From assembly GCA_965207445.1 (NCBI GenBank), contig CBDBLX010000002.1, forward strand, positions 928,001-992,000: DNA of 64,000 bases. The letters are read 5' to 3'. Within the stretch, counting starts at the first letter, position 1. Every line of letters begins with the position of its first letter. Position numbers and translations under genes: made by a program. The notes under the pieces are model-generated. The model was not told the origin of the DNA. It saw only the letters and a list, made by a program, of their open reading frames with translations, and searched no databases. The stretch is from Nitrosopumilus sp. (GTDB lineage Archaea > Thermoproteota > Nitrososphaeria > Nitrososphaerales > Nitrosopumilaceae). Below are positions 1-64,000 of the stretch, one piece after another.

Positions 1-1
1 T

Positions 2-253
2 CCTGACCCTGATAATTTACACAAAAAAAAGAAGATTAGAATTGTACACCAACAAGGCCAATTTAGTAAAGATGTGATAAAAGAAAGTAGTATCGTACCC
101 ACTGAACTCAATTATAGCATGAGAGGTGGTTGTAGATTTGCGCCGCGATGCCCTTGTGTGATTGATGCATGTGTGCAAGAGCCAGACTTACAAGAAAAAA
201 TTCCTGAGCGTTTCTCAGCATGTCATGTCAATCTTATGAATAATGACACTTGA
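2..253 (+). CDS. 3' end of an oligopeptide/dipeptide ABC transporter ATP-binding protein (partial, runs off the window)
   Basis: Manual frame-2 translation PDPD...GGCRFAPRCPCVIDACVQEPDL...RFSACH matches the Cys-rich OppD/OppF C-terminal domain; stop TGA at 251-253. Confidence 0.8.
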   Translation, partial: PDPDNLHKKKKIRIVHQQGQFSKDVIKESSIVPTELNYSMRGGCRFAPRCPCVIDACVQEPDLQEKIPERFSACHVNLMNNDT

Positions 254-478
254 ATAATTAGTGGTACTTTTTTGTGACAATCTATGTGGTGATCGTATTG
301 TGTAATTTTATGTATGATAATATTGTGTAATTTTATGTATGATCGTATTGTATATATTATTGATACTTGAGTTACGTGTGTTTTGATGCGTTTCTTTTTT
401 TTAAAAAAATAACTCATGGTAAATTATAACATTTGAGTATTTCATTACCTATTTTACCTATGATTTGAATATGTCATT

Positions 479-1237
479 ATGCAAGTGATCCCAATATCTG
501 TAAACTCTGAGATCACATCGTCTGATAATCTTGCAAAGATGATTGTAAATTCTATCACATGTGGTATACACGATGGTGACATTTTAGTCATCTCTCAAAA
601 AGCTGTATCAAAACAAGAAGGCCGTATAGTGAAATTGAACTCTGTGTCTCCTTCTCTACTTGCAAATGGTATTGCATCTCAATATGAAAAAGATCCACGT
701 ATTGTACAATTGATACTTGAAGAATCTACAAGAATCGTTCGTATGCGTGATGGCATAATTATTGTGGAGACTTTTTGTGGATTTGTATGCGCAAATGCTG
801 GTGTTGATGAGAGTAATGTGCAACAGGGATATGCAACATTACTTCCAATTGACCCTGATGCATCTGCGCGTAGATTGAAATCTGAAATATCACAAATGAC
901 GTCATGTGATATATCTGTAGTAATATCTGATACATTTGGCAGACCATTCAGATTAGGTCAAGTTGACTGTGCCATTGGAGTTGCTGGGTTCAAACCACTT
1001 GTAAGTTACGCTGGCAACACAGATACATTTGGACGAATGCTTCGTGTCACAGAGATTACTGTTGCCGATGAGATTGCGTCTTCTGCTGAGCTTGTCATGG
1101 GTAAAACAAAGTTATGTCCTGCTGCAATCATTAGAGATTTTGACTTTGCACATGATATACATGATGATTCTGAGGATGTATCGTATATTGGTGCACGTAC
1201 AATATGCAGATCTCGTACTAATGATCTCTTCAGATAA
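479..1237 (+). CDS. cofE: Coenzyme F420-0:L-glutamate ligase
   Basis: Motifs SQKAVSKQEGR, CANAGVDESN, SDTFGRPFR and ADEIAS. Confidence 0.93.
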   Translation: MQVIPISVNSEITSSDNLAKMIVNSITCGIHDGDILVISQKAVSKQEGRIVKLNSVSPSLLANGIASQYEKDPRIVQLILEESTRIVRMRDGIIIVETFCGFVCANAGVDESNVQQGYATLLPIDPDASARRLKSEISQMTSCDISVVISDTFGRPFRLGQVDCAIGVAGFKPLVSYAGNTDTFGRMLRVTEITVADEIASSAELVMGKTKLCPAAIIRDFDFAHDIHDDSEDVSYIGARTICRSRTNDLFR

Positions 1238-1607
1238 GTGCTCGTTTTGCATTTTCTTTTGAGACAACTATGGTGCATGCTTGTGTACTATGTTAATATT
1301 TTTGATACTGTTGATGCAGATGTAAATTTAGCGCACCTGCAACTAAATGATATTTGATATATTGACATTTTATTTGAGATCATTTTACATATTGAGTTAT
1401 TTGTATATTGAGTTATTTGCATTGTTGTTTAAGAAAATTTATTGTAAATTTTTATTTTGATATGTTTTGTAATTGTTGTGTGATTTCGTATATGTTTGAG
1501 TATTAATTAGTGGTTTATTTTATTTATTTACTTGTACATTTAATTAATCACTTAATCGATATGATCACTTAATTAATATAATAACATATAATAATTTACC
1601 CACATCG

Positions 1608-1689
1608 ATAACCGTTCAACCCTTGTGTGTCTGCGCCATATACAGTTTGCGAATCTATGCCTATATTTGGGAAGGAGTAGAACGGTTAC
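1608..1689 (-). mobile_element. ~83-bp MITE, family A (IS66-like GTAACCGTTCA ends), copy 1, reverse orientation
   Basis: Terminal IRs ATAACCGTTCAAC / GTAGAACGGTTAC; the reverse complement aligns with the copies at 20888, 22248, 28589 and 33345. Confidence 0.75.
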
Positions 1690-1738
1690 CTCATATCGTT
1701 TCAATAAGATTATAATCTAAAATTATGCACTTTTTATT

Positions 1739-2656
1739 ATGTCAATTTTAAAATCCGAACTCCATTGCCATAACTCGTTTTCAAATCATCACTTGGGTGA
1801 TGATGAGCCACCTTTTGATTGTGATGTTTCAATATGTGATCAACTTGAACGTATACGTGTATTGGGACTTGACACTGTATTTGTCACAAACCATAACACA
1901 CTTGACGGTTTCAAACAGATGCTTGAATATAAAAACAATCATGAAAAATTTTCCAAAATTGCCATATATCCTGCCGAAGAGGTTACTACTGATAATGGCG
2001 CACATGTGCTTGTATATGGTATACATGAACCAATACCTTTTGGAACGCCGCTTGATGTAATACTTGATGATGTAAAGCGTCAAGGTGGTGTTTCGTCTGC
2101 ACCTCATCCGTTTAGCTTGCTAGATGCGCTTCGTGATGATGCATCAAAGTGTGATATGATTGAGACATTTAACAGCAATAACGTTGATGTACTCTCAAAC
2201 ATGCGCGCATCGCAATTTAGTGTTGAGCACAATATGATTCAAGTTGCCGGTAGTGATTCACACGTACTCTCAACACTTGGTAGATGTGTGAATAATGTGT
2301 ATTCTGAGAACAATCTTGATGATATTTTGCACGCATTAAAACATGGCAAGATCGAGGTATGTCACACTGGATATGCTCTACAGGATGAAACACTTGATCA
2401 TCTAAAGTACAAATTAAATAATTCGCGTGACTATGTTACACAGTATATTGCAGATAATTATCCAAACGCACAGTGGTTTTTGAAACTGCTTCTTTGGATG
2501 TATGATCATAATCAAGATAGTCGTATGTGGGGATACATATATGACTTGTGTGTATGGGCTATGAAAAGAATATCGCGTAAGATTAACTTTCAGGACCTTA
2601 ATCCTGATTTTATGAAACAGCGAAATCTCGCTACTATTCTCTACAACGCATTTTGA
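1739..2656 (+). CDS. PHP-domain metal-dependent phosphoesterase
   Basis: ELHCH, TNHN, EE, APHP and GSDSH metal-binding motifs. Confidence 0.88.
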   Translation: MSILKSELHCHNSFSNHHLGDDEPPFDCDVSICDQLERIRVLGLDTVFVTNHNTLDGFKQMLEYKNNHEKFSKIAIYPAEEVTTDNGAHVLVYGIHEPIPFGTPLDVILDDVKRQGGVSSAPHPFSLLDALRDDASKCDMIETFNSNNVDVLSNMRASQFSVEHNMIQVAGSDSHVLSTLGRCVNNVYSENNLDDILHALKHGKIEVCHTGYALQDETLDHLKYKLNNSRDYVTQYIADNYPNAQWFLKLLLWMYDHNQDSRMWGYIYDLCVWAMKRISRKINFQDLNPDFMKQRNLATILYNAF

Positions 2657-2823
2657 GTTTTTAGAAAATATTCACTAAATGCCTGTTTTTTAATTGCATC
2701 AATCTGAGCCTTGGAGCGTCTCTGCTTGCCAGACTTTGGATTGTCATTTTCTACTAGTGTTTTTGATCTTGATTGGATAGTTTCGCCTACTGCCTTTTCT
2801 TCCTGAACTGTTTTTTGTTTCAT
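2641..2823 (-). CDS. Small basic hypothetical protein
   Basis: ORF from ATG 2823 (MKQKTVQEEK...); no recognisable motif. Confidence 0.4.
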   Translation of the reverse strand: MKQKTVQEEKAVGETIQSRSKTLVENDNPKSGKQRRSKAQIDAIKKQAFSEYFLKTQNAL

Positions 2824-2954
2824 TATGTATATATCACCAATTGTATATGTAAGTATGTGTGCGTGCAATCCGATGTAAGTGACATTATAAGTGTGAACCA
2901 ACCTCCCTGACTGATATATTCATTTAAAATTTGAATATGCATAAATAAAATAAT

Positions 2955-3358
2955 TTAGTTCATACTCTCGATCTCCTCGGCCTCCATGACCTCTCACCTC
3001 GCAACAAAGGCGCGGTACAGCATCCCAAACTCTTTGCGGTCATACACGGTCATTGTATGCAGCCTTGCGTCGGATTCTAGCACCCTCCTCATGTTCGCAA
3101 TGCACAATTTCGCGTCTCCGGCGCTTTTCAGTAGAGTTGAACCATCAACGACGGGCACGTCAGGTAGCCAGTCCTTTTCTTCCTTGTCGTCGCTGACGCA
3201 GAAACACTGATCATAATTTTCCCCTTGGACTTCCCCGCGCCCTTTAGTTTCTGCATTCCCACGCCGAATTGCCGCGGAGTTTCTTTATAGATCTTTTGAT
3301 TAAGATCACATAATCCATTTTCTGGGCAGATCTTAGGCGCGAAAATGTTTATGTTCAT
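2955..3358 (-). pseudogene. GC-elevated, frameshifted gene relic of unknown family
   Basis: Higher GC than the flanks; protein-like text in two frames (..DKEEKDWLPDVPVVDG..IANMRRVLESDARL..) with an internal stop. Confidence 0.3.
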
Positions 3359-3385
3359 TAAAAATATGCCGATTATGTATATTGT

Positions 3386-3706
3386 CTAATCTAATACACA
3401 TGGCAATATTTGATCGGTTTTATCCGATCTGTAATAGCATATATCGTGTTGTGCAAGTGGAAGTATCTTTTCGTTTGGTACCATATGTCCATTTTCATCA
3501 ACAACTCTGCAATTTGAAGGTTCGGCAAAATAGTTAATGTCGCACGTTACTTCCCAACCATGGTAGTCGTACAAAAAATAAGATTTGTTGTCACCCCAAG
3601 TCTTATAGTTTATTATGTGATCTAATGTCATATAACATATAGTGACTGCCACAGTAACTGTAAGAACTAAAAAAACAAATCTAGAGGTAGACCTAATAGT
3701 GATCAT
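3386..3706 (-). CDS. Small membrane-anchored Cys-containing hypothetical protein
   Basis: N-terminal hydrophobic segment (FVFLVLTVTVAVTIC) plus four Cys; the start overlaps the stop of the upstream gene. Confidence 0.55.
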   Translation of the reverse strand: MITIRSTSRFVFLVLTVTVAVTICYMTLDHIINYKTWGDNKSYFLYDYHGWEVTCDINYFAEPSNCRVVDENGHMVPNEKILPLAQHDICYYRSDKTDQILPCVLD

Positions 3707-4493
3707 GCCAATACACCACAAATCCAATCCACCAATAAGTAGGCGGCGAGTAATCCAAAACCTCTGGATTTGGTTCATTGTCATGATTTAGGGTATACCA
3801 TCCAGAAGCCGTTACACCTCCCAACACGAGACCAGGAAGTGCATCCGGTTCGTAAACATTCCACTCATCTCTGAATTCACCGTTTGTACAACTGCCCTGT
3901 CCTGTGATATTTTTTTCTGCATATACAAGATCGCCCCAATCTGCATAAGGCCAGTTTACAATGTGTTGGCCGTTGTTGCGAAGCCAAGTCTCAATATTGG
4001 ATTGACTTGCGTGGCCATTAGTACCAATGTAGAGTGTTGGCGTCGGAGGATACGTAGAGGTTACGCCATTCGTAATTCCGCATGCAGATGAGTCCCAGAA
4101 CCCGGCGCCGGTAACTCCGCCCGGGGGCGGTGCCTGATAGGCGGTATCATTGAATACCATAGCAAATTTTCCATCGTGCAGATTGGTTTTTGCTATCGCA
4201 ATCAGGGTGTCATTTTCGCTGATCATGGCCTTGATCAGTGCGTTATGAAGTCTCGCATATTGTTTGACAATCTTGATCTCTTTTTTTGGCATTCCAGATT
4301 CTTTCATGGATTTTACGTCGACTTTCATCTTGTTCTTGTCGTTAAAAGATATGTTGTCGTCTGCATTAAAGAATGCCCGATCTACTTGTTCTCGCGTATA
4401 CGTTTTGGCTGCACTTGCACTGTCAATCATTGTAGGTACCAACAATGTTGCAATCAACAGCGCAAACAAAACCGTCGATACTTTTGCAAGCAT
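3693..4493 (-). CDS. Secreted hypothetical protein
   Basis: Signal peptide ending ..SASA/A; Lys-rich N-terminal half; Gly/Trp/Cys-rich C-terminal half ending EPNPEVLDY..WW..YWH. Confidence 0.75.
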   Translation of the reverse strand: MLAKVSTVLFALLIATLLVPTMIDSASAAKTYTREQVDRAFFNADDNISFNDKNKMKVDVKSMKESGMPKKEIKIVKQYARLHNALIKAMISENDTLIAIAKTNLHDGKFAMVFNDTAYQAPPPGGVTGAGFWDSSACGITNGVTSTYPPTPTLYIGTNGHASQSNIETWLRNNGQHIVNWPYADWGDLVYAEKNITGQGSCTNGEFRDEWNVYEPDALPGLVLGGVTASGWYTLNHDNEPNPEVLDYSPPTYWWIGFVVYWHDHY

Positions 4494-4524
4494 GAAACTC
4501 GGCAATAACTTCCATTAATAAGTA

Positions 4525-6211
4525 TAGCGACGAGCATAAGTTTCGGTACAGTGAATTTTTGTGATTTCGTGCCTGAAATAATCACATGTGGCAAAGTCCA
4601 ATTGTGAAAACGTTACAGGAACCCACAATATGGCTATTTTTATGTTCAAAATTATGGCAATATGTTGTAATATGCACAATCATACAGCCAAAGAATGGAA
4701 TACAATTCAAGATTGAGATGGATGACTACGATGTGTGCTTACGCGTAGCGAACCATGTTGAGAGAAGATGTACCCGAGCAATAATGCAATTTCATATTGC
4801 TAGTTTGTCTTTTTCTTTTTTGTTTTTGTTGTTGTTGCTATCGGGACAGTTATGTTACATTTCTCTGCTTCAGAACTCAGTTCACCTTCCAATCTGACGA
4901 TTGGACGCATTACCCCTTTGGGCGGTTTCCGTTTCCAGAATTTGGTAAAATTATAATCAAACATGTATTCGTTGATAAATTTGAATACTGCTTCTTTGTG
5001 TGCATCAACAGTTGCATATCTTATAGAATTGTTGATTGATAATTTGAGTACGCCCCACAGTTCCTCAACAGGATTTAGGTACGGATGCCCTACTGGATAC
5101 CACACTAACATAATGTCCGGGTGGTTTTTGAAATATTTCATTGCATCATTTGAGGTGTGATATGTTGCTCTGTCAAGAACAAGCACCATCTTTCCAATTT
5201 TTTGGTACATACGATCAACATGCTCCAAAAATGAGGCAGTGTTTGCAGTGCTACAGGAATTATAGAATAATTCTCCAGTTGATGTCATTGAACATAGCAT
5301 GCTGAATCTATGATGATTCCCACTCCAAAACGAGTATATGCGTACTCCCACTTTTGACCAAAACTTACGTGACCTCTCAGAATCTCGAATGTGTGATTCA
5401 TCCATTGTCACTATTGTGTATCCTTTTTTGCTAAACTTTTCTAGCGTTTTAAAGAGTCGATATCTCCAGACTCGAACAGTTGTCATCTTGGCACGATTGA
5501 TCTCAATTGGTTCTGTCTTTTTCTTTGAGCACTTCCACTGTCTCATGTATCTTCGAACTTGTGTTATACTTAGCCGCGTACCGGACAACTCAAATATCTT
5601 ATCAGATATTTCAATAGATTCAAAACCTTTGCCATCACACCATTGTCTTACTTTATCAAGTATGGCTCTGTCAACTTTTGTCGGGCATCCTGATCTGGGT
5701 TTGTCTGATAATGCATCTCGAATACCTTTTGGTGTCTTTCTTGCAGCCTTTAATCTGTACCACCACATTGAAACTGTTCTTCTATCGCAGCTGTGTTTTC
5801 GTCCAGTATCACTAAATGTACCCAAACTAAAAAACAAAATCAACATGCACAATCTGCGTACGACACGACTGTCTTTTTCGGTTTTTCTTATCTTCGACAA
5901 CTGCTCACGCATGTCCATACTCTAGTAAATAAATTGATCATTTAAAACCTTCCTAAAATTAGGCACGCCTAAGCGTGCCGCAAAATTTTTGCGGTAACGC
6001 AGCATATTTGCCAATTACAAACTAGCAAAGTATAAAGTACTAATTTCTTTGGCATGGTACACACACTGCACTTTTTACAATGCACACCTGAAATGTATCT
6101 ATTCATATTAAAAACAGATGTAACGCTTTCAAAATACAATGTTTTTACATATGATCTTTTCAGGCATAAAATCGTGTAAAATTGGTGTACATGGACTTAT
6201 GCTCGTCGCTA
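4525..6211 (-). mobile_element. IS630-family element, copy 1 (1687 bp)
   Basis: TIR TAGCGACGAGCATAAGT / ACTTATGCTCGTCGCTA, flanked by TA (4523-24, 6212-13); near-identical copy at 14193-15880. Confidence 0.95.
4800..5918 (-). CDS. IS630-family transposase
   Basis: HTH plus DKPRSGCP; catalytic motifs MDES, LDRATYH and PYLNPVEELW. Confidence 0.95.
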   Translation of the reverse strand: MDMREQLSKIRKTEKDSRVVRRLCMLILFFSLGTFSDTGRKHSCDRRTVSMWWYRLKAARKTPKGIRDALSDKPRSGCPTKVDRAILDKVRQWCDGKGFESIEISDKIFELSGTRLSITQVRRYMRQWKCSKKKTEPIEINRAKMTTVRVWRYRLFKTLEKFSKKGYTIVTMDESHIRDSERSRKFWSKVGVRIYSFWSGNHHRFSMLCSMTSTGELFYNSCSTANTASFLEHVDRMYQKIGKMVLVLDRATYHTSNDAMKYFKNHPDIMLVWYPVGHPYLNPVEELWGVLKLSINNSIRYATVDAHKEAVFKFINEYMFDYNFTKFWKRKPPKGVMRPIVRLEGELSSEAEKCNITVPIATTTKTKKKKTN

Positions 6212-6539
6212 TATGTAAGGGTGAGGTTGGTGCGTAATTGACATTAGGCCTGCCTGTGACCCTTCTGTGAACTTACTCGGTTTATTGCACATTCAATCTG
6301 CAGAAGACTAAACTCTATCTATAGTACGTTTCGTTTTTGAATATACATGTGTGTTATTTTGGCAGACATAGATTATGGAACATAAAGCGTGCAAGTGTGA
6401 TCGCAGTCAATATCATTTGTATGATGGAATCTTTTGCCTTTTTTCATGAGCGCAGATAAATCTATTCCGGACGTTGATATTCCATGCAATCGATAGTATT
6501 TTACCAAACCGTTTTCTGTTTTTGGCCAGACGCATACGA

Positions 6540-7471
6540 CAGTAGTTCGCAATGTGTTTTATATGATTTTATTTGAATGATCTACAATGTCGTTAAACGT
6601 TGATGATCATACTTGATCAGATCAAATATAAAATATAATATATGGGAACATTTTAGTACCTCTGATTGTATATGAAAAATGAGGTACTAGAACATCAATA
6701 TGAATTAGGACAAGTAAATTATAAAGTTTTACGAAAACGATTCAACGATCTCGGATTAAACATATCAACCAGATATAACAGCAAGTATGTGGTGGTTGAT
6801 TATCTTGGTACACTTGCCACCATGGCACTTGACAACATGTGCGTAAATGCAGCAACACACAAAAGAAAACGCAATGAGGCTAACTATTTTAGAAAAAGCG
6901 AGCGCATAAACACACCATCTGAAAATACTGTGCTCAAATGCCTAAATAGTGCAGATCTAGAGAAAGTAAAACAATGGTGTGACGAGAACGTCAAAACAAT
7001 GCTCAATAATGTCAAAAAACACAACATACTCAAAAAAGGCGTGGTACGTGTGAACCAAGATCCGTGTCTAGAAAATCCACCAAACACCATTTTCCACGCA
7101 CAGAACTTGGTTCACACCGTGGTACTATTTGCAATTGATATGACCGGATGGGAATATTATGGCAAGGAACTTAAACCTGAGATGCTAAAAACAAAGCCCA
7201 AAAATGACACTGCATGATTTCATTCATTTATGATAACACAAATGCTAAATCAAGCCAGGTAACATACCTTTGTTTGCACATAGTGTGACCAGTAATAATA
7301 AAATGATCATAATCATGCGTAAAATCATTGAAAAATTAATTCGAGAGGACGCACGTCCGGAACTTGGCCTCTTTGATCGAGGTTTTTACAACGTTGCATG
7401 CATAGATGAACTTTTGCGCTTACGTCTGTCTTTCATAATGCCGGCAATCAAAAATAAGCGCATACAAAAGT
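6540..7471 (+). pseudogene. ISH3-family (IS4 superfamily) transposase relic with left end
   Basis: Left end CAGTAGTTCGCAA; motifs FAID..EYYG, KPK.DT and FDRGFY..FIMP; stops and frameshift at about 7215-7270; 3' truncated. Confidence 0.8.
7048..7117. mobile_element. 70-bp MITE, family B
   Basis: TIR GTGTGAACCAAG / CTTGGTTCACAC with a perfect 8-bp TSD CGTGGTAC (7040-47, 7118-25). Confidence 0.9.
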
Positions 7472-7870
7472 AAAACTCTGGCGATATTTGCAGATGACTT
7501 TGCAAGTATGATGCAAGTGGCGATTTGATGAATTACGCACCAACCTCCCTTTTAGTCTAAAGATCATTAGATGTGTTTTATTTGCTGTTTGTATGATGTA
7601 GTGATGCTTTTTTTGTTTTTTGTGTTAAATCTCATTTAGATTAGATCTGATGCATTCTCAAATTTTACATCGTTGATCTCTGGTCTTGTTGTAAATCCAC
7701 AATTGTTGCATTTTGTACCATCAAACGTACGTCTTTCGGATAGCCTATTTGATTTTGTACGATGTTGTGTGCAACTTCTAGGACACAAACGTAATTTTTT
7801 TGTTGGCAACTCTACTGTATGTACAATTGTGTGTCTTTTAGTGTTTATTGGTGGTGTCAAATGTGGCGCT

Positions 7871-8890
7871 CTATGTAGAGAGATAATCGTTTACATCAAG
7901 TGCTGCCATACATCCAAACCCTGCAGCCGTGACTGCTTGTCTGTATATACTATCGTGAACATCACCTGCTGCAAACACTCCTTTTGCGTTTGTATGTTGT
8001 TTGCCATCTTTTAACTCAATGTATCCTTTAGCATCACAATCTATCTGTCCTTTAAACAACTGTGTATTTGGAACGTGTCCTATTGCTACAAAGAGTGCTC
8101 CTGCATCAAGTGTCTCTTTTTGCTCTGTCTTGACATTTTGTAGAGTGACGTTTTGGATCTTTTGATCCCCTGCAATGTCTATTATCTTGCTGTCCCAGTG
8201 AAACTTTATTTTTTCATTGGTAAACGCTCTATTCTGCATGGCCTTGCTTGCACGAAGTTCGTCTCTTCTATGGATTATATGCACATCTTTACCAAATTTT
8301 GTCAAAAATAGTGCTTCTTCTATTGCAGAGTCACCTCCACCTGCTACTATAATTGATTGTCCTTTAAAGAATGGTCCATCACATGTAGCACAGTATGACA
8401 CACCACGTCCTGCAAATGCTTGTTCTCCTTTGAGTCCAAGCTTTTTTGGTGTTGCACCTGTGGCTATTATTATTGCACGTGCTTCATATTCAAAACTTTC
8501 TGTAAGCACTCTCAAATGTTCTTGATCTCTAAAATCTACGTTGGTGACTTCATAATCTATTATCTCTGTTCCCATGTTTTTGCATTGTTCTCTGATCTCC
8601 ATCATTAAATCTGGACCCATTATACCTGACTTGAATCCTGGATAATTCTCAACGTCTGTCGTATTGATGAGTTGTCCTCCTGGCAGTATGCCTGATAAAA
8701 CTAGTGTACTATATCCCCCTCGTGAGCAATAAATTCCTGCTGTGTATCCTGCTGGACCACCACCAATTATTATTACATCATATTTAGTTTTTGGTGAATT
8801 GATATTTTTATTATACTTTTTTCCATTCTCATTGTTGTTGTATCCTACACTCATCTGTGGTGTATCTGCTACTTGAGACATCATGCACAT
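7871..8890 (-). CDS. trxB: Thioredoxin-disulfide reductase
   Basis: GGGPAG, CATCDG, GGGDSA and AAGDV motifs; true start uncertain (Asn/Lys-rich N-terminal extension). Confidence 0.95.
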   Translation of the reverse strand: MCMMSQVADTPQMSVGYNNNENGKKYNKNINSPKTKYDVIIIGGGPAGYTAGIYCSRGGYSTLVLSGILPGGQLINTTDVENYPGFKSGIMGPDLMMEIREQCKNMGTEIIDYEVTNVDFRDQEHLRVLTESFEYEARAIIIATGATPKKLGLKGEQAFAGRGVSYCATCDGPFFKGQSIIVAGGGDSAIEEALFLTKFGKDVHIIHRRDELRASKAMQNRAFTNEKIKFHWDSKIIDIAGDQKIQNVTLQNVKTEQKETLDAGALFVAIGHVPNTQLFKGQIDCDAKGYIELKDGKQHTNAKGVFAAGDVHDSIYRQAVTAAGFGCMAALDVNDYLST

Positions 8891-9099
8891 TCTTCAAAAC
8901 ATGACAAATTTAAGTCAATTTATGAATCCAAATATCTTGTAACAATTTACTAATGTGTATTATAATGGTGTGTATTTTACATTTTTTGAAATAACAAATT
9001 TTTCATCATGACCTGTATGTGACCATAAATGTATTTTGTACCGTACTTGATCGATATATTTATATGTCTGTACCTCAGTGTACCTGATAAGGAAGTAAA

Positions 9100-9486
9100 A
9101 TGCCAAAAGAAGGTTTTAGATCTATCACTGTCTCTGACTATATCTATGACAGATTCCAAGATGCCTATAACGAAAACAAGACTGCCCTTGTCAACAAGGG
9201 TGTGCGTAGCCTGTCAGGATATGTCTCCTATATGCTTGAAGAGGCTATGAATCGCAATGAGACGTTTGCACGGTACGCGCCAAAGATCGAGAGCATCTCT
9301 GTTGAGGATGACCGTGTGATACTAAAAGACAACATCAAAAACCGCATAGTTGAGATAGTCTTCCAAAATGGCGAACTGCATTGCTTTTTATGTGATTCCA
9401 AGGACTGTATGCATGTAGGGTATGTTTTTTCAATGCCTGATGTGTATGAGGCCCTTGACGCTAAAGGTGTTCGTAGGCCATCTTGA
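9100..9486 (+). CDS. Conserved thaumarchaeal hypothetical protein (RHH-like N-terminus, C-terminal CxxC..CxH Zn site)
   Basis: MPKEGFRSITV...LHCFLCDSKDCMH. Confidence 0.75.
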   Translation: MPKEGFRSITVSDYIYDRFQDAYNENKTALVNKGVRSLSGYVSYMLEEAMNRNETFARYAPKIESISVEDDRVILKDNIKNRIVEIVFQNGELHCFLCDSKDCMHVGYVFSMPDVYEALDAKGVRRPS

Positions 9487-9621
9487 TACTGATAATCTTT
9501 TGATTTATTTAGTATCAAATCCTGTCTATTTTTTTATCGTATTTTTGTAATTATGTTGATATATGATTTAATATTTTTTGAATTATTATGGTGCTGCCAT
9601 GTATAATCAAACTATGTATAA

Positions 9622-10611
9622 TCATTTGGTAACATCTTGCATATTTTTTATTACATTTTGATGTTTGCTACAAAGTTTTTGGCTTGTAATTTGCGTGTGT
9701 ATCATCTCACTTTGCCAGTGTGCATTGTACAGACGACATGATTTGTCTGTGCAGAATGCTTCTCCTGTCTCATAATATGTTACTGCTTGTAACAACAACC
9801 CTTGTACAATAAATGGTATTCGTAAATCATGTCGTGTAATGTAATTGCAATTATTTGTATTTTGTAGCGTATCTTGTAGCGTATCTTGTGTACTGTAGCA
9901 AGCATGCTCATCATTTGCTATATTATTGTACACTGTATTGTGTTTTGTATTGTTTGCATGTTCTGTGAATATTTTTGTCATTTGTCTGATATAGTATTCT
10001 CTTGGCCTTGCAGGTCCATTTACTATACCTGATGTTGATATGATGTATGGATTTGCGCCTACGAGCATACGTACATGATACTTGTAGTCACTTTCATCAA
10101 ATGTGCATACTGTTAAATCTGTAAATATTACATGTAGTGTGCTGTATTGCTGCATTTGAGTTTTAACTGTATTTGTTATATTTGTGGCATGAGTCTTGTC
10201 ACTGCAAATTATCTCTGATGCCACATTACATAAATCAAATCCGTCGTAAATTGCAATTGATTCGTCTGAATCTTTGTCTATTGTTTGTATTTTTGGTTCT
10301 GCTTTTTGTATTATGTCTCCAGTAATGTATCTTGGTGGTTTTTTTATGTCGTGTATGCGTGCAGCTTTTATCTTTTTACTGTATTTGTCTTGTTGTTGTT
10401 TGTTGTTGTTGTCACCGTTGTCACCGTTGTCACCGTTGTCACCGTCACCGTTGTCACCGTTGTCACCGTCACCGTTGTCACAAAATATGTCTCTGTTGTC
10501 GTGTTTTATCTGCACTGGTAATAATTTTTTTACAAACTTCTCTAGTTGTAAAATGTCGATCTCTTTTGCAATTTGAGGATCACAATATGTAATTATTTTT
10601 GATATTTTCAT
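9622..10611 (-). CDS. Putative metallopeptidase (DUF6775-like)
   Basis: GPARPREYY, FC.DKSCRLYNAHWQ and LCSKH; contains low-complexity inserts. Confidence 0.7.
   Translation of the reverse strand: MKISKIITYCDPQIAKEIDILQLEKFVKKLLPVQIKHDNRDIFCDNGDGDNGDNGDGDNGDNGDNGDNNNKQQQDKYSKKIKAARIHDIKKPPRYITGDIIQKAEPKIQTIDKDSDESIAIYDGFDLCNVASEIICSDKTHATNITNTVKTQMQQYSTLHVIFTDLTVCTFDESDYKYHVRMLVGANPYIISTSGIVNGPARPREYYIRQMTKIFTEHANNTKHNTVYNNIANDEHACYSTQDTLQDTLQNTNNCNYITRHDLRIPFIVQGLLLQAVTYYETGEAFCTDKSCRLYNAHWQSEMIHTQITSQKLCSKHQNVIKNMQDVTK
10408..10480. repeat. In-frame (GD)/(GDN) tandem repeat (TCACCGTTG / TCACCG units)
   Basis: Directly visible tandem 9/6-bp units encoding DNGDGDNGDNG... Confidence 0.9.
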
Positions 10612-10626
10612 TGTTTTATAAAGCTG

Positions 10627-11445
10627 TTATCTTTCTTGCTCTTTTATCTTTCTTGCAGTGATCTCTGCTGCCCTCTTTCCTGAAAATAACATAGAGCCAA
10701 ATGTGGGTCCCATGCGTGCAAGACCATGTGTCTCGGTGACAGACATGCCTGCTGCAACTAGTCCTGGATATACTTCTCCTGTCTTTTCGACAACGTGTTC
10801 TTCACCTTCATTAACATACATTGGGTTCATACCTTTCCATGTGACTAGTCCTCTGTCTACTAGTCGTTTTACTGCAACTGAATCATGTCCTGATGCATCT
10901 ATTATCACCTTTGCCTCAAATGCTACTGGGTCTACACATGTTATGTTGCGCGGTAATGCTGATACTGGCATCCAGTTAACAACTATTCCTGAAACTCTTT
11001 GATTCTTTAACACCAGATCATCGAACTTTGTAAGGTTGAGGAACTTTACTCCTGCATCACATGCACCGGCTATCAATTTTGATACTGCGTGTGGGCCTGG
11101 TGTGATGTATAGTCCTTCTCCTGCCTTTTGGTAAGGTACGCCAAGTTCATCCCATATCCTTTGTGCTGGTGCTCTGACTGTAACAGGATTCATCATATAA
11201 CCTCCAAGCCAGTATCCTCCCCCTAGATAATTATTTTGCTCAATTACTAGAACCTTAAAGCCCATGTTTGAGAGGTCTCTACTTGCAGTCAAGCCTGCTG
11301 GGCCTGCTCCTATGATAATGACATCAGACTCTGCTCTATCCATTAACACTTTGTGAAATTCGTCTGCAATGGCCCGAGTAATCTCTACTTCTCTGACGTC
11401 TGCAAATATCTTTGGTTGAACCTCTGCAATTGTGGCTTTTTGCAT
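10627..11445 (-). CDS. thi4: Sulfide-dependent adenosine diphosphate thiazole synthase
   Basis: GAGPAG, GGG.WLGG, VDP, DASGHD and RMGPTFGSMLFSG. Confidence 0.93.
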   Translation of the reverse strand: MQKATIAEVQPKIFADVREVEITRAIADEFHKVLMDRAESDVIIIGAGPAGLTASRDLSNMGFKVLVIEQNNYLGGGYWLGGYMMNPVTVRAPAQRIWDELGVPYQKAGEGLYITPGPHAVSKLIAGACDAGVKFLNLTKFDDLVLKNQRVSGIVVNWMPVSALPRNITCVDPVAFEAKVIIDASGHDSVAVKRLVDRGLVTWKGMNPMYVNEGEEHVVEKTGEVYPGLVAAGMSVTETHGLARMGPTFGSMLFSGKRAAEITARKIKEQER

Positions 11446-11627
11446 ATTTTTGTTATATTCTCTATACATTAATACCTTTTTCAAATACCGTGTTGGTGAC
11501 TGCGTGACTGTTTTTTCTTCTTGTGATCGATGATATCACTCTTCAGAATTAGTACATGTTGTCTGAATTGGGCATAGATCTTTTATTGTCTATACTATTT
11601 GGCAATGCGCAGTTGGTGTGTATTTTA

Positions 11628-12092
11628 CTATTGTAATTTATTATCATTCTTGTCATCATCACCATCATCATCACCATCACTTGAATCCATAGATTCCTCT
11701 ATAGTTAATGGAATTTGTTCACCTTTGCTATCCCATGCACGTACAGATGAATCTGAATATGGAAACCCAACAATTACTGATACTAGTCCAAAAAAGTTAT
11801 GCAGATCCGTGACTGATGGCTCTGGTGAACCACTTGGATGTGAGTGTACCATACCAACATAACTCATATCAAATGGTAAAAATGAGTGTGGGAATCCTGC
11901 AAACGTGGGCCCTGATTCACTAAATGGTGGTATCACCAATCCATCTACTGTTATGGTGCCTTTTTTTGATTTGCCCCTTAGTATCAAGACGCCTTCATTA
12001 GGGTGTTTCATTTGACAATATGAAAATATACTGTCCATTACTTTTCGCTTGAATACTACACAACGTTCAATTTTTGACTTTTTAAATAACAT
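11628..12092 (-). CDS. Mov34/MPN/PAD-1 (JAMM) metalloprotease
   Basis: HPNE plus the HSHP...PS..D JAMM motif; acidic low-complexity tail. Confidence 0.9.
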   Translation of the reverse strand: MLFKKSKIERCVVFKRKVMDSIFSYCQMKHPNEGVLILRGKSKKGTITVDGLVIPPFSESGPTFAGFPHSFLPFDMSYVGMVHSHPSGSPEPSVTDLHNFFGLVSVIVGFPYSDSSVRAWDSKGEQIPLTIEESMDSSDGDDDGDDDKNDNKLQ

Positions 12093-12192
12093 ATTGTCTG
12101 TACTGAATGCACGTTTAAGAGTATGGCGATTGTACTCTACTAATCATACAAAACAGTGTATAATATATGCATACTAACATTTACAAAATTTA

Positions 12193-13596
12193 TTAGGTGA
12201 TCTCATATTTTATTCCAGTGTGCTGTCGTAGTCGTATCTGAATGTCTGATCTCATGTTTGAGATTGCAATCTCATCTTCTTTGATCTCTGTTTTCAATGA
12301 TGTGTATCGTGTTTGATTGTCATCAAGCATTGACATCATCTTTGATAAATTATTCTCATACTCCTCAAGACCTATTGGCTTTGCAGATTTGGCTAAATCC
12401 GATAATTCTTTGTGATGTTTTTTACATTCTTCTATCTTGCTTGCATATGATTCTATTTCATCTGCAGTGTTTGCAAGTGCCGCGATTGTTTTTTCAAGAT
12501 CTTTGACAGATATTGATTTTGTAGCTACTGCTCGTCGCACATTTAATAGTATTGTAGATATTGTGTCAAGATTGTCTGTGCAAATTACATTTGATGGATT
12601 AGTCACTAGACTTGCTAGAACCTTTTGTTGTTCTTTGTCAAGTGATGATCCATACTCGTATCTCCCAAGCGGTCTTGATATTTTTGCAAATTGGGCATTT
12701 ATCTCTGCTTGTACTTTTGACAATTTTTGTTCTGCGCCCTGTATTTCTGATAACTTGGACATATATTCTTTGTATGATGTAGATGATTTTATCTCAGATA
12801 TGGATAATTCTATTTTGGATATGTGAGATTTTGTATCTTTGATGTTAGAGTCTATATCTGCAATTTTTTGTATTTTTTTTACATGATCTTTTTGTCTTTT
12901 TACAAGTTTGTCTAGTTCATCTGATATGTTTTTTGAATCCAAATTTGCTTGGTTGTATCTGTTTAGTATGTTTTGAATATCATTATGTTCTGTCTTCATT
13001 GCAGCTAGATTGTCTTTGAATCTGTTGGCATGTTTTTTTGCAAATATGTGTATAACGCGCGTTTGTCTGCCGAGCACATCTCCGACTTTTTTTAATGTTT
13101 GACGTAGTATGATCTCTGTTTTTATTGCATCTTCAATAGAGTTCACATTTGGTAGATGTGTGACACCACGACGTATTACATCAATTACTTGTTTTTTACC
13201 ACGTACCACAATAATTGCAAGATGTTTGTCTATGGATTCAACATTTAGATCATCTTGTTCCAAAGTTCTCCCCATCTGAATTAACTCATTAATCATTGGT
13301 TCGGTTTTGTCTCTGATGTCTTTTATGGTGTGTGTGGCATGTTGCTCTCTTTGTGCATCAAATTTTGCTAAAACTTGGGCTATATTCTCAACTAGAAGAT
13401 CTTCTGTTAGTTGATCTTCTGATGTATATGGTGTTGGTACGCCGCTGTTGCTAATGTGCACCGTGCCCATTGAGCCGGGGCGATGAGGTGGACTGATCTG
13501 TGCTTTTGTGTCTTCATTAAAAGAATCATGTGCATATTCTTTATGTGGTTTTTCATCTGTCTCTTTTTTCTTTTTTCTACCAAACCCAAATACCAT
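12193..13596 (-). CDS. Conserved coiled-coil hypothetical protein
   Basis: Long ORF; heptad-rich; IIVVRGKKQV and KISRPLGRYEY blocks resemble Nitrosopumilus proteins. Confidence 0.75.
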   Translation of the reverse strand: MVFGFGRKKKKETDEKPHKEYAHDSFNEDTKAQISPPHRPGSMGTVHISNSGVPTPYTSEDQLTEDLLVENIAQVLAKFDAQREQHATHTIKDIRDKTEPMINELIQMGRTLEQDDLNVESIDKHLAIIVVRGKKQVIDVIRRGVTHLPNVNSIEDAIKTEIILRQTLKKVGDVLGRQTRVIHIFAKKHANRFKDNLAAMKTEHNDIQNILNRYNQANLDSKNISDELDKLVKRQKDHVKKIQKIADIDSNIKDTKSHISKIELSISEIKSSTSYKEYMSKLSEIQGAEQKLSKVQAEINAQFAKISRPLGRYEYGSSLDKEQQKVLASLVTNPSNVICTDNLDTISTILLNVRRAVATKSISVKDLEKTIAALANTADEIESYASKIEECKKHHKELSDLAKSAKPIGLEEYENNLSKMMSMLDDNQTRYTSLKTEIKEDEIAISNMRSDIQIRLRQHTGIKYEIT

Positions 13597-13715
13597 ACAT
13601 GTCAATTATACATGTAGAATTAAAAATTATTGCATGGTTGACAAATGTACTTGTGTGGTCATGTTTTGCGCAGATTGTTAAATAAAACTTATACTGTGAT
13701 AGATATAATGCATTA

Positions 13716-14171
13716 ATGGTAATGAAAGAATACATAGATACAATCAATGTACGCTCAAAAAAAATAAAGACCACCCCGCAAAAGGCATGGGGTCTTATTG
13801 GTGATATTGCATCGATGCCACGATGGGCGCCTGGTGTCAAAAAGGTGATTATAAAGTCCAAGAATCGACGTGGAATTGGTGCGGTGAGAGATGTAGTGTT
13901 TGATGATGGTTGTGTAATAGAAGAGCATGTTGTATTATGGGATGCCAAAAAAAGATTCACATATGTTGCAACTGCTGGACTACCCTTACATGTATATGTG
14001 GCCACTATTTCAATAAACGAAAAAACAAGTGACTATATAGATATAACCTGGCAGTCATATCTAACTAGCAATAAAATGCCAAAAAAAGATTTCCAAAAAC
14101 TACTATGTGATATGCATGTCTTTTATGATGAGTCACTGAATAACATGAGCCGTATTTTACAAATATCTTGA
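13716..14171 (+). CDS. SRPBCC/START-domain (polyketide cyclase-like) protein
   Basis: W..I.D...PRWAPGV, GIGAVR and IEEHVV.WD. Confidence 0.85.
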   Translation: MVMKEYIDTINVRSKKIKTTPQKAWGLIGDIASMPRWAPGVKKVIIKSKNRRGIGAVRDVVFDDGCVIEEHVVLWDAKKRFTYVATAGLPLHVYVATISINEKTSDYIDITWQSYLTSNKMPKKDFQKLLCDMHVFYDESLNNMSRILQIS

Positions 14172-14192
14172 TATGGTAATTGGACTTTAGTA

Positions 14193-15880
14193 TAGCGACG
14201 AGCATAAGTTTCTGTACAGTGAATTTTTGTGATTTCGTGCCTGAAATAATCACATGTGGCAAAGTCCAATTGTGAAAACGTTACAGGAAATCACAATATG
14301 ACTATTTTTATGTTCAAAATTATGGCAGTGTGTTGCAATATGCACAATCATGCACCAAAGAATGGAATACAATTCAAGATTGAGATGGATGATTACGATG
14401 TGTGCTTACGTGTAGCGATAACCATGTTGAGAGAAGATGTACCTGAGCAATAATGCAATTTCATATTGCTAGTTTGTCTTTTTCTTTTTTGTTTTTGTTG
14501 TTGTTGCTATCGGGACGGTTATGTTACATTTCTCTGCTTCAGAACTCAGTTCACCTTCCAATCTGACGATTGGACGCATTACCCCTTTGGGCGGTTTTCG
14601 TTTCCAGAATTTGGTAAAATTATAATCAAACATGTATTCGTTGATAAATTTGAATACTGCTTCTTTGTGTGCATCAACAGTTGCATATCTTATAGAATTG
14701 TTGATTGATAATTTGAGTACGCCCCACAGTTCCTCAACAGGATTTAGGTACGGATGCCCTACTGGATACCACACTAACATAATGTCCGGGTGGTTTTTGA
14801 AATATTTCATTGCATCATTTGAGGTGTGATATGTTGCTCTGTCAAGAACAAGCACCATCTTTCCAATTTTTTGATACATACGATCAACATGCTCCAAAAA
14901 TGAGGCAGTGTTTGCAGTGCTACAGGAATTATAGAATAATTCTCCAGTTGATGTCATTGAACACAGCATGCTGAATCTATGATGATTCCCACTCCAAAAC
15001 GAGTATATGCGTACTCCCACTTTTGACCAAAACTTACGTGACCTCTCAGAATCTCGAATGTGTGATTCATCCATTGTCACTATTGTGTATCCTTTTTTGC
15101 TAAACTTTTCTAGTGTTTTAAAGAGTCGATATCTCCAAACTCGAACAGTTGTCATCTTGGCACGATTGATCTCAATTGGTTCTGTCTTTTTCTTTGAGCA
15201 TTTCCACTGTCTCATGTATCTTCGAACTTGTGTTATACTTAGCCGTGTACCTGACAACTCAAATATCTTATCAGATATTTCAATAGATTCAAAACCTTTG
15301 CCATCACACCATTGTCTTACTTTATCAAGTATGGCTCTGTCAACTTTTGTCGGACATCCTGATCTAGGTTTGTCTGATAATGCATCTCGAATACCTTTTG
15401 GTGTCTTTCTTGCAGCCTTTAATCTGTGCCACCACATTGAAACTGTTCTTCTATCGCAGCTGTGTTTTCGTCCAGTATCACTAAATGTACCCAAACTAAG
15501 AAACAAAATCAACATGCACAATCTGCGTACGACACGACCGTCTTTTTCGGTTTTTCTTATGTTCGACAACTGCTCAAGTATGTCCATACCCTAGTAAATA
15601 ATTTGATCATTTAAAACTTTCCTAAAATTAGGCACGCCTAAGCGTGCCGCAAAATTTTTTCGGTAACGCAGCATATTTGTCAATTACAAACTAGCAAAGT
15701 ATAAAGTACTAATTTCTTGGGCATAGTACACACACTGCGCTTATTACAATGCACACCTGAAATATATCTATTCATATTAAAAACAGATGTAACGTTTTCA
15801 AAATACAATATTTTTGCATATGATCTTTTCAGGCATAAAATCGTGTAAAATTGGTGTACATGGACTTATGCTCGTCGCTA
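14193..15880 (-). mobile_element. IS630-family element, copy 2 (1688 bp)
   Basis: Same TIRs as copy 1; TA duplication at 14191-92 and 15881-82. Confidence 0.95.
14469..15587 (-). CDS. IS630-family transposase
   Basis: Differs from copy 1 by only a few N-terminal residues. Confidence 0.95.
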   Translation of the reverse strand: MDILEQLSNIRKTEKDGRVVRRLCMLILFLSLGTFSDTGRKHSCDRRTVSMWWHRLKAARKTPKGIRDALSDKPRSGCPTKVDRAILDKVRQWCDGKGFESIEISDKIFELSGTRLSITQVRRYMRQWKCSKKKTEPIEINRAKMTTVRVWRYRLFKTLEKFSKKGYTIVTMDESHIRDSERSRKFWSKVGVRIYSFWSGNHHRFSMLCSMTSTGELFYNSCSTANTASFLEHVDRMYQKIGKMVLVLDRATYHTSNDAMKYFKNHPDIMLVWYPVGHPYLNPVEELWGVLKLSINNSIRYATVDAHKEAVFKFINEYMFDYNFTKFWKRKPPKGVMRPIVRLEGELSSEAEKCNITVPIATTTKTKKKKTN

Positions 15881-16185
15881 TAGATCACTTGTGTTGTATA
15901 TGTTGAGAAAGATGTGCTAGAGGGTAATAACACATTACATCTGTATGCAGATTCACATGAACATGAGTGCGATTGTACATATTTGAATTAACAAAGTGAA
16001 TATATTTTTTGAACTAACCATATTGGTACGAAAAACACAGCAGAGTAGAAATTCAGATGGTATAGATTATGATTCGCACAAAACAAAATACAAACAAACA
16101 GTAGGGTAGAAAAATAACTATATGAATTCCTAGCGTAAGCAAGGTGAAAAAAAACACAAAAATAACCACAAAAACATTGCTAAAT

Positions 16186-16904
16186 TGGAGCGGACCCAGT
16201 TAATGAGAACGCGCACTTTCATACAACTTAAAGCCCGCAGAGGATGGACAGGGGCATGACAATGACCACGTTTACACCAGATTAAAAGATCCAGATAGTG
16301 CTAGAGTCAATCAAGACCCACATAGAGGTGGCAGAACTGTACCGCAAACACAACCTGCACTCGCAGACATTTCAGGCATAGAGGCAAAAGTTCATGGATG
16401 CAGGCAAGGCCCGTCTTAGTCAGTGAAAGGATCAGTCCAAGGCTATGAAACAGGAAAATGACGATCTCAGGCGCATAATAGGTGATCTCACAATTGCCAA
16501 CGACGCTTTAAAAAAACCTTGGAGGCAAGCAGAGATTGACTGCGGCCAGAATAATGCACAAACATGAGCCTGCGCAAGGCTATAGAGTACTCGGGTATAT
16601 CAAGGCGCCAATGATACTACAAGTCGTGGAAAGTGGGATTGGATTCGGACGTGGTGTCCGACGTGCGCAGGATAAGCAAGAAACGGACCACGTATGGCAC
16701 GCGATGCATGGCAGCTCAGATGACACATGATGCAAAAACTGCAACAAATCGCAAAGCAAATTCTGCGTATGTGTCGTAAGATCGGCTATTCAGCCACAAA
16801 AGATGAAAAATGACATCATACAAGACGCAAACTCTTCAAGCCAGAGGCCTCAAACCAACTGTGGGAGGCAGACATCACATACATACCGTGCGGGATCCAC
16901 TCCA
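16186..16904 (+). mobile_element. IS3-family element, internally deleted and pseudogenised
   Basis: TG...CA ends (TGGAGCGGACCC / GGGATCCACTCCA). OrfA from 16256 (KIQIVLES..AEL.RKH..ENDDLRRIIGDLT) has three stops. A7C slippery site at 16510-17. The OrfB text PNQLWEADITYIP runs directly into the right IR. Confidence 0.85.
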
Positions 16905-16968
16905 GATTAACTCTATTTTTGCTCTATTTTGAATTAAACTAAAATTGCGTAAATTTTATTGTGTTGTA

Positions 16969-17433
16969 ATGGGTGACATTAGATTCACTATGGTTGGTAT
17001 AGTACTGATCTTTGTTGGATTTGTAATATTTGGGGCTGTTGGAAATGAATACCGATTTGTATCTATAGAATCTGATGAATTTGGAACGTGTTATAGATAT
17101 TTTGATGATGCTGAACCTATCAAGGTGGATTGTTCGTACAGAATGGGTGAGCAAATTATACTATTTGGCGTTGTGATTGCACTATTTGGATCTGGTGTTA
17201 TATCATTAATCAAAGGTATACGCGGTAATTGGGATAGCAAGGTAAGACCTGAAGATATGGTGGGACCTCAAAATAACTTTGATACAGACAAAAAAGATAA
17301 ACCTCATTATCATGACAGCGATTTAAATGATATTTTTAATGATAATGATGATGATAATGATGATGATAATAATAGTAATAGTGATCATGTCCAGAGTAAT
17401 GGGGACTATACAGATACAAAAAAAGACGATTAA
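16969..17433 (+). CDS. Conserved two-TM membrane hypothetical protein with acidic tail
   Basis: Two hydrophobic segments; KG.RG.WDSKVRPEDMVGP; D/N-rich C-terminus. Confidence 0.75.
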   Translation: MGDIRFTMVGIVLIFVGFVIFGAVGNEYRFVSIESDEFGTCYRYFDDAEPIKVDCSYRMGEQIILFGVVIALFGSGVISLIKGIRGNWDSKVRPEDMVGPQNNFDTDKKDKPHYHDSDLNDIFNDNDDDNDDDNNSNSDHVQSNGDYTDTKKDD

Positions 17434-17566
17434 CTAGGGGCAATTAAAAATCACCAAACTTATTTAGTATTAATAATTTGCATCCACGTTAATACAAAAT
17501 TTTACACGTGTTATAGGCAACAAATACCAATTCAAACACTTACACACCTGTACAACATATTGTGTA

Positions 17567-17800
17567 CTAGTCTTCTTTTTCTACGAGTGTGACCGTTGTA
17601 CGAACCTTTGGAATATTCTTTATATTCCATGTTATAACCTCTCGAACCTTTTCAAAGTTCTCTGCTTCTAGCTTCACCAACATGTCGTGTGCTCCCATAG
17701 TCTCAGATATGTGCAACACATTCTCAAGTGTTTTGAGTTTTTCTACAATCTCTTCCTCTGCACCTAGATCACAGTTGAGCATCACATATGCAATAGTCAT
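17567..17800 (-). CDS. Stand-alone Lrp/AsnC ligand-binding domain protein
   Basis: AYVMLNCDLGAE...GAHDMLVKLE...IKNIPKVRTTVTL. Confidence 0.9.
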   Translation of the reverse strand: MTIAYVMLNCDLGAEEEIVEKLKTLENVLHISETMGAHDMLVKLEAENFEKVREVITWNIKNIPKVRTTVTLVEKED

Positions 17801-17971
17801 AAGTACACAAATCTTATCTATCGTTTAAGTATTTGTTGTTATCTAGTTTGTTGCATAATTCGACAACCATCTCTGCTTGCACGCTACGTCCATACCATTA
17901 GGATAGACGTCTTATGTCCCAAGCAATTTGGTCCAAAAACACTATTTGGCTTTAAATTAGACCTCGTGTGA

Positions 17972-19668
17972 GTGATTGGTGCGTAATTCATCAAATCGCT
18001 ACCTGCATCGTACTTGCAAAGTCATCTGCAAATATCGCCAGAGTTTTATATGTATAAATTAAATTAATTAATAAGCTCATATATAAAAGTATCTGCGCGC
18101 ATACTAAAAGTTACTTATAGGAGCATCCCAATTGAATGATTGCTAATGACCAAAGGGGATGCTGAACAACGTTGACTAGCCAATGTTATCAACGTATCGT
18201 TTGAGAAGTGTGGTGGAACGGCGACATATGTGTGGTAGGTTGCCACAACATGCTATACTACACAGAGCATGACGCCCATTACAGTGTATGATTTGTGATG
18301 AATGTGGCGACTGCTTGTTGTTTGTGTAAATTTAGTATGTGGGTTTCAAATAAGAACAGATTATGGAGGTAGACTGTACAGTGACAGAGCCGTAGCACAA
18401 GCGACGAAGGTTACTGGCTGTATTACGAACAGGCACGCAAATCTGAGCAAGATTTTATGCGCAAGACATGGTTGTCGGCGATACGGAAAAAACCCACATC
18501 ATGCCAAGGAAAAGAAGACAAATAGAGGGAGCGGATGCAAGCCGGTACACTTGCGTGACAAGATGGATTTTTTGTGTCTTTTAAAAGTTGCAAAAAATAT
18601 TCCTTTTCGTGACGTGATAAATGATCTTGGATATATGCATGATGAGCAAGTTGACGAGTCGGAGCATGATTAGTTGGGTGACCAAACATATACAAACAAT
18701 TGATCTCAACTGGCTTGATTCTATTTTGGCATATACTGCCAATATGTGTCTAACTGAACTTGAAAAATCGGGGACAGATTCGGTACCGATAAAAGATAAA
18801 GAGTCCATACTTACGCACGGGTATAAGGATTTTGAGGGCGGTAAACAAGACGTAAAAAAAGAACCTACAGCTCCGATTGGGGTATAGACAGTAGTGGGGT
18901 AGAGACCGACAGATACGAAAAACAACAAAGACTTAATCATTTACTACAAGACTTAACTGACACGCGTCAAGACGTACCTAAAATATCATATTACTCGACA
19001 AGTGGACACCAGATCATACTTGCATCATACACAATTCCAAGCAATGCAAGTGACACGTCAATGCTTCCATATATGGTCAACTTTCTCATAAAAAACACAC
19101 ACAGATTAAAGAACGCTTATTCAACGGAGACAAGGGATACGACTCGGATTAAAACTGCGAGATAATATTTGATGCAAACATGAAGCCGAACATAAAGCAG
19201 CGCAATCATACGGCAGGTCATACAAACCGTGGCAAACCACCAAGCAGAAAAAAGGCAGCGGAAATCTTCGACAAAGATGCATACAAACAACGCGCACTTA
19301 TCGAGGCAATATTTGGAGCAGTAGAAGAGACAAAGAATCACAGGCTACACTGTCGTATGCGTCTGGCCAAAAACAGTAAGCGGTTTGGCGAAATACTATC
19401 GATTGCATGGAATATCAACGTCCTGAACAGATTTATCTGCGCTCATAAAAAAGGGCAAAAAATTCCATCATACAAATGATATCTACTGCTATCACACTTG
19501 CGCGTTTCATGTTCTATAATCTATGTCTGCCAAAACAACACACATGTATATTCAAAAATAAAACACACTATAGATAGATTTCAGTCTTTATAGATTGAAT
19601 GTGCAATAAACCGAGTAATCTCACAAAAGGGTCACAGGTAGCCCTAATGTCAATTACGCACCGACCTC
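17972..19668 (+). mobile_element. IS5-like element, full-length but degenerate copy (transposase pseudogene)
   Basis: Ends GTGATTGGTGCGTAATT / AATTACGCACCGACCTC; ORF fragments 18302-19479 match the 364-aa transposase with multiple frameshifts and stops. Confidence 0.92.
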
Positions 19669-19693
19669 TTTCCACGCAGAGTTTGGTTCATAC
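19669..19693. repeat. Solo right end of MITE family B
   Basis: TTTCCACGCAGAGTTTGGTTCATAC resembles TTTCCACGCACAGAACTTGGTTCACAC (7091-7117). Confidence 0.6.
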
Positions 19694-19870
19694 GGATGTG
19701 GACGTCCATATCCGGGATCCATCTTGTGTCGCGTGTTGATTTGCCTAGTATTTCCCGTAGCCTGTGCATGGACTTCCCGGCCGTTAAACTCCCGCGCCAC
19801 GAATGATGTTAGTCCAGATCTTAATGGCCATTGCGCCGTCTACAAGATCCTTGTTGGTCGCAGAAATCAT
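19694..19870 (-). pseudogene. 5' relic of a DUF499 ATPase gene (Swt1-like HEPN N-terminus)
   Basis: Manual translation with frameshifts gives MISATNKDLVDGAMA/LRSGLTSFVAREF../..WIPDMDVHI, resembling the TN..RV..A...LR.GL..FV.RE...WDV N-terminus of DUF499 proteins. Confidence 0.55.
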
Positions 19871-19871
19871 G

Positions 19872-20309
19872 TCATCTACCTAGAGCGTCTCCTAGAAGTA
19901 TGCCCCGGCTCTCAAACTCTGCAGATATCAATCCATAAATTGAATGTGCCACGGATTTTGCCCTTGTTGCGTCCTCATAAGTGGGCTCGGGCCAGTCACC
20001 CGGATATCGGGCGCTGACAGACCAGCCGGTAATTTTGGACAGATCCGTGTGTTCATTTTTTACAATCCAATTGCCCGGGAGCATATCAAGCAGACTGTCC
20101 AAGTCATGGATATGCGTAACTCGTATTTGTTCTAATGTCAGGGCGGACTTTATGGCCTTTTCTGCAGACTGTTGGCACAGCCAGCAGACAAGAGCAAATG
20201 AATCAGGCTTTGCGTTTATCAAGTATGATGCATTTTCTAGATCTTTGTTCGAGTATTGCAGCCATCGAAGTGCCACCTTCTCTGTCTTGGGGTTAGTTAG
20301 TTTTTTCAT
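19872..20309 (-). CDS. HEPN-domain protein (toxin of an MNT-HEPN pair)
   Basis: WL..S..DL..A, CQQSAEKAIKS, HDL..LL and SARYPG. Confidence 0.92.
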   Translation of the reverse strand: MKKLTNPKTEKVALRWLQYSNKDLENASYLINAKPDSFALVCWLCQQSAEKAIKSALTLEQIRVTHIHDLDSLLDMLPGNWIVKNEHTDLSKITGWSVSARYPGDWPEPTYEDATRAKSVAHSIYGLISAEFESRGILLGDALGR

Positions 20310-20613
20310 ACATGATCCTTCCTTCTTGAAGAGCTTCATAAGCCAGGGTTCCTATCACGTCGCCCTCCTCCTCGATCTCCCTCGGGGTAATTACTATGAT
20401 GTCTTTGCTAATTGGAACATCCCTCAGCGAGCTCCGTATTTTCGCTGCGGTTTGGTACTTGTTTGGAATGCGGCTCAGCACGACCATCAGATCCACGTCA
20501 CTTGAATCGTCTGTGTCACCGCGCGCCTGGGAGCCAAAAAGTATGATGCGGGTTGGCTTGAACCGCTCGACAATACGATCAACCATGACTGATATGAGAT
20601 CAGCGGTTGTCAT
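20293..20613 (-). CDS. Minimal nucleotidyltransferase (MNT antitoxin)
   Basis: ILFGSQARG...SSDVDL motif; overlaps the HEPN start. Confidence 0.93.
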   Translation of the reverse strand: MTTADLISVMVDRIVERFKPTRIILFGSQARGDTDDSSDVDLMVVLSRIPNKYQTAAKIRSSLRDVPISKDIIVITPREIEEEGDVIGTLAYEALQEGRIMYEKTN

Positions 20614-20887
20614 ATGGTTTCATCCCCTCAGATGCCGATACGGACTCCCTTGAAAGCCCGGATATCTCCGGCCAGCGCTGGACCAGCGCGTCATAGTCCC
20701 GAGCCTCTTGCGCATAGTTCTTTTGCTTGCACATGTGGTAGAGCCGGTATGTCAGTTCCCGGGAACTCACTGCATTAGAACTGAGTTTGGCCATCAAGAC
20801 TGCTGCCGCCGACTTGCCCCCTTTGAGCACCCGTACCATGTGGTGTGTGGCCGTACATACCATAAATCTCTTATCCTGTTCGGGATC
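20600..20887 (-). pseudogene. 3' relic of a DUF1156-type adenine DNA methylase gene
   Basis: DPEQDKR...ATHHMVRVL..GKSAAA.L.AKL....SRELTYRLY..C..K..AQEA..Y.ALVQRWPEI resembles the DUF1156 protein C-terminus; cut upstream by a MITE. Confidence 0.7.
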
Positions 20888-20970
20888 GTAACCGTTCAAC
20901 CACTTCTCAAATTTAGGCACAAATTCACCGTCTAACGTCTGGCGCAGGTACACGGGGGTTGAACGGTTAC
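20888..20970 (+). mobile_element. 83-bp MITE family A, copy 2 (best preserved)
   Basis: Perfect 14-bp TIR GTAACCGTTCAACC / GGTTGAACGGTTAC. Confidence 0.88.
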
Positions 20971-21444
20971 CTCCCAAAGTCGACGAAGTCACGCCTTGAC
21001 CTGCCAAGTCGACAACACAGTACATGACACCCGCCAAATTAACAAAGTTTGTGTTTGGCGCCCCAAGAGTCGACTGAGCCGACAGGACGGGCAAGTGCTG
21101 GGCTTTGGGCAGATCTGGTGGTAGGCCGCCTAATATGTCCGACGCGTCTCATGTTCTAGGCCGATTGACGGTGGTATGACCACGGATTTCTCGTGAAGCC
21201 TACACCAAAAATGCGGTTAATCTACCTGATTCAAAACGTATGCGGGCGCGAAATACATGTAGTTAGAGATTGGCGTACATCAAAGCAGAACCAGATGGTT
21301 GATTCTAGTAACCGTGCGAGGAATTGCCGATATTCTACCACAATTTTTGTTACGTCAGGTAGATTAACAATTATACAACACACTAGTTATCGTTGTTGTT
21401 ATGTATTGTGTAAAATTGATCTAATCATTTAATTTATTTTTAAA

Positions 21445-21630
21445 TTATTCTACTTCAAATGATTCACAGCCAAAATTACATGGTTTGTTCATCACGCCTT
21501 CACAATACCCTTGAGCATCGTGCATTATGCGATGATGACCGCAAATCTTACACCTTTCTCTAAAATGAGATATTAAATCTGACATTGCAATGTTGGCGTT
21601 GTTGATTTTTAGTATGATTTCTTTTCCCAT
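21445..21630 (-). CDS. Small Cys/His-rich (Zn-binding) hypothetical protein
   Basis: CKICGH...H...C......C...C..F pattern. Confidence 0.7.
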   Translation of the reverse strand: MGKEIILKINNANIAMSDLISHFRERCKICGHHRIMHDAQGYCEGVMNKPCNFGCESFEVE

Positions 21631-21714
21631 ATGTGATAAATGCTACATACATTCTTTAAATATTACTTGACACCTTGAGATCAAAAAATCCTCATGTGAT
21701 GTTGTTGCGATGTA

Positions 21715-21764
21715 TGCAATACGATATGTGCAATACGATATGTGCAATACGATATATGCAATAC
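21715..21764. repeat. 14-bp tandem repeat (TGCAATACGATATG, about 3.5 units)
   Basis: Directly visible; no spacers between units. Confidence 0.85.
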
Positions 21765-22247
21765 CTCACATCACAAGTACTTTGGAGTCATTATCAACAT
21801 CGTCGTTGAATATGTGCTGCGGCCTTTGAAATAAAATAAGCATTGAGACACGAATCTACTGGTGTGTGTGTGCACTGAACTCAATTTATCATGGGATCTA
21901 AAGAATTGATATTTTTCTAAATACGCCCTCTATACGTAGTTTATAGACTGATAATTCTCTTGGTTTTGTAGGTGATATTGTGATCTTTGCTCTTTTACTA
22001 GGTGTATCTGTTAAATATCTAAAACAAAACCTGTTTATTGATGTGCCATGTTTCGTACCGTCACATGTGGTGACATTGATAACTGGTGATTTGATCTCAT
22101 ACTCCAAGCAAAGGATAGATGTCCCATACTGTCACATGTGGTGCCATTGATAACTTTTCTTACTCTTGAACTGGGCTCACTTTCGGGGTATTTAGTATCC
22201 TTACTACTGATAGTACTATGTGAAAAACAAATACTGCCTCCAAAGAC

Positions 22248-22304
22248 TTGAGCACAGATTCACCGTCTAATTTCTGGTGCAGGTAACGGGAGTTGAACGG
22301 TTAC
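22248..22304 (+). mobile_element. MITE family A, copy 3 (left end missing)
   Basis: GCACAGATTCACCGTCTAA..CTGGTGCAGG..GTTGAACGGTTAC. Confidence 0.75.
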
Positions 22305-22418
22305 AAACAACGGATCTCGAATCTTTAAGACACACAAGACTATATCGTATGATACTGACAGGTGCAACCTCGACGTGAACGTGAAGGATAATTTCCTGAC
22401 TCTGATGTATTTTCAGCA

Positions 22419-23069
22419 ATGGATCATGATAAAATGAGTGGGGGGATGAGGGGTGCTAAATATCCACTATTATTTGGTGTCCCTCTAATTATTATGGTGC
22501 CCGTCTTTATAATATGGCCGAATATCTTAGATGGCGATCCTCTGGGTCCATGGGCTTCGCTTGTAACTATTCTTTCTCTGGTTATTGTACCCATAACGTA
22601 TTTTTACAAACAGTATGAGAAAAGAAAACAGCTTGAACAGCAAGAATACCAGAAAAAGTACAGAACCGCACATAGCATGTACAGAGAGATATGGGATGCA
22701 TTAGAAGCTATAAAGGGGGACAAATATCCGGAGAATCTTTTAGATGCAAAATTTGACGACAAGAAGTTCACATTCACTTGCAGGCTTCTTAATCATGATG
22801 TATATGACAGTCTTGTATATTCTGGAGGCATACTTTTTCTGGACTATGAGTTACAACAACAAATTCAGGATATTTTTAATCGTATTAAATATCACAATCA
22901 TCATCTAAAACAACTTTTAGATGAGCTAAAGGATGCTAAGACAACAAATACGGTTAGGAAGCATTGTATGGAATTGGATAACTCGGAACGACTGATGCTA
23001 AAGGACATTCCTAGAATTATGGTTAAACTGGAAAAAAGGTTTGGGCTTAAGTCACTTAATCAGAGTTAG
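22419..23069 (+). CDS. Membrane-anchored hypothetical protein (2 TM plus helical domain)
   Basis: 216-aa ORF with two N-terminal hydrophobic segments. Confidence 0.7.
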   Translation: MDHDKMSGGMRGAKYPLLFGVPLIIMVPVFIIWPNILDGDPLGPWASLVTILSLVIVPITYFYKQYEKRKQLEQQEYQKKYRTAHSMYREIWDALEAIKGDKYPENLLDAKFDDKKFTFTCRLLNHDVYDSLVYSGGILFLDYELQQQIQDIFNRIKYHNHHLKQLLDELKDAKTTNTVRKHCMELDNSERLMLKDIPRIMVKLEKRFGLKSLNQS

Positions 23070-23253
23070 AACGACCCTTTGATTGGGCAAACACCTCTCT
23101 AAGATATGAGATCTGTTGGCTGCCTCCTTCATAAGGCGTCTCATCGACCGTACTTTTCTCTATTGGCATCCCCCTACTGTTGTTTAATTCTGTATGGGTT
23201 GCTTTTACTACATCATTCATGTCAACTTGCTCTGTTGTCTTGTCAGTCACCAT
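23056..23253 (-). CDS. Small hypothetical protein
   Basis: 65-aa ATG ORF with a TATA-like TTAAATAA about 25 bp upstream. Confidence 0.45.
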   Translation of the reverse strand: MVTDKTTEQVDMNDVVKATHTELNNSRGMPIEKSTVDETPYEGGSQQISYLREVFAQSKGRSNSD

Positions 23254-23390
23254 ATCATCATAGTTTTAATGGTTATTTAACATTTAATCCTCACGTAACA
23301 CCTACGCGGCCAACAGGGTGTTAATTCTATAAATAATAGCACAGAACAATGTACAATGTATAAAACAATTATTTGGATGTGAATATGTAC

Positions 23391-23861
23391 ATGACTAGAA
23401 ATAAAAAAATTATATACCTTGCAAACCCTTATGGGTTTTCAGAGCAGCAAAAGATGGGACCATTGAAAGATATTGTAAGTGTCCTTGAGAATATGGGATT
23501 GGAGGTATGGGAGCCATTTGAGCGTAACAATCAGATAGACATGTCTCAAAACAATGCAGCATACAAAATCGGACAAGCTGACATGAGTGATGTTAAAAAT
23601 TCAGATGGTATATTTGCAGTTGTGAATGGAACGCCGCCTGATGAGGGTGTAATGATTGAGCTTGGCCTTGCAATTGCATGGGGAAAGCGAATATTTCTTT
23701 TTAGAGATGATTTTAGACGATGTACTGATAGTGGTAAGTATCCGCTTAATCTTATGTTGTTTGTAGGTTATGATCATGATAACTGGACCAAAAGTTACTA
23801 TACGAGTATAAGTGATATACAAAACCCTGACAAAGAATTGGCCAAATGGGTTTTGGAATAA
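23391..23861 (+). CDS. Nucleoside 2-deoxyribosyltransferase family protein
   Basis: IYLANPYGFS, D..D...SD, PDEG.MIELG.A and NLML. Confidence 0.88.
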   Translation: MTRNKKIIYLANPYGFSEQQKMGPLKDIVSVLENMGLEVWEPFERNNQIDMSQNNAAYKIGQADMSDVKNSDGIFAVVNGTPPDEGVMIELGLAIAWGKRIFLFRDDFRRCTDSGKYPLNLMLFVGYDHDNWTKSYYTSISDIQNPDKELAKWVLE

Positions 23862-24046
23862 ATGTATGTTTGTAGCCTATAACCGATTACATTCCCAATT
23901 ATTTTTAATAGTTTTTTTAATATATGAATTGTAAAAAATGTATAAATATAATTATTTATAAATATGTGAAACATATAAAAATATAATTATATAAAATTTT
24001 GATTGTATACGGTCTGATTAATATACATATGATCTATGTATTACAT

Positions 24047-24595
24047 ATGGGAACTTTTTATCTTGACATAGAGACATCTGGATTAAAACCCGAATCATCG
24101 AAGATAATCACCATTCAGTATCAGGCACTTGAGCGTTCTGATGGTACTCCAAAAGGACCACTAATAATCCTCAAAGAATGGGAACTTACAGAACGTGAGA
24201 TGATCAGACGATTTATTGACAATACAGAAATTACTAGTTCAAAAAGTTTTGATTTTGTGCCAGTAGGATACAATCTAAGATTTGAGCAGAGTTTTTTAAA
24301 TTACAAATCAAAACTATACAATTTACCAATAATTGACATACATGATAAACCAATGTTAGACCTATCTACGACAGGTGTTCTTATGAATAATTGTAAGTTT
24401 TATGGTTCTGGACTTGATCGTATAACTGGTAAATCTCAGAGTGGATCAGAGATTGCAAGTTGGTATGCTAATGAACGATATGATGAGATTATACATTATA
24501 TTGAAGATGAAACTAGAGAATTCTTAAAATTTTTTGGATGGTTGTGTAAAGAGATGCCGGTACTGCACAAAAAATTTGTAACGTATATACGATGA
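24047..24595 (+). CDS. RNase H-like 3'-5' exonuclease domain protein
   Basis: YLDIETSGL (ExoI) and VGYN..F (ExoII-like). Confidence 0.8.
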   Translation: MGTFYLDIETSGLKPESSKIITIQYQALERSDGTPKGPLIILKEWELTEREMIRRFIDNTEITSSKSFDFVPVGYNLRFEQSFLNYKSKLYNLPIIDIHDKPMLDLSTTGVLMNNCKFYGSGLDRITGKSQSGSEIASWYANERYDEIIHYIEDETREFLKFFGWLCKEMPVLHKKFVTYIR

Positions 24596-24772
24596 TCCGC
24601 ATCTGTTTGTACAAATTACTAAACTCATTTTGTGGTTGGAAAGAGTGTGTATAAATTACATTGGGATTGAATGGTGACTAGGCATATGCTCATTAAACAT
24701 GTCGTAATATCTAGATATGTGATTCATCATCTGTTACAAACAATATAATTACTAGTCAGTTTTATCAATATT

Positions 24773-24901
24773 ATGGAAAAACGTTCAATGCCGGTCTGTT
24801 TTACAGCAGAGCAATACAAAGAGATCAAAGCATATGCAAAGATGAATGGAATGCTCAATGCAAGTCAGGCGCTCGAAAAGATGTTAAACGATAACAACTA
24901 G
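24773..24901 (+). CDS. 42-aa small protein (below the ORF-track cutoff), RHH-like
   Basis: MEKRSMPVCFTAEQYKEIKAYAKMNGMLNASQALEKMLNDNN*; TATAATTA about 25 bp upstream; T-run downstream. Confidence 0.7.
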   Translation: MEKRSMPVCFTAEQYKEIKAYAKMNGMLNASQALEKMLNDNN

Positions 24902-25073
24902 TGTGTCTTTTTGATGTTGACGACTATATGTTGTATGCCTACTACCTGATGTTGATATTTTTGATCTTGTTTGAGTATGCTATCCATATTGGACGCAATT
25001 ACAAATAATACATTGATGACTCTGCTCAATACACATTGTATTGAAATTTATAGAATGTTTGTTATGTTATTGC

Positions 25074-25481
25074 ATGGGACTATTTAGTAGAACGCCTACT
25101 TATTGCGCAATATGTAAAATAGAACTTAAACACAAACACAAACCAAAACGTGAATGGAATATTCAAGGACGGCTCTGTGGAAATTGTCATTATGAAAAGT
25201 CAGTAGAGTATTACGAAGGAAAAGTGCGTCAGCCATGTGCAATTTGTGGCACAACAAAACAGATCAACGATCTTTGGGAACCTCGTTGGCAGTGGGATAT
25301 GGATGGTTTAATATGCAAAAAGTGCTTTGACAAAAAAGAAGAGGACTATAAGAAAAAGAAGAACCGGTGCGCTATTTGTAATGTGGAGATGGGCTTTATA
25401 CGACACAACCCAAAAAGTAGTTGGAAGATTGATGGGCAACTTTGTCGAAAATGTTGGGATAAAAAGGCAGGATATGGATAA
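25074..25481 (+). CDS. Triple-repeat CxxC Zn-finger protein
   Basis: Three CAIC...P..W.I.G.LC..C repeats. Confidence 0.85.
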   Translation: MGLFSRTPTYCAICKIELKHKHKPKREWNIQGRLCGNCHYEKSVEYYEGKVRQPCAICGTTKQINDLWEPRWQWDMDGLICKKCFDKKEEDYKKKKNRCAICNVEMGFIRHNPKSSWKIDGQLCRKCWDKKAGYG

Positions 25482-25698
25482 TACTTGTGGTGATTAATTT
25501 CATTATTGTGTCCAATGATTGGTTCAATCAAAAAAGATGAGTATAATAAAGAACATTTGTCTGGCCACTCTAAACTCGTTTGTAAGTTGTACACTCTTGT
25601 TTTTTGTAATTAATAGTGGTGTAGTTGATGTTTTGTAAATGGTATTTTTTTATGATTTATGCAAAAACACAATTACTAGATATGTGCAAATATGTTTA

Positions 25699-26055
25699 AT
25701 GTTACGATGGTTCAATGTACGTAATTATAAAAACAAGATACAGTGCGATATGTGTAATCGAAAATTTACATCAGATGTTGATCTCATGAATCATATGCAA
25801 ATATTTCACGGCAAAGATCTCAAGTATGATTGCCGTCAATGCAACAAACATTTCTCAAGTATGGAGTCTATGAGAACTCATCTTCAAAGGGAGCACAATT
25901 ATGTGGCGGATAAAAACTTCACTAACAACAACGGTAATAATTCTACTACTCCCACTAATTGCAACAACACCCACAACAGCAACAACAGCAACAACAATAC
26001 TAACAACCACACCAACAACCACACCAACAACAAAAAACCAAATGACGTCAATTGA
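25699..26055 (+). CDS. C2H2-type zinc finger protein with Asn/Thr/His tail
   Basis: Two CxxC-F-H-xxxx-H fingers. Confidence 0.85.
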   Translation: MLRWFNVRNYKNKIQCDMCNRKFTSDVDLMNHMQIFHGKDLKYDCRQCNKHFSSMESMRTHLQREHNYVADKNFTNNNGNNSTTPTNCNNTHNSNNSNNNTNNHTNNHTNNKKPNDVN

Positions 26056-26258
26056 CGTCACCTCAAGTCACTACACTAAACTGCCACGAAACATTTTGAC
26101 TCTGTACCAACCATAAAAATATGAATATATTTATAAAAACCCTTGTACAACAAAAAACCTTCTTTTCTCAAACTGTTGGATATTTTTACTCAAATGATTC
26201 AAAGATCTTGCGCAACTATATCATCTACAACTAACAATAATTGTTAAGCGTGCCGTGC

Positions 26259-26516
26259 TTAAATTGCACGTACTGTTTTTATTGTAGGTGGTCTAACTTT
26301 TGTGAATACCTTAAAGCCACAGATACATTTTATCTCTGGTAATCGTGATATTTCAACACCAGATGTAATAATGCCGCATTTCAAACATGCATATTCTACA
26401 CCAAATCTATCCTGTGATAAATTATCATCACCAAACAGATCATCATTATTTTGATTACCCAATTTGGATGAAGACTCTGTTGTATTTTTTTCAAACATTG
26501 TATCTTCAATTGTCAT
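26259..26516 (-). CDS. rpoP: DNA-directed RNA polymerase subunit P (Rpo12)
   Basis: Y.CLKCG...IKCICGFKVFTKVRPP; follows rps10. Confidence 0.88.
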   Translation of the reverse strand: MTIEDTMFEKNTTESSSKLGNQNNDDLFGDDNLSQDRFGVEYACLKCGIITSGVEISRLPEIKCICGFKVFTKVRPPTIKTVRAI

Positions 26517-26561
26517 GATATTTAGCCACCTCAACCTTAATTTAAAAATTCGTTATTCCTC

Positions 26562-26870
26562 TCAACTAGTAAGTGACAACTCAATATAGACGTCATCTGG
26601 TATCTTTAATCTCATAAGCTGTCTAATTGCCTTGTCATCTGCATTAATGTTTATTATTCTACGATGCATCTTCATCTCCCATTTTTCATATGTCTCTGTA
26701 CCATTTCCGCATGGAGATTTCCTAGTCGCAACATGCAATCTTTTTGTTGGAAGTGGGGTCGGTCCTTTGACTTTCACACCTGTCTTTTTAATACTCATAA
26801 TCTCGTTGCATACACCATCAAGTTTTGGAAGACTTGTAGATGTGAGCTTTACACGTGCAGTCTGAGTCAT
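26562..26870 (-). CDS. rpsJ: 30S ribosomal protein S10 (uS10)
   Basis: GPTPLPTK, TRKSPCGNG and HRRII. Confidence 0.97.
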   Translation of the reverse strand: MTQTARVKLTSTSLPKLDGVCNEIMSIKKTGVKVKGPTPLPTKRLHVATRKSPCGNGTETYEKWEMKMHRRIININADDKAIRQLMRLKIPDDVYIELSLTS

Positions 26871-26881
26871 AAGCACCAAAC

Positions 26882-28180
26882 CTAGGGTGTATATGTCTCG
26901 GTAACTTCTTTGACTATGCCTGCTGCAATCGTTGCACCCATGTCTCTGAGAGCAAACCTGCCCATTTCTGGAAAGTCCTGGAACGTTTCAATACATGTTG
27001 GTCTTACAGGACGAATCTTTACCATTGCAGAGTCTCCGACTTTAAGGAATTTTGGATTTTCCTCTTCAACGGCTCCAGTTGAGGGATTTATCTTTTGCAA
27101 AAATTCAGTCACGGTTGCTGCAACTTGTGATGTATGTGCATGCATGACTGGTGTATATCCTGGTGCAATTGCAGTAGGGTGATGTATTACTATAATCTGT
27201 GCTTTAAACTCTTTTGCAATCAGCGGCGGTGCGTCTGGTGTTCCTAGAACATCTCCACGTTTAATATCCTTTTTATCAACCCCTCTGAGATTCATACCAA
27301 TATTGTCGCCTGCTTCTGCCTTTGGCTGTTCTGTGTGGTGAGTCTCTATTGACTTTATCTCACCTGTTGCACCTGATGGCATTACTACAATCTTATCACC
27401 TGGTTTCATAGTACCTGTTTCAACTCTTCCAACTGGTACAGTACCTACACCAGTAATTGTGTAAACATCTTGAATTGGAATTCTCAATGGTTTGCCAACA
27501 GGTTTTGCTGGAATTGTAAAGTCATCAAATGCCTCTAACAATGTTTTACCCTTGTACCATGACATATTCTCTGATCTCTTTACAAGATTGTCACCCTTCC
27601 AACCTGAGACTGGAATGAATGGCACATTGTCTATTTTATACCCTACAGATTTTACCAGTTTCTCACCTTTCTCTTTTGCTGCTTTGTATGCATCCTCAGA
27701 GTAGTTACTGTCATCCATCTTGTTTATTGCTACAATCAACTGATTCACCCCAAGTGTCTTTAGTAAGAATGCGTGCTCACGTGCTTGACCACCTGCTGCA
27801 ATTGCAGTGTCAGTTTCTCCTTCTTTTGCCGAAAGGACCAATATTGCTGCATCTGCTTCTGATGCACCTGTAATCATATTCTTTATGAAATCCCTGTGTC
27901 CTGGAGCGTCAATCAGGGTGAAAAAGTATTTTGGTGATTCAAATTTTTGAAATGCCAAGTCAATTGTAATGCCTCGTTCTCGCTCATCTTTTATGTTATC
28001 CATTACCCATGCATACTTGAATGTGTCACCTTTACCTGTCTTTTCAGATTCTGTTGCATGAGCTGCAATAGTTCTCTCATCTACAACTCCCAAGTCCATC
28101 AGAAAGTGGCCCATTGTGGTGGATTTACCATTGTCTATGTGTCCTGTCACTATCAAGTTCAGGTGGGGTTTGTCTGCCAT
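26882..28180 (-). CDS. tuf: Translation elongation factor EF-1 alpha
   Basis: GHIDNGKST, RGITID, DAPGH and NKMD. Confidence 0.98.
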   Translation of the reverse strand: MADKPHLNLIVTGHIDNGKSTTMGHFLMDLGVVDERTIAAHATESEKTGKGDTFKYAWVMDNIKDERERGITIDLAFQKFESPKYFFTLIDAPGHRDFIKNMITGASEADAAILVLSAKEGETDTAIAAGGQAREHAFLLKTLGVNQLIVAINKMDDSNYSEDAYKAAKEKGEKLVKSVGYKIDNVPFIPVSGWKGDNLVKRSENMSWYKGKTLLEAFDDFTIPAKPVGKPLRIPIQDVYTITGVGTVPVGRVETGTMKPGDKIVVMPSGATGEIKSIETHHTEQPKAEAGDNIGMNLRGVDKKDIKRGDVLGTPDAPPLIAKEFKAQIIVIHHPTAIAPGYTPVMHAHTSQVAATVTEFLQKINPSTGAVEEENPKFLKVGDSAMVKIRPVRPTCIETFQDFPEMGRFALRDMGATIAAGIVKEVTETYTP

Positions 28181-28588
28181 GATTAGAGCCTAGAATTGGG
28201 TATTTATTACTGTTTTGGAAAAATAGCCATTTTTTTATGAACTCTTTTTATTTTTCAAAAATATAAGAATTTTATTTTTATAAGATATTGATCTAAATAA
28301 TAATAATCAAACTCAATATAATTATAAAATTGTATTTTTCTATTATAATTTTTACGAAATATAAAATTCAATTTTTTATGTACATATTTATAATTAGTTG
28401 TTGCGACGGTGCAATTTTTAATGATTATATTTTTATGTAATTACAATTTGTTTTATGTATATATTTGATCAAAGTGACCATTTGATTTCGAAAATATGAA
28501 TATTTTACCTATTAGATTGTGTTTTAATGCTGCAAAAGTATGTTTGTTTGCGTTTATGTGATGTAATATGATGTGGCGTAATCTAATG

Positions 28589-28671
28589 ATAACCGTTTAC
28601 TCTCTTATCACATTTGAGCACAGATTCACCGCTTAACGTCTGGTGCAGTTTACATGGATTTGAACAGTTGT
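28589..28671 (+). mobile_element. MITE family A, copy 4 (degenerate)
   Basis: ATAACCGTTTAC...GCACAGATTCACCG..TAACGTCTGGTGCAG...TTGAACAGTT. Confidence 0.7.
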
Positions 28672-28713
28672 TGCTTGCACAGCACATAAATCAAAGTCTT
28701 TTACACCCAAGAC

Positions 28714-29995
28714 ATGAAGATTACTGTATCTGTGATTAAAGCAGATGTAGGTGGCATTGGAGGACATACAAGACCTAGTGATGGCTTGATTGCAGCAGTA
28801 CGTGACACAATATCTGCATCAAAAAATATGTTACTTGATCATTATATTGGGTATTGTGGTGATGATGTACATATAGTAATGTCACATGTACATGGTGTTG
28901 ATAATGTGACATTCACAAGCTAGCTTGATCATTATATTGGGTATTGTGGTGATGATGTACATATAGTAATGTCACATGTACATGGTGTTTAATGTAGACA
29001 TTCACAAGCTAGCATGGGATGCGTTTATGGCAGGAACCAAAGTGGCAAAATCTGAAGGACTGTATGGTGCAGGACAAGACCTACTAAAGGACTCTTTTTC
29101 TGGTAATGTCAAAGGTATGGGACCTGGTGTTGCAGAGATGGCATTTGAGGAGAGGCCAAATGAAGCATTTACTGTTTTTGCAGCAGATAAGACCGAGCCG
29201 GGTGCATTCAACTATCCTATATACCGAATGTTCGTCGATGCTCTGAGTAATACCGGTCTAATTGTAAACAAGAATTTGGCAGGCGGCGTAGTGATAAATG
29301 TCATGGATGTTGAAAAAGGCAGAATTGCCAAGTTAAACATGTGGCAGGATAAACCCTTACTTGAAGCAGCATTAATGTACCCTGGAAGATATGTAGTTGA
29401 CTCTGTTTATACCAAAAGTGGCGAACCAATACTTGCCGCATCAACTGATCGTCTGCACAATATAGCCGGCACATATGTGGGAAAAGACGACCCTGTCTGT
29501 ATGGTGCGCACTCAAAAACTCTTTCCTGCAACAGAAGAAGTAGGTAGTGTATTTAACAATCCACATTATGTTGCAGGAAATACACGCGGCAGTCACAATA
29601 TGCCATTGATGCCTGTCAAGCTAAACTCTGCTGCAACGATCAACTTTTGCATTCCTATTGTTGAATCACTAGTGTTTAGTATGCATAATGGTAAATTCAC
29701 GGGTCCATTTGATGGGTTCTCAACTCCAGATTGGGATCTAATAAGGGAAAATGCAACAAGAAAGGCACTTGAAATGAGAAGTCAGGGATTTATACATCCT
29801 GCAACACTTGTTCCTTCAGAACTAGAATATGCAGAAGGATACAAGGCAGTCATGACTATGCTTGATGAAAAAATGATCTCTATGAACAATGACAATAAAA
29901 CTAACGATAACACAACTAGTGATAATAAAACCGACTCAACTAGAATTTCTGGACATACAACAAACAACACAAAAGTCTATGAAGATCCTGACTAG
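28714..29995 (+). CDS. fbp: Fructose-1,6-bisphosphate aldolase/phosphatase, split here by a ~90-bp tandem duplication (possible assembly artefact)
   Basis: SVIKADVG, GDD, LYGAGQDLL, DKTEPG, YVGKDDP and GSH; duplication 28834-28923 / 28924-29012. Confidence 0.92.
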
Positions 29996-30209
29996 TCATA
30001 TTGTCAACTATACCCATGACTAGTAAAAATATATTATTATATATAATTTTTAATAAAAATTGATCAAATATTAAAATACCATACCAAATGCTATTTGAAG
30101 CAAATTCTAGTGAGATAAATGATTATATTTTTAACTAGTATATGCATAAAAACTGAACTGTTAATACATACGGAAATAGTTAAAAGAAAACAATATCCTA
30201 TAATGTTCA

Positions 30210-30635
30210 TTGAGATGGTTCATTTGTATATTTGAGTGGAAAACATACATTCTAACTGCACTAGCTGTAGTGTCTTTTTCAAACTTTGTGACAATATTAT
30301 TTGGACAAACCATACCTGGAATAGTAGTCGACTTTTTTAGAGTTGCAGGTGAGTATGTTGTATTGGGCGCAATCTTTGTGTTTGCAATGGCATGGTTCCT
30401 AAAAGCAAAACCATATAGTCCCCACCATCGACCAAAAATATACAATGTCGTTGTGTTTGATGTGTATGGGAAACCGACTATAATTGATGGAATACGGACA
30501 GAATTTAAGACTCATGATGTAGCATGGAGCTATATGAAACAATACAAGTCACTGTACCCATTATGTAACTTTGCCTTGGTCTCATCTGACACTACATTGG
30601 AATCTGGAAAACCTACCATATTTAGATACATCTGA
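30210..30635 (+). CDS. Conserved thaumarchaeal membrane hypothetical protein
   Basis: Two TM segments, then IDGIRTEF...VAWSYMKQYK..YP. Confidence 0.7.
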   Translation: MRWFICIFEWKTYILTALAVVSFSNFVTILFGQTIPGIVVDFFRVAGEYVVLGAIFVFAMAWFLKAKPYSPHHRPKIYNVVVFDVYGKPTIIDGIRTEFKTHDVAWSYMKQYKSLYPLCNFALVSSDTTLESGKPTIFRYI

Positions 30636-30668
30636 ACTCTTTTTATTTGCCAATCAAAGACAATTATT

Positions 30669-32429
30669 GTGGAATTTTCTATTCTGGCTACTGCGTTTCA
30701 AAAGATGGAGTCTACAACAAAAAGATTAGAACTTACAGATATACTCACAGAACTCTTCTTAAACACGCCAAAAGATGTGATATCGCGTATAGTATATTTG
30801 CTTCAAGGAAAGATACGTCCTGATTTTGAAGGTGTAGAACTTGGCGTGGCAGAAAAACTCGCAATCAAAGCACTCTCAAAATCATCTGGTGTAAACATAA
30901 AGGTGATCAAGCAACAGTATCAAGAAAGTGGTGACTTGGGGCGCACCGCAGAGGTCATAATGGAACAAAAGACTCAGACTACATTTGTCACAGAGATGAT
31001 TACAGTAGAGCGAGTGTATGATACCCTTTACAAAATTGCAAAACTTGAAGGAAATCGCTCACAAGATCTGAAGACTAGATACATATCGAGTTTGTTAAAT
31101 GACGCTCAACCAATGGAATCTGGATATATACTCAAGATACTGCTTGGCAGTTTAAGATTTGGTATTGCAGAGAATACAATAATGGATGCACTTGCATCTG
31201 CGTTTACTGGAGAGAAAAACAACCGTGGTATAATTGAGCATGCATACAATGTATCAAGTGATTTAGGTGCCGTTGCAAATGCAATAGCATCTGATGGATT
31301 AGATGGTATAAAGAACTTTAATGCTGAATTATTCAGACCCATAAGACCAATGCTTGCTGAGCGTATTAAAAGTGAGCAAGAAGCCATATCAAAAATGGGT
31401 AAAGGTCTTGTAGCCGAATACAAACTAGATGGTGAGCGCGTACAGATTCATGTAAAAGATGAGCGCGTAGAGATATTTTCAAGAAAGCTTGAAAAGATCA
31501 CATCACATTATCCTGATATCGCAGAGCAGATACCTCAATTGATAAATGTTAAAGAGGCCATATTTGAAGCAGAAGCGGTTGCCATCAACGAAAAGACTGG
31601 TGACTATTTACCGTTTCAAGAGTTGATGCATCGTAGGAGAAAGTACAACATTACAAAAACTGTGTCCGATTATCCTATAACTGTCAATCTTTTTGATATA
31701 TTGTACTCAAATGGTAAGAGTTGTATGGATTTATCATATACAGAGCGGCGTCGTATGCTTGAGGATGCAATATCAAAAAAGAATGATTATGCTCGATGCA
31801 TTCCTATGACGACAATTACTAACGTATCTGAAATGTCTGAATTCATGGAAGGTGCAATAAATGCAGGAAGCGAAGGTTTGATGCTAAAGATGCCTCGTGC
31901 CACATATCAGGCCGGCTCACGTGGCAGTTATTGGCTCAAATTAAAAAAAGAGTATCGAAACGAACTAGGTGACAGCTTGGACCTTGTTGTCATTGGTGGA
32001 TTCTTTGGCAAAGGAAGACGAACTGGTATATATGGAACATTACTTTTGGCAGCATACGACTACCAAAGTGACACATTTCCTAGTATATGTAAAGTTGGTA
32101 CAGGATTTACAGATGATGATCTTGACAGATTGTATCAAATATTGCACTCAAAGGTTACGATAAGAAAGAACTCGCGCATAAACAGTGAGATGATGGCAGA
32201 TGTGTGGTTTGAGCCTGAACTTGTAATTGAGATTGTTGCATCTGAGATAACCATAAGCCCAATACACAAGACTGCATGGAATATGATAAGAAAGGATACT
32301 GGACTTGCCCTGCGATTTCCAAAATATACTGGCAAGATAAGAGGCGACAAATCCGCTGAGAATGCATCTACTATACACGAAGTAATTGCATTATTTAAGG
32401 GACAAAAAAAGACAAACTTTGATGCATAA
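30669..32429 (+). CDS. lig: ATP-dependent DNA ligase
   Basis: EYKLDGER active site, EGLMLK, WLKLK and LRFP. Confidence 0.97.
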   Translation: MEFSILATAFQKMESTTKRLELTDILTELFLNTPKDVISRIVYLLQGKIRPDFEGVELGVAEKLAIKALSKSSGVNIKVIKQQYQESGDLGRTAEVIMEQKTQTTFVTEMITVERVYDTLYKIAKLEGNRSQDLKTRYISSLLNDAQPMESGYILKILLGSLRFGIAENTIMDALASAFTGEKNNRGIIEHAYNVSSDLGAVANAIASDGLDGIKNFNAELFRPIRPMLAERIKSEQEAISKMGKGLVAEYKLDGERVQIHVKDERVEIFSRKLEKITSHYPDIAEQIPQLINVKEAIFEAEAVAINEKTGDYLPFQELMHRRRKYNITKTVSDYPITVNLFDILYSNGKSCMDLSYTERRRMLEDAISKKNDYARCIPMTTITNVSEMSEFMEGAINAGSEGLMLKMPRATYQAGSRGSYWLKLKKEYRNELGDSLDLVVIGGFFGKGRRTGIYGTLLLAAYDYQSDTFPSICKVGTGFTDDDLDRLYQILHSKVTIRKNSRINSEMMADVWFEPELVIEIVASEITISPIHKTAWNMIRKDTGLALRFPKYTGKIRGDKSAENASTIHEVIALFKGQKKTNFDA

Positions 32430-32613
32430 ATATTTATGTATTATAATGTATATAAAATATACTTGATGTTTATTTGTAATTACCTGTTTTTTGATTGTAA
32501 TTGCCAGTTTAGTCTAAATCACATATGTGAATGATTTGTATTTACCTCTTTAATTGTACATTTTATTGAATTGTGCATAATTTAAATTATAGAATAGGTT
32601 TATACGTTATGTT

Positions 32614-33267
32614 ATGTATAGTGGTGAATTAGAGGTACAAGCAAGACGTAAAACAATTGCGGTACTTCAAGACGAGATTAATCGTATACTTAACGCGTCT
32701 AGAGAACTTGCAACTTTGCCAGATTTGATGATGAAGAAGAACAGACCTGGAGTAAAGGATGCCTTGGCTCAGATATTCTCATTAGAGGATGAGATAGAGA
32801 ACCTGCGGCGTAAGATTACTCGTGAGGTTGCTGATGTGGGTGGTCTTATAGATAGTAGAGAAAACCTGTTGAATACTGCATATACGATGGATGAAATTGC
32901 AGGATACATTACGGGAATATCATTCAAACTCTCAAACATCAAACCTGCCACACTAAAAGGTGCAAAACTCGACAAAGATATCACGGATCTCATTGAACTA
33001 GTTGTTGATGAGGTTTACAAACTCAACGAGATAATACGTAGTTTGTCATCAAATACTGCAAATGCAATCGAGCTTGCGCAAGAGACACAGGCCATCGAAC
33101 GAGAGATTGATACCAAATACAGGAAAATAACACTAAAGATACTCTCAGAGGTGTCTAACACTCGTGAGATGTTGTTGCTCAAAGACGTGATAGAAGGAAT
33201 AGAAGAGATGGCAGACAAATGTCAAAGAGTGTCTGATTCATTCATCTTACTAGCACTTCGTCTCTAG
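32614..33267 (+). CDS. DUF47 / PhoU-like phosphate transport regulator
   Basis: Repeated E.E.D..RR helical bundle pattern. Confidence 0.8.
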   Translation: MYSGELEVQARRKTIAVLQDEINRILNASRELATLPDLMMKKNRPGVKDALAQIFSLEDEIENLRRKITREVADVGGLIDSRENLLNTAYTMDEIAGYITGISFKLSNIKPATLKGAKLDKDITDLIELVVDEVYKLNEIIRSLSSNTANAIELAQETQAIEREIDTKYRKITLKILSEVSNTREMLLLKDVIEGIEEMADKCQRVSDSFILLALRL

Positions 33268-33344
33268 TTAGTATACTAACTTACACCTATTTTTATATAT
33301 TTTTATATTTGTAATAAATAAATAAATATTATTAATTTGTGTCC

Positions 33345-33423
33345 GTGACCGTTCAACCCCTTTCCAAATTTAGGCACAAATTCATCGTCTAACTTTTGAT
33401 GCAGATATAGGTTGAACGGTTAC
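33345..33423 (+). mobile_element. MITE family A, copy 5
   Basis: GTGACCGTTCAACC...CAAATTTAGGCACAAATTCA...GGTTGAACGGTTAC. Confidence 0.85.
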
Positions 33424-33465
33424 CTTCTTGATATAATTCATATACATATACTCAAAACCCGCAAC

Positions 33466-34014
33466 ATGAGCAAATTGATTCGTTGTGAGCTTGTAGAGAA
33501 CCGAATTATGGCCTGGGATCCTTTGGATGCAAAGACGCTTTTTGCAGAAGGATATTATGGCAAGCCAATCGGAATGCCAAAACCCAAAATTGATGAGATA
33601 AATGTCCCTCTAGTGCTAGATTTGATCGAAGGATTTTACCTTTTAGAAAAAGGAAGAATTACAATTACGCAGTCAAGACGTAGAGTATCTATATCTCACA
33701 TGATGGATATATGTAGAGGAGAATATCATGAGTTTGATAAAAAGTATATCGTATATAAAAAATTCAGAGACCTTGGGTATATTGTCAGTTCTGGTATAAA
33801 ATATGGTTGTGACTTTGCAGTATACAAGCTAGGTCCTGGTATTGACCATGCCCCGTATATGGTTCACGTGTTTAACAAAGCAGATCATATTACATCAACT
33901 AGTATAGTACTTGCAGGTAGACTTGCATCTGCTGTAAGAAAACGATTCATACTTGCTGTTCCAAAAAGCAAACAAAATGTAGACTTTGTTGAATTAGACT
34001 GGTGGAAGGCATGA
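33466..34014 (+). CDS. endA: tRNA-intron lyase (splicing endonuclease, catalytic subunit)
   Basis: GYYGKP, G.KYG.DFAVY..GPG.DHAPY and GRLA..VRK. Confidence 0.92.
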   Translation: MSKLIRCELVENRIMAWDPLDAKTLFAEGYYGKPIGMPKPKIDEINVPLVLDLIEGFYLLEKGRITITQSRRRVSISHMMDICRGEYHEFDKKYIVYKKFRDLGYIVSSGIKYGCDFAVYKLGPGIDHAPYMVHVFNKADHITSTSIVLAGRLASAVRKRFILAVPKSKQNVDFVELDWWKA

Positions 34015-34416
34015 TGCCTTTATGTGTCCTGCTATTTTATCGTAAATCTCAAACACATCCTGCTCTATTCTAAATGTTGCCTTGTCATTCCATCTACCAT
34101 AAATTCTAATGTTATCGTTAGTTTGCTCAATATGAATTTCTGCATTCCATACTGACTGTTTTGCAATCATCTCATTTAGTTCTGTGTCTTTATTTAATTT
34201 ATCAAGCAATGTCTTTGTATTCCCAACCCAACTCACCGATGTGACACGTTTGGATGCAAAGTGGCCGCTTGTCTCAAGTTTAGTCTTTGCAAATATGTCC
34301 ATGTTTGCACCACTGTGTGACTCGTCATACTTTGGAATATTGACAATATAATGAGCCTGATATCTATCTAGCGCTCCCCATTCAGTGACGTGTGGATCTT
34401 GCATTGTATCATTCAT
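33994..34416 (-). CDS. Conserved hypothetical protein
   Basis: 140-aa ORF coupled to the upstream gene by an ATGA overlap. Confidence 0.7.
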   Translation of the reverse strand: MNDTMQDPHVTEWGALDRYQAHYIVNIPKYDESHSGANMDIFAKTKLETSGHFASKRVTSVSWVGNTKTLLDKLNKDTELNEMIAKQSVWNAEIHIEQTNDNIRIYGRWNDKATFRIEQDVFEIYDKIAGHIKASCLPPV

Positions 34417-34649
34417 CCTTTTTGAACTATATGTATCATATCAATATTCTTTCCACTTAATGTGACGCATCCGCGATTTGTCACCATTCGAGGGGTACTA
34501 GATGAGTATCTAGAGTAATAGTCTCCTGATTCGGCTGACATTGTACCAATATCACACGGCTCTGCTGACACATTAATTTGATCAAGCATGTCTGCAATCT
34601 TTTCTGGCCATGTCATATATACAAATGTGTCTGGTTCATCATCATGCAT
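34413..34649 (-). CDS. Conserved hypothetical protein
   Basis: WPEKI..ML...TNRGC..L.GKNIDMIHIVQKG. Confidence 0.7.
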   Translation of the reverse strand: MHDDEPDTFVYMTWPEKIADMLDQINVSAEPCDIGTMSAESGDYYSRYSSSTPRMVTNRGCVTLSGKNIDMIHIVQKG

Positions 34650-34750
34650 AAAAAATCAACAGACTGCCCACAAATAAATATTGAGAGTTTCATAACATGG
34701 TCATATAAATTGATCAATCAAAATAAATATCAATGCAATAACTGCAATAC

Positions 34751-36538
34751 ATGAAGTTTGTAGGGAAGACTGCTATAATTACTGGAAGCGGTACGGGAAT
34801 AGGCCTTGCAATTGCTAAGAAATTTGTCTCAAATGGTGCAAATGTAATTATTCTTGGAAGGCGTAAAGAGCCACTTGAAGAAGCTGCAAACGATCTCAAA
34901 GGAATAGCTGTAAATGGTGCAAATATTAGGATATTTCCGGGTGTCGATGTTGCCGATGCGTCTAGTGTAAATGCCATGTTTGATCAGTTGGAATCTGAGA
35001 ATATAATGATAGATTACATGATAAATAATGCTGGTGTATCTGGACCCGTGACCTGTTTTTCAAATGCATCTATTGATGACTTTAGATCTACTGTACATAT
35101 ACACTTGACAGGTACGTTTTGGGGATCTGTACAAGCACTACGTGTGATGAAGCAAGGTGGTAAAATAATTACAATATCTACATTCTTTACAGAAGAGAGG
35201 CCGTTGGAGCAAAGACCTTATAGATTTCGTACTCCATACACTGCGTCACAGGGAGCAAAGAACAGACTTGCTGAACTATTGTCTTGGGAGCTTACATGCG
35301 ATGGCATAACATCTATTGCAACAAATCCTGGCCCTGTTCATTCTGATAGAATATACAAAACAGTGTACCCAAAAGCCGCTGCAGAATTTATGAGAGTGAG
35401 TGGCTATGAAGACTTTAGTCCTTTAGAAGTAGAATCTACTGCTACAAAGATGTTGCTGCCGTTGTTGGGTGAGGATGAAAAAACCTTATCTGATGGAATC
35501 GGTACTGCTGCACGAGTCACGTCTCATGATAAAGGGATAACAGAGGATAAAGCATGTGATATTTTATCAGGATTATTAGAAAAGATCAAATACATTGCAG
35601 AAAAGGTTCAAAAAAACACATCTCGAATGATTGCAAACCAAGAGTTTCTCTCCCAAGATCAGGTTGCAGAATCTGTTTTGAATCTGTGTGATGAAAAGAT
35701 CTCTGCAATATTGGATGGAAAGGTTGTGCCAGGTGACAGAGTATTTTATCCAGTAAAGCCACATGTCTCAGGGGCTATACCTGCACCTATACAAATACCA
35801 GATTTGACAGACAAGGGTATAGTGATAATTACTGCTGATCCTACTGATGATGATGATGTACAAAAGATTGGACACATGATAAACCATATAGAGAAAGAAT
35901 GCAATGGTAGCGTGGTGTGTTTTGTATCTGCATCTGCACCAACTGATATGGCACAACGTATCGCTGATATGGCACACTCTCATGTAATTGACATGAGTAA
36001 TTCTGATGATGTGTCTAGATGGTTCTCTACTGCACAGCAAAAAAAAGGCAAGATCATTTGCACCATACATTACACTGGCAAGGTTCCATCAACGATTACA
36101 AAAATGACAAAACTCCCAAGAGTAGAATGGGATGAATTAGTTGAGAAATTTATAATTAGACCTGCAATATCTGCACAACGCACACTTGAGGCATTTGTTC
36201 CCGGTGGTGGTAGTGATCCGAGACTCTACAAAGATACCAACGGCGCAATGATTATTGTGGGCCCACAATTACCATCTGGTAAAAAGACTACTCCCACACA
36301 ACGAGCACAAGCAGAAGTATTCCGAGGTGCACTGCGCCCATTTACAACCACACTCAACCAAGAACTAAGTGATGTGCTTGGTTCAAACATAAGACTATTT
36401 ACTGCATTGCCCGGATCCGTTACAGGAATAGAGTCTGATCCACAAAAAGTTGCAGACTTGTTTGATAATATGATGACATCACCTATCGTATGTAGTGCAC
36501 TCTCAACTGTAATATTCTGTACAGACGAGTCGCGTTAA
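34751..36538 (+). CDS. Two-domain SDR family oxidoreductase
   Basis: TGSGTGIG, NNAGVSGP, PY..S..A and PGPVHSDRI; degenerate second Rossmann-like domain. Confidence 0.88.
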   Translation: MKFVGKTAIITGSGTGIGLAIAKKFVSNGANVIILGRRKEPLEEAANDLKGIAVNGANIRIFPGVDVADASSVNAMFDQLESENIMIDYMINNAGVSGPVTCFSNASIDDFRSTVHIHLTGTFWGSVQALRVMKQGGKIITISTFFTEERPLEQRPYRFRTPYTASQGAKNRLAELLSWELTCDGITSIATNPGPVHSDRIYKTVYPKAAAEFMRVSGYEDFSPLEVESTATKMLLPLLGEDEKTLSDGIGTAARVTSHDKGITEDKACDILSGLLEKIKYIAEKVQKNTSRMIANQEFLSQDQVAESVLNLCDEKISAILDGKVVPGDRVFYPVKPHVSGAIPAPIQIPDLTDKGIVIITADPTDDDDVQKIGHMINHIEKECNGSVVCFVSASAPTDMAQRIADMAHSHVIDMSNSDDVSRWFSTAQQKKGKIICTIHYTGKVPSTITKMTKLPRVEWDELVEKFIIRPAISAQRTLEAFVPGGGSDPRLYKDTNGAMIIVGPQLPSGKKTTPTQRAQAEVFRGALRPFTTTLNQELSDVLGSNIRLFTALPGSVTGIESDPQKVADLFDNMMTSPIVCSALSTVIFCTDESR

Positions 36539-36539
36539 A

Positions 36540-37004
36540 ATGAAGCGATTCGATGAATTTGAGATTGGTGAAAAATTTTACAGCACTTGCACTATAACAA
36601 AAAGTGATCTAGATGCATACTTGCAACTCTCACAGACAAAAAACATATTTCTTGAGAGTGATGATAAACACCCCAATAAACATGTCATACCTGGTAGAAT
36701 GTTGTTGGCCAAGATCGAGGGCGCATTTACAAGATTGCCTGAGATATATGGTAATTATGTAATGTTGGTTGGCACAGATGGTGATCCGGATTGGGATTGT
36801 CGTAGTGTGAGATTTTTAATGCCATTTTACACTGGTGATGATTTAAAGATCGAATATGAAATATCAGATATGGTCAATGTAAATGATGATTTTGGTAGAA
36901 TCTATGTTGATTACAATGGTACTGACTTGAAGAATGGAAATTTGGTGATAGTTGCAAAACGAAACATATATCAAATTAAAAAAGATCATATTTCTAACAA
37001 GTAA
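36540..37004 (+). CDS. MaoC-like hot-dog fold protein
   Basis: FDEFEIGEKF, IPG.ML and VRFL.PF.TGD.L. Confidence 0.75.
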   Translation: MKRFDEFEIGEKFYSTCTITKSDLDAYLQLSQTKNIFLESDDKHPNKHVIPGRMLLAKIEGAFTRLPEIYGNYVMLVGTDGDPDWDCRSVRFLMPFYTGDDLKIEYEISDMVNVNDDFGRIYVDYNGTDLKNGNLVIVAKRNIYQIKKDHISNK

Positions 37005-37050
37005 TTCTACGTATTATTATTATTGTTAAAAATCACACAGTGTGATCGTT

Positions 37051-37848
37051 TTATGTGATGGTATTTTCATCACCTATTATAGAGTCATAAAACATCTTTA
37101 TTGCTGTTGCAAGTATTGCCCCAAATGCTAATATGCGCAAGTTGCGCTCTCTTGCTTCCATTGAGAGACGTGCACCTGTCAGACCTCCGAGAAATGCTCC
37201 TATTGCCATAAATGATGCTTGCAACAAGTCTGGATTTCCAAGCAAACCATGTACTGTTATACCTGAAACAGATGCAAAAAGTAAGATCATCTGAGATGTG
37301 GGGGCAGCACGTTTTATTGACATTGCAAGGCCAGTGACCATTAATGGAATGAATATGATTCCACCACCTATTCCAAAGAATGATGATGCCACACCTGCAA
37401 AGAAACTCACTCCTACTAGTATTAGAATCAAAAATCCTGGGAATAGATGTTGTAATTTTTTCCCATATTTGTCGTCTTGTTTATCTGAAAATTTTGATCT
37501 TAATATGAGGTATGTGGCAGATGCTACAAGTACTATACCAAACAGAAATTCAAACGTATGAGACGAAAGTTCACTTGTCACTAGTGCCCCTACTATAGTA
37601 CCTGGTATTGAGAGCAGTCCCATCTTTAATGCCAACTTGTACTCGATTCGTTTCTGTCTAGAGTATACAATGGTAGATGCAACAGCATTACTCAATGTTG
37701 CAAGCAGACTATTACTTGCAGCAAGTGTATGTGGGAATCCGAGAAATACCATTACAGGAACCGTGATGATCCCTCCTCCAAGTCCTGTCATTGATCCTAA
37801 TAATCCGGCGGCAAAGCCTAATGGAACAAGCCAAAGATGTTCTATCAT
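37051..37848 (-). CDS. TauE/SafE family sulfite exporter
   Basis: Duplicated G.GGG.I.VP motif; about eight TM segments. Confidence 0.9.
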   Translation of the reverse strand: MIEHLWLVPLGFAAGLLGSMTGLGGGIITVPVMVFLGFPHTLAASNSLLATLSNAVASTIVYSRQKRIEYKLALKMGLLSIPGTIVGALVTSELSSHTFEFLFGIVLVASATYLILRSKFSDKQDDKYGKKLQHLFPGFLILILVGVSFFAGVASSFFGIGGGIIFIPLMVTGLAMSIKRAAPTSQMILLFASVSGITVHGLLGNPDLLQASFMAIGAFLGGLTGARLSMEARERNLRILAFGAILATAIKMFYDSIIGDENTIT

Positions 37849-38273
37849 GTCATAATCTTTTATTTTTGCTTTATATTTTCTATAAATTTTGATAAAACGA
37901 ACCTGACGTGCCCTATGGTATTGTTATGGTTAATATTATGATTATATTAAAATTACACATTTACATATTTTCAGTATGCGTAATAGTTTCATTAAATATC
38001 CGATAGTTTTCTAATATTTTGTATTCATAATATGTGCTCAACTTTGAGATGAATATCAATCAAAATATCAGATCTTTAATCATATCAGTATACATCACTG
38101 TTAATGGCCCTGTTGTTACCAATTGTATTGATTTTAGATATACATCACAGCTATTATTATTATTACCTATTTTCACTAGTCACATTCTACATTAAACCGA
38201 GTACAAAACATGATCTTTTAAACACATCACATTTCATCACAACCTATAATTGAACGTCATTTGTAATGTTTGT

Positions 38274-38660
38274 ATGGGTGAGTTCAAGTTATTTGGGTCT
38301 GGTGGAAGTATAATAGCCGATCTGACAGATGCACAAGCTAAAACAGCAGATCTCGGTGTTGGCAAGCTATTCTTAGCACCTATTGGCAAAGTTGAACTCT
38401 CAAAGATTAAAGGGTACTCGTGCAATGCATGCAAGGCTGACTTTGGAAAACCTCCTAATATCAAAGTTGAGCAAGAGGATGATGATGGTGATGGTACTAC
38501 TACCACTGCTGGACCTGAACAAGTATCTGAAAATTTAATGCTAGTTGAGAGAGGACAATACACGTGTGACAAGTGTGGTTCTGTAATTGGTAATTACAGA
38601 GTGTTTGTCAAGGGTGACAAAGACTCTGATGCTGGATTGGCAAAACCATCATCTTTATAA
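38274..38660 (+). CDS. Conserved Zn-ribbon hypothetical protein
   Basis: CNAC ... CDKC; GKLFLAPIG. Confidence 0.75.
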   Translation: MGEFKLFGSGGSIIADLTDAQAKTADLGVGKLFLAPIGKVELSKIKGYSCNACKADFGKPPNIKVEQEDDDGDGTTTTAGPEQVSENLMLVERGQYTCDKCGSVIGNYRVFVKGDKDSDAGLAKPSSL

Positions 38661-38685
38661 TTATCTGGAGTGTGTTTGTGTGTCA

Positions 38686-39198
38686 ATGATGCAGGAAACT
38701 AACAAAGAATTAAAACAGATTGTCGAGGAACACATCAAGATACTCGGGGCAAAATATGAAGATCAAACAAATGTCGTAAAAGACAAAAACCAAAACATAC
38801 AATGGCAATTTCGTGTAGGATCTAATTTTATCGTAAGAAAAAATACGGATAACGACGGCCGGGTACACGTTAGTGTGACTCTGCAATTCAATCCTAGTGA
38901 CTCTAAACTTTTAACGTCTACTAATCCAACATTTATGAAAACTGACTTTCAAATTAGTGAAATCTGTACCATATGTGGTGTTGGACACCAGTGGGTAAAT
39001 TTTGGAGATGATATTGCAGGACTAGCACTATTTGATTATGTTGATGAGTTGGTCCTGGACAGAATATCTTTTCATAAATCATTGGAAAATATGATACGTG
39101 TATCAAACCATGTAAAAAAAATATTACATGCAAATTTTGGCAACATTGCAAAAGATTTGATGACGGGCGAAAAACTTACATCATCAATATATGATTAG
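38686..39198 (+). CDS. Hypothetical protein
   Basis: Continuous ORF; no recognisable motif. Confidence 0.6.
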   Translation: MMQETNKELKQIVEEHIKILGAKYEDQTNVVKDKNQNIQWQFRVGSNFIVRKNTDNDGRVHVSVTLQFNPSDSKLLTSTNPTFMKTDFQISEICTICGVGHQWVNFGDDIAGLALFDYVDELVLDRISFHKSLENMIRVSNHVKKILHANFGNIAKDLMTGEKLTSSIYD

Positions 39199-39348
39199 TG
39201 AACAAATCTTAAAATGTGTACTTTTTATGATTTCAATAAACTCAAGGGTCTATAGTTCATCCCAAATATAGATAGTAATTGTCACTAATGTAAATGAACA
39301 CTGTGATTTCTATAAATGACATTTTCGATTACAATCAATGTGATCGTA

Positions 39349-41490
39349 CTACATGACATCGGGCGCCTCGATTCCAATTAAATTTAATGCCTTTGTTATT
39401 GCAAGCCGAAATGAATATACCAAACAAAGTCGAGCATCTACAAGATTGGGATCATCGAGTCCAAGTACTCTACATTGTTCATAAAATGTGTTAAAACCTG
39501 TTGCTAGGTCATGACAATACCGCGCCACTACTTTGGGTGAGAGATTCTTTGCTGCATCATATACTGCTACATCAAAAGAACCTATTAATTTGATTAGATT
39601 TATTTCTGAATCTTTTTTGAGCACGTCACAATTGATTGTGTCATATGATACAACTTGCTTGGATTTTTCTAATATTCGTGACGCCCGTGCTACTGTATAT
39701 TGTATATATGATGCAGTATTGCCTTCCAAACTCAGTGAATGTGTTAAATCAAATGTTATGATTTTATCCAAGTCTTGCTTTAGCATCTCATATCGAATAG
39801 TGCCTACTGATATGGCATGTGCAATGCGTGCTGTGTTGTCATCATGTGTCATCTCAGGATGTCGTTTTATAGTTTCTGATGCAACCTTTTCATACAACAT
39901 ATCATATATGGTGTCTGCATCCACGTATAGCCCACGACGTCCTGACATCTGTGCTATTTTTCCATCTGTTTTCACTCCAAGAATCTTTGCAGTATTTGCG
40001 CTCAAAGTGACAGATTCATATGCCAAATGTATGTACGCTGCGTTATTTGATTTAAATCGCCTCATGAGACTCGTAATTATATTTTGTAGCCCTGATTGTC
40101 TAGAATCAATTACAGTAATTACAATGTCACCTGCAAAATTCATTTTATCATTATTTTTGAATGCAGTATTTTTTGTAGATGTATCCTTATTGTCGAGTAT
40201 AGTCTGCCATAGTGTTGTACCATCTGGTTGTTTTATTGGATACTGTATATAGTCAAAAGGATCCTCAAGCAATCCAAGTTTCCATGCTGCATAAGGAATG
40301 TCTTTTGCGATATATGTGGCAGTTCCATTACTGCGCACAATGACCTTGTCTTGATTGTCTTGTTTTGCTACTTGTGTGTGACTTTTGTGGTTGTCTGTGT
40401 TGTATTTGGTGTTGTATTTGTTGTTGTCTTTTGTATTTTTGGTTGCTGATGCTGATGCTGATGTATTAACATCTCGTATAACCCAACACCCATCATTTTT
40501 ACCGCCGCTAGAATCTAACTCTAGTAACTTCATATCTTTTAATTTTTCAAATACTTTGTTCCACAAACCTGAATGAATTATGTGAGATTCAAAGTTTAGG
40601 CAATTATAATATACTGAGAGACGCCAGCACGTCTGGAGTTGATCCATTAATACGCGACGAGTAATCTTGTTTGCAAATGCAGATGTCTTTGTACTTTGAT
40701 CCTCGATCTCCTTTAATGTATCTCGACGTATTTGTTCAAGTTCAGAATCTGTATTATATCTCTCAGTAGTCTTTACATATACGTCATCCCCACAATATTG
40801 TGCAAACGTCTTGTTTGGTGGTGGTTCTTGTGAAAACCCCAATTTCTGAAATCCCACAACTACATCTGCGACTTGCAACCCAGAGTCATCAACATAATTT
40901 AACACGTTGACTTTGTACCCTGCTTTTTTAAGTATCCGTGATATACTGTCTCCAATTATTATGTTTCTGACGTGTCCAATGTGTAATGCCTTGTTTGGAT
41001 TTACGCTTGTGTGCTCTATTGTAACAGTTGTGTCTTTTCCAATACTCTGATCCCCGAATGTCTTTGATCTTGCATCTGATAATATAGATTTTGTCATCTT
41101 TTTCCAATTGGCCTCAAAGTTTACAAATCCTGATGGGTGCGGCACACAAAGTGAGACGAGTCTGTCTGGTACCGACTTTTCATTGTACATATCTGATATA
41201 ATTTTAGCAATGTCCGCAGGACTCTTCTTTAATATGCGTGCAAGTAAAAATGCAATGTTTGAGCTTGCGTCACCGAATCCTGGTTTTGCAAGAGACACGT
41301 CAAATTTCACAGTGGTGGATAAATTATCTGCCTTTTTGTTGTGTTTGCTATTCTCATACTTTTCCCTGTCACCATTATCATACTTGCCACCATTATCATA
41401 CTTGCCATCATAGTCATATGTGATACTTATACGTGTCAAAATACTGTGTAATTCATCTCGTATTTCATTGAGTAGTGTTTGTATTGACAA
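39349..41490 (-). CDS. argS: Arginine--tRNA ligase
   Basis: EHTSVNPNKALHIGH, MSGRRG and YIQY..AR; several low-complexity insertions. Confidence 0.96.
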   Translation of the reverse strand: MSIQTLLNEIRDELHSILTRISITYDYDGKYDNGGKYDNGDREKYENSKHNKKADNLSTTVKFDVSLAKPGFGDASSNIAFLLARILKKSPADIAKIISDMYNEKSVPDRLVSLCVPHPSGFVNFEANWKKMTKSILSDARSKTFGDQSIGKDTTVTIEHTSVNPNKALHIGHVRNIIIGDSISRILKKAGYKVNVLNYVDDSGLQVADVVVGFQKLGFSQEPPPNKTFAQYCGDDVYVKTTERYNTDSELEQIRRDTLKEIEDQSTKTSAFANKITRRVLMDQLQTCWRLSVYYNCLNFESHIIHSGLWNKVFEKLKDMKLLELDSSGGKNDGCWVIRDVNTSASASATKNTKDNNKYNTKYNTDNHKSHTQVAKQDNQDKVIVRSNGTATYIAKDIPYAAWKLGLLEDPFDYIQYPIKQPDGTTLWQTILDNKDTSTKNTAFKNNDKMNFAGDIVITVIDSRQSGLQNIITSLMRRFKSNNAAYIHLAYESVTLSANTAKILGVKTDGKIAQMSGRRGLYVDADTIYDMLYEKVASETIKRHPEMTHDDNTARIAHAISVGTIRYEMLKQDLDKIITFDLTHSLSLEGNTASYIQYTVARASRILEKSKQVVSYDTINCDVLKKDSEINLIKLIGSFDVAVYDAAKNLSPKVVARYCHDLATGFNTFYEQCRVLGLDDPNLVDARLCLVYSFRLAITKALNLIGIEAPDVM

Positions 41491-41502
41491 TCATATCCTC
41501 CT

Positions 41503-42297
41503 TTACACTGATGATATTTGTGGAGCTAATTTATCTAATGCTTCTAGTACTCCCTCACCTGCACTAGAGTCTACTGTCATTGTGGCCTCTGCTTTTACAT
41601 CATCAAATGCATTTCCAAGCGCAACACTCGTATTTGCAACTTTGAACAGTGGCACATCAGTTGCACTATCCCCAATAGCAATAACGTCTTCTCTTTTAAT
41701 TGATAATTGTTCTGCAACATGTTTGAATCCATTTCCTTTGTGTATGCCAATTGAGTTTATGTGATATCCATATTGACTATCAGACAATTGCACGCCAAGG
41801 TCATATTTTGCAAGAAGTGATTTGGCATCATTAAGATCAAATGTACGCTCCATCACAACTTCTGTCATTCTTGGAAATACATCTTTAAGTTTGACATTTG
41901 GTATGTGTGATTTGATGACCTCAAATGCTTTTTGACATTGTGCTTTGTTGCCAAGCATTGTATGTTTATCAGGACCATATGTAATGCAACCTCCATTCTC
42001 ACCTACGGTAATTTTTGTCGTACCTCCATAAACTGACAAGATGTATCCTTCTATTGACGAACGACCAGTAACAAAGATCACTCTATGCCCGTCTGCCTCA
42101 AGTCGTCTCAATGCACCTAGTGAATCTAGATGTATTCGCCCACCCCCATTCTCAGTTATTGTACCGTCAATATCAACTGCAAATGTCTTTTTGTTCTTAT
42201 TTTTATAACCGTCAAGATTGATATCATTAGAGTAATGATTGTGTGGTAATGTCTTTTTTTCATTATGCGTATTACTACTGGTATTACTGTACTGCAT
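41503..42297 (-). CDS. Phosphoglycolate phosphatase (HAD subfamily IIB)
   Basis: DIDGT, TGR, KG.G and GDS.TD. Confidence 0.88.
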   Translation of the reverse strand: MQYSNTSSNTHNEKKTLPHNHYSNDINLDGYKNKNKKTFAVDIDGTITENGGGRIHLDSLGALRRLEADGHRVIFVTGRSSIEGYILSVYGGTTKITVGENGGCITYGPDKHTMLGNKAQCQKAFEVIKSHIPNVKLKDVFPRMTEVVMERTFDLNDAKSLLAKYDLGVQLSDSQYGYHINSIGIHKGNGFKHVAEQLSIKREDVIAIGDSATDVPLFKVANTSVALGNAFDDVKAEATMTVDSSAGEGVLEALDKLAPQISSV

Positions 42298-42450
42298 GAC
42301 TAGTGAATTTTTGACACGTAATAAGATGTTTGGTGTGTATAGTTAATCATAGATCAAAGTGCTCAAGCTTTCGTCGCAATCGATTAATTTACATAAAATA
42401 AGAGTATCTAATGTACACTTTTAAAAATTAAGATATATCTACAAATCAAA

Positions 42451-43572
42451 TTATGTACCTCGCGTCTTTATTATAGTAAGTACATCTTTATCTACTAATA
42501 TGTGCCTCAAACCGACTCTTTGACCTCCGAATTTTACACTTTTACCCCAAACCAATCCATATCGAAACTCCCGACGCATTCTACGATGCAATTTATTACA
42601 CACATCCTCTACAGTATCACCTTCTCTTGCAATGAGTGGTTCTTTGTAATCTGTTTCACCACCTTTTGGTCGCATGTATATACGAATAAATTTTAATTGA
42701 CTGTATATTTGCTGTTTGAGTTCATCTATGTTAATACCTGCATTTGCAGAAACCTCAACTGCCATAGATCGTGACTCTTTGTGTCTTTTTTGACGTAAAT
42801 CTTCGATAAATTTACCATCTACTAGATCTACTTTATTTAATACCACAAGCGCTTTTGAATATGATATGTTACCTGCCATATGATCGGTTAATTGTTCTGA
42901 TGTAATGTCTTCTCGAATCACCACTCTGGCACTTACAACCCCATACAAATGTAATATATTTTTGAGATGTTTTTCTGTGATTTTTGTAAGCTTTACTTGT
43001 TGCGCAACTGCAATGCCGCCCATCGATGCTTTTTCTATTGTTATATTTGGGGGCAGTTGGTTTAATCTTATACCTATATTTCCAAGCTCATTTATCAGTA
43101 CATCTTCATGATTTGGTTGAAACACATCTAATACTAACAAGACAAGGTCTGCTGTTCGTGCAACAGAGAGGATTCGTTTCCCGAGTCCCTTTCCTGATGA
43201 TGCCCCTTTGATGATTCCAGGCAAGTCCAGCACTTGTATTTTTGCTCCTTGGTACTCCATCATACCTGGAACTACAGTCAACGTGGTAAATTGGAATGCA
43301 CCCACCATAGACTTTGCATCTGTTAATTTGTTTAGTAATGTCGATTTACCCACACTTGGTAGTCCGATAAACACAACTGTTGCATCACCTGTACGCTTGA
43401 CATCAAAACCATCTGATTTTGCACCTGATTTTTTTGTAATATTGTCTTCTTGTTCGCGTTTTAATTTTGCAATTTTTGCTTTTAATAGTCCAATGTGGTG
43501 TTCTGTTGCCTTGTTGATTTGTGTTCTTGCCATCTCATCTTGAATGGATTTTATTTTTTCTGGAATTCCCAT
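42451..43572 (-). CDS. DRG/OBG-family GTPase with TGS domain
   Basis: G.PSVGKST, FTTL, DLPG, NKVD and C-terminal TGS. Confidence 0.95.
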   Translation of the reverse strand: MGIPEKIKSIQDEMARTQINKATEHHIGLLKAKIAKLKREQEDNITKKSGAKSDGFDVKRTGDATVVFIGLPSVGKSTLLNKLTDAKSMVGAFQFTTLTVVPGMMEYQGAKIQVLDLPGIIKGASSGKGLGKRILSVARTADLVLLVLDVFQPNHEDVLINELGNIGIRLNQLPPNITIEKASMGGIAVAQQVKLTKITEKHLKNILHLYGVVSARVVIREDITSEQLTDHMAGNISYSKALVVLNKVDLVDGKFIEDLRQKRHKESRSMAVEVSANAGINIDELKQQIYSQLKFIRIYMRPKGGETDYKEPLIAREGDTVEDVCNKLHRRMRREFRYGLVWGKSVKFGGQRVGLRHILVDKDVLTIIKTRGT

Positions 43573-43802
43573 TATGCCGACGGTGAATCTTATTCAAATA
43601 AAACTATTGTATTTGGTCTAGTTCTTTTATTGGGAGTTACAATATTGTACAATGTACTTTTGACTTGGCATATTGTATTGTAATGATGTACAGATAGTTC
43701 AGCTAATGCGCGAAATAGTCGATTGTTGTGTTCGTGATGATGTTATTCAAATTGTTCTGGCGTATTGAAAGCACGCGTCGACTTTGATATTTGCAGGCTG
43801 TC

Positions 43803-43847
43803 GGTGTGGGTGTGGGTGTGGGTGTGGGTGTGGGTGTGGGTGTGGGG
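43803..43847. repeat. (GGTGTG)7 intergenic microsatellite
   Basis: Directly visible perfect hexamer array. Confidence 0.95.
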
Positions 43848-44049
43848 TAAAACCATCTGCCCTGCCACACGAATTGACACCATCACACAGATTTCTTAGT
43901 GTGTCAAGACTAGGTTACTATACGTTAACTTGACATTCATTGATCAAGATAGTGTATGTCATTCCCATGTATCTTGCCAAATTAATCTTTTATAATATTC
44001 GTTGATCCTTTTTGACATGTATTTTTATCATGGATGATAAAATCAAGAC

Positions 44050-44697
44050 TCATTTGGTTGAAGGTGGAGAAGGTATTCCTCTCATTCTCATAAGCAAAAC
44101 GCCTACTGTATATGCAATCAGACACAATCCTATAATCTTAATTGACAGTGACATTTCAAGTAAAAGTGATTCTGGAAATACTAATGAATACCAACTAATA
44201 AATTCGCCTACAAGTAACATCCCAAACCCAACTGTTGTGAGTAATGTTGATGTGTTTTTCTTTTTTATATATGACATTATTGTCTCAACTACGATATATG
44301 CTAACAACATAAATGATATGGATTTAAATATGTGTTCTAATTGAACTACTGATACTAGGAAAAGCGGTAAAAAAATAACAGCGCGAAACTGTGTATCATT
44401 GGATACAAATGCTTTTAGAGCATGAGAAAACGCAATAAAGAACAAACCAACTGTTTGGACGATCGCACCTATGGTTTGTATATGTCTTGGTTCTTCAAGA
44501 TCGCCAATTATTGGCGGTGGCAATACTACAAATCCTATTAATGTCACAAAAAACCCTGAACCAATGAGCAGAAAACCAATTGTCAATCTAAGCAATGTTG
44601 GACTGGTTGTTTTATGAAAACCGATAAAGGCAAGTGCACTTGTTAAAAAACTGACCAATGTTCCAACTATATAAAAAAGACTTACTAAAATATCCAT
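44050..44697 (-). CDS. Seven-TM membrane hypothetical protein
   Basis: About seven hydrophobic segments. Confidence 0.75.
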   Translation of the reverse strand: MDILVSLFYIVGTLVSFLTSALAFIGFHKTTSPTLLRLTIGFLLIGSGFFVTLIGFVVLPPPIIGDLEEPRHIQTIGAIVQTVGLFFIAFSHALKAFVSNDTQFRAVIFLPLFLVSVVQLEHIFKSISFMLLAYIVVETIMSYIKKKNTSTLLTTVGFGMLLVGEFISWYSLVFPESLLLEMSLSIKIIGLCLIAYTVGVLLMRMRGIPSPPSTK

Positions 44698-45499
44698 GAA
44701 TATATTAACAAAATTTTTGTTTATAATTGTGTGTGATTAATGTAGCTTAAACATTTTAAATTTATAAAATACTCATTTAATTAATAATTGACATTTCAAT
44801 GTTTATTGTATCTGCTACAAAGTATTTTTAACCTATTTTAATTATATGTATATATTATACTTTTGAATAATAATAATATTTGGAGTTAAACATCTTTAAT
44901 TAAATCAGATAAACATGTGTTATGTGATGCATCATTTAATTTGAAAACACAACCTAATTACTACAATATGTCAATAATTGATGTATTGAATATCAATGAA
45001 ACTTTTTGATATGGGCTAAAATCTTTAAAATATTCTCTAAATGGTGATTTTATAAACAAAATTCATTTTTGATTTCAATTATATCCACTCCTCAAAATAT
45101 ATGCTAAATATACATATTAAATAAAAGTTTCAATGATGCGTACAAAATAATTTATTACAAATATGATCGTATTATTTTTGGATACTGTCTAAATTTATAA
45201 TAATCATATTAAAACTGTTTTTATCAAAATATGTACTTATTTAGTCATGAAAAATGATTCAAATAATGTTTGATATTAACTGATCATTGATATTAATTAC
45301 TATATTTTGAGATTTACCATATCAATCATCAAAAATATCAAAATAAATATTCTATTTTTATAATATCATATTTTTATGATCGTAAATTTTCCTTTTATGG
45401 TACTAAATTACTTTATTTTTACGATCATTTTGTACATTTTTTTATATACAACACATCTAAAGATAACTATAATTGACATAATATATGACAAAATTTAAT

Positions 45500-45937
45500 A
45501 TGGCTAACAGCAAATCTGGTAAAGCAAAAGTAGCTGCCAAGACTGGTAAGACGACACCTGCCAAAAAAGTAGCTGCTAAAAAAGCACCTGCCAAAAAAGC
45601 AACTACTGCAAAAGTAGCTGCTAAAAAAGCACCTGCCAAAAAAGCAACTACTGCAAAAGTAGCTGCTAAAAAAGCACCTGCCAAAACCGGTAAGAAGGCA
45701 CCTGCCAAAAAAGCAACTACTGCAAAAGTAGCTGCTAAAAAAGCACCTGCCAAGACCGGTAAGAAGGCACCTGCCAAAAAAGCAACTACTGCAAAAGTAG
45801 CTGCTAAAAAAGCACCTGCCAAGACCGGTAAGAAGGCACCTGCCAAAAAAGCAACTACTGCAAAAGTAGCTGCTAAAAAAGCACCTGCCAAAAAAGCAAC
45901 TACCAAGACCAGCAAAGCAAGTAAATCCAAAAAGTAA
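45500..45937 (+). CDS. Histone H1-like Lys/Ala/Pro-rich repeat protein
   Basis: KKAPAK/KKATTAK/KVAAK repeats in 45-bp and 69-bp units; no acidic residues; synonymous variation between units. Confidence 0.85.
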
Positions 45938-45954
45938 AACGATACAATTGGATG

Positions 45955-45986
45955 AGTGTCCTGTCGTTCTGCGACACTTTTTTCTT
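45955..45986 (+). terminator. Hairpin plus U-tract terminator after the H1-like gene
   Basis: Stem AGTGTC...GACACT followed by a T-run. Confidence 0.6.
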
Positions 45987-46053
45987 ATTTTTAATTTTGT
46001 ACTGATAAATCGTAAACGATCTTTTTGTTATGTGATACTGGAACTTTTATCAC

Positions 46054-47052
46054 TTATTCAGTAGAATCAGGCCACATCATCTTACGCATCTTTTTACCTA
46101 CTTGTTCTATTTGATGCTCATCGTACTGTTTCATATGTGACTCAAATGCATCTTTACCGTTCTTTTCATACTCTGATATCCATTCACGATTAAATGTGCC
46201 GTCTTGTATCATTGCAAGTACGTGTTTCATTCTTTCTTTTGTTGTACTATCCATCACCATTGGGCCGCGTGTTAATCCGCCATATCTTGCAGTCTCACTC
46301 ACACGTCTCCACATACCGTTTATTCCATAACGTTGTATCATATCTACAATCAGTTTGAGCTCATGCAATACCTCAAAGTATGCAATCTCTGGCTGGTATC
46401 CTGCTTCTACAAGCGTCTCAAATGCATTTGTTACCATTGATGCTGCACCTCCACACAAATCAGCTTGCTCACCAAACCAATCAGTCTCGACTTCTTCTTT
46501 AAATGTGGTTTTAATCAGTCCTGCTCTTGCACTCCCAATAGCTTTTGCAATTCCAAGTGTTCTATCCCATGCATTTCCAGTATAGTCTCTTTCAACTGCA
46601 ACTATTGATGGTGTGCCAAATCCATCAAGATACGTTTCACGAACCTTGGAGCCTGGGCCCTTTGGTGCAATCATAATTAAATCAACATCTGATGGGGGCT
46701 CTATCCACTTCCAGTATATTGCTGCGGCATGTGAAAATGATAGTGCGTTTCCTGCAGTGAGATTGGGTGCAATATCTTTACGGTATGTGACAGCTTGTAC
46801 CATATCTGGAATCAATATGTGTATGACATCTGCTTGCTTTACTGCATCTGAAACTGGCAACACATTATGTCCATCATCTTTGGCCTTTGACCAACTATTG
46901 CCATTAGGGCTCAACCCCACGACTACATTTAATCCAGAATCTTTCATGTTATTTGCTTGAGCGTTGCCTTGTATACCATACCCAATAACTGCAACAGTTT
47001 GATCTTTGATTGATTCTAGATTGATATCTTCATCCTTCCATGTTTTGGCCAT
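46054..47052 (-). CDS. ilvC: Ketol-acid reductoisomerase
   Basis: GYGIQG, APKGPG, E.ETD.FGEQ..LCGG and AYFE.LHE. Confidence 0.96.
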   Translation of the reverse strand: MAKTWKDEDINLESIKDQTVAVIGYGIQGNAQANNMKDSGLNVVVGLSPNGNSWSKAKDDGHNVLPVSDAVKQADVIHILIPDMVQAVTYRKDIAPNLTAGNALSFSHAAAIYWKWIEPPSDVDLIMIAPKGPGSKVRETYLDGFGTPSIVAVERDYTGNAWDRTLGIAKAIGSARAGLIKTTFKEEVETDWFGEQADLCGGAASMVTNAFETLVEAGYQPEIAYFEVLHELKLIVDMIQRYGINGMWRRVSETARYGGLTRGPMVMDSTTKERMKHVLAMIQDGTFNREWISEYEKNGKDAFESHMKQYDEHQIEQVGKKMRKMMWPDSTE

Positions 47053-47091
47053 TATTTTCTCACCTGTAAATTGTTAATATTAATCAACAAA

Positions 47092-47355
47092 TTACTCTAA
47101 TTTGATTATCTTGTCACAGATTTTACACTGCAGTATGATACTTGGTGCGTCTACTGGTGATACTGCAATTGAATTTTTCTTGTTTGTGTGAGTGTTGCTG
47201 TCTTGTGCGTGATGTGGCATGCTCTCCACAGTAGTATCTACATGCATGTCTTTTTTATCTATGATCTTTGAATCTTTGTGGTGTGTCAGTCTCTGGAATT
47301 TTTTCCCACCACAGCTAGGACATATCGGACAAGATCGTATTGGCTTTCTGCTCAA
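47092..47355 (-). CDS. Small Zn-ribbon protein
   Basis: CPSCGG...CKICD; overlaps the nadM stop. Confidence 0.6.
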   Translation of the reverse strand: MSRKPIRSCPICPSCGGKKFQRLTHHKDSKIIDKKDMHVDTTVESMPHHAQDSNTHTNKKNSIAVSPVDAPSIILQCKICDKIIKLE

Positions 47356-47888
47356 TGTTCAGTCGGCCTCGTATCAGAATCATATATGACAGATAATCTA
47401 CGTTTTGCATTTATCTCTTTGAGAAACTGATATACCGAATTTGGTACTGTGTCTTGCCATTCATCCTCTCCTGATGCAATCATGTGTCGTATTGTAGTTG
47501 CATTGTATTGTGCACGATCGATGAAAATAGGCTCTACAACATCAACTCCAAAGTCTGATAGTAACATCGTAACGTACGGGTTGCCACTATACACTCGCTC
47601 GAATTTTGGTAGTGCCGAATTTAGGTAACCGGACCACGTGGCAACGTTGAACTGATTCTCAATTGCTGTCACAAAACATATTGACATGTCTAGATGCGCT
47701 TCCACAAGAGCACGATGTACCATCTCTATACGTTCTCCTGCTGTAAATGGATCTTTTTGGATATAGTTGAACTGTGAACTTGTAATTGCAACAATTAGAC
47801 CATCTTTACATTCATCAAGTATCTGTTTGGCTAGTGAAAGATGACCCAAGTGAAATGGTTGAAATCTACCCACCATTAATCCTCGCAT
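47352..47888 (-). CDS. nadM: Nicotinamide-nucleotide adenylyltransferase
   Basis: GRFQPFHLGH, PFTAGER and AT.IR. Confidence 0.93.
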   Translation of the reverse strand: MRGLMVGRFQPFHLGHLSLAKQILDECKDGLIVAITSSQFNYIQKDPFTAGERIEMVHRALVEAHLDMSICFVTAIENQFNVATWSGYLNSALPKFERVYSGNPYVTMLLSDFGVDVVEPIFIDRAQYNATTIRHMIASGEDEWQDTVPNSVYQFLKEINAKRRLSVIYDSDTRPTEH

Positions 47889-48174
47889 AATTATAATCAA
47901 ATTTGTATGTACTATTAACCTTCTTGAACATTGATGTGTAATTTTAGTAATGGCAATGTATTTGCAACACTTGTATGGTTATATTCTAAATTGTATATTT
48001 TTTATCTTTTCAATGTTTGTGTGATGTTGAACTTTGATCTGTTATGATTAATGATGTATGTATATACTATCTATTAAAGTCAGTTATTTATAATTTATAA
48101 TAAAATATATTTATACATCATTCATTAATTATGGTCAACTAGTATTTACTTAGTCATTATCATCATCATCATCA

Positions 48175-48459
48175 TCATATATTTTTATCTAATTCATCTT
48201 GTGTCTTGTATGTAACTTTTCCTTTTTTGTCATGTGTATCATCATCATCACCATAAATTATTGTATGTGATTCTTCTTCGTATCCTTTAGTTTCATCTTG
48301 TAGTCGCTCTCTACGACGCTTGATGTACAGCCATATCCCACACACAAGCATTGCGCTAAGCAATATTACGCCTGCCATCTGTAACTCAAAGTGATACAGC
48401 ATAACTTGCATTTTATGTGACAACTCAAAAGTGTTGTGTTTTGCGACATTGATTTGCAT
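48175..48459 (-). CDS. Single-TM hypothetical protein
   Basis: Hydrophobic segment followed by KRRRER. Confidence 0.5.
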   Translation of the reverse strand: MQINVAKHNTFELSHKMQVMLYHFELQMAGVILLSAMLVCGIWLYIKRRRERLQDETKGYEEESHTIIYGDDDDTHDKKGKVTYKTQDELDKNI

Positions 48460-48620
48460 TGAATGATATTGCTGCTATCGTTTGATATCAAAATATGTTC
48501 GTCTTATACATTTCCGTATACTGCCAATTCATATGTATACTTTAAATCTTCTGTGTTGCACAATTTTTAGTTCAACTACTAGAGATTAAACATATTACAA
48601 GGATTGTTTGCACTCACGTC

Positions 48621-49718
48621 ATGATAAGTGCATCTGATATGGCAAGTATGGTAGATACATATGCGAATCCTAGAATTGGTGTACTTGGAAGCCACTCGGC
48701 ATTAGAGATAATGGATGGCGCAAAAGATGAAGGATTTCAAACTACTGTGTATTGTCAACGTGGTAGAGAAGGACCATATATGAGATTTAAGAGGATTGCA
48801 GATGAGATTGTGGTCTTGGATAATTTTTCAGATATGACATTGCCGAATCATCAACAACACATGCAACAGTCAAACACCATTATAGTACCGCACAGATCAC
48901 TAACTGCTTATTTGGGATATAGTGCTATAGAGAATACACTAAAGATTCCAATATTTGGCAATAGGGCACTCTTTGCTGCAGAAGAACGTAATGCTAAACG
49001 GGGGCAGTATTACTTGCTTGAACGCGCACAAATACCATACCCAAAAGTAATACGGGATCCAAAAGAGATCAATGTACCGTGTATAGTGAAAGCTCAAGAA
49101 AAATCAAGACCACTAGAGCGCGCATTTTTCACAGTGGCATCATACGATGACTATAAGCAAAGATCACAGGCAAAGATCAATGACGGTACAATATCTGAGC
49201 AAGGTCTTGCTGATGCAAGTATTGAAGAACTAATTATTGGAACATATATGAACTTTAATTACTTTTACACCCCTATATCGGATCAAGTTGACTTTATCGG
49301 AATCGAACGACGATTGCAAACTAACATACATGATTATAATGCTCTGCCTGCACAACAACAACTAGACATCGATCATATTATGGATATTCAAAATATTGAG
49401 GTTGGACATACTCCTGCAAGTATACGTGAGTCGTTGTTAGATAAAATTTTAAAGATGGGTGACAAGTTTGTGGATGCTGTAAAGAAAGAATATAGCCCTG
49501 GAATCATCGGACCGTTTTCTCTTCAAAGTGTTATTACAAAAGATTTGGAGATGGTTGTGTATGACGTGTCGTTACGCGTACCAGGGAATCCAATTGTTGC
49601 AACTACTAGTCCTTATACCAAATATCAGTATGGACAGACATTTGGTATTGGTAGGCGTATTGCAATGGAGATCAAGCGTGCAATTGATGAAAAAAGTCTT
49701 CATAAAATAGTCACATAA
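48621..49718 (+). CDS. purP: PurP-family FAICAR synthetase (ATP-grasp)
   Basis: GSHSAL, FGNR, LERAFF, IGPFSLQ and RVPG. Confidence 0.92.
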   Translation: MISASDMASMVDTYANPRIGVLGSHSALEIMDGAKDEGFQTTVYCQRGREGPYMRFKRIADEIVVLDNFSDMTLPNHQQHMQQSNTIIVPHRSLTAYLGYSAIENTLKIPIFGNRALFAAEERNAKRGQYYLLERAQIPYPKVIRDPKEINVPCIVKAQEKSRPLERAFFTVASYDDYKQRSQAKINDGTISEQGLADASIEELIIGTYMNFNYFYTPISDQVDFIGIERRLQTNIHDYNALPAQQQLDIDHIMDIQNIEVGHTPASIRESLLDKILKMGDKFVDAVKKEYSPGIIGPFSLQSVITKDLEMVVYDVSLRVPGNPIVATTSPYTKYQYGQTFGIGRRIAMEIKRAIDEKSLHKIVT

Positions 49719-49950
49719 ATAAATAACGGCATAAATATTAACGATGATGTGCTGTGTGGTTGTGTGTCCGATGATTAATTGTATACACTGCTCTGATCTT
49801 GTGATGAGTTTGCCGAATTATGAGGCACTTTTTCTTTGTGCGTGGTAAAGTAGTTGTACTTTTTTATCTACTGTATTCATATTTCTGAGTGTGAATTACT
49901 TGTAGATCTAATCTAAATTACTATATATTATAGTTGTATCATATATCTGA

Positions 49951-51015
49951 CTACTTGCCATTTATGTTATGATCCATATCATCTGTTGAATCATTTTCAA
50001 TATTGTCATCTGCCGAATCATTTTTGAGATCTATAATTTCACACCCTTTGCCTTGTGTAGGGCCCCGTATGCGTCTTGCTATCAAATAAGGTGTCAATAA
50101 TAAAACGGGTATTGATATTGCAATGAACAATGTTTGCATTTGAGCCAATGCCGCAGATAATACGATCCCGCTTGCTGTACCTAAAAATACTGAAAAAAAC
50201 GTCCCTGCGCATGTGGGGCATGCAATAAAGAGACCTGTTGCAGCACCAATAGTTCCAAGCCCTCTGCGTTTTTTGGATGTGGCGTATGCACCAACTGCAA
50301 GTGCTGCATTAAGCCCGACTAAATATGAGACTATGATTTGTAATACTAGATTAATTGGAATGATTTGCAGACCTATGTTGTTTGTCAAATATATGATAAT
50401 TTTGGGCATGTATCCTATATCACCGCAACAAGGCGAGACAAATCCTGATGGAATGTCTGCACCGTAATGAATCTCAAAATCTACTTCTGGTTGATATACT
50501 AGGGTACCTGATGCTAGTGAAAAGAATATACCATATGTGATAAATGTGATAATGAATGTTTTTCGAGCACGTGAGTTTTGTATAGTGTGCGCAATTATTG
50601 AATTTAAATCTCTATAACCTGTATTCCACTCTGCAATCTTGACAATGTGATATTTGTGCATTCCATATGCAATGGTGCAAAATGCCGCGATCATTGCAAC
50701 GTAAAATCCATACGCGAGGCGTTGTACTCCATGTATTGCATCGGGGGTTAGATTTACTGGATCTTGATATCTTGAATATATGATAAATAGTATTGCAAGT
50801 GAGAAAAGTCCAATCGTGACAAGACGTATGCCTTTTGAATGATTTTGATCGCGCTGCTGTGACGGTGACCTTTGAGTTGGATATGGTGTTATGTTATTAT
50901 TGTTGTTGTTGCTACTGTTATTACCGCTAGTATTGTTACTAGTATTGTTACTATTACTACTACTAGATTCATCTTTTCTTGTTTTATCTATATTTGATGC
51001 ACTCATACTAGACAC
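49951..51015 (-). CDS. Conserved multi-TM membrane protein with CC and CxxC motifs
   Basis: PCCG and ACPTCAG; Asn/Ser-rich N-terminus. Confidence 0.8.
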   Translation of the reverse strand: MSSMSASNIDKTRKDESSSSNSNNTSNNTSGNNSSNNNNNNITPYPTQRSPSQQRDQNHSKGIRLVTIGLFSLAILFIIYSRYQDPVNLTPDAIHGVQRLAYGFYVAMIAAFCTIAYGMHKYHIVKIAEWNTGYRDLNSIIAHTIQNSRARKTFIITFITYGIFFSLASGTLVYQPEVDFEIHYGADIPSGFVSPCCGDIGYMPKIIIYLTNNIGLQIIPINLVLQIIVSYLVGLNAALAVGAYATSKKRRGLGTIGAATGLFIACPTCAGTFFSVFLGTASGIVLSAALAQMQTLFIAISIPVLLLTPYLIARRIRGPTQGKGCEIIDLKNDSADDNIENDSTDDMDHNINGK

Positions 51016-51269
51016 TTATAACACACGATTAAATTCTATACGATTGTAATTTTTGAGATCTTTTATAATATCTGTTTTTGTTACTGTTGATAATAGTTCT
51101 AGTTGCAACGGAAACACCTAGTTCTAATACTATTCTTCTTCTTCTTTGTTTCTGTTTGTAATATTTGGATACATTTTTTGTACATTGAACTTACTATATG
51201 TGCTATTACACGTCATTATCTTACATTCGATCTCTTTTGTGTAAAAGGTGGTTTGATTCCATGGTTCTA

Positions 51270-53096
51270 TTAGTTTGTGTCCCCTAATTTGGGCGCAAAG
51301 ATGTACACAAGTGCTATTATCTCTAGTCTTCCAAATATCATCAAAAAGCTCAACATGATTTTAGTTGCAGGATCTGTATCAAAATCGATCACACCTGTGG
51401 TCAATCCCCCTGTTGTAATTACGCCACTTGCCTCAAAGAATGATTCTGTATATGATGCTCCTGTAACTGATGATAGGTGCGCTCCTGCCACAGCAGCAAT
51501 AATGGGAAACAATGACACTATAATCAATGCACTAATGACTTCGTTTTTGATCTCTGGTTTCATGGTTCTTCGAGTAGATGTACGTATCAAGTTCAAGAGA
51601 TTTCGCAGGGCAATGAGGCGGAACACCTTCATTCCCCCTGCAGTTGAGAATCCACATCCTCCAATAAACATCAACATAACAAGCACACTGTAAGCAGCTC
51701 CATTGAGCCCCAGTGTACTTTGAATCTGTAAACCTGCTGTTGTGCTAGCAGACACTGCATAAAATGCAGACTCTAAAAAGTCTATACCACTCAATACAAT
51801 GAACAATGCAGTGCCAATTCCTAGTATGTAAAAGTATACCATTACCTCGCGTCCTAATTTTTTTACTCGCAATTTTTTACTCACAAAACTATAGTGAAAT
51901 GTGAATGGTAATGCACCTAAAATCATTGCAATCATCAACACTACATAATCTGTCCACAGAAGACCATCTAGTATCGTTGATGATGGCAAAAATCCTCCTG
52001 TTGCAACCGTACTCATAGATAACGAGAAATCATCTAGTAAGTTTTTCTTTCCAAGAAAGAATAGTATAAGTGCTAGTGTGACTATATACAGCATAAAAAT
52101 TACTGTGATCGATAAAAATAATTCTTTGAGATGCAGCGCCCTGCCTGTAAGAAAGCCCCGCATTGATTTTAGTTGACCCTCAGAATAAAATGCTGTTATG
52201 ACTAGATATATGAAACTCATACCACCGACGAGCTGCGTATAACTTCGGAAAAATGTAAAACTTTGTCCCAAGTCCTCTGGTGTGTCAAACAGTGATATCC
52301 CTCCAGTAGTGAATCCTGCTGCGCTTGAGAAAAACGAATTTGCAAATATTTCTGTATGTGACATGTCCGGTGGCATTACATACAGGTATGGAATGGAACC
52401 GAACAGCGACATTATAAATAAACTTGATAAAACTAGTATGGATGCCTGCCTCATGTTTAGTCCTGCTTTTTCTCCATATGTGTTAAGTGAGAACCCTGTT
52501 GCAAGAAGCAATACGGTGGTAAGATAGATGCCTGTTGCAGTTGTTGTATCTTCCAAGACAGTAGCTACAATTGCAGGTACAAACAACAGCACTCCTGCAA
52601 ACTGTAACACAAATCCAAGATTCCCCAATACTGCTCTAACAGGTGGACTGAGCAATCGAGGTGGACTTACAACTGCTTCTTTTCGAGCACGAGTTATGCC
52701 TTCTTGTCTGATTACTCCTCTAAGCGTACCATTATCTGCAACTACTGGTAATTTGTGCACACCTTCTTTAATCATTAAATTTGCTGCATCTGAAAGAGTA
52801 GTATTCTCTTTTACTGTAATTAATGAAGTGCTCATTATTTGTGAAAGTGTTGATCTCTCAACGTTGATGTTTGTATCACTAACAGTCTCCAATATGTCTA
52901 CATCTGTCACTATGCCAACTGGGCGACGTGATTTCTTATCAATTACAATGACTGTATCTGTATTGTTATCATTCATTCTCTGTGCTGCATTCCTTGCAGT
53001 ATCATCTGGACTCATAATGGTATAATCCATACGCATATACTCTCTGACGTGTTTTGTACTGAGATAGTTTAGTGCACGCTCAGGGTCAGTTGACAT
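51270..53096 (-). CDS. trkH: CBS-domain / TrkH-type potassium transporter fusion
   Basis: N-terminal CBS pair; four pore motifs FTTGG, ATGG, TTAG and TTGG; MFIGG and MIFGRLE. Confidence 0.9.
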   Translation of the reverse strand: MSTDPERALNYLSTKHVREYMRMDYTIMSPDDTARNAAQRMNDNNTDTVIVIDKKSRRPVGIVTDVDILETVSDTNINVERSTLSQIMSTSLITVKENTTLSDAANLMIKEGVHKLPVVADNGTLRGVIRQEGITRARKEAVVSPPRLLSPPVRAVLGNLGFVLQFAGVLLFVPAIVATVLEDTTTATGIYLTTVLLLATGFSLNTYGEKAGLNMRQASILVLSSLFIMSLFGSIPYLYVMPPDMSHTEIFANSFFSSAAGFTTGGISLFDTPEDLGQSFTFFRSYTQLVGGMSFIYLVITAFYSEGQLKSMRGFLTGRALHLKELFLSITVIFMLYIVTLALILFFLGKKNLLDDFSLSMSTVATGGFLPSSTILDGLLWTDYVVLMIAMILGALPFTFHYSFVSKKLRVKKLGREVMVYFYILGIGTALFIVLSGIDFLESAFYAVSASTTAGLQIQSTLGLNGAAYSVLVMLMFIGGCGFSTAGGMKVFRLIALRNLLNLIRTSTRRTMKPEIKNEVISALIIVSLFPIIAAVAGAHLSSVTGASYTESFFEASGVITTGGLTTGVIDFDTDPATKIMLSFLMIFGRLEIIALVYIFAPKLGDTN

Positions 53097-53142
53097 ATTT
53101 TATACAGAATGCGGTTGTTAAATAACGTAATGCGGTTGTTTT

Positions 53143-53969
53143 AGCGTGTTGCATAACTCGTAAATTTATACTCCTCTGGGGTCGTGGCCATGTGGTCTGA
53201 GCCGCGCAACCTACGTTACACGATTCGAAGCCACTCAAATGCTCTGTAAACTGGACAGGAAGACTGTCTGCCTCAAGCTACGATGCCAGCGGGTGTGTCA
53301 AGTCACGCCTACAACAAGCCATATGCGGGCCGTGCTTCCAAGCCTACAAAGTGTACGCGCAAAACATGGCGTGGTAGATGCCTTGGTATTTTGTGAGTAC
53401 ATATACATATCTCCATATTTGTATTTAACCTATACAATGTTCTATTATACAGCAGTGTATATGTGCAAATAGGTTAAATACGCATAATGTGAGATTCCAT
53501 CGATCAAGGAAATGATGAGATCAAAACATCAGCAATGTAGTATTGTAAAGGATAAATTTAACACTGCTTGTGCCCCGCGCACGCAAACCAGAGGTGAGGT
53601 TGTATCATGAACAAAAGTGCAGAGAAGGTAGACAAAACCACCACGCAGGTAGGCAAAAGTGCAGAGAAGGTAGACAAAACCACCAAACAGCGAAAACCAG
53701 ACACGCGATCATCATACGAATACAATGACAAGTATGTCAAACGTGCATACTATCTGTTTGACATGATGGTAAACCTAATTGAAAACTATAATGAACCGGA
53801 GGAGCTAGCTGCCATGAACCGCAACAAGCGAGGACGTCCATTCGTGTGCACACCCCGACTAATAGCAATTGTATCGCGCGTACGTGACGTGTTACAACTA
53901 CCATACAGATCAGGTGAGGGTATGTGTGAGGCCATCAGCCTCAAAATATTCCGGCGGATTCAATTATAA
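53143..53969 (+). mobile_element. IS5-family (IS903-like) element, 3'-truncated; transposase fragment at 53607-53969
   Basis: YND..VKR, EL..MN..KRGRPF and LPYR..EG are typical of archaeal IS5 N-termini. 42-bp duplication at the start. Candidate left end TGTTGCATAA at about 53147 (boundary uncertain). Confidence 0.7.
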
Positions 53970-53996
53970 AAACCTCTATCATTTTCTTATGTTTTT

Positions 53997-54548
53997 TTAA
54001 TTGTTGTACCAATGGCGCCAAGATGGACGCAACCACCACATTCGAGGTTTTGCGTTTATTATACGAGAATGTTTGGATTCAAGTGCATTTACTTTCAACT
54101 CCACTTCATTTTGGAAGTCACATAACTTATCGTTCATGAGACTATCCGATCCGATCGATCCTTTAACACCTCCATTGCTTAACTTTGACAATTCAATTTT
54201 ATATGGGTGCGGCCCAAATATTCCATAAAACGTATCACGTTTTATCATTTCATGATATTGTTTATGAATAGATTTTGATAATAAATTACCATATCTGTCA
54301 AAATAATCTTGCAAATATAGAAAATCCCTCTGTGTCATTTGATGTGTGTATTCACTATTTTTGAATCTTTCACCTTGGACTTCATATTTTTGTAACAATT
54401 GAAGCAACAGTTTAGACACATTAAGCTCATTTTGTATATATTTTCCATCTTGCTCTATGATCGTATTACGATGAATATATAATTGAGTAATTACTGTTGA
54501 AATCACTATTGCACCCGCTCCTATGATTGGTGCTAACGATTCAATCAT
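53997..54548 (-). CDS. Hypothetical protein with an N-terminal TM helix, last gene of the RM operon
   Basis: Overlaps the mod stop by 8 bp; lower GC than mod/res. Confidence 0.7.
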   Translation of the reverse strand: MIESLAPIIGAGAIVISTVITQLYIHRNTIIEQDGKYIQNELNVSKLLLQLLQKYEVQGERFKNSEYTHQMTQRDFLYLQDYFDRYGNLLSKSIHKQYHEMIKRDTFYGIFGPHPYKIELSKLSNGGVKGSIGSDSLMNDKLCDFQNEVELKVNALESKHSRIINAKPRMWWLRPSWRHWYNN

Positions 54549-57075
54549 TATTTTGAACCTCGTGTATTGTGGTCATTACTTCGCCATATTCAGTAATTAT
54601 GCGGACCGCGATACGGCCACTTTTGGGAGTGTCAAACGGTAGGGATTCTAAGGATGTCATAGCATCCCAATGTTCATTGTTAATCTTTGTGGCGAGTTTA
54701 TTTTTGAGATTTTTTATCTGCTTATCGTTATCCTTGTCAGGAAGGTGTATCCTTCTTGCAAAGAATGACTGTCCATCATAGTTTGTATCTAACATCCAAC
54801 AATCTATGTTGTCGGCGCGTCCTGTATTGACCATGCCGGTTTCAGGGTTAAATGTGTCATATCCTATTACCTTTACAACCACTTTGTTCTTTCCGTGCTT
54901 TTTTACGTCAATATCTGGCTCTCCAAGCATTACAAATGACGAATCATCTTTTTTGTGCATTAATTCTTTGAGTGCCAAATCATTGTTTATCTTGATCTTG
55001 TGGATCTGTATCTTGCCTCGTTTTTCTGTCCGTTTGTCATATGCAACTGCTTCAAACTCAAATGCAAGAACAAACAACTTTTCAATACTGGGATATTGTA
55101 CTGTTTCCTCTGCTGCATGATTTATGAGATTCACTCCAGCAGTATTATCGTCTGGCAGTAGTACAACAGCTACTTTTTCTCCAGTCTCTCGAAGTCTGGC
55201 CTCATGTGTCAGTAATGTGCCATTCGACCATGCATTCGCATCCTCAAGATGCCATCGTTTTTTTGTGCCTGGTATTATGATGCCTGCAACGCTGATTGCT
55301 TCTAGTATTGTAGGGAATACATCGCCACTTTGGTTATCATATTCGTGTGTGCTAATGTATTTGTGTGGTGAGGCAGATTCAACAGTAAACGGTGAACTAA
55401 TCCTCTTTGTACCGCGTTTTTTGATAGGTTGATTTACTAGATGTATAACGTCGGGCTTATTGTCATATGCAAGCGTAGCGGCAGAAATATGTGGTACGCG
55501 CTCGTAGACAAACCCACTACTTGGATCGTATTGATGATCATGGCTATCTTGTACTGTAGGGGTGTTTGTTCCTGCAAGCCTTGATTCTTCTAGTCGCCCT
55601 TCGTAACTATCTTTTGTAAGACACCATTCGTTTATTGCCGTTATGATTCTTTGTCTACACAAGGATATTTGTACTGGGTTGATATCGATTGTAATCCAAC
55701 GTCTACCCAATTTTTCAGACACAAATGCTGTCGTACCTGACCCACATGTAGGATCTAATACCAAATCCCCTGGATCTGTTGCCATGAGTATGCATCTTTC
55801 TATAACTGATTCGGCTGTTTCAACTATGAAATGTTTGTCTGATGGTGCCATTTGTGTGTGCCAAACATTATTAATTTTTCTTCCTGGTACTTCATTTTCG
55901 TATTTTTTCCAATGGAGTGTATGTTTGCCGGGAGCGGCAAGTCGATTCAACATACCTAGTTTTTTTAACCCATCATGAGATACACGCCATTGAGTACCTT
56001 TTGGGCATTTATATTGAGTATTTTTCCAAATAAATGGATCAGAGTATCCAGTTGAAGATTCTGATTGTGATGTCAATGGCATTAATCTGAATAAACGTGC
56101 TTTTTGTGGTAATAATTCTGGATTATTTTTTTCATCTTGAGTTAATGTACGTATTTTTTTATCAGGTAGTTCAACCATTGCAGCAAATGACATATGTTCT
56201 ATTTTTTCTTTTTTTGTTAGCGGTGTATATAATTGATGGAATTTTAATTCATTTTTGTTTTTTGCATACCAGAGTATCCATGTAGCTACATCTGGAAGTA
56301 ATTTAGTAGGTGATGAGCCTGTTGTTGCAAATGGAATAGTTACAATTTTGTTCTCAACCCCAAATATCTCGTCTAGTATAATTGCCATACGGTGTACATG
56401 TGCGCTCCCTATCTGCAGAAAAAAACTCCCTGACTCTCTCAATAACATCCTAGAGTATGTGGCAATACGGTATATGCTGTCCATGTAGGAATGTATGCCA
56501 TCTTTGTACGTGTCGCGGAATGCCCTCTTACTCTTACTGTCCTGAGGCGCTCCACCTTTGGTTTTCTTGGTGCTGACTTGGAACATAGTCTCAAAGTTGA
56601 TCCCATACGGTGGATCAAAATATATCATCTGCACCTCACCCTTCATCCCTTCTCTGTGCAGAAAGGATGCCATGACTTTGGATGTGTCACCATGTATAAT
56701 CCTGTTGGACCAGTTTCCTCTGTGCTTGTACCAATTGTATTTTGCGTCTTCTGGATAACCGTTGAACGAGAAGAGATGAGTTTGTTCTCCGGGCGTCTGG
56801 TCTATGAGATGATTGATGAACCATGAAGGATCTACCTTTTCTTGTATGTACAATGGATGTGCTTCACGTGCCACATATTTTTTGTCCGTGTTACGTCGCC
56901 ATGACAGGCGGGGCATGCCTTCGTCCGATCTTATGTTTGGATAGAATACAGCAGATTCGCGCTCTTCGTCTGCCATGTACTGGTCGTCTGATTCGGTGGG
57001 TATCTTTGTCCGTCTGGATTTTGTATGATGGTAACTGCGGGGGGGGGGGGCGGTTTCTTTTTTGGTGGTGGTCAT
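54541..57075 (-). CDS. mod: Type III-like RM DNA methyltransferase (Mod; beta-class N6/N4 MTase)
   Basis: DPPY precedes LDPTCGSGTT; C-terminal W.LDTNYDG.SF..R and IAVRI; ATGA overlap with the res stop. Confidence 0.9.
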   Translation of the reverse strand: MTTTKKETAPPPRSYHHTKSRRTKIPTESDDQYMADEERESAVFYPNIRSDEGMPRLSWRRNTDKKYVAREAHPLYIQEKVDPSWFINHLIDQTPGEQTHLFSFNGYPEDAKYNWYKHRGNWSNRIIHGDTSKVMASFLHREGMKGEVQMIYFDPPYGINFETMFQVSTKKTKGGAPQDSKSKRAFRDTYKDGIHSYMDSIYRIATYSRMLLRESGSFFLQIGSAHVHRMAIILDEIFGVENKIVTIPFATTGSSPTKLLPDVATWILWYAKNKNELKFHQLYTPLTKKEKIEHMSFAAMVELPDKKIRTLTQDEKNNPELLPQKARLFRLMPLTSQSESSTGYSDPFIWKNTQYKCPKGTQWRVSHDGLKKLGMLNRLAAPGKHTLHWKKYENEVPGRKINNVWHTQMAPSDKHFIVETAESVIERCILMATDPGDLVLDPTCGSGTTAFVSEKLGRRWITIDINPVQISLCRQRIITAINEWCLTKDSYEGRLEESRLAGTNTPTVQDSHDHQYDPSSGFVYERVPHISAATLAYDNKPDVIHLVNQPIKKRGTKRISSPFTVESASPHKYISTHEYDNQSGDVFPTILEAISVAGIIIPGTKKRWHLEDANAWSNGTLLTHEARLRETGEKVAVVLLPDDNTAGVNLINHAAEETVQYPSIEKLFVLAFEFEAVAYDKRTEKRGKIQIHKIKINNDLALKELMHKKDDSSFVMLGEPDIDVKKHGKNKVVVKVIGYDTFNPETGMVNTGRADNIDCWMLDTNYDGQSFFARRIHLPDKDNDKQIKNLKNKLATKINNEHWDAMTSLESLPFDTPKSGRIAVRIITEYGEVMTTIHEVQNND
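57039..57050 (-). repeat. C12 homopolymer (G12 on the + strand) in codons 9-13 of mod
   Basis: Directly visible; in frame, encoding APPPR. Confidence 0.95.
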
Positions 57076-60008
57076 ATCATACACGCCTCACTTATCTGTC
57101 TCTTTGCAGATTTAACATTCTCAATCCAGACACTTCTCCATTCACCATACTCGCCGTCATTATGTGCAGACACTGAAGGGCACCACCAGTTCTCCATGTA
57201 ATACCTTTTCGCCTGTTCCTCTGCCTCTTTCTTTTTCATTCCTTTGAACTCAATAACAAGGTGTACAGGCTTGTCATTTTTCTTCGTCTTTACACGCGCA
57301 ACAAAGTCCGGTTCTGTATCTCTCCACGTATTCTGTGATTTATCAAACCAGTGTATCTTAAAATCCAGTCTAAAGTTTCGTGTCCATGCTTCGACGCTGG
57401 GGTGGGTATCAAGTATCTTGGCAATTGATGCTTCCTCGCTGGAATGGCATGCGGCTCTGTTCAGCTCGGACTTTTTCAAGAATGTATTCTGGGTATTCAC
57501 TGCATCCATATCATCATACAGCGTGGAATTCTCACTGTTACCTATTTTCTTGTATGTGTGCTGCAATGTAGTCCTGAACCTGACTCCCTCTGTTGTCAAC
57601 AACCTGTCTCCAGATTGGTACTTGTCTGCAAATATGGGTCGGATGTTCACGACTTCATCATTATGGTCGCACGCCTCTGCAATCCTTTGCGGCACGTGCG
57701 GATCTGCCATGACTCCGGCGTGGTCATTGCATGTTATATTTGGATGATCAAGCCATTGTTTGACAATCCTACAAGAGTCGACAAATGAAATGTTTCTGCC
57801 TGTCATGATGTGCTGTCCGACATCGTGATCACGATCAGAATCATGATTTAGTAGTTCTGCTACTTGACGTGCTGTATTCCATATTGAAGTCTGTACTCGG
57901 CGCTCCCGTACTACTGTCATGCCGCTGCCAGCTGGGCCTTGGACTTCCGTTACTGTGGGTTCTGACTTTATTACATACGTCATGACTTTGTCTGGATTAA
58001 GCACAAAGCGTCGCCGCTTTCTCGGGTTTTGATACCCGATTACATTTGGAAATGATATGCGGAATTTTTCATTACCTGTCACTGAAAACACCATGTATGG
58101 TTGCGCGGGTGGTTGCAGCTTGACATCTCCTCCACGTGCAAATGTATATGGTACTCCGAACACGTTGGCGTACTCGGGCTTTTGTTTAGCAAATCCTACA
58201 AATGAAGTCCGTCTCAGGGCCCTGCCAGTAACCTGTTCACACAGCAATTGACTGCCAAATCTCCTGTATCCAAACACGTGGGTTACATTCTTGGCGTCCC
58301 ACCCTTCAGTCAGCATACCTACGGATATCACGCACCGTATGTGTCTGGCAGCCCCGCTTTGCCCTACTGATGTAAAGAGGCTTCGTATCTGTTCTTGTTT
58401 TTTGTCAAGTGATCCATCAAGTCCAAACAACGTGGCTTGTTCATCTACAATCTTCTTCTCAGAACCTGAAGTGGGGGCCTTTTCAAACAAGCGAGAGTGG
58501 ACAAGAAGAGTAGGAGGGAGATTCAGAGGATTACCGTCTTGGTCATAGTTTGAGAACATACTCAGGTGCCCGCGAGCTCCACGTTTGCCATCTGAATGGC
58601 GGCTTCCTGCGATCCATCTGTAGATGGCAGTTGCATTTTTAATGTTGTTTGCAACTATGATAAAGATCGGAATTATGCCGATCTCATCGTATGCAGGATT
58701 TACTTTATCATGATAGTGCTTGTACAACTGCTCAAGCGGCTCTTGCACCTGTACGGACAGGTTGGGGCCGAGCGGCTTGCCAGAATTATATTCATATATG
58801 TTTCTGTATTTTGGGTGATAACTGTCTACATCATCTTTGACCGGAACCCTGGGTATCTTCACAAGTCCCGACTCTATCGCGTCAAGCAGGGAAAAGTCCG
58901 AGACGGTCCATGGAAATACTACGGATTCCACATTTTTTGGCTTTGAAATCCACATCGGAGTGGCAGAAAAGTCATGGACATGCACCAGCCTGTCCTGCCC
59001 CTTTAGCAGCTTCAGAGCGTTGAACCAAAGAGCGGCTGCTTTCTGATATTCTGCATATTCTACATCATACTGTCTTTCCTCCTGCGGTTTGTAGCAGTGA
59101 TGTGCCTCGTCGTTAATTACGACGACCTTTGATTTTGGGTCGTGTTCGCGCAGGACACGGTTTATCATATCCGTCTCACTCTCCTTGGAGTTCTCGACAT
59201 TTGCTCTACCAAGCATCCTCTTTTCTCTTGTGCCCAGCGACTTGCCGTCCATGGTTGCAGTTCGTCTCTGAAAGACATGAAAATTCACGACCGTAACCTG
59301 GGCCCTACCAAGCACGCGGTGAAATTCCCTTGGTGTTATCGCATCCCATAACTCTGTTCCCTTTTTTGGATCCAGCACCTCAAGTCTCTTTCTGACTGTC
59401 AGGTTGGGGGCTATGACAAGAAAGTTTGTTATGCCGCTGTCATCACGGTGGATGTCATTTACAAGCATCCATAGCATTGTCATGGCCATCACATTGGTCT
59501 TGCCGGTTCCGGTCGCCATCTTAAATGCGGTTCTATATACGCCGTCATTATACGCGTCGTTGATTGACTTGAGGTTACGCGTCACTCTCTTGTGAAATGC
59601 CGGATCGTGCACCTGCCCTGCCTCAAAGAGCCAGATCATGGTTTCTACTGCTTCCATCTGGCACCAAAACGGGCGCATCCCGGCGCCCGGATCGCTTCTA
59701 TTCCAAAACTCTAAGAGTCTTCTGGTTCTGTATGTTGTTCCTTTCCAACCATTTTGTCTCCAGTGTACTAGAGCATCACGGAGTCCATTGATTGTCATGT
59801 GGGGTTCTATGCTAGTTGAATCCACTATTGTTTTATTGCCATCTTCATCAGGCATGCCTGATGATGCTTCACTTGGTCTGCGACCACTACATACCTCATT
59901 GGTAGATCGTCCCCTTGGATCTGTTACATAATATGTGGCAGGTTCCTCATATGGTTTATGTAGTATGGGAGATTCATTGAACATGCGCTTGGTATCACTT
60001 CCTTGCAT
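57072..60008 (-). CDS. res: Type III-like restriction helicase-nuclease (Res; BPTD_3080-like)
   Basis: MATGTGKT, DEAHH, SATP, LTEGWD, Q..GRALRR, and a PD..E.KG nuclease motif. Confidence 0.92.
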   Translation of the reverse strand: MQGSDTKRMFNESPILHKPYEEPATYYVTDPRGRSTNEVCSGRRPSEASSGMPDEDGNKTIVDSTSIEPHMTINGLRDALVHWRQNGWKGTTYRTRRLLEFWNRSDPGAGMRPFWCQMEAVETMIWLFEAGQVHDPAFHKRVTRNLKSINDAYNDGVYRTAFKMATGTGKTNVMAMTMLWMLVNDIHRDDSGITNFLVIAPNLTVRKRLEVLDPKKGTELWDAITPREFHRVLGRAQVTVVNFHVFQRRTATMDGKSLGTREKRMLGRANVENSKESETDMINRVLREHDPKSKVVVINDEAHHCYKPQEERQYDVEYAEYQKAAALWFNALKLLKGQDRLVHVHDFSATPMWISKPKNVESVVFPWTVSDFSLLDAIESGLVKIPRVPVKDDVDSYHPKYRNIYEYNSGKPLGPNLSVQVQEPLEQLYKHYHDKVNPAYDEIGIIPIFIIVANNIKNATAIYRWIAGSRHSDGKRGARGHLSMFSNYDQDGNPLNLPPTLLVHSRLFEKAPTSGSEKKIVDEQATLFGLDGSLDKKQEQIRSLFTSVGQSGAARHIRCVISVGMLTEGWDAKNVTHVFGYRRFGSQLLCEQVTGRALRRTSFVGFAKQKPEYANVFGVPYTFARGGDVKLQPPAQPYMVFSVTGNEKFRISFPNVIGYQNPRKRRRFVLNPDKVMTYVIKSEPTVTEVQGPAGSGMTVVRERRVQTSIWNTARQVAELLNHDSDRDHDVGQHIMTGRNISFVDSCRIVKQWLDHPNITCNDHAGVMADPHVPQRIAEACDHNDEVVNIRPIFADKYQSGDRLLTTEGVRFRTTLQHTYKKIGNSENSTLYDDMDAVNTQNTFLKKSELNRAACHSSEEASIAKILDTHPSVEAWTRNFRLDFKIHWFDKSQNTWRDTEPDFVARVKTKKNDKPVHLVIEFKGMKKKEAEEQAKRYYMENWWCPSVSAHNDGEYGEWRSVWIENVKSAKRQISEACMI

Positions 60009-60222
60009 GTTGTTTGCGCTCTTTGGTTGGTAAAAACTTCAAGAGCTCTTCAAGAGACTCATCATAGTGTTTGATCCACTCTTTGGTGTACTCTACTGCT
60101 TTTCTTACATTCTCTATCCTGGCCTTTGACGGATCGTCCTTGGGTGCAATGTACAGAGACTTTGCCCCCGCCTGAAAGTAGAGGTACTTGGCTCCCCTTG
60201 ATCTCTTGGTTATCAGAGTCAT
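59995..60222 (-). CDS. Small basic protein, first gene of the RM operon (possible DNA-binding)
   Basis: K...G.KYLY.....SLYI beta motif plus helix; overlaps the res start. Confidence 0.65.
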   Translation of the reverse strand: MTLITKRSRGAKYLYFQAGAKSLYIAPKDDPSKARIENVRKAVEYTKEWIKHYDESLEELLKFLPTKERKQHARK

Positions 60223-60270
60223 GATGCTGGCTTATTATATGGTACTACTTTTAAGTGCTGTGTTTGCTGG

Positions 60271-61942
60271 GAGGTTGGTGCGTAATTGACATTAGGCCTG
60301 CCTGTGACCCTTCTGTGAGCTTGGTTTATTGCACATTCAATCTACAAAAGACTGAAATCTATCTATAGTGCGTTTCGTTTTTGAATATACGTGTGTGTTT
60401 TAGCAGACAGATTATAGAACATGAAACGTGCAAGTGTAATAGCAGTCACTATCATTCGTATGATGGAATTTTTTGCCCTTTTTCATGAGCGCAGATAAAT
60501 CTGTTTAGGACGTTGATATTCCATGCAATTGATAATATTTTACCAAACCGCTTTTGGTTTTTGGCCAGGCGCATACGACAGTGTAGCCTGTGATTCTTTG
60601 TCTCTTCTGCTCCAAATATTGCCTCGATAAGTGCGCGTTGTTTGTATGCATCTTGGTCAAAGATCTCTGCTGCTTTTTTTCTGCTTGGTTTGCCACGGTT
60701 TGTATGACCTGCGCCATCTGTGTGATTGCGCTGCTTTATGTTCGGTTTCATGTTTGCATTGAATATTGTCTCGCAATTTTGATCCGAGTCGTATCCCTTG
60801 TCTCCGTTGAATAAGCGTTCTTCAATCTGTGTATAGTTTTTTACGAGAAAGCTGACCATATATGGAAGCATTGACGTGTCACTCACATTGCTTGGAGTTG
60901 TGTATGATGCAAGTATGATCTGATGTCCTGTTATCGCAGTAATGTGATATTTTAGGTACGTCTTGATGCGTGTCGGCTCAAAATCTTGTAGTACATGATT
61001 AGGTCTTTCTTGTTTTTCGTACCTGTCAGTCTCTACCCCACTACTGTCTATCCCAATTGGAGCTGTAGGTTCTTGTTTTACGTCTTGTTTACCGCTCTCA
61101 AAATCCTCGGATCCGTGCGTAAGTATGGTCTCTTTACCTTTTATCGGTACCGGATCTGTCCCCGATTTTTTAAGTTCAGTTAGACACATGTTGGCAGTAT
61201 GTGCCAAAATAGAATCAAGCCAGTCGAGATCAATTGTTTGCATATGTTTTGTTACCCAACTATAATCAGGCTTCGGCTCGTCAACCCATTCATCATGCAT
61301 ATGTACAAGATCATTTATCACGTCACGAAAAGGAATATTTTTTGCAACTTTTAAAAGACACAAAAAATCCATCTTGTCACGCGAGTGTACAGGCTTGCAT
61401 CCTCTATTTGTCTTCTTTTCCTTGCACGGATGTGGATTTTTCCGTATCGCCGACAGCAAGGTCTTGCGCATAAAATCCGGCTCAGATTTGCGTGCCTGTT
61501 CGTAATACAGCCAATAACCTTCGCGTCGCTTGTGTTGCTCTGTCACTGTACGGTCTGCCTCCTTGATTTGTTCTTATTTGAAACCCACACACTAAATTTA
61601 CACAAACAACAAGCAGACGTCACATTCATCACAAACAATGCATTGTAATGGACATCATTCTGTGTAGCATAGTATGTTGTGGCAACCCACCATACGTCGT
61701 CGTCCCACCACACTTCACAAACGATACGTTGATAACATTGGCTAGTCAACGTTGTTTAGCATCCCCTTTGGTGACATTACAATTATTCATTTGGGATGCC
61801 CCTATAAGTAACTTTTGGTATGCGCGCATATACTTTTATATATGAGCTTATTAAATATATGTACATAAAACTCTGGCGATATTTGCAGATGGCTTTGCAA
61901 GTACGATGCAAGTGGCGATTTGATGAATTACGCACCAACCAC
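60271..61942 (-). mobile_element. IS5/IS4-type element, intact copy (1672 bp)
   Basis: 17-bp TIR GAGGTTGGTGCGTAATT / AATTACGCACCAACCAC; 9-bp TSD GTTTGCTGG (60262-70, 61943-51). Confidence 0.95.
60452..61546 (-). CDS. IS5-like DDE transposase
   Basis: IDSSG, GDKGYD and Y.QR..IE..F motifs. Confidence 0.93.
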   Translation of the reverse strand: MTEQHKRREGYWLYYEQARKSEPDFMRKTLLSAIRKNPHPCKEKKTNRGCKPVHSRDKMDFLCLLKVAKNIPFRDVINDLVHMHDEWVDEPKPDYSWVTKHMQTIDLDWLDSILAHTANMCLTELKKSGTDPVPIKGKETILTHGSEDFESGKQDVKQEPTAPIGIDSSGVETDRYEKQERPNHVLQDFEPTRIKTYLKYHITAITGHQIILASYTTPSNVSDTSMLPYMVSFLVKNYTQIEERLFNGDKGYDSDQNCETIFNANMKPNIKQRNHTDGAGHTNRGKPSRKKAAEIFDQDAYKQRALIEAIFGAEETKNHRLHCRMRLAKNQKRFGKILSIAWNINVLNRFICAHEKGQKIPSYE

Positions 61943-61951
61943 GTTTGCTGG

Positions 61952-63369
61952 GAGGTTGGTGCGTAATTGACATTAACCTGCCTGTGACCCTTCTATGAAT
62001 TTACTCGGTTTATTGCACATTCAATCTGCAGAAGACTGAAATCTATCTATAGTGCGTTTTGTTTTTGAATATACATGTGTGTTGTTTTGACAGACATAGA
62101 TTATAGAACATGAAACGTGCAAGTGTGATAGCAGTCACTATCATTGATATGATGGAATCTTTTGCCCTTTTTCATGAGCGCAGATAAATCTGTTTAGGAC
62201 GTTGATATTCCATGCAATCGATAGTATTTTGCCAAACCGTTTTCTGTTTTTGGCCAGACGCATACGACAGTGTAGCCTATGATTCTTTGTCTCTTCTACT
62301 GCTCCAAATATTGCCTCGATAAGTGCGCGTTGTTTGTATGCATCTTTGTCAAAGATCTCCTCTGCCTTTTTTCTGCTTGGTGGTTTACCACGGTTTGTAT
62401 GACCTGCGCCATCTGTGTGATTGCGCTGCTTTATGTTCAGTTTCATGTTTGCATTGAATATTGTCTCACAGTTTTGATCCGAATGTATCTCTTGTCTCCG
62501 TTGAATAAGCACTCTTCAATCTGTGTATAGTTTTTTACGAGAAAGTTGACCATATATGGAAGCATTGATGTGTCACTCACATTGCTTGGAGTTGTGTATT
62601 ATGCAAGTATGATCTGGTGTCCGTTTATCGAGTAATATGATATTTTAGGTACATCTTGACGCGTGTCGGTTAAGTCTTGTAGTAAATGATTAGGTCTTTG
62701 TTGTTTTTCGTACATGTCAGTCTCTATACCCCACTACTGTCTATCCAAATCGGAACTGTAGGTTCTTTTTTTACGTCCTGTTTACTGCCCTTAAAATCCT
62801 CGGATCTGTGCGTAAGTATGGGCTCTTTACCTTTTATCGGTGTCGGATCTGTCCCAGATTTTCCAAGTTCATTTAGACACATATTGACAGTATATGCCAA
62901 AATAGAATCAAGCCAGTCGAGATCAATTGTTTGCATATGTTCGGTTACCCAAATAATCAGGCTCCAGCTCGTCAACCCATTCATCATGCATATGTCCAAG
63001 ATCATTTACCACGTCACGAAAAGGAATATTTTTTGCAACTTTTAGAAGACACAAAAAATCCATCTTGTCACGCGAGTGTACAGGTTTGCATCCGCCTCTA
63101 TTTGTCTTCTTTTCCTTGCGCGGATGTGGGTTTTTTCGTATCGTCGACAGCAAGGTCTTGCGCATAAAATCCTGCTCAGATTTGTGTGCCTGTTTGTAAT
63201 ACAGCCAGTAACCTTTGCGTCGCTTGTGTTGCTCTGTCATTGTACGGTCTGCCTCCTTGTTCTGTTCTTATTTGAAACCCATACACTAAATTTACACAAA
63301 CAACAAGCAGGCGCCACGATCATCACAAACCATGCATTGTAATGGGCGTCATTCTCGGTGTAGCATAGT
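61952..63369 (-). mobile_element. Tandem degenerate copy of the same IS5-like element (5' end interrupted)
   Basis: Starts GAGGTTGGTGCGTAATT right after the TSD; fragmented ORFs 62141-63240; homology ends at about 63369. Confidence 0.9.
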
Positions 63370-63609
63370 GATTTCATTAAAGATCCGATGGTTTTTACAA
63401 GCGATTTCGGCTAGGCAGGCGGGTACGGAGTGAAAAAATAGACGTAATTGGCACTATGTGTAGCAGATACCGTGTGGTGGCCAGAAGAGCGACGAGGAAT
63501 TGGTGTGTATATCCAGTGGCAGGTATTGGGTAATTTTTGATCATTTGGTTGAATTAATTTGACCTCGAGTGTCAAAAGGCGATGTGGCCATTAGTGTTTA
63601 ATGAATCAC
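63368..63609. mobile_element. Putative ~240-bp MITE
   Basis: Inverted ends GTGATTTCATTAAA / TTTAATGAATCAC; the left end coincides with the break in IS5 homology. Confidence 0.4.
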
Positions 63610-63737
63610 AACAAAATGGTACATCGACTAGTACTCGCTGATGCCATATTTAACGACTCTGCAGGCAGATCGTCTTGCGGCATCGACGAGGTGCGTATTT
63701 TTTGAAGACAGCCTATGTAGAAAGAGGGGACGGGTTC

Positions 63738-64000
63738 ATGCCCGACGTGTCCCTGGAAGATCTAAAAGCCGCCTACCGCAAAGAGCCTCCGGGCAAGTCC
63801 CGGGATAGACTGCAGGCAGCAGTTGGGTGAAAAAAGGGCAAGAGTGAGTCTGCAATAGCCGCCCAGCTCGGACGCAGCCAGAGCGTCATATCCGAGTGGC
63901 TCAACAGGCTACAATCAGAGGGCCTGGAGGGCAGGTATGACCGCAAGAGCCCCGGCAGGCCGTGCAGACTCACAAAAGAACAACAAGAACAGGCAAAGGC
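63738..64000 (+). pseudogene. Second IS630-family transposase (different subfamily), N-terminal part with an in-frame stop; runs off the window
   Basis: MPDVSLEDLKAAYRKE..RDRLQA..*..IAAQLGRSQSVISEWLNR...EGLEG.YDRKSPGRP.RLT.EQ; TGA at 63828-30; GC-rich. Confidence 0.8.

Follow-up and report, generated by a model that had tools for sequence, protein, structure and literature searches.

A candidate phase-variable type III-like DNA methyltransferase gene in a Nitrosopumilaceae archaeon

The window, the whole 64,000-nt stretch of DNA analysed here, encodes a type III-like restriction-modification (R-M) system composed of a DNA methyltransferase gene (mod) and a restriction gene (res) (Table 1). 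The genomes of the closest orthologues and the database records agree on Nitrosopumilaceae as the host family. Mod matches the PADLOC profile MTase_III (E = 1.3e-137) and Pfam N6_N4_Mtase, and its structure model (mean pLDDT 78.6) aligns best with the fold of EcoP15I Mod (4zcf); 6k0w and 7dsu are further fold matches. The domain arrangement is that of a type III beta-class enzyme, with the DPPY catalytic motif ahead of SAM-binding motif I (D441-G447) and a likely target-recognition domain between the two. Among the four closest homologues, which come from different species, this domain shows 60-63% identity, and the catalytic flanks show 85-90%. Bacterial mod alleles likewise vary more in the recognition domain than beside it.

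The adjacent res is an intact open frame with helicase and nuclease domains and a Pfam ResIII match, as in type III systems. PADLOC REase_III matches to Res are weak (E = 2.7e-6). The protein aligns with NCBIfam NF046055 (BPTD_3080 family) over positions 2-969 of 970, and the score of 685.4 bits (E = 1.3e-205) misses the curated cut-off of 800 bits. By its sequence, Res is a near relative of this family and is not filed as a member. A literature search found no publication with the BPTD_3080 family name. The start of mod overlaps the stop of res in an ATGA junction, likely a sign of translational coupling of the two genes. The order res then mod occurs here and in three relatives (L055, L056 and L114); both mod paralogues of the present genome and the remaining loci checked have mod before res.

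Transposase genes flank the locus on both sides. A 183-aa ORF that overlaps the mod stop has no Pfam, PADLOC or NCBIfam family and matched only unnamed Atlas clusters. Its position is filled by different genes in L055, and we do not consider it part of the R-M system. Decay of the locus was also considered and rejected, as both frames are open and the motifs are intact.

Table 1. Features of the mod-res locus, in window positions
Feature	Positions	Strand	Basis or remark
mod, 844-aa beta-class DNA methyltransferase, type III-like R-M	54541..57075	-	PADLOC, Pfam, fold match
C12 tract, mod codons 9-13	57039..57050	-	In frame (ON) here; G12 on the + strand
Conserved N-terminal block, residues 15-27, 3' of the tract and 5' of Met34	56995..57033	-	Invariant Y15, R22, P26
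Met34 (MADEER Met), in-frame downstream ATG	56974-56976	-	
Stop after -1 slip (47-residue product)	56931..56933	-	Translation of slipped frame
Internal Met54, possible re-initiation site just past the -1 stop	56914..56916	-	Inference only
Stop after +1 slip (61-residue product)	56891..56893	-	Translation of slipped frame
DPPY catalytic motif, residues 154-157	56605..56616	-	Conserved in homologues
Likely target-recognition domain, residues 276-400	55876..56250	-	More variable than flanks
SAM-binding motif I, residues 441-447, after DPPY	55735..55755	-	Beta-class order
ATGA overlap, res stop / mod start	57072..57075	-	Same junction in L055 and L056
res, 978 aa, helicase motifs and C-terminal nuclease-type motif	57072..60008	-	Open frame; Pfam ResIII
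183-aa ORF overlapping the mod stop	53997..54548	-	No known family
DDE transposase adjoining the locus	60452..61546	-	Pfam
Transposase remnant	53607-53969		Pfam

The 5' end of mod carries a run of 12 C (CDS nt 26-37, numbered from ATG 57075), and the frame from this ATG stays open through the run for 844 aa, ending at 54541. It is the sole G/C run longer than 6 nt in the window. A mononucleotide tract of at least 9 nt inside the ORF and downstream of the start characterizes phase-variable mod genes, and the C12 run has this length and position; G9 is the threshold for calling bacterial mod genes phase-variable (PMC5909438), and the archaeal tract is longer. Tracts of 9, 12 or 15 C are predicted to yield full-length Mod, 11 or 14 C products of 47 or 48 residues, and 10 or 13 C products of 60 or 61 residues. 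The prolines encoded by the tract fall in a low-confidence N-terminal tail of the structure model (pLDDT 43, residues 1-10).

Whether a slip truncates Mod depends on the position of the translation start. In an alignment of 64 full-length Mod homologues, a selection from the 120 matches listed, Y15, R22, P26 and P46 are invariant. The conserved block that includes the first three follows the tract, and we conclude from it that translation starts upstream of the C12 run. Where the tract lies, the closest homologues among the matches listed carry between two and four prolines. A start at the Met of MADEER (Met34) was rejected, as the conserved block precedes it. These results bear out the preliminary description on each point it made about the gene's 5' end: an in-frame C12 in codons 9-13 that is the longest G/C homopolymer of the window, and a start upstream of the run, at ATG 57075, that overlaps the res stop as ATGA. 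The downstream start that it had named as contrary evidence is not what the alignment indicates.

A related possibility is that the tract slips without switching the enzyme off, with re-initiation at Met54 or Met34 yielding a shortened active Mod, so that the tract would tune only the level of the protein. Codons 34 and 54 are both in-frame ATGs, and the second lies 15 nt past the -1 stop; several database homologues are annotated from methionines at these positions. However, a product starting at Met54 or Met34 would lose residues from the set Y15, R22, P26 and P46 that is invariant in the 64 homologues. In one such short annotation (P0011), the gene caller chose the downstream start owing to the C11 frameshift of L056, and in four out-of-frame relatives the 120 nt that follow the tract contain no in-frame start. 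We give re-initiation only a very slight chance.

The tract is found at the same site, with different lengths, in the two closest orthologues, L055 (83% identical, C9, in frame) and L056 (82% identical, C11, out of frame). Both have full open res frames and open mod bodies. Lengths that keep the frame and lengths that break it thus both occur among relatives (C12 and C9 in frame, C11 out of frame), and the invariant C12 in related genomes that would have spoken against the preliminary description is not observed.

In a draw of 400 genomes of the family, 28 genomes, the present one counted, had mod matches with E <= 1e-60 and contributed the 38 matches listed. G/C runs of at least 9 nt occur in 13 of these 38, and eight of the 13 are out of frame (L061, L062, L071, L072, L074, L105, L110 and L106, the last near codon 90). 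The in-frame 5' tracts are those of the present mod, L060 and L111. In L076, the tract is part of a short leader next to the likely start; in L079 it is internal and in frame. The other 25 of the 38 matches listed have no G/C run of at least 9 nt, one of them with its 5' end off the contig. Seven of the eight out-of-frame mod copies are otherwise open, and the eighth, L110 (L110/L120), has one internal stop besides its out-of-frame tract. The res frames beside all eight are open (903-996 aa).

A run of at least 11 nt lies near the start in 10 of 37 assessable mod copies (L065 was left out because its 5' end is off the contig), compared with 0.14 expected at random and 0.55 under a null in which every run sits at some gene start. 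Related mod copies are not independent, so that P values overstate the case, and fragmented assemblies undercount runs. A FastTree phylogeny with 69 rows places the tracts at or near the 5' end on about nine branches whose neighbours lack a tract, a count read from the midpoint-rooted tree rather than from a monophyly test; some tracts are C and others G. In one genome (G116), the mod tract is one of only two runs of at least 11 nt. The two other mod paralogues of the present genome have no tract. A draw of 100 relatives contained no close orthologue, and a metagenome scan returned four loci, all distant (32-38%), with no 5' tract in the three starts inspected.

The present genome has 39 G/C runs of at least 9 nt, including 34 of at least 11 nt. 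Extrapolating the decay of 3-7-nt G/C runs predicts 0.04 of the latter genome-wide, and we therefore reject a chance origin of the C12 tract. A/T runs of at least 11 nt are depleted (six seen, 49 extrapolated). Many of the 34 long runs lie in surface-protein, glycosyltransferase and restriction genes. About ten runs are at the 5' ends of two ORF families that read as signal-peptide proteins, and near-identical paralogues within the assembly have G11, G14 and G19 between matching flanks. Two glycosyltransferases have a run at or within the gene, and further runs precede a HEPN protein and giant fibronectin/FG-GAP proteins. Each of two Type ISP genes is interrupted by a repeat that splits it, one by G15 and the other by (GCCA)20. 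Several G/C runs are intergenic or in the ends of insertion sequences, and such runs thus also arise where no gene is switched. Slippery repeats occur in three of 29 R-M genes (three fragmentary matches and duplicate entries left out) and in 28 of 1,511 other ORF proxies, a modest enrichment (Fisher P = 0.019).

A profile search of this genome, which is 96% complete, gave no match to MutS_I or MutL and a match to NucS only below the cut-off. Without MutS and MutL, slips stay unrepaired. Slippage by the archaeal polymerases PolB and PolD occurs in vitro on a template that combines a hairpin with direct repeats, according to the accessible text of one study (PMC4134008). The archaeon is probably host-associated, to judge by its numerous R-M genes and transposases and its large surface proteins with repeats. 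Enrichment of R-M systems and transposases has been reported for sponge symbionts in the part of the literature available to us (PMC7848895).

These observations also bear on an explanation that involves no switch. In a genome without MutS and MutL, G/C runs could expand neutrally wherever they are not purged, such as in intergenic DNA or where a dispensable gene encodes an unstructured N-terminal tail, and the out-of-frame mod copies would then represent early gene loss. The repair genes were indeed not found, many runs are intergenic or at insertion-sequence ends, and the prolines that the mod tract specifies belong to a tail that is variable and modelled with low confidence. A different variable region, a loop near codon 500, contains runs in two relatives, the enrichment in R-M genes within the genome is weak, and L110 has acquired a second lesion. 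Against neutral expansion, the runs are no default of the family, as runs of at least 11 nt are absent from 277 of 401 family genomes while some have more than 100, and A/T runs are depleted rather than expanded. The tract has been kept at one site in orthologues that are 17-18% diverged, seven of the eight out-of-frame copies are intact otherwise, and the repeated 5' placement exceeds even the null that puts all runs at gene starts. We consider neutral hypermutability an unlikely explanation.

The length of the tract was also compared among four contig sets that share one sample, from which the present assembly may itself derive. Their matching contigs read 12, 12, 13 and 11 C, and no other letter or gap differs across 1,301 bases. 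The total contig sizes of 6492, 6492, 6493 and 6491 (depths 6.4, 16, 7.5 and 10.5, in the same order) differ solely by the C tract, even though the contig span includes 19 A/T runs of 6-7 nt. In a plurality simulation, the probability that at least two of four contigs deviate was 0.0006, 0.011 and 0.083 with 20%, 30% and 40% deviating reads, so that two differing contigs need about 40% deviating reads or more. The underlying reads must therefore be widely spread, either by real mixing or by heavy homopolymer error. In a 20-kb control stretch that includes several strains, the Type ISP tract reads as an in-frame 14 instead of 15 in two of the four contig sets, an intergenic C14 reads 12 in two of four runs, and an A11 reads 10 in one of four, in a low-depth contig with 10 other differences. 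We regard the four readings of the mod tract as suggestive, not decisive, of mixed tract lengths, since homopolymer read error can mimic such a spread.

The tract could instead be effectively fixed at 12, with 11 and 13 arising from homopolymer sequencing or assembly error and the species differences from slow divergence. The data are assembled contigs of low depth (6-16) with the platform not on record, the A11 control also differed in one of four runs, and a literature search found no usable published homopolymer error rate. A fixed tract would nonetheless require a per-read error near 40% or more, and an error that left the 19 A/T runs unaffected. It also sits poorly with the G11, G14 and G19 of near-identical paralogues in the same assembly, and the variation of G9 tracts in bacteria is about 1e-3 to 1e-2 (PMC5909438). 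We find a fixed tract very improbable. The preliminary description had allowed that the run might be a homopolymer error; the run itself is real, as independent assemblies of relatives carry the tract, while read error could still explain the different lengths in the same sample.

We conclude, with a probability of about 0.78, that the C12 tract acts as a slipped-strand ON/OFF switch on the type III-like R-M system. The preliminary description had proposed such a 5' slippage switch, and the variation of the tract and the upstream start support it. In the model, gain of one C at replication would shorten Mod to 61 residues and loss of one C to 47, and another slip would bring the frame back. 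ON cells would make Mod and methylate their own sites, and Mod with Res would cleave incoming DNA that lacks the mark. In OFF cells only Res would be produced, as res is upstream of mod and would still be translated; such cells would stay alive, lose their methylation and let foreign DNA in. The predicted population is a mixture of ON and OFF cells that hedges its bets against phages and plasmids. The C12 tract may further be one of a genome-wide set of switch loci in restriction, glycosyltransferase and surface-protein genes. The position and frame of the tract, its truncation products, the length differences between assemblies and relatives and the recurrence in the family are read directly from the sequences; from these we infer slippage in living cells, activity of the enzymes, dependence of Res on Mod and selection for switching.

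The OFF state looks non-lethal, in line with the preliminary description, as out-of-frame relatives retain open res frames. As a general rule, type III Res must form a complex with Mod to cut, and the asymmetric type III site is methylated on one strand, as stated in the accessible part of a review (PMC10609329). The need for Mod agrees with res frames that stay open where mod is out of frame. An intact res and the patchy distribution of the gene point more to a switchable defence against phages and plasmids than to a phasevarion.

A more far-reaching reading, hypothetical like the 'phasevarion-like' label of the preliminary description, is that mod is an archaeal phasevarion in which slippage of the C tract changes the methylome and, through it, how other genes are expressed. 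In the same reading, a group of Nitrosopumilaceae would have independently evolved a full repertoire of the bacterial style, with the mod phasevarion beside dozens of switching surface proteins that generate heritable cell-to-cell diversity in a probably host-associated archaeon. We regard this joint reading, and likewise a phasevarion by itself, as a tentative and rather doubtful possibility.

Phase variation of methyltransferases by repeats is documented in bacteria, chiefly host-adapted ones. The available text of a 2025 review refers to archaeal phase-variable loci as future work (PMC11868660). A literature search, with most subscription papers outside its reach, found no paper on a repeat-switched methyltransferase in an archaeon. 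The string 'archae' is absent from the main text of the type III and type I REBASE surveys (PMC5909438, PMC7383803); in the accessible portion of the former, the phase-variable lists give enzyme codes only, including one, M.CsyAORFQP, for which the search recovered no organism. Archaeal R-M reviews mention phase variation only for bacteria or in their references, as far as their accessible text extends (PMC10609329, PMC11033074), and no archaeal case was found in the available parts of PMC13076061 and PMC3711429. Against novelty stand the listed code M.CsyAORFQP and a preprint whose accessible text speaks of contingency loci as already described from archaea (10.1101/2025.10.21.683753).

An archaeal locus with orthologues in both states and repeated gains across the family makes archaeal phase variation directly testable. 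Long reads can tie tract length to methylation on one molecule without a culture. If the switch is real, bet-hedging evolved convergently across domains. Many 'frameshifted' R-M and surface genes would then be switched off rather than dead, affecting annotation and counts of defence systems.

Among known systems, the canonical type III enzyme EcoP15I (4zcf) is the top fold match of the archaeal Mod (E = 8e-17) and its second sequence match. The two systems have the beta-class motif order and a helicase-nuclease Res in common. The archaeal Mod shares only 14-16% identity with EcoP15I Mod, exceeds it in length by about 200 aa, with additional sequence at the C terminus, and is encoded after res. 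A wider comparison is with Campylobacter and Helicobacter, where the targets of poly-G contingency tracts are surface, glycan and R-M genes. Their repertoires likewise include tens of long G/C runs per genome, according to the part of the source available (PMC6321876), whereas the host here is an ammonia-oxidising archaeon and its tracts are described at the sequence level.

The archaeal mod falls within the definition used in the type III REBASE survey, a mononucleotide run of at least 9 nt in the ORF, and both in that survey and here, different mod lineages have gained tracts repeatedly and independently (PMC5909438). A close parallel is modH of Helicobacter pylori, described here from the accessible text of PMC3230613. 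This gene also carries a mononucleotide G/C tract (9-15 nt) inside a type III mod ORF that is in or out of frame depending on the strain, and modH5 changes six genes. The archaeal gene differs in its host, in having C on the coding strand within codons 9-13 and in following res. Its res is intact in every tract-bearing archaeal copy checked, which is not so in some modH strains, and the recognition domains of close archaeal relatives keep about 60% identity, compared with less than 30% among the earlier mod alleles (PMC3230613). In both the archaeal Mod and modH, the DPPY and SAM-binding motifs flank a variable recognition domain (PMC3230613).

Some relatives carry G/C runs of their own in or next to mod. 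An additional run lies inside mod in two relatives (C10 and G22, at L056:5217 and L079:1677, two excerpted loci), in frame in both. The two runs fall in one shared variable loop, around codon 500, that separates the methylase core from the C-terminal part. Slippage there would reduce Mod to its core, which may amount to a third state. At the mod locus of genome G438, a G11 (L122:5223) sits within a short leader frame. The stop of this leader directly adjoins the TTG at which mod probably starts, an arrangement that suggests a coupling-type switch, not a frameshift. In the window, the 183-aa ORF that overlaps the mod stop matched no family and could be switched along with mod if the two are coupled.

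In the source genome (G000), two Type ISP genes are split by repeat tracts (see table). By frame count, 18 or 21 GCCA units would restore the first. For the second, the in-frame length of 14 was read in two of four contig sets, assembled from four runs of one sample that is possibly the source of the assembly. Contigs from the same sample also skip two stretches of this locus (L088:4109-5505 and 14206-15109), consistent with strains without the insertions.

Coordinates of the overlapping ORF and of repeat tracts in the source genome
Feature	Position	Strand	Placement
183-aa ORF	window 53997-54548	(-)	overlaps mod stop
(GCCA)20	L043 (G000:C2:1754544-1754623)		splits Type ISP enzyme, within specificity domain
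G15	L088:9481-9495 (G000:C2:1302281-1302295)		splits second Type ISP gene
G20	G000:C2:612633-612652		between 385-aa ORF and AAA-family gene

Other coding sequences of the source genome bear similar tracts. Six ORFs of 870-980 aa (loci L031-L036) have runs of G11-G19 near the start, some in frame and others not. They have no match in Pfam, and the segment after the run reads as a signal peptide. Four ORFs of 650-690 aa (L031, L038, L039 and L040) carry C9-C15 at a similar near-start position. Two glycosyltransferase genes (L037:2955 and L099, at G000:C2:2270707) contain G/C runs as well, a G16 near the start and a C10 within the ORF.

Further runs are intergenic. A C20 and a C24 with matching flanks precede IS66 transposase pieces (C1:61249 and C2:43262), and contig C1 appears to be a second haplotype covering a portion of C2. 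A few other intergenic C runs in this genome have a similar short motif upstream. The G20 has no evident frameshift role. Within the family Nitrosopumilaceae, three genomes of one genus (G151, G170 and G187) are richer still, with 170-178 G/C runs of at least 11 nt per genome, about five times the count in the source genome.
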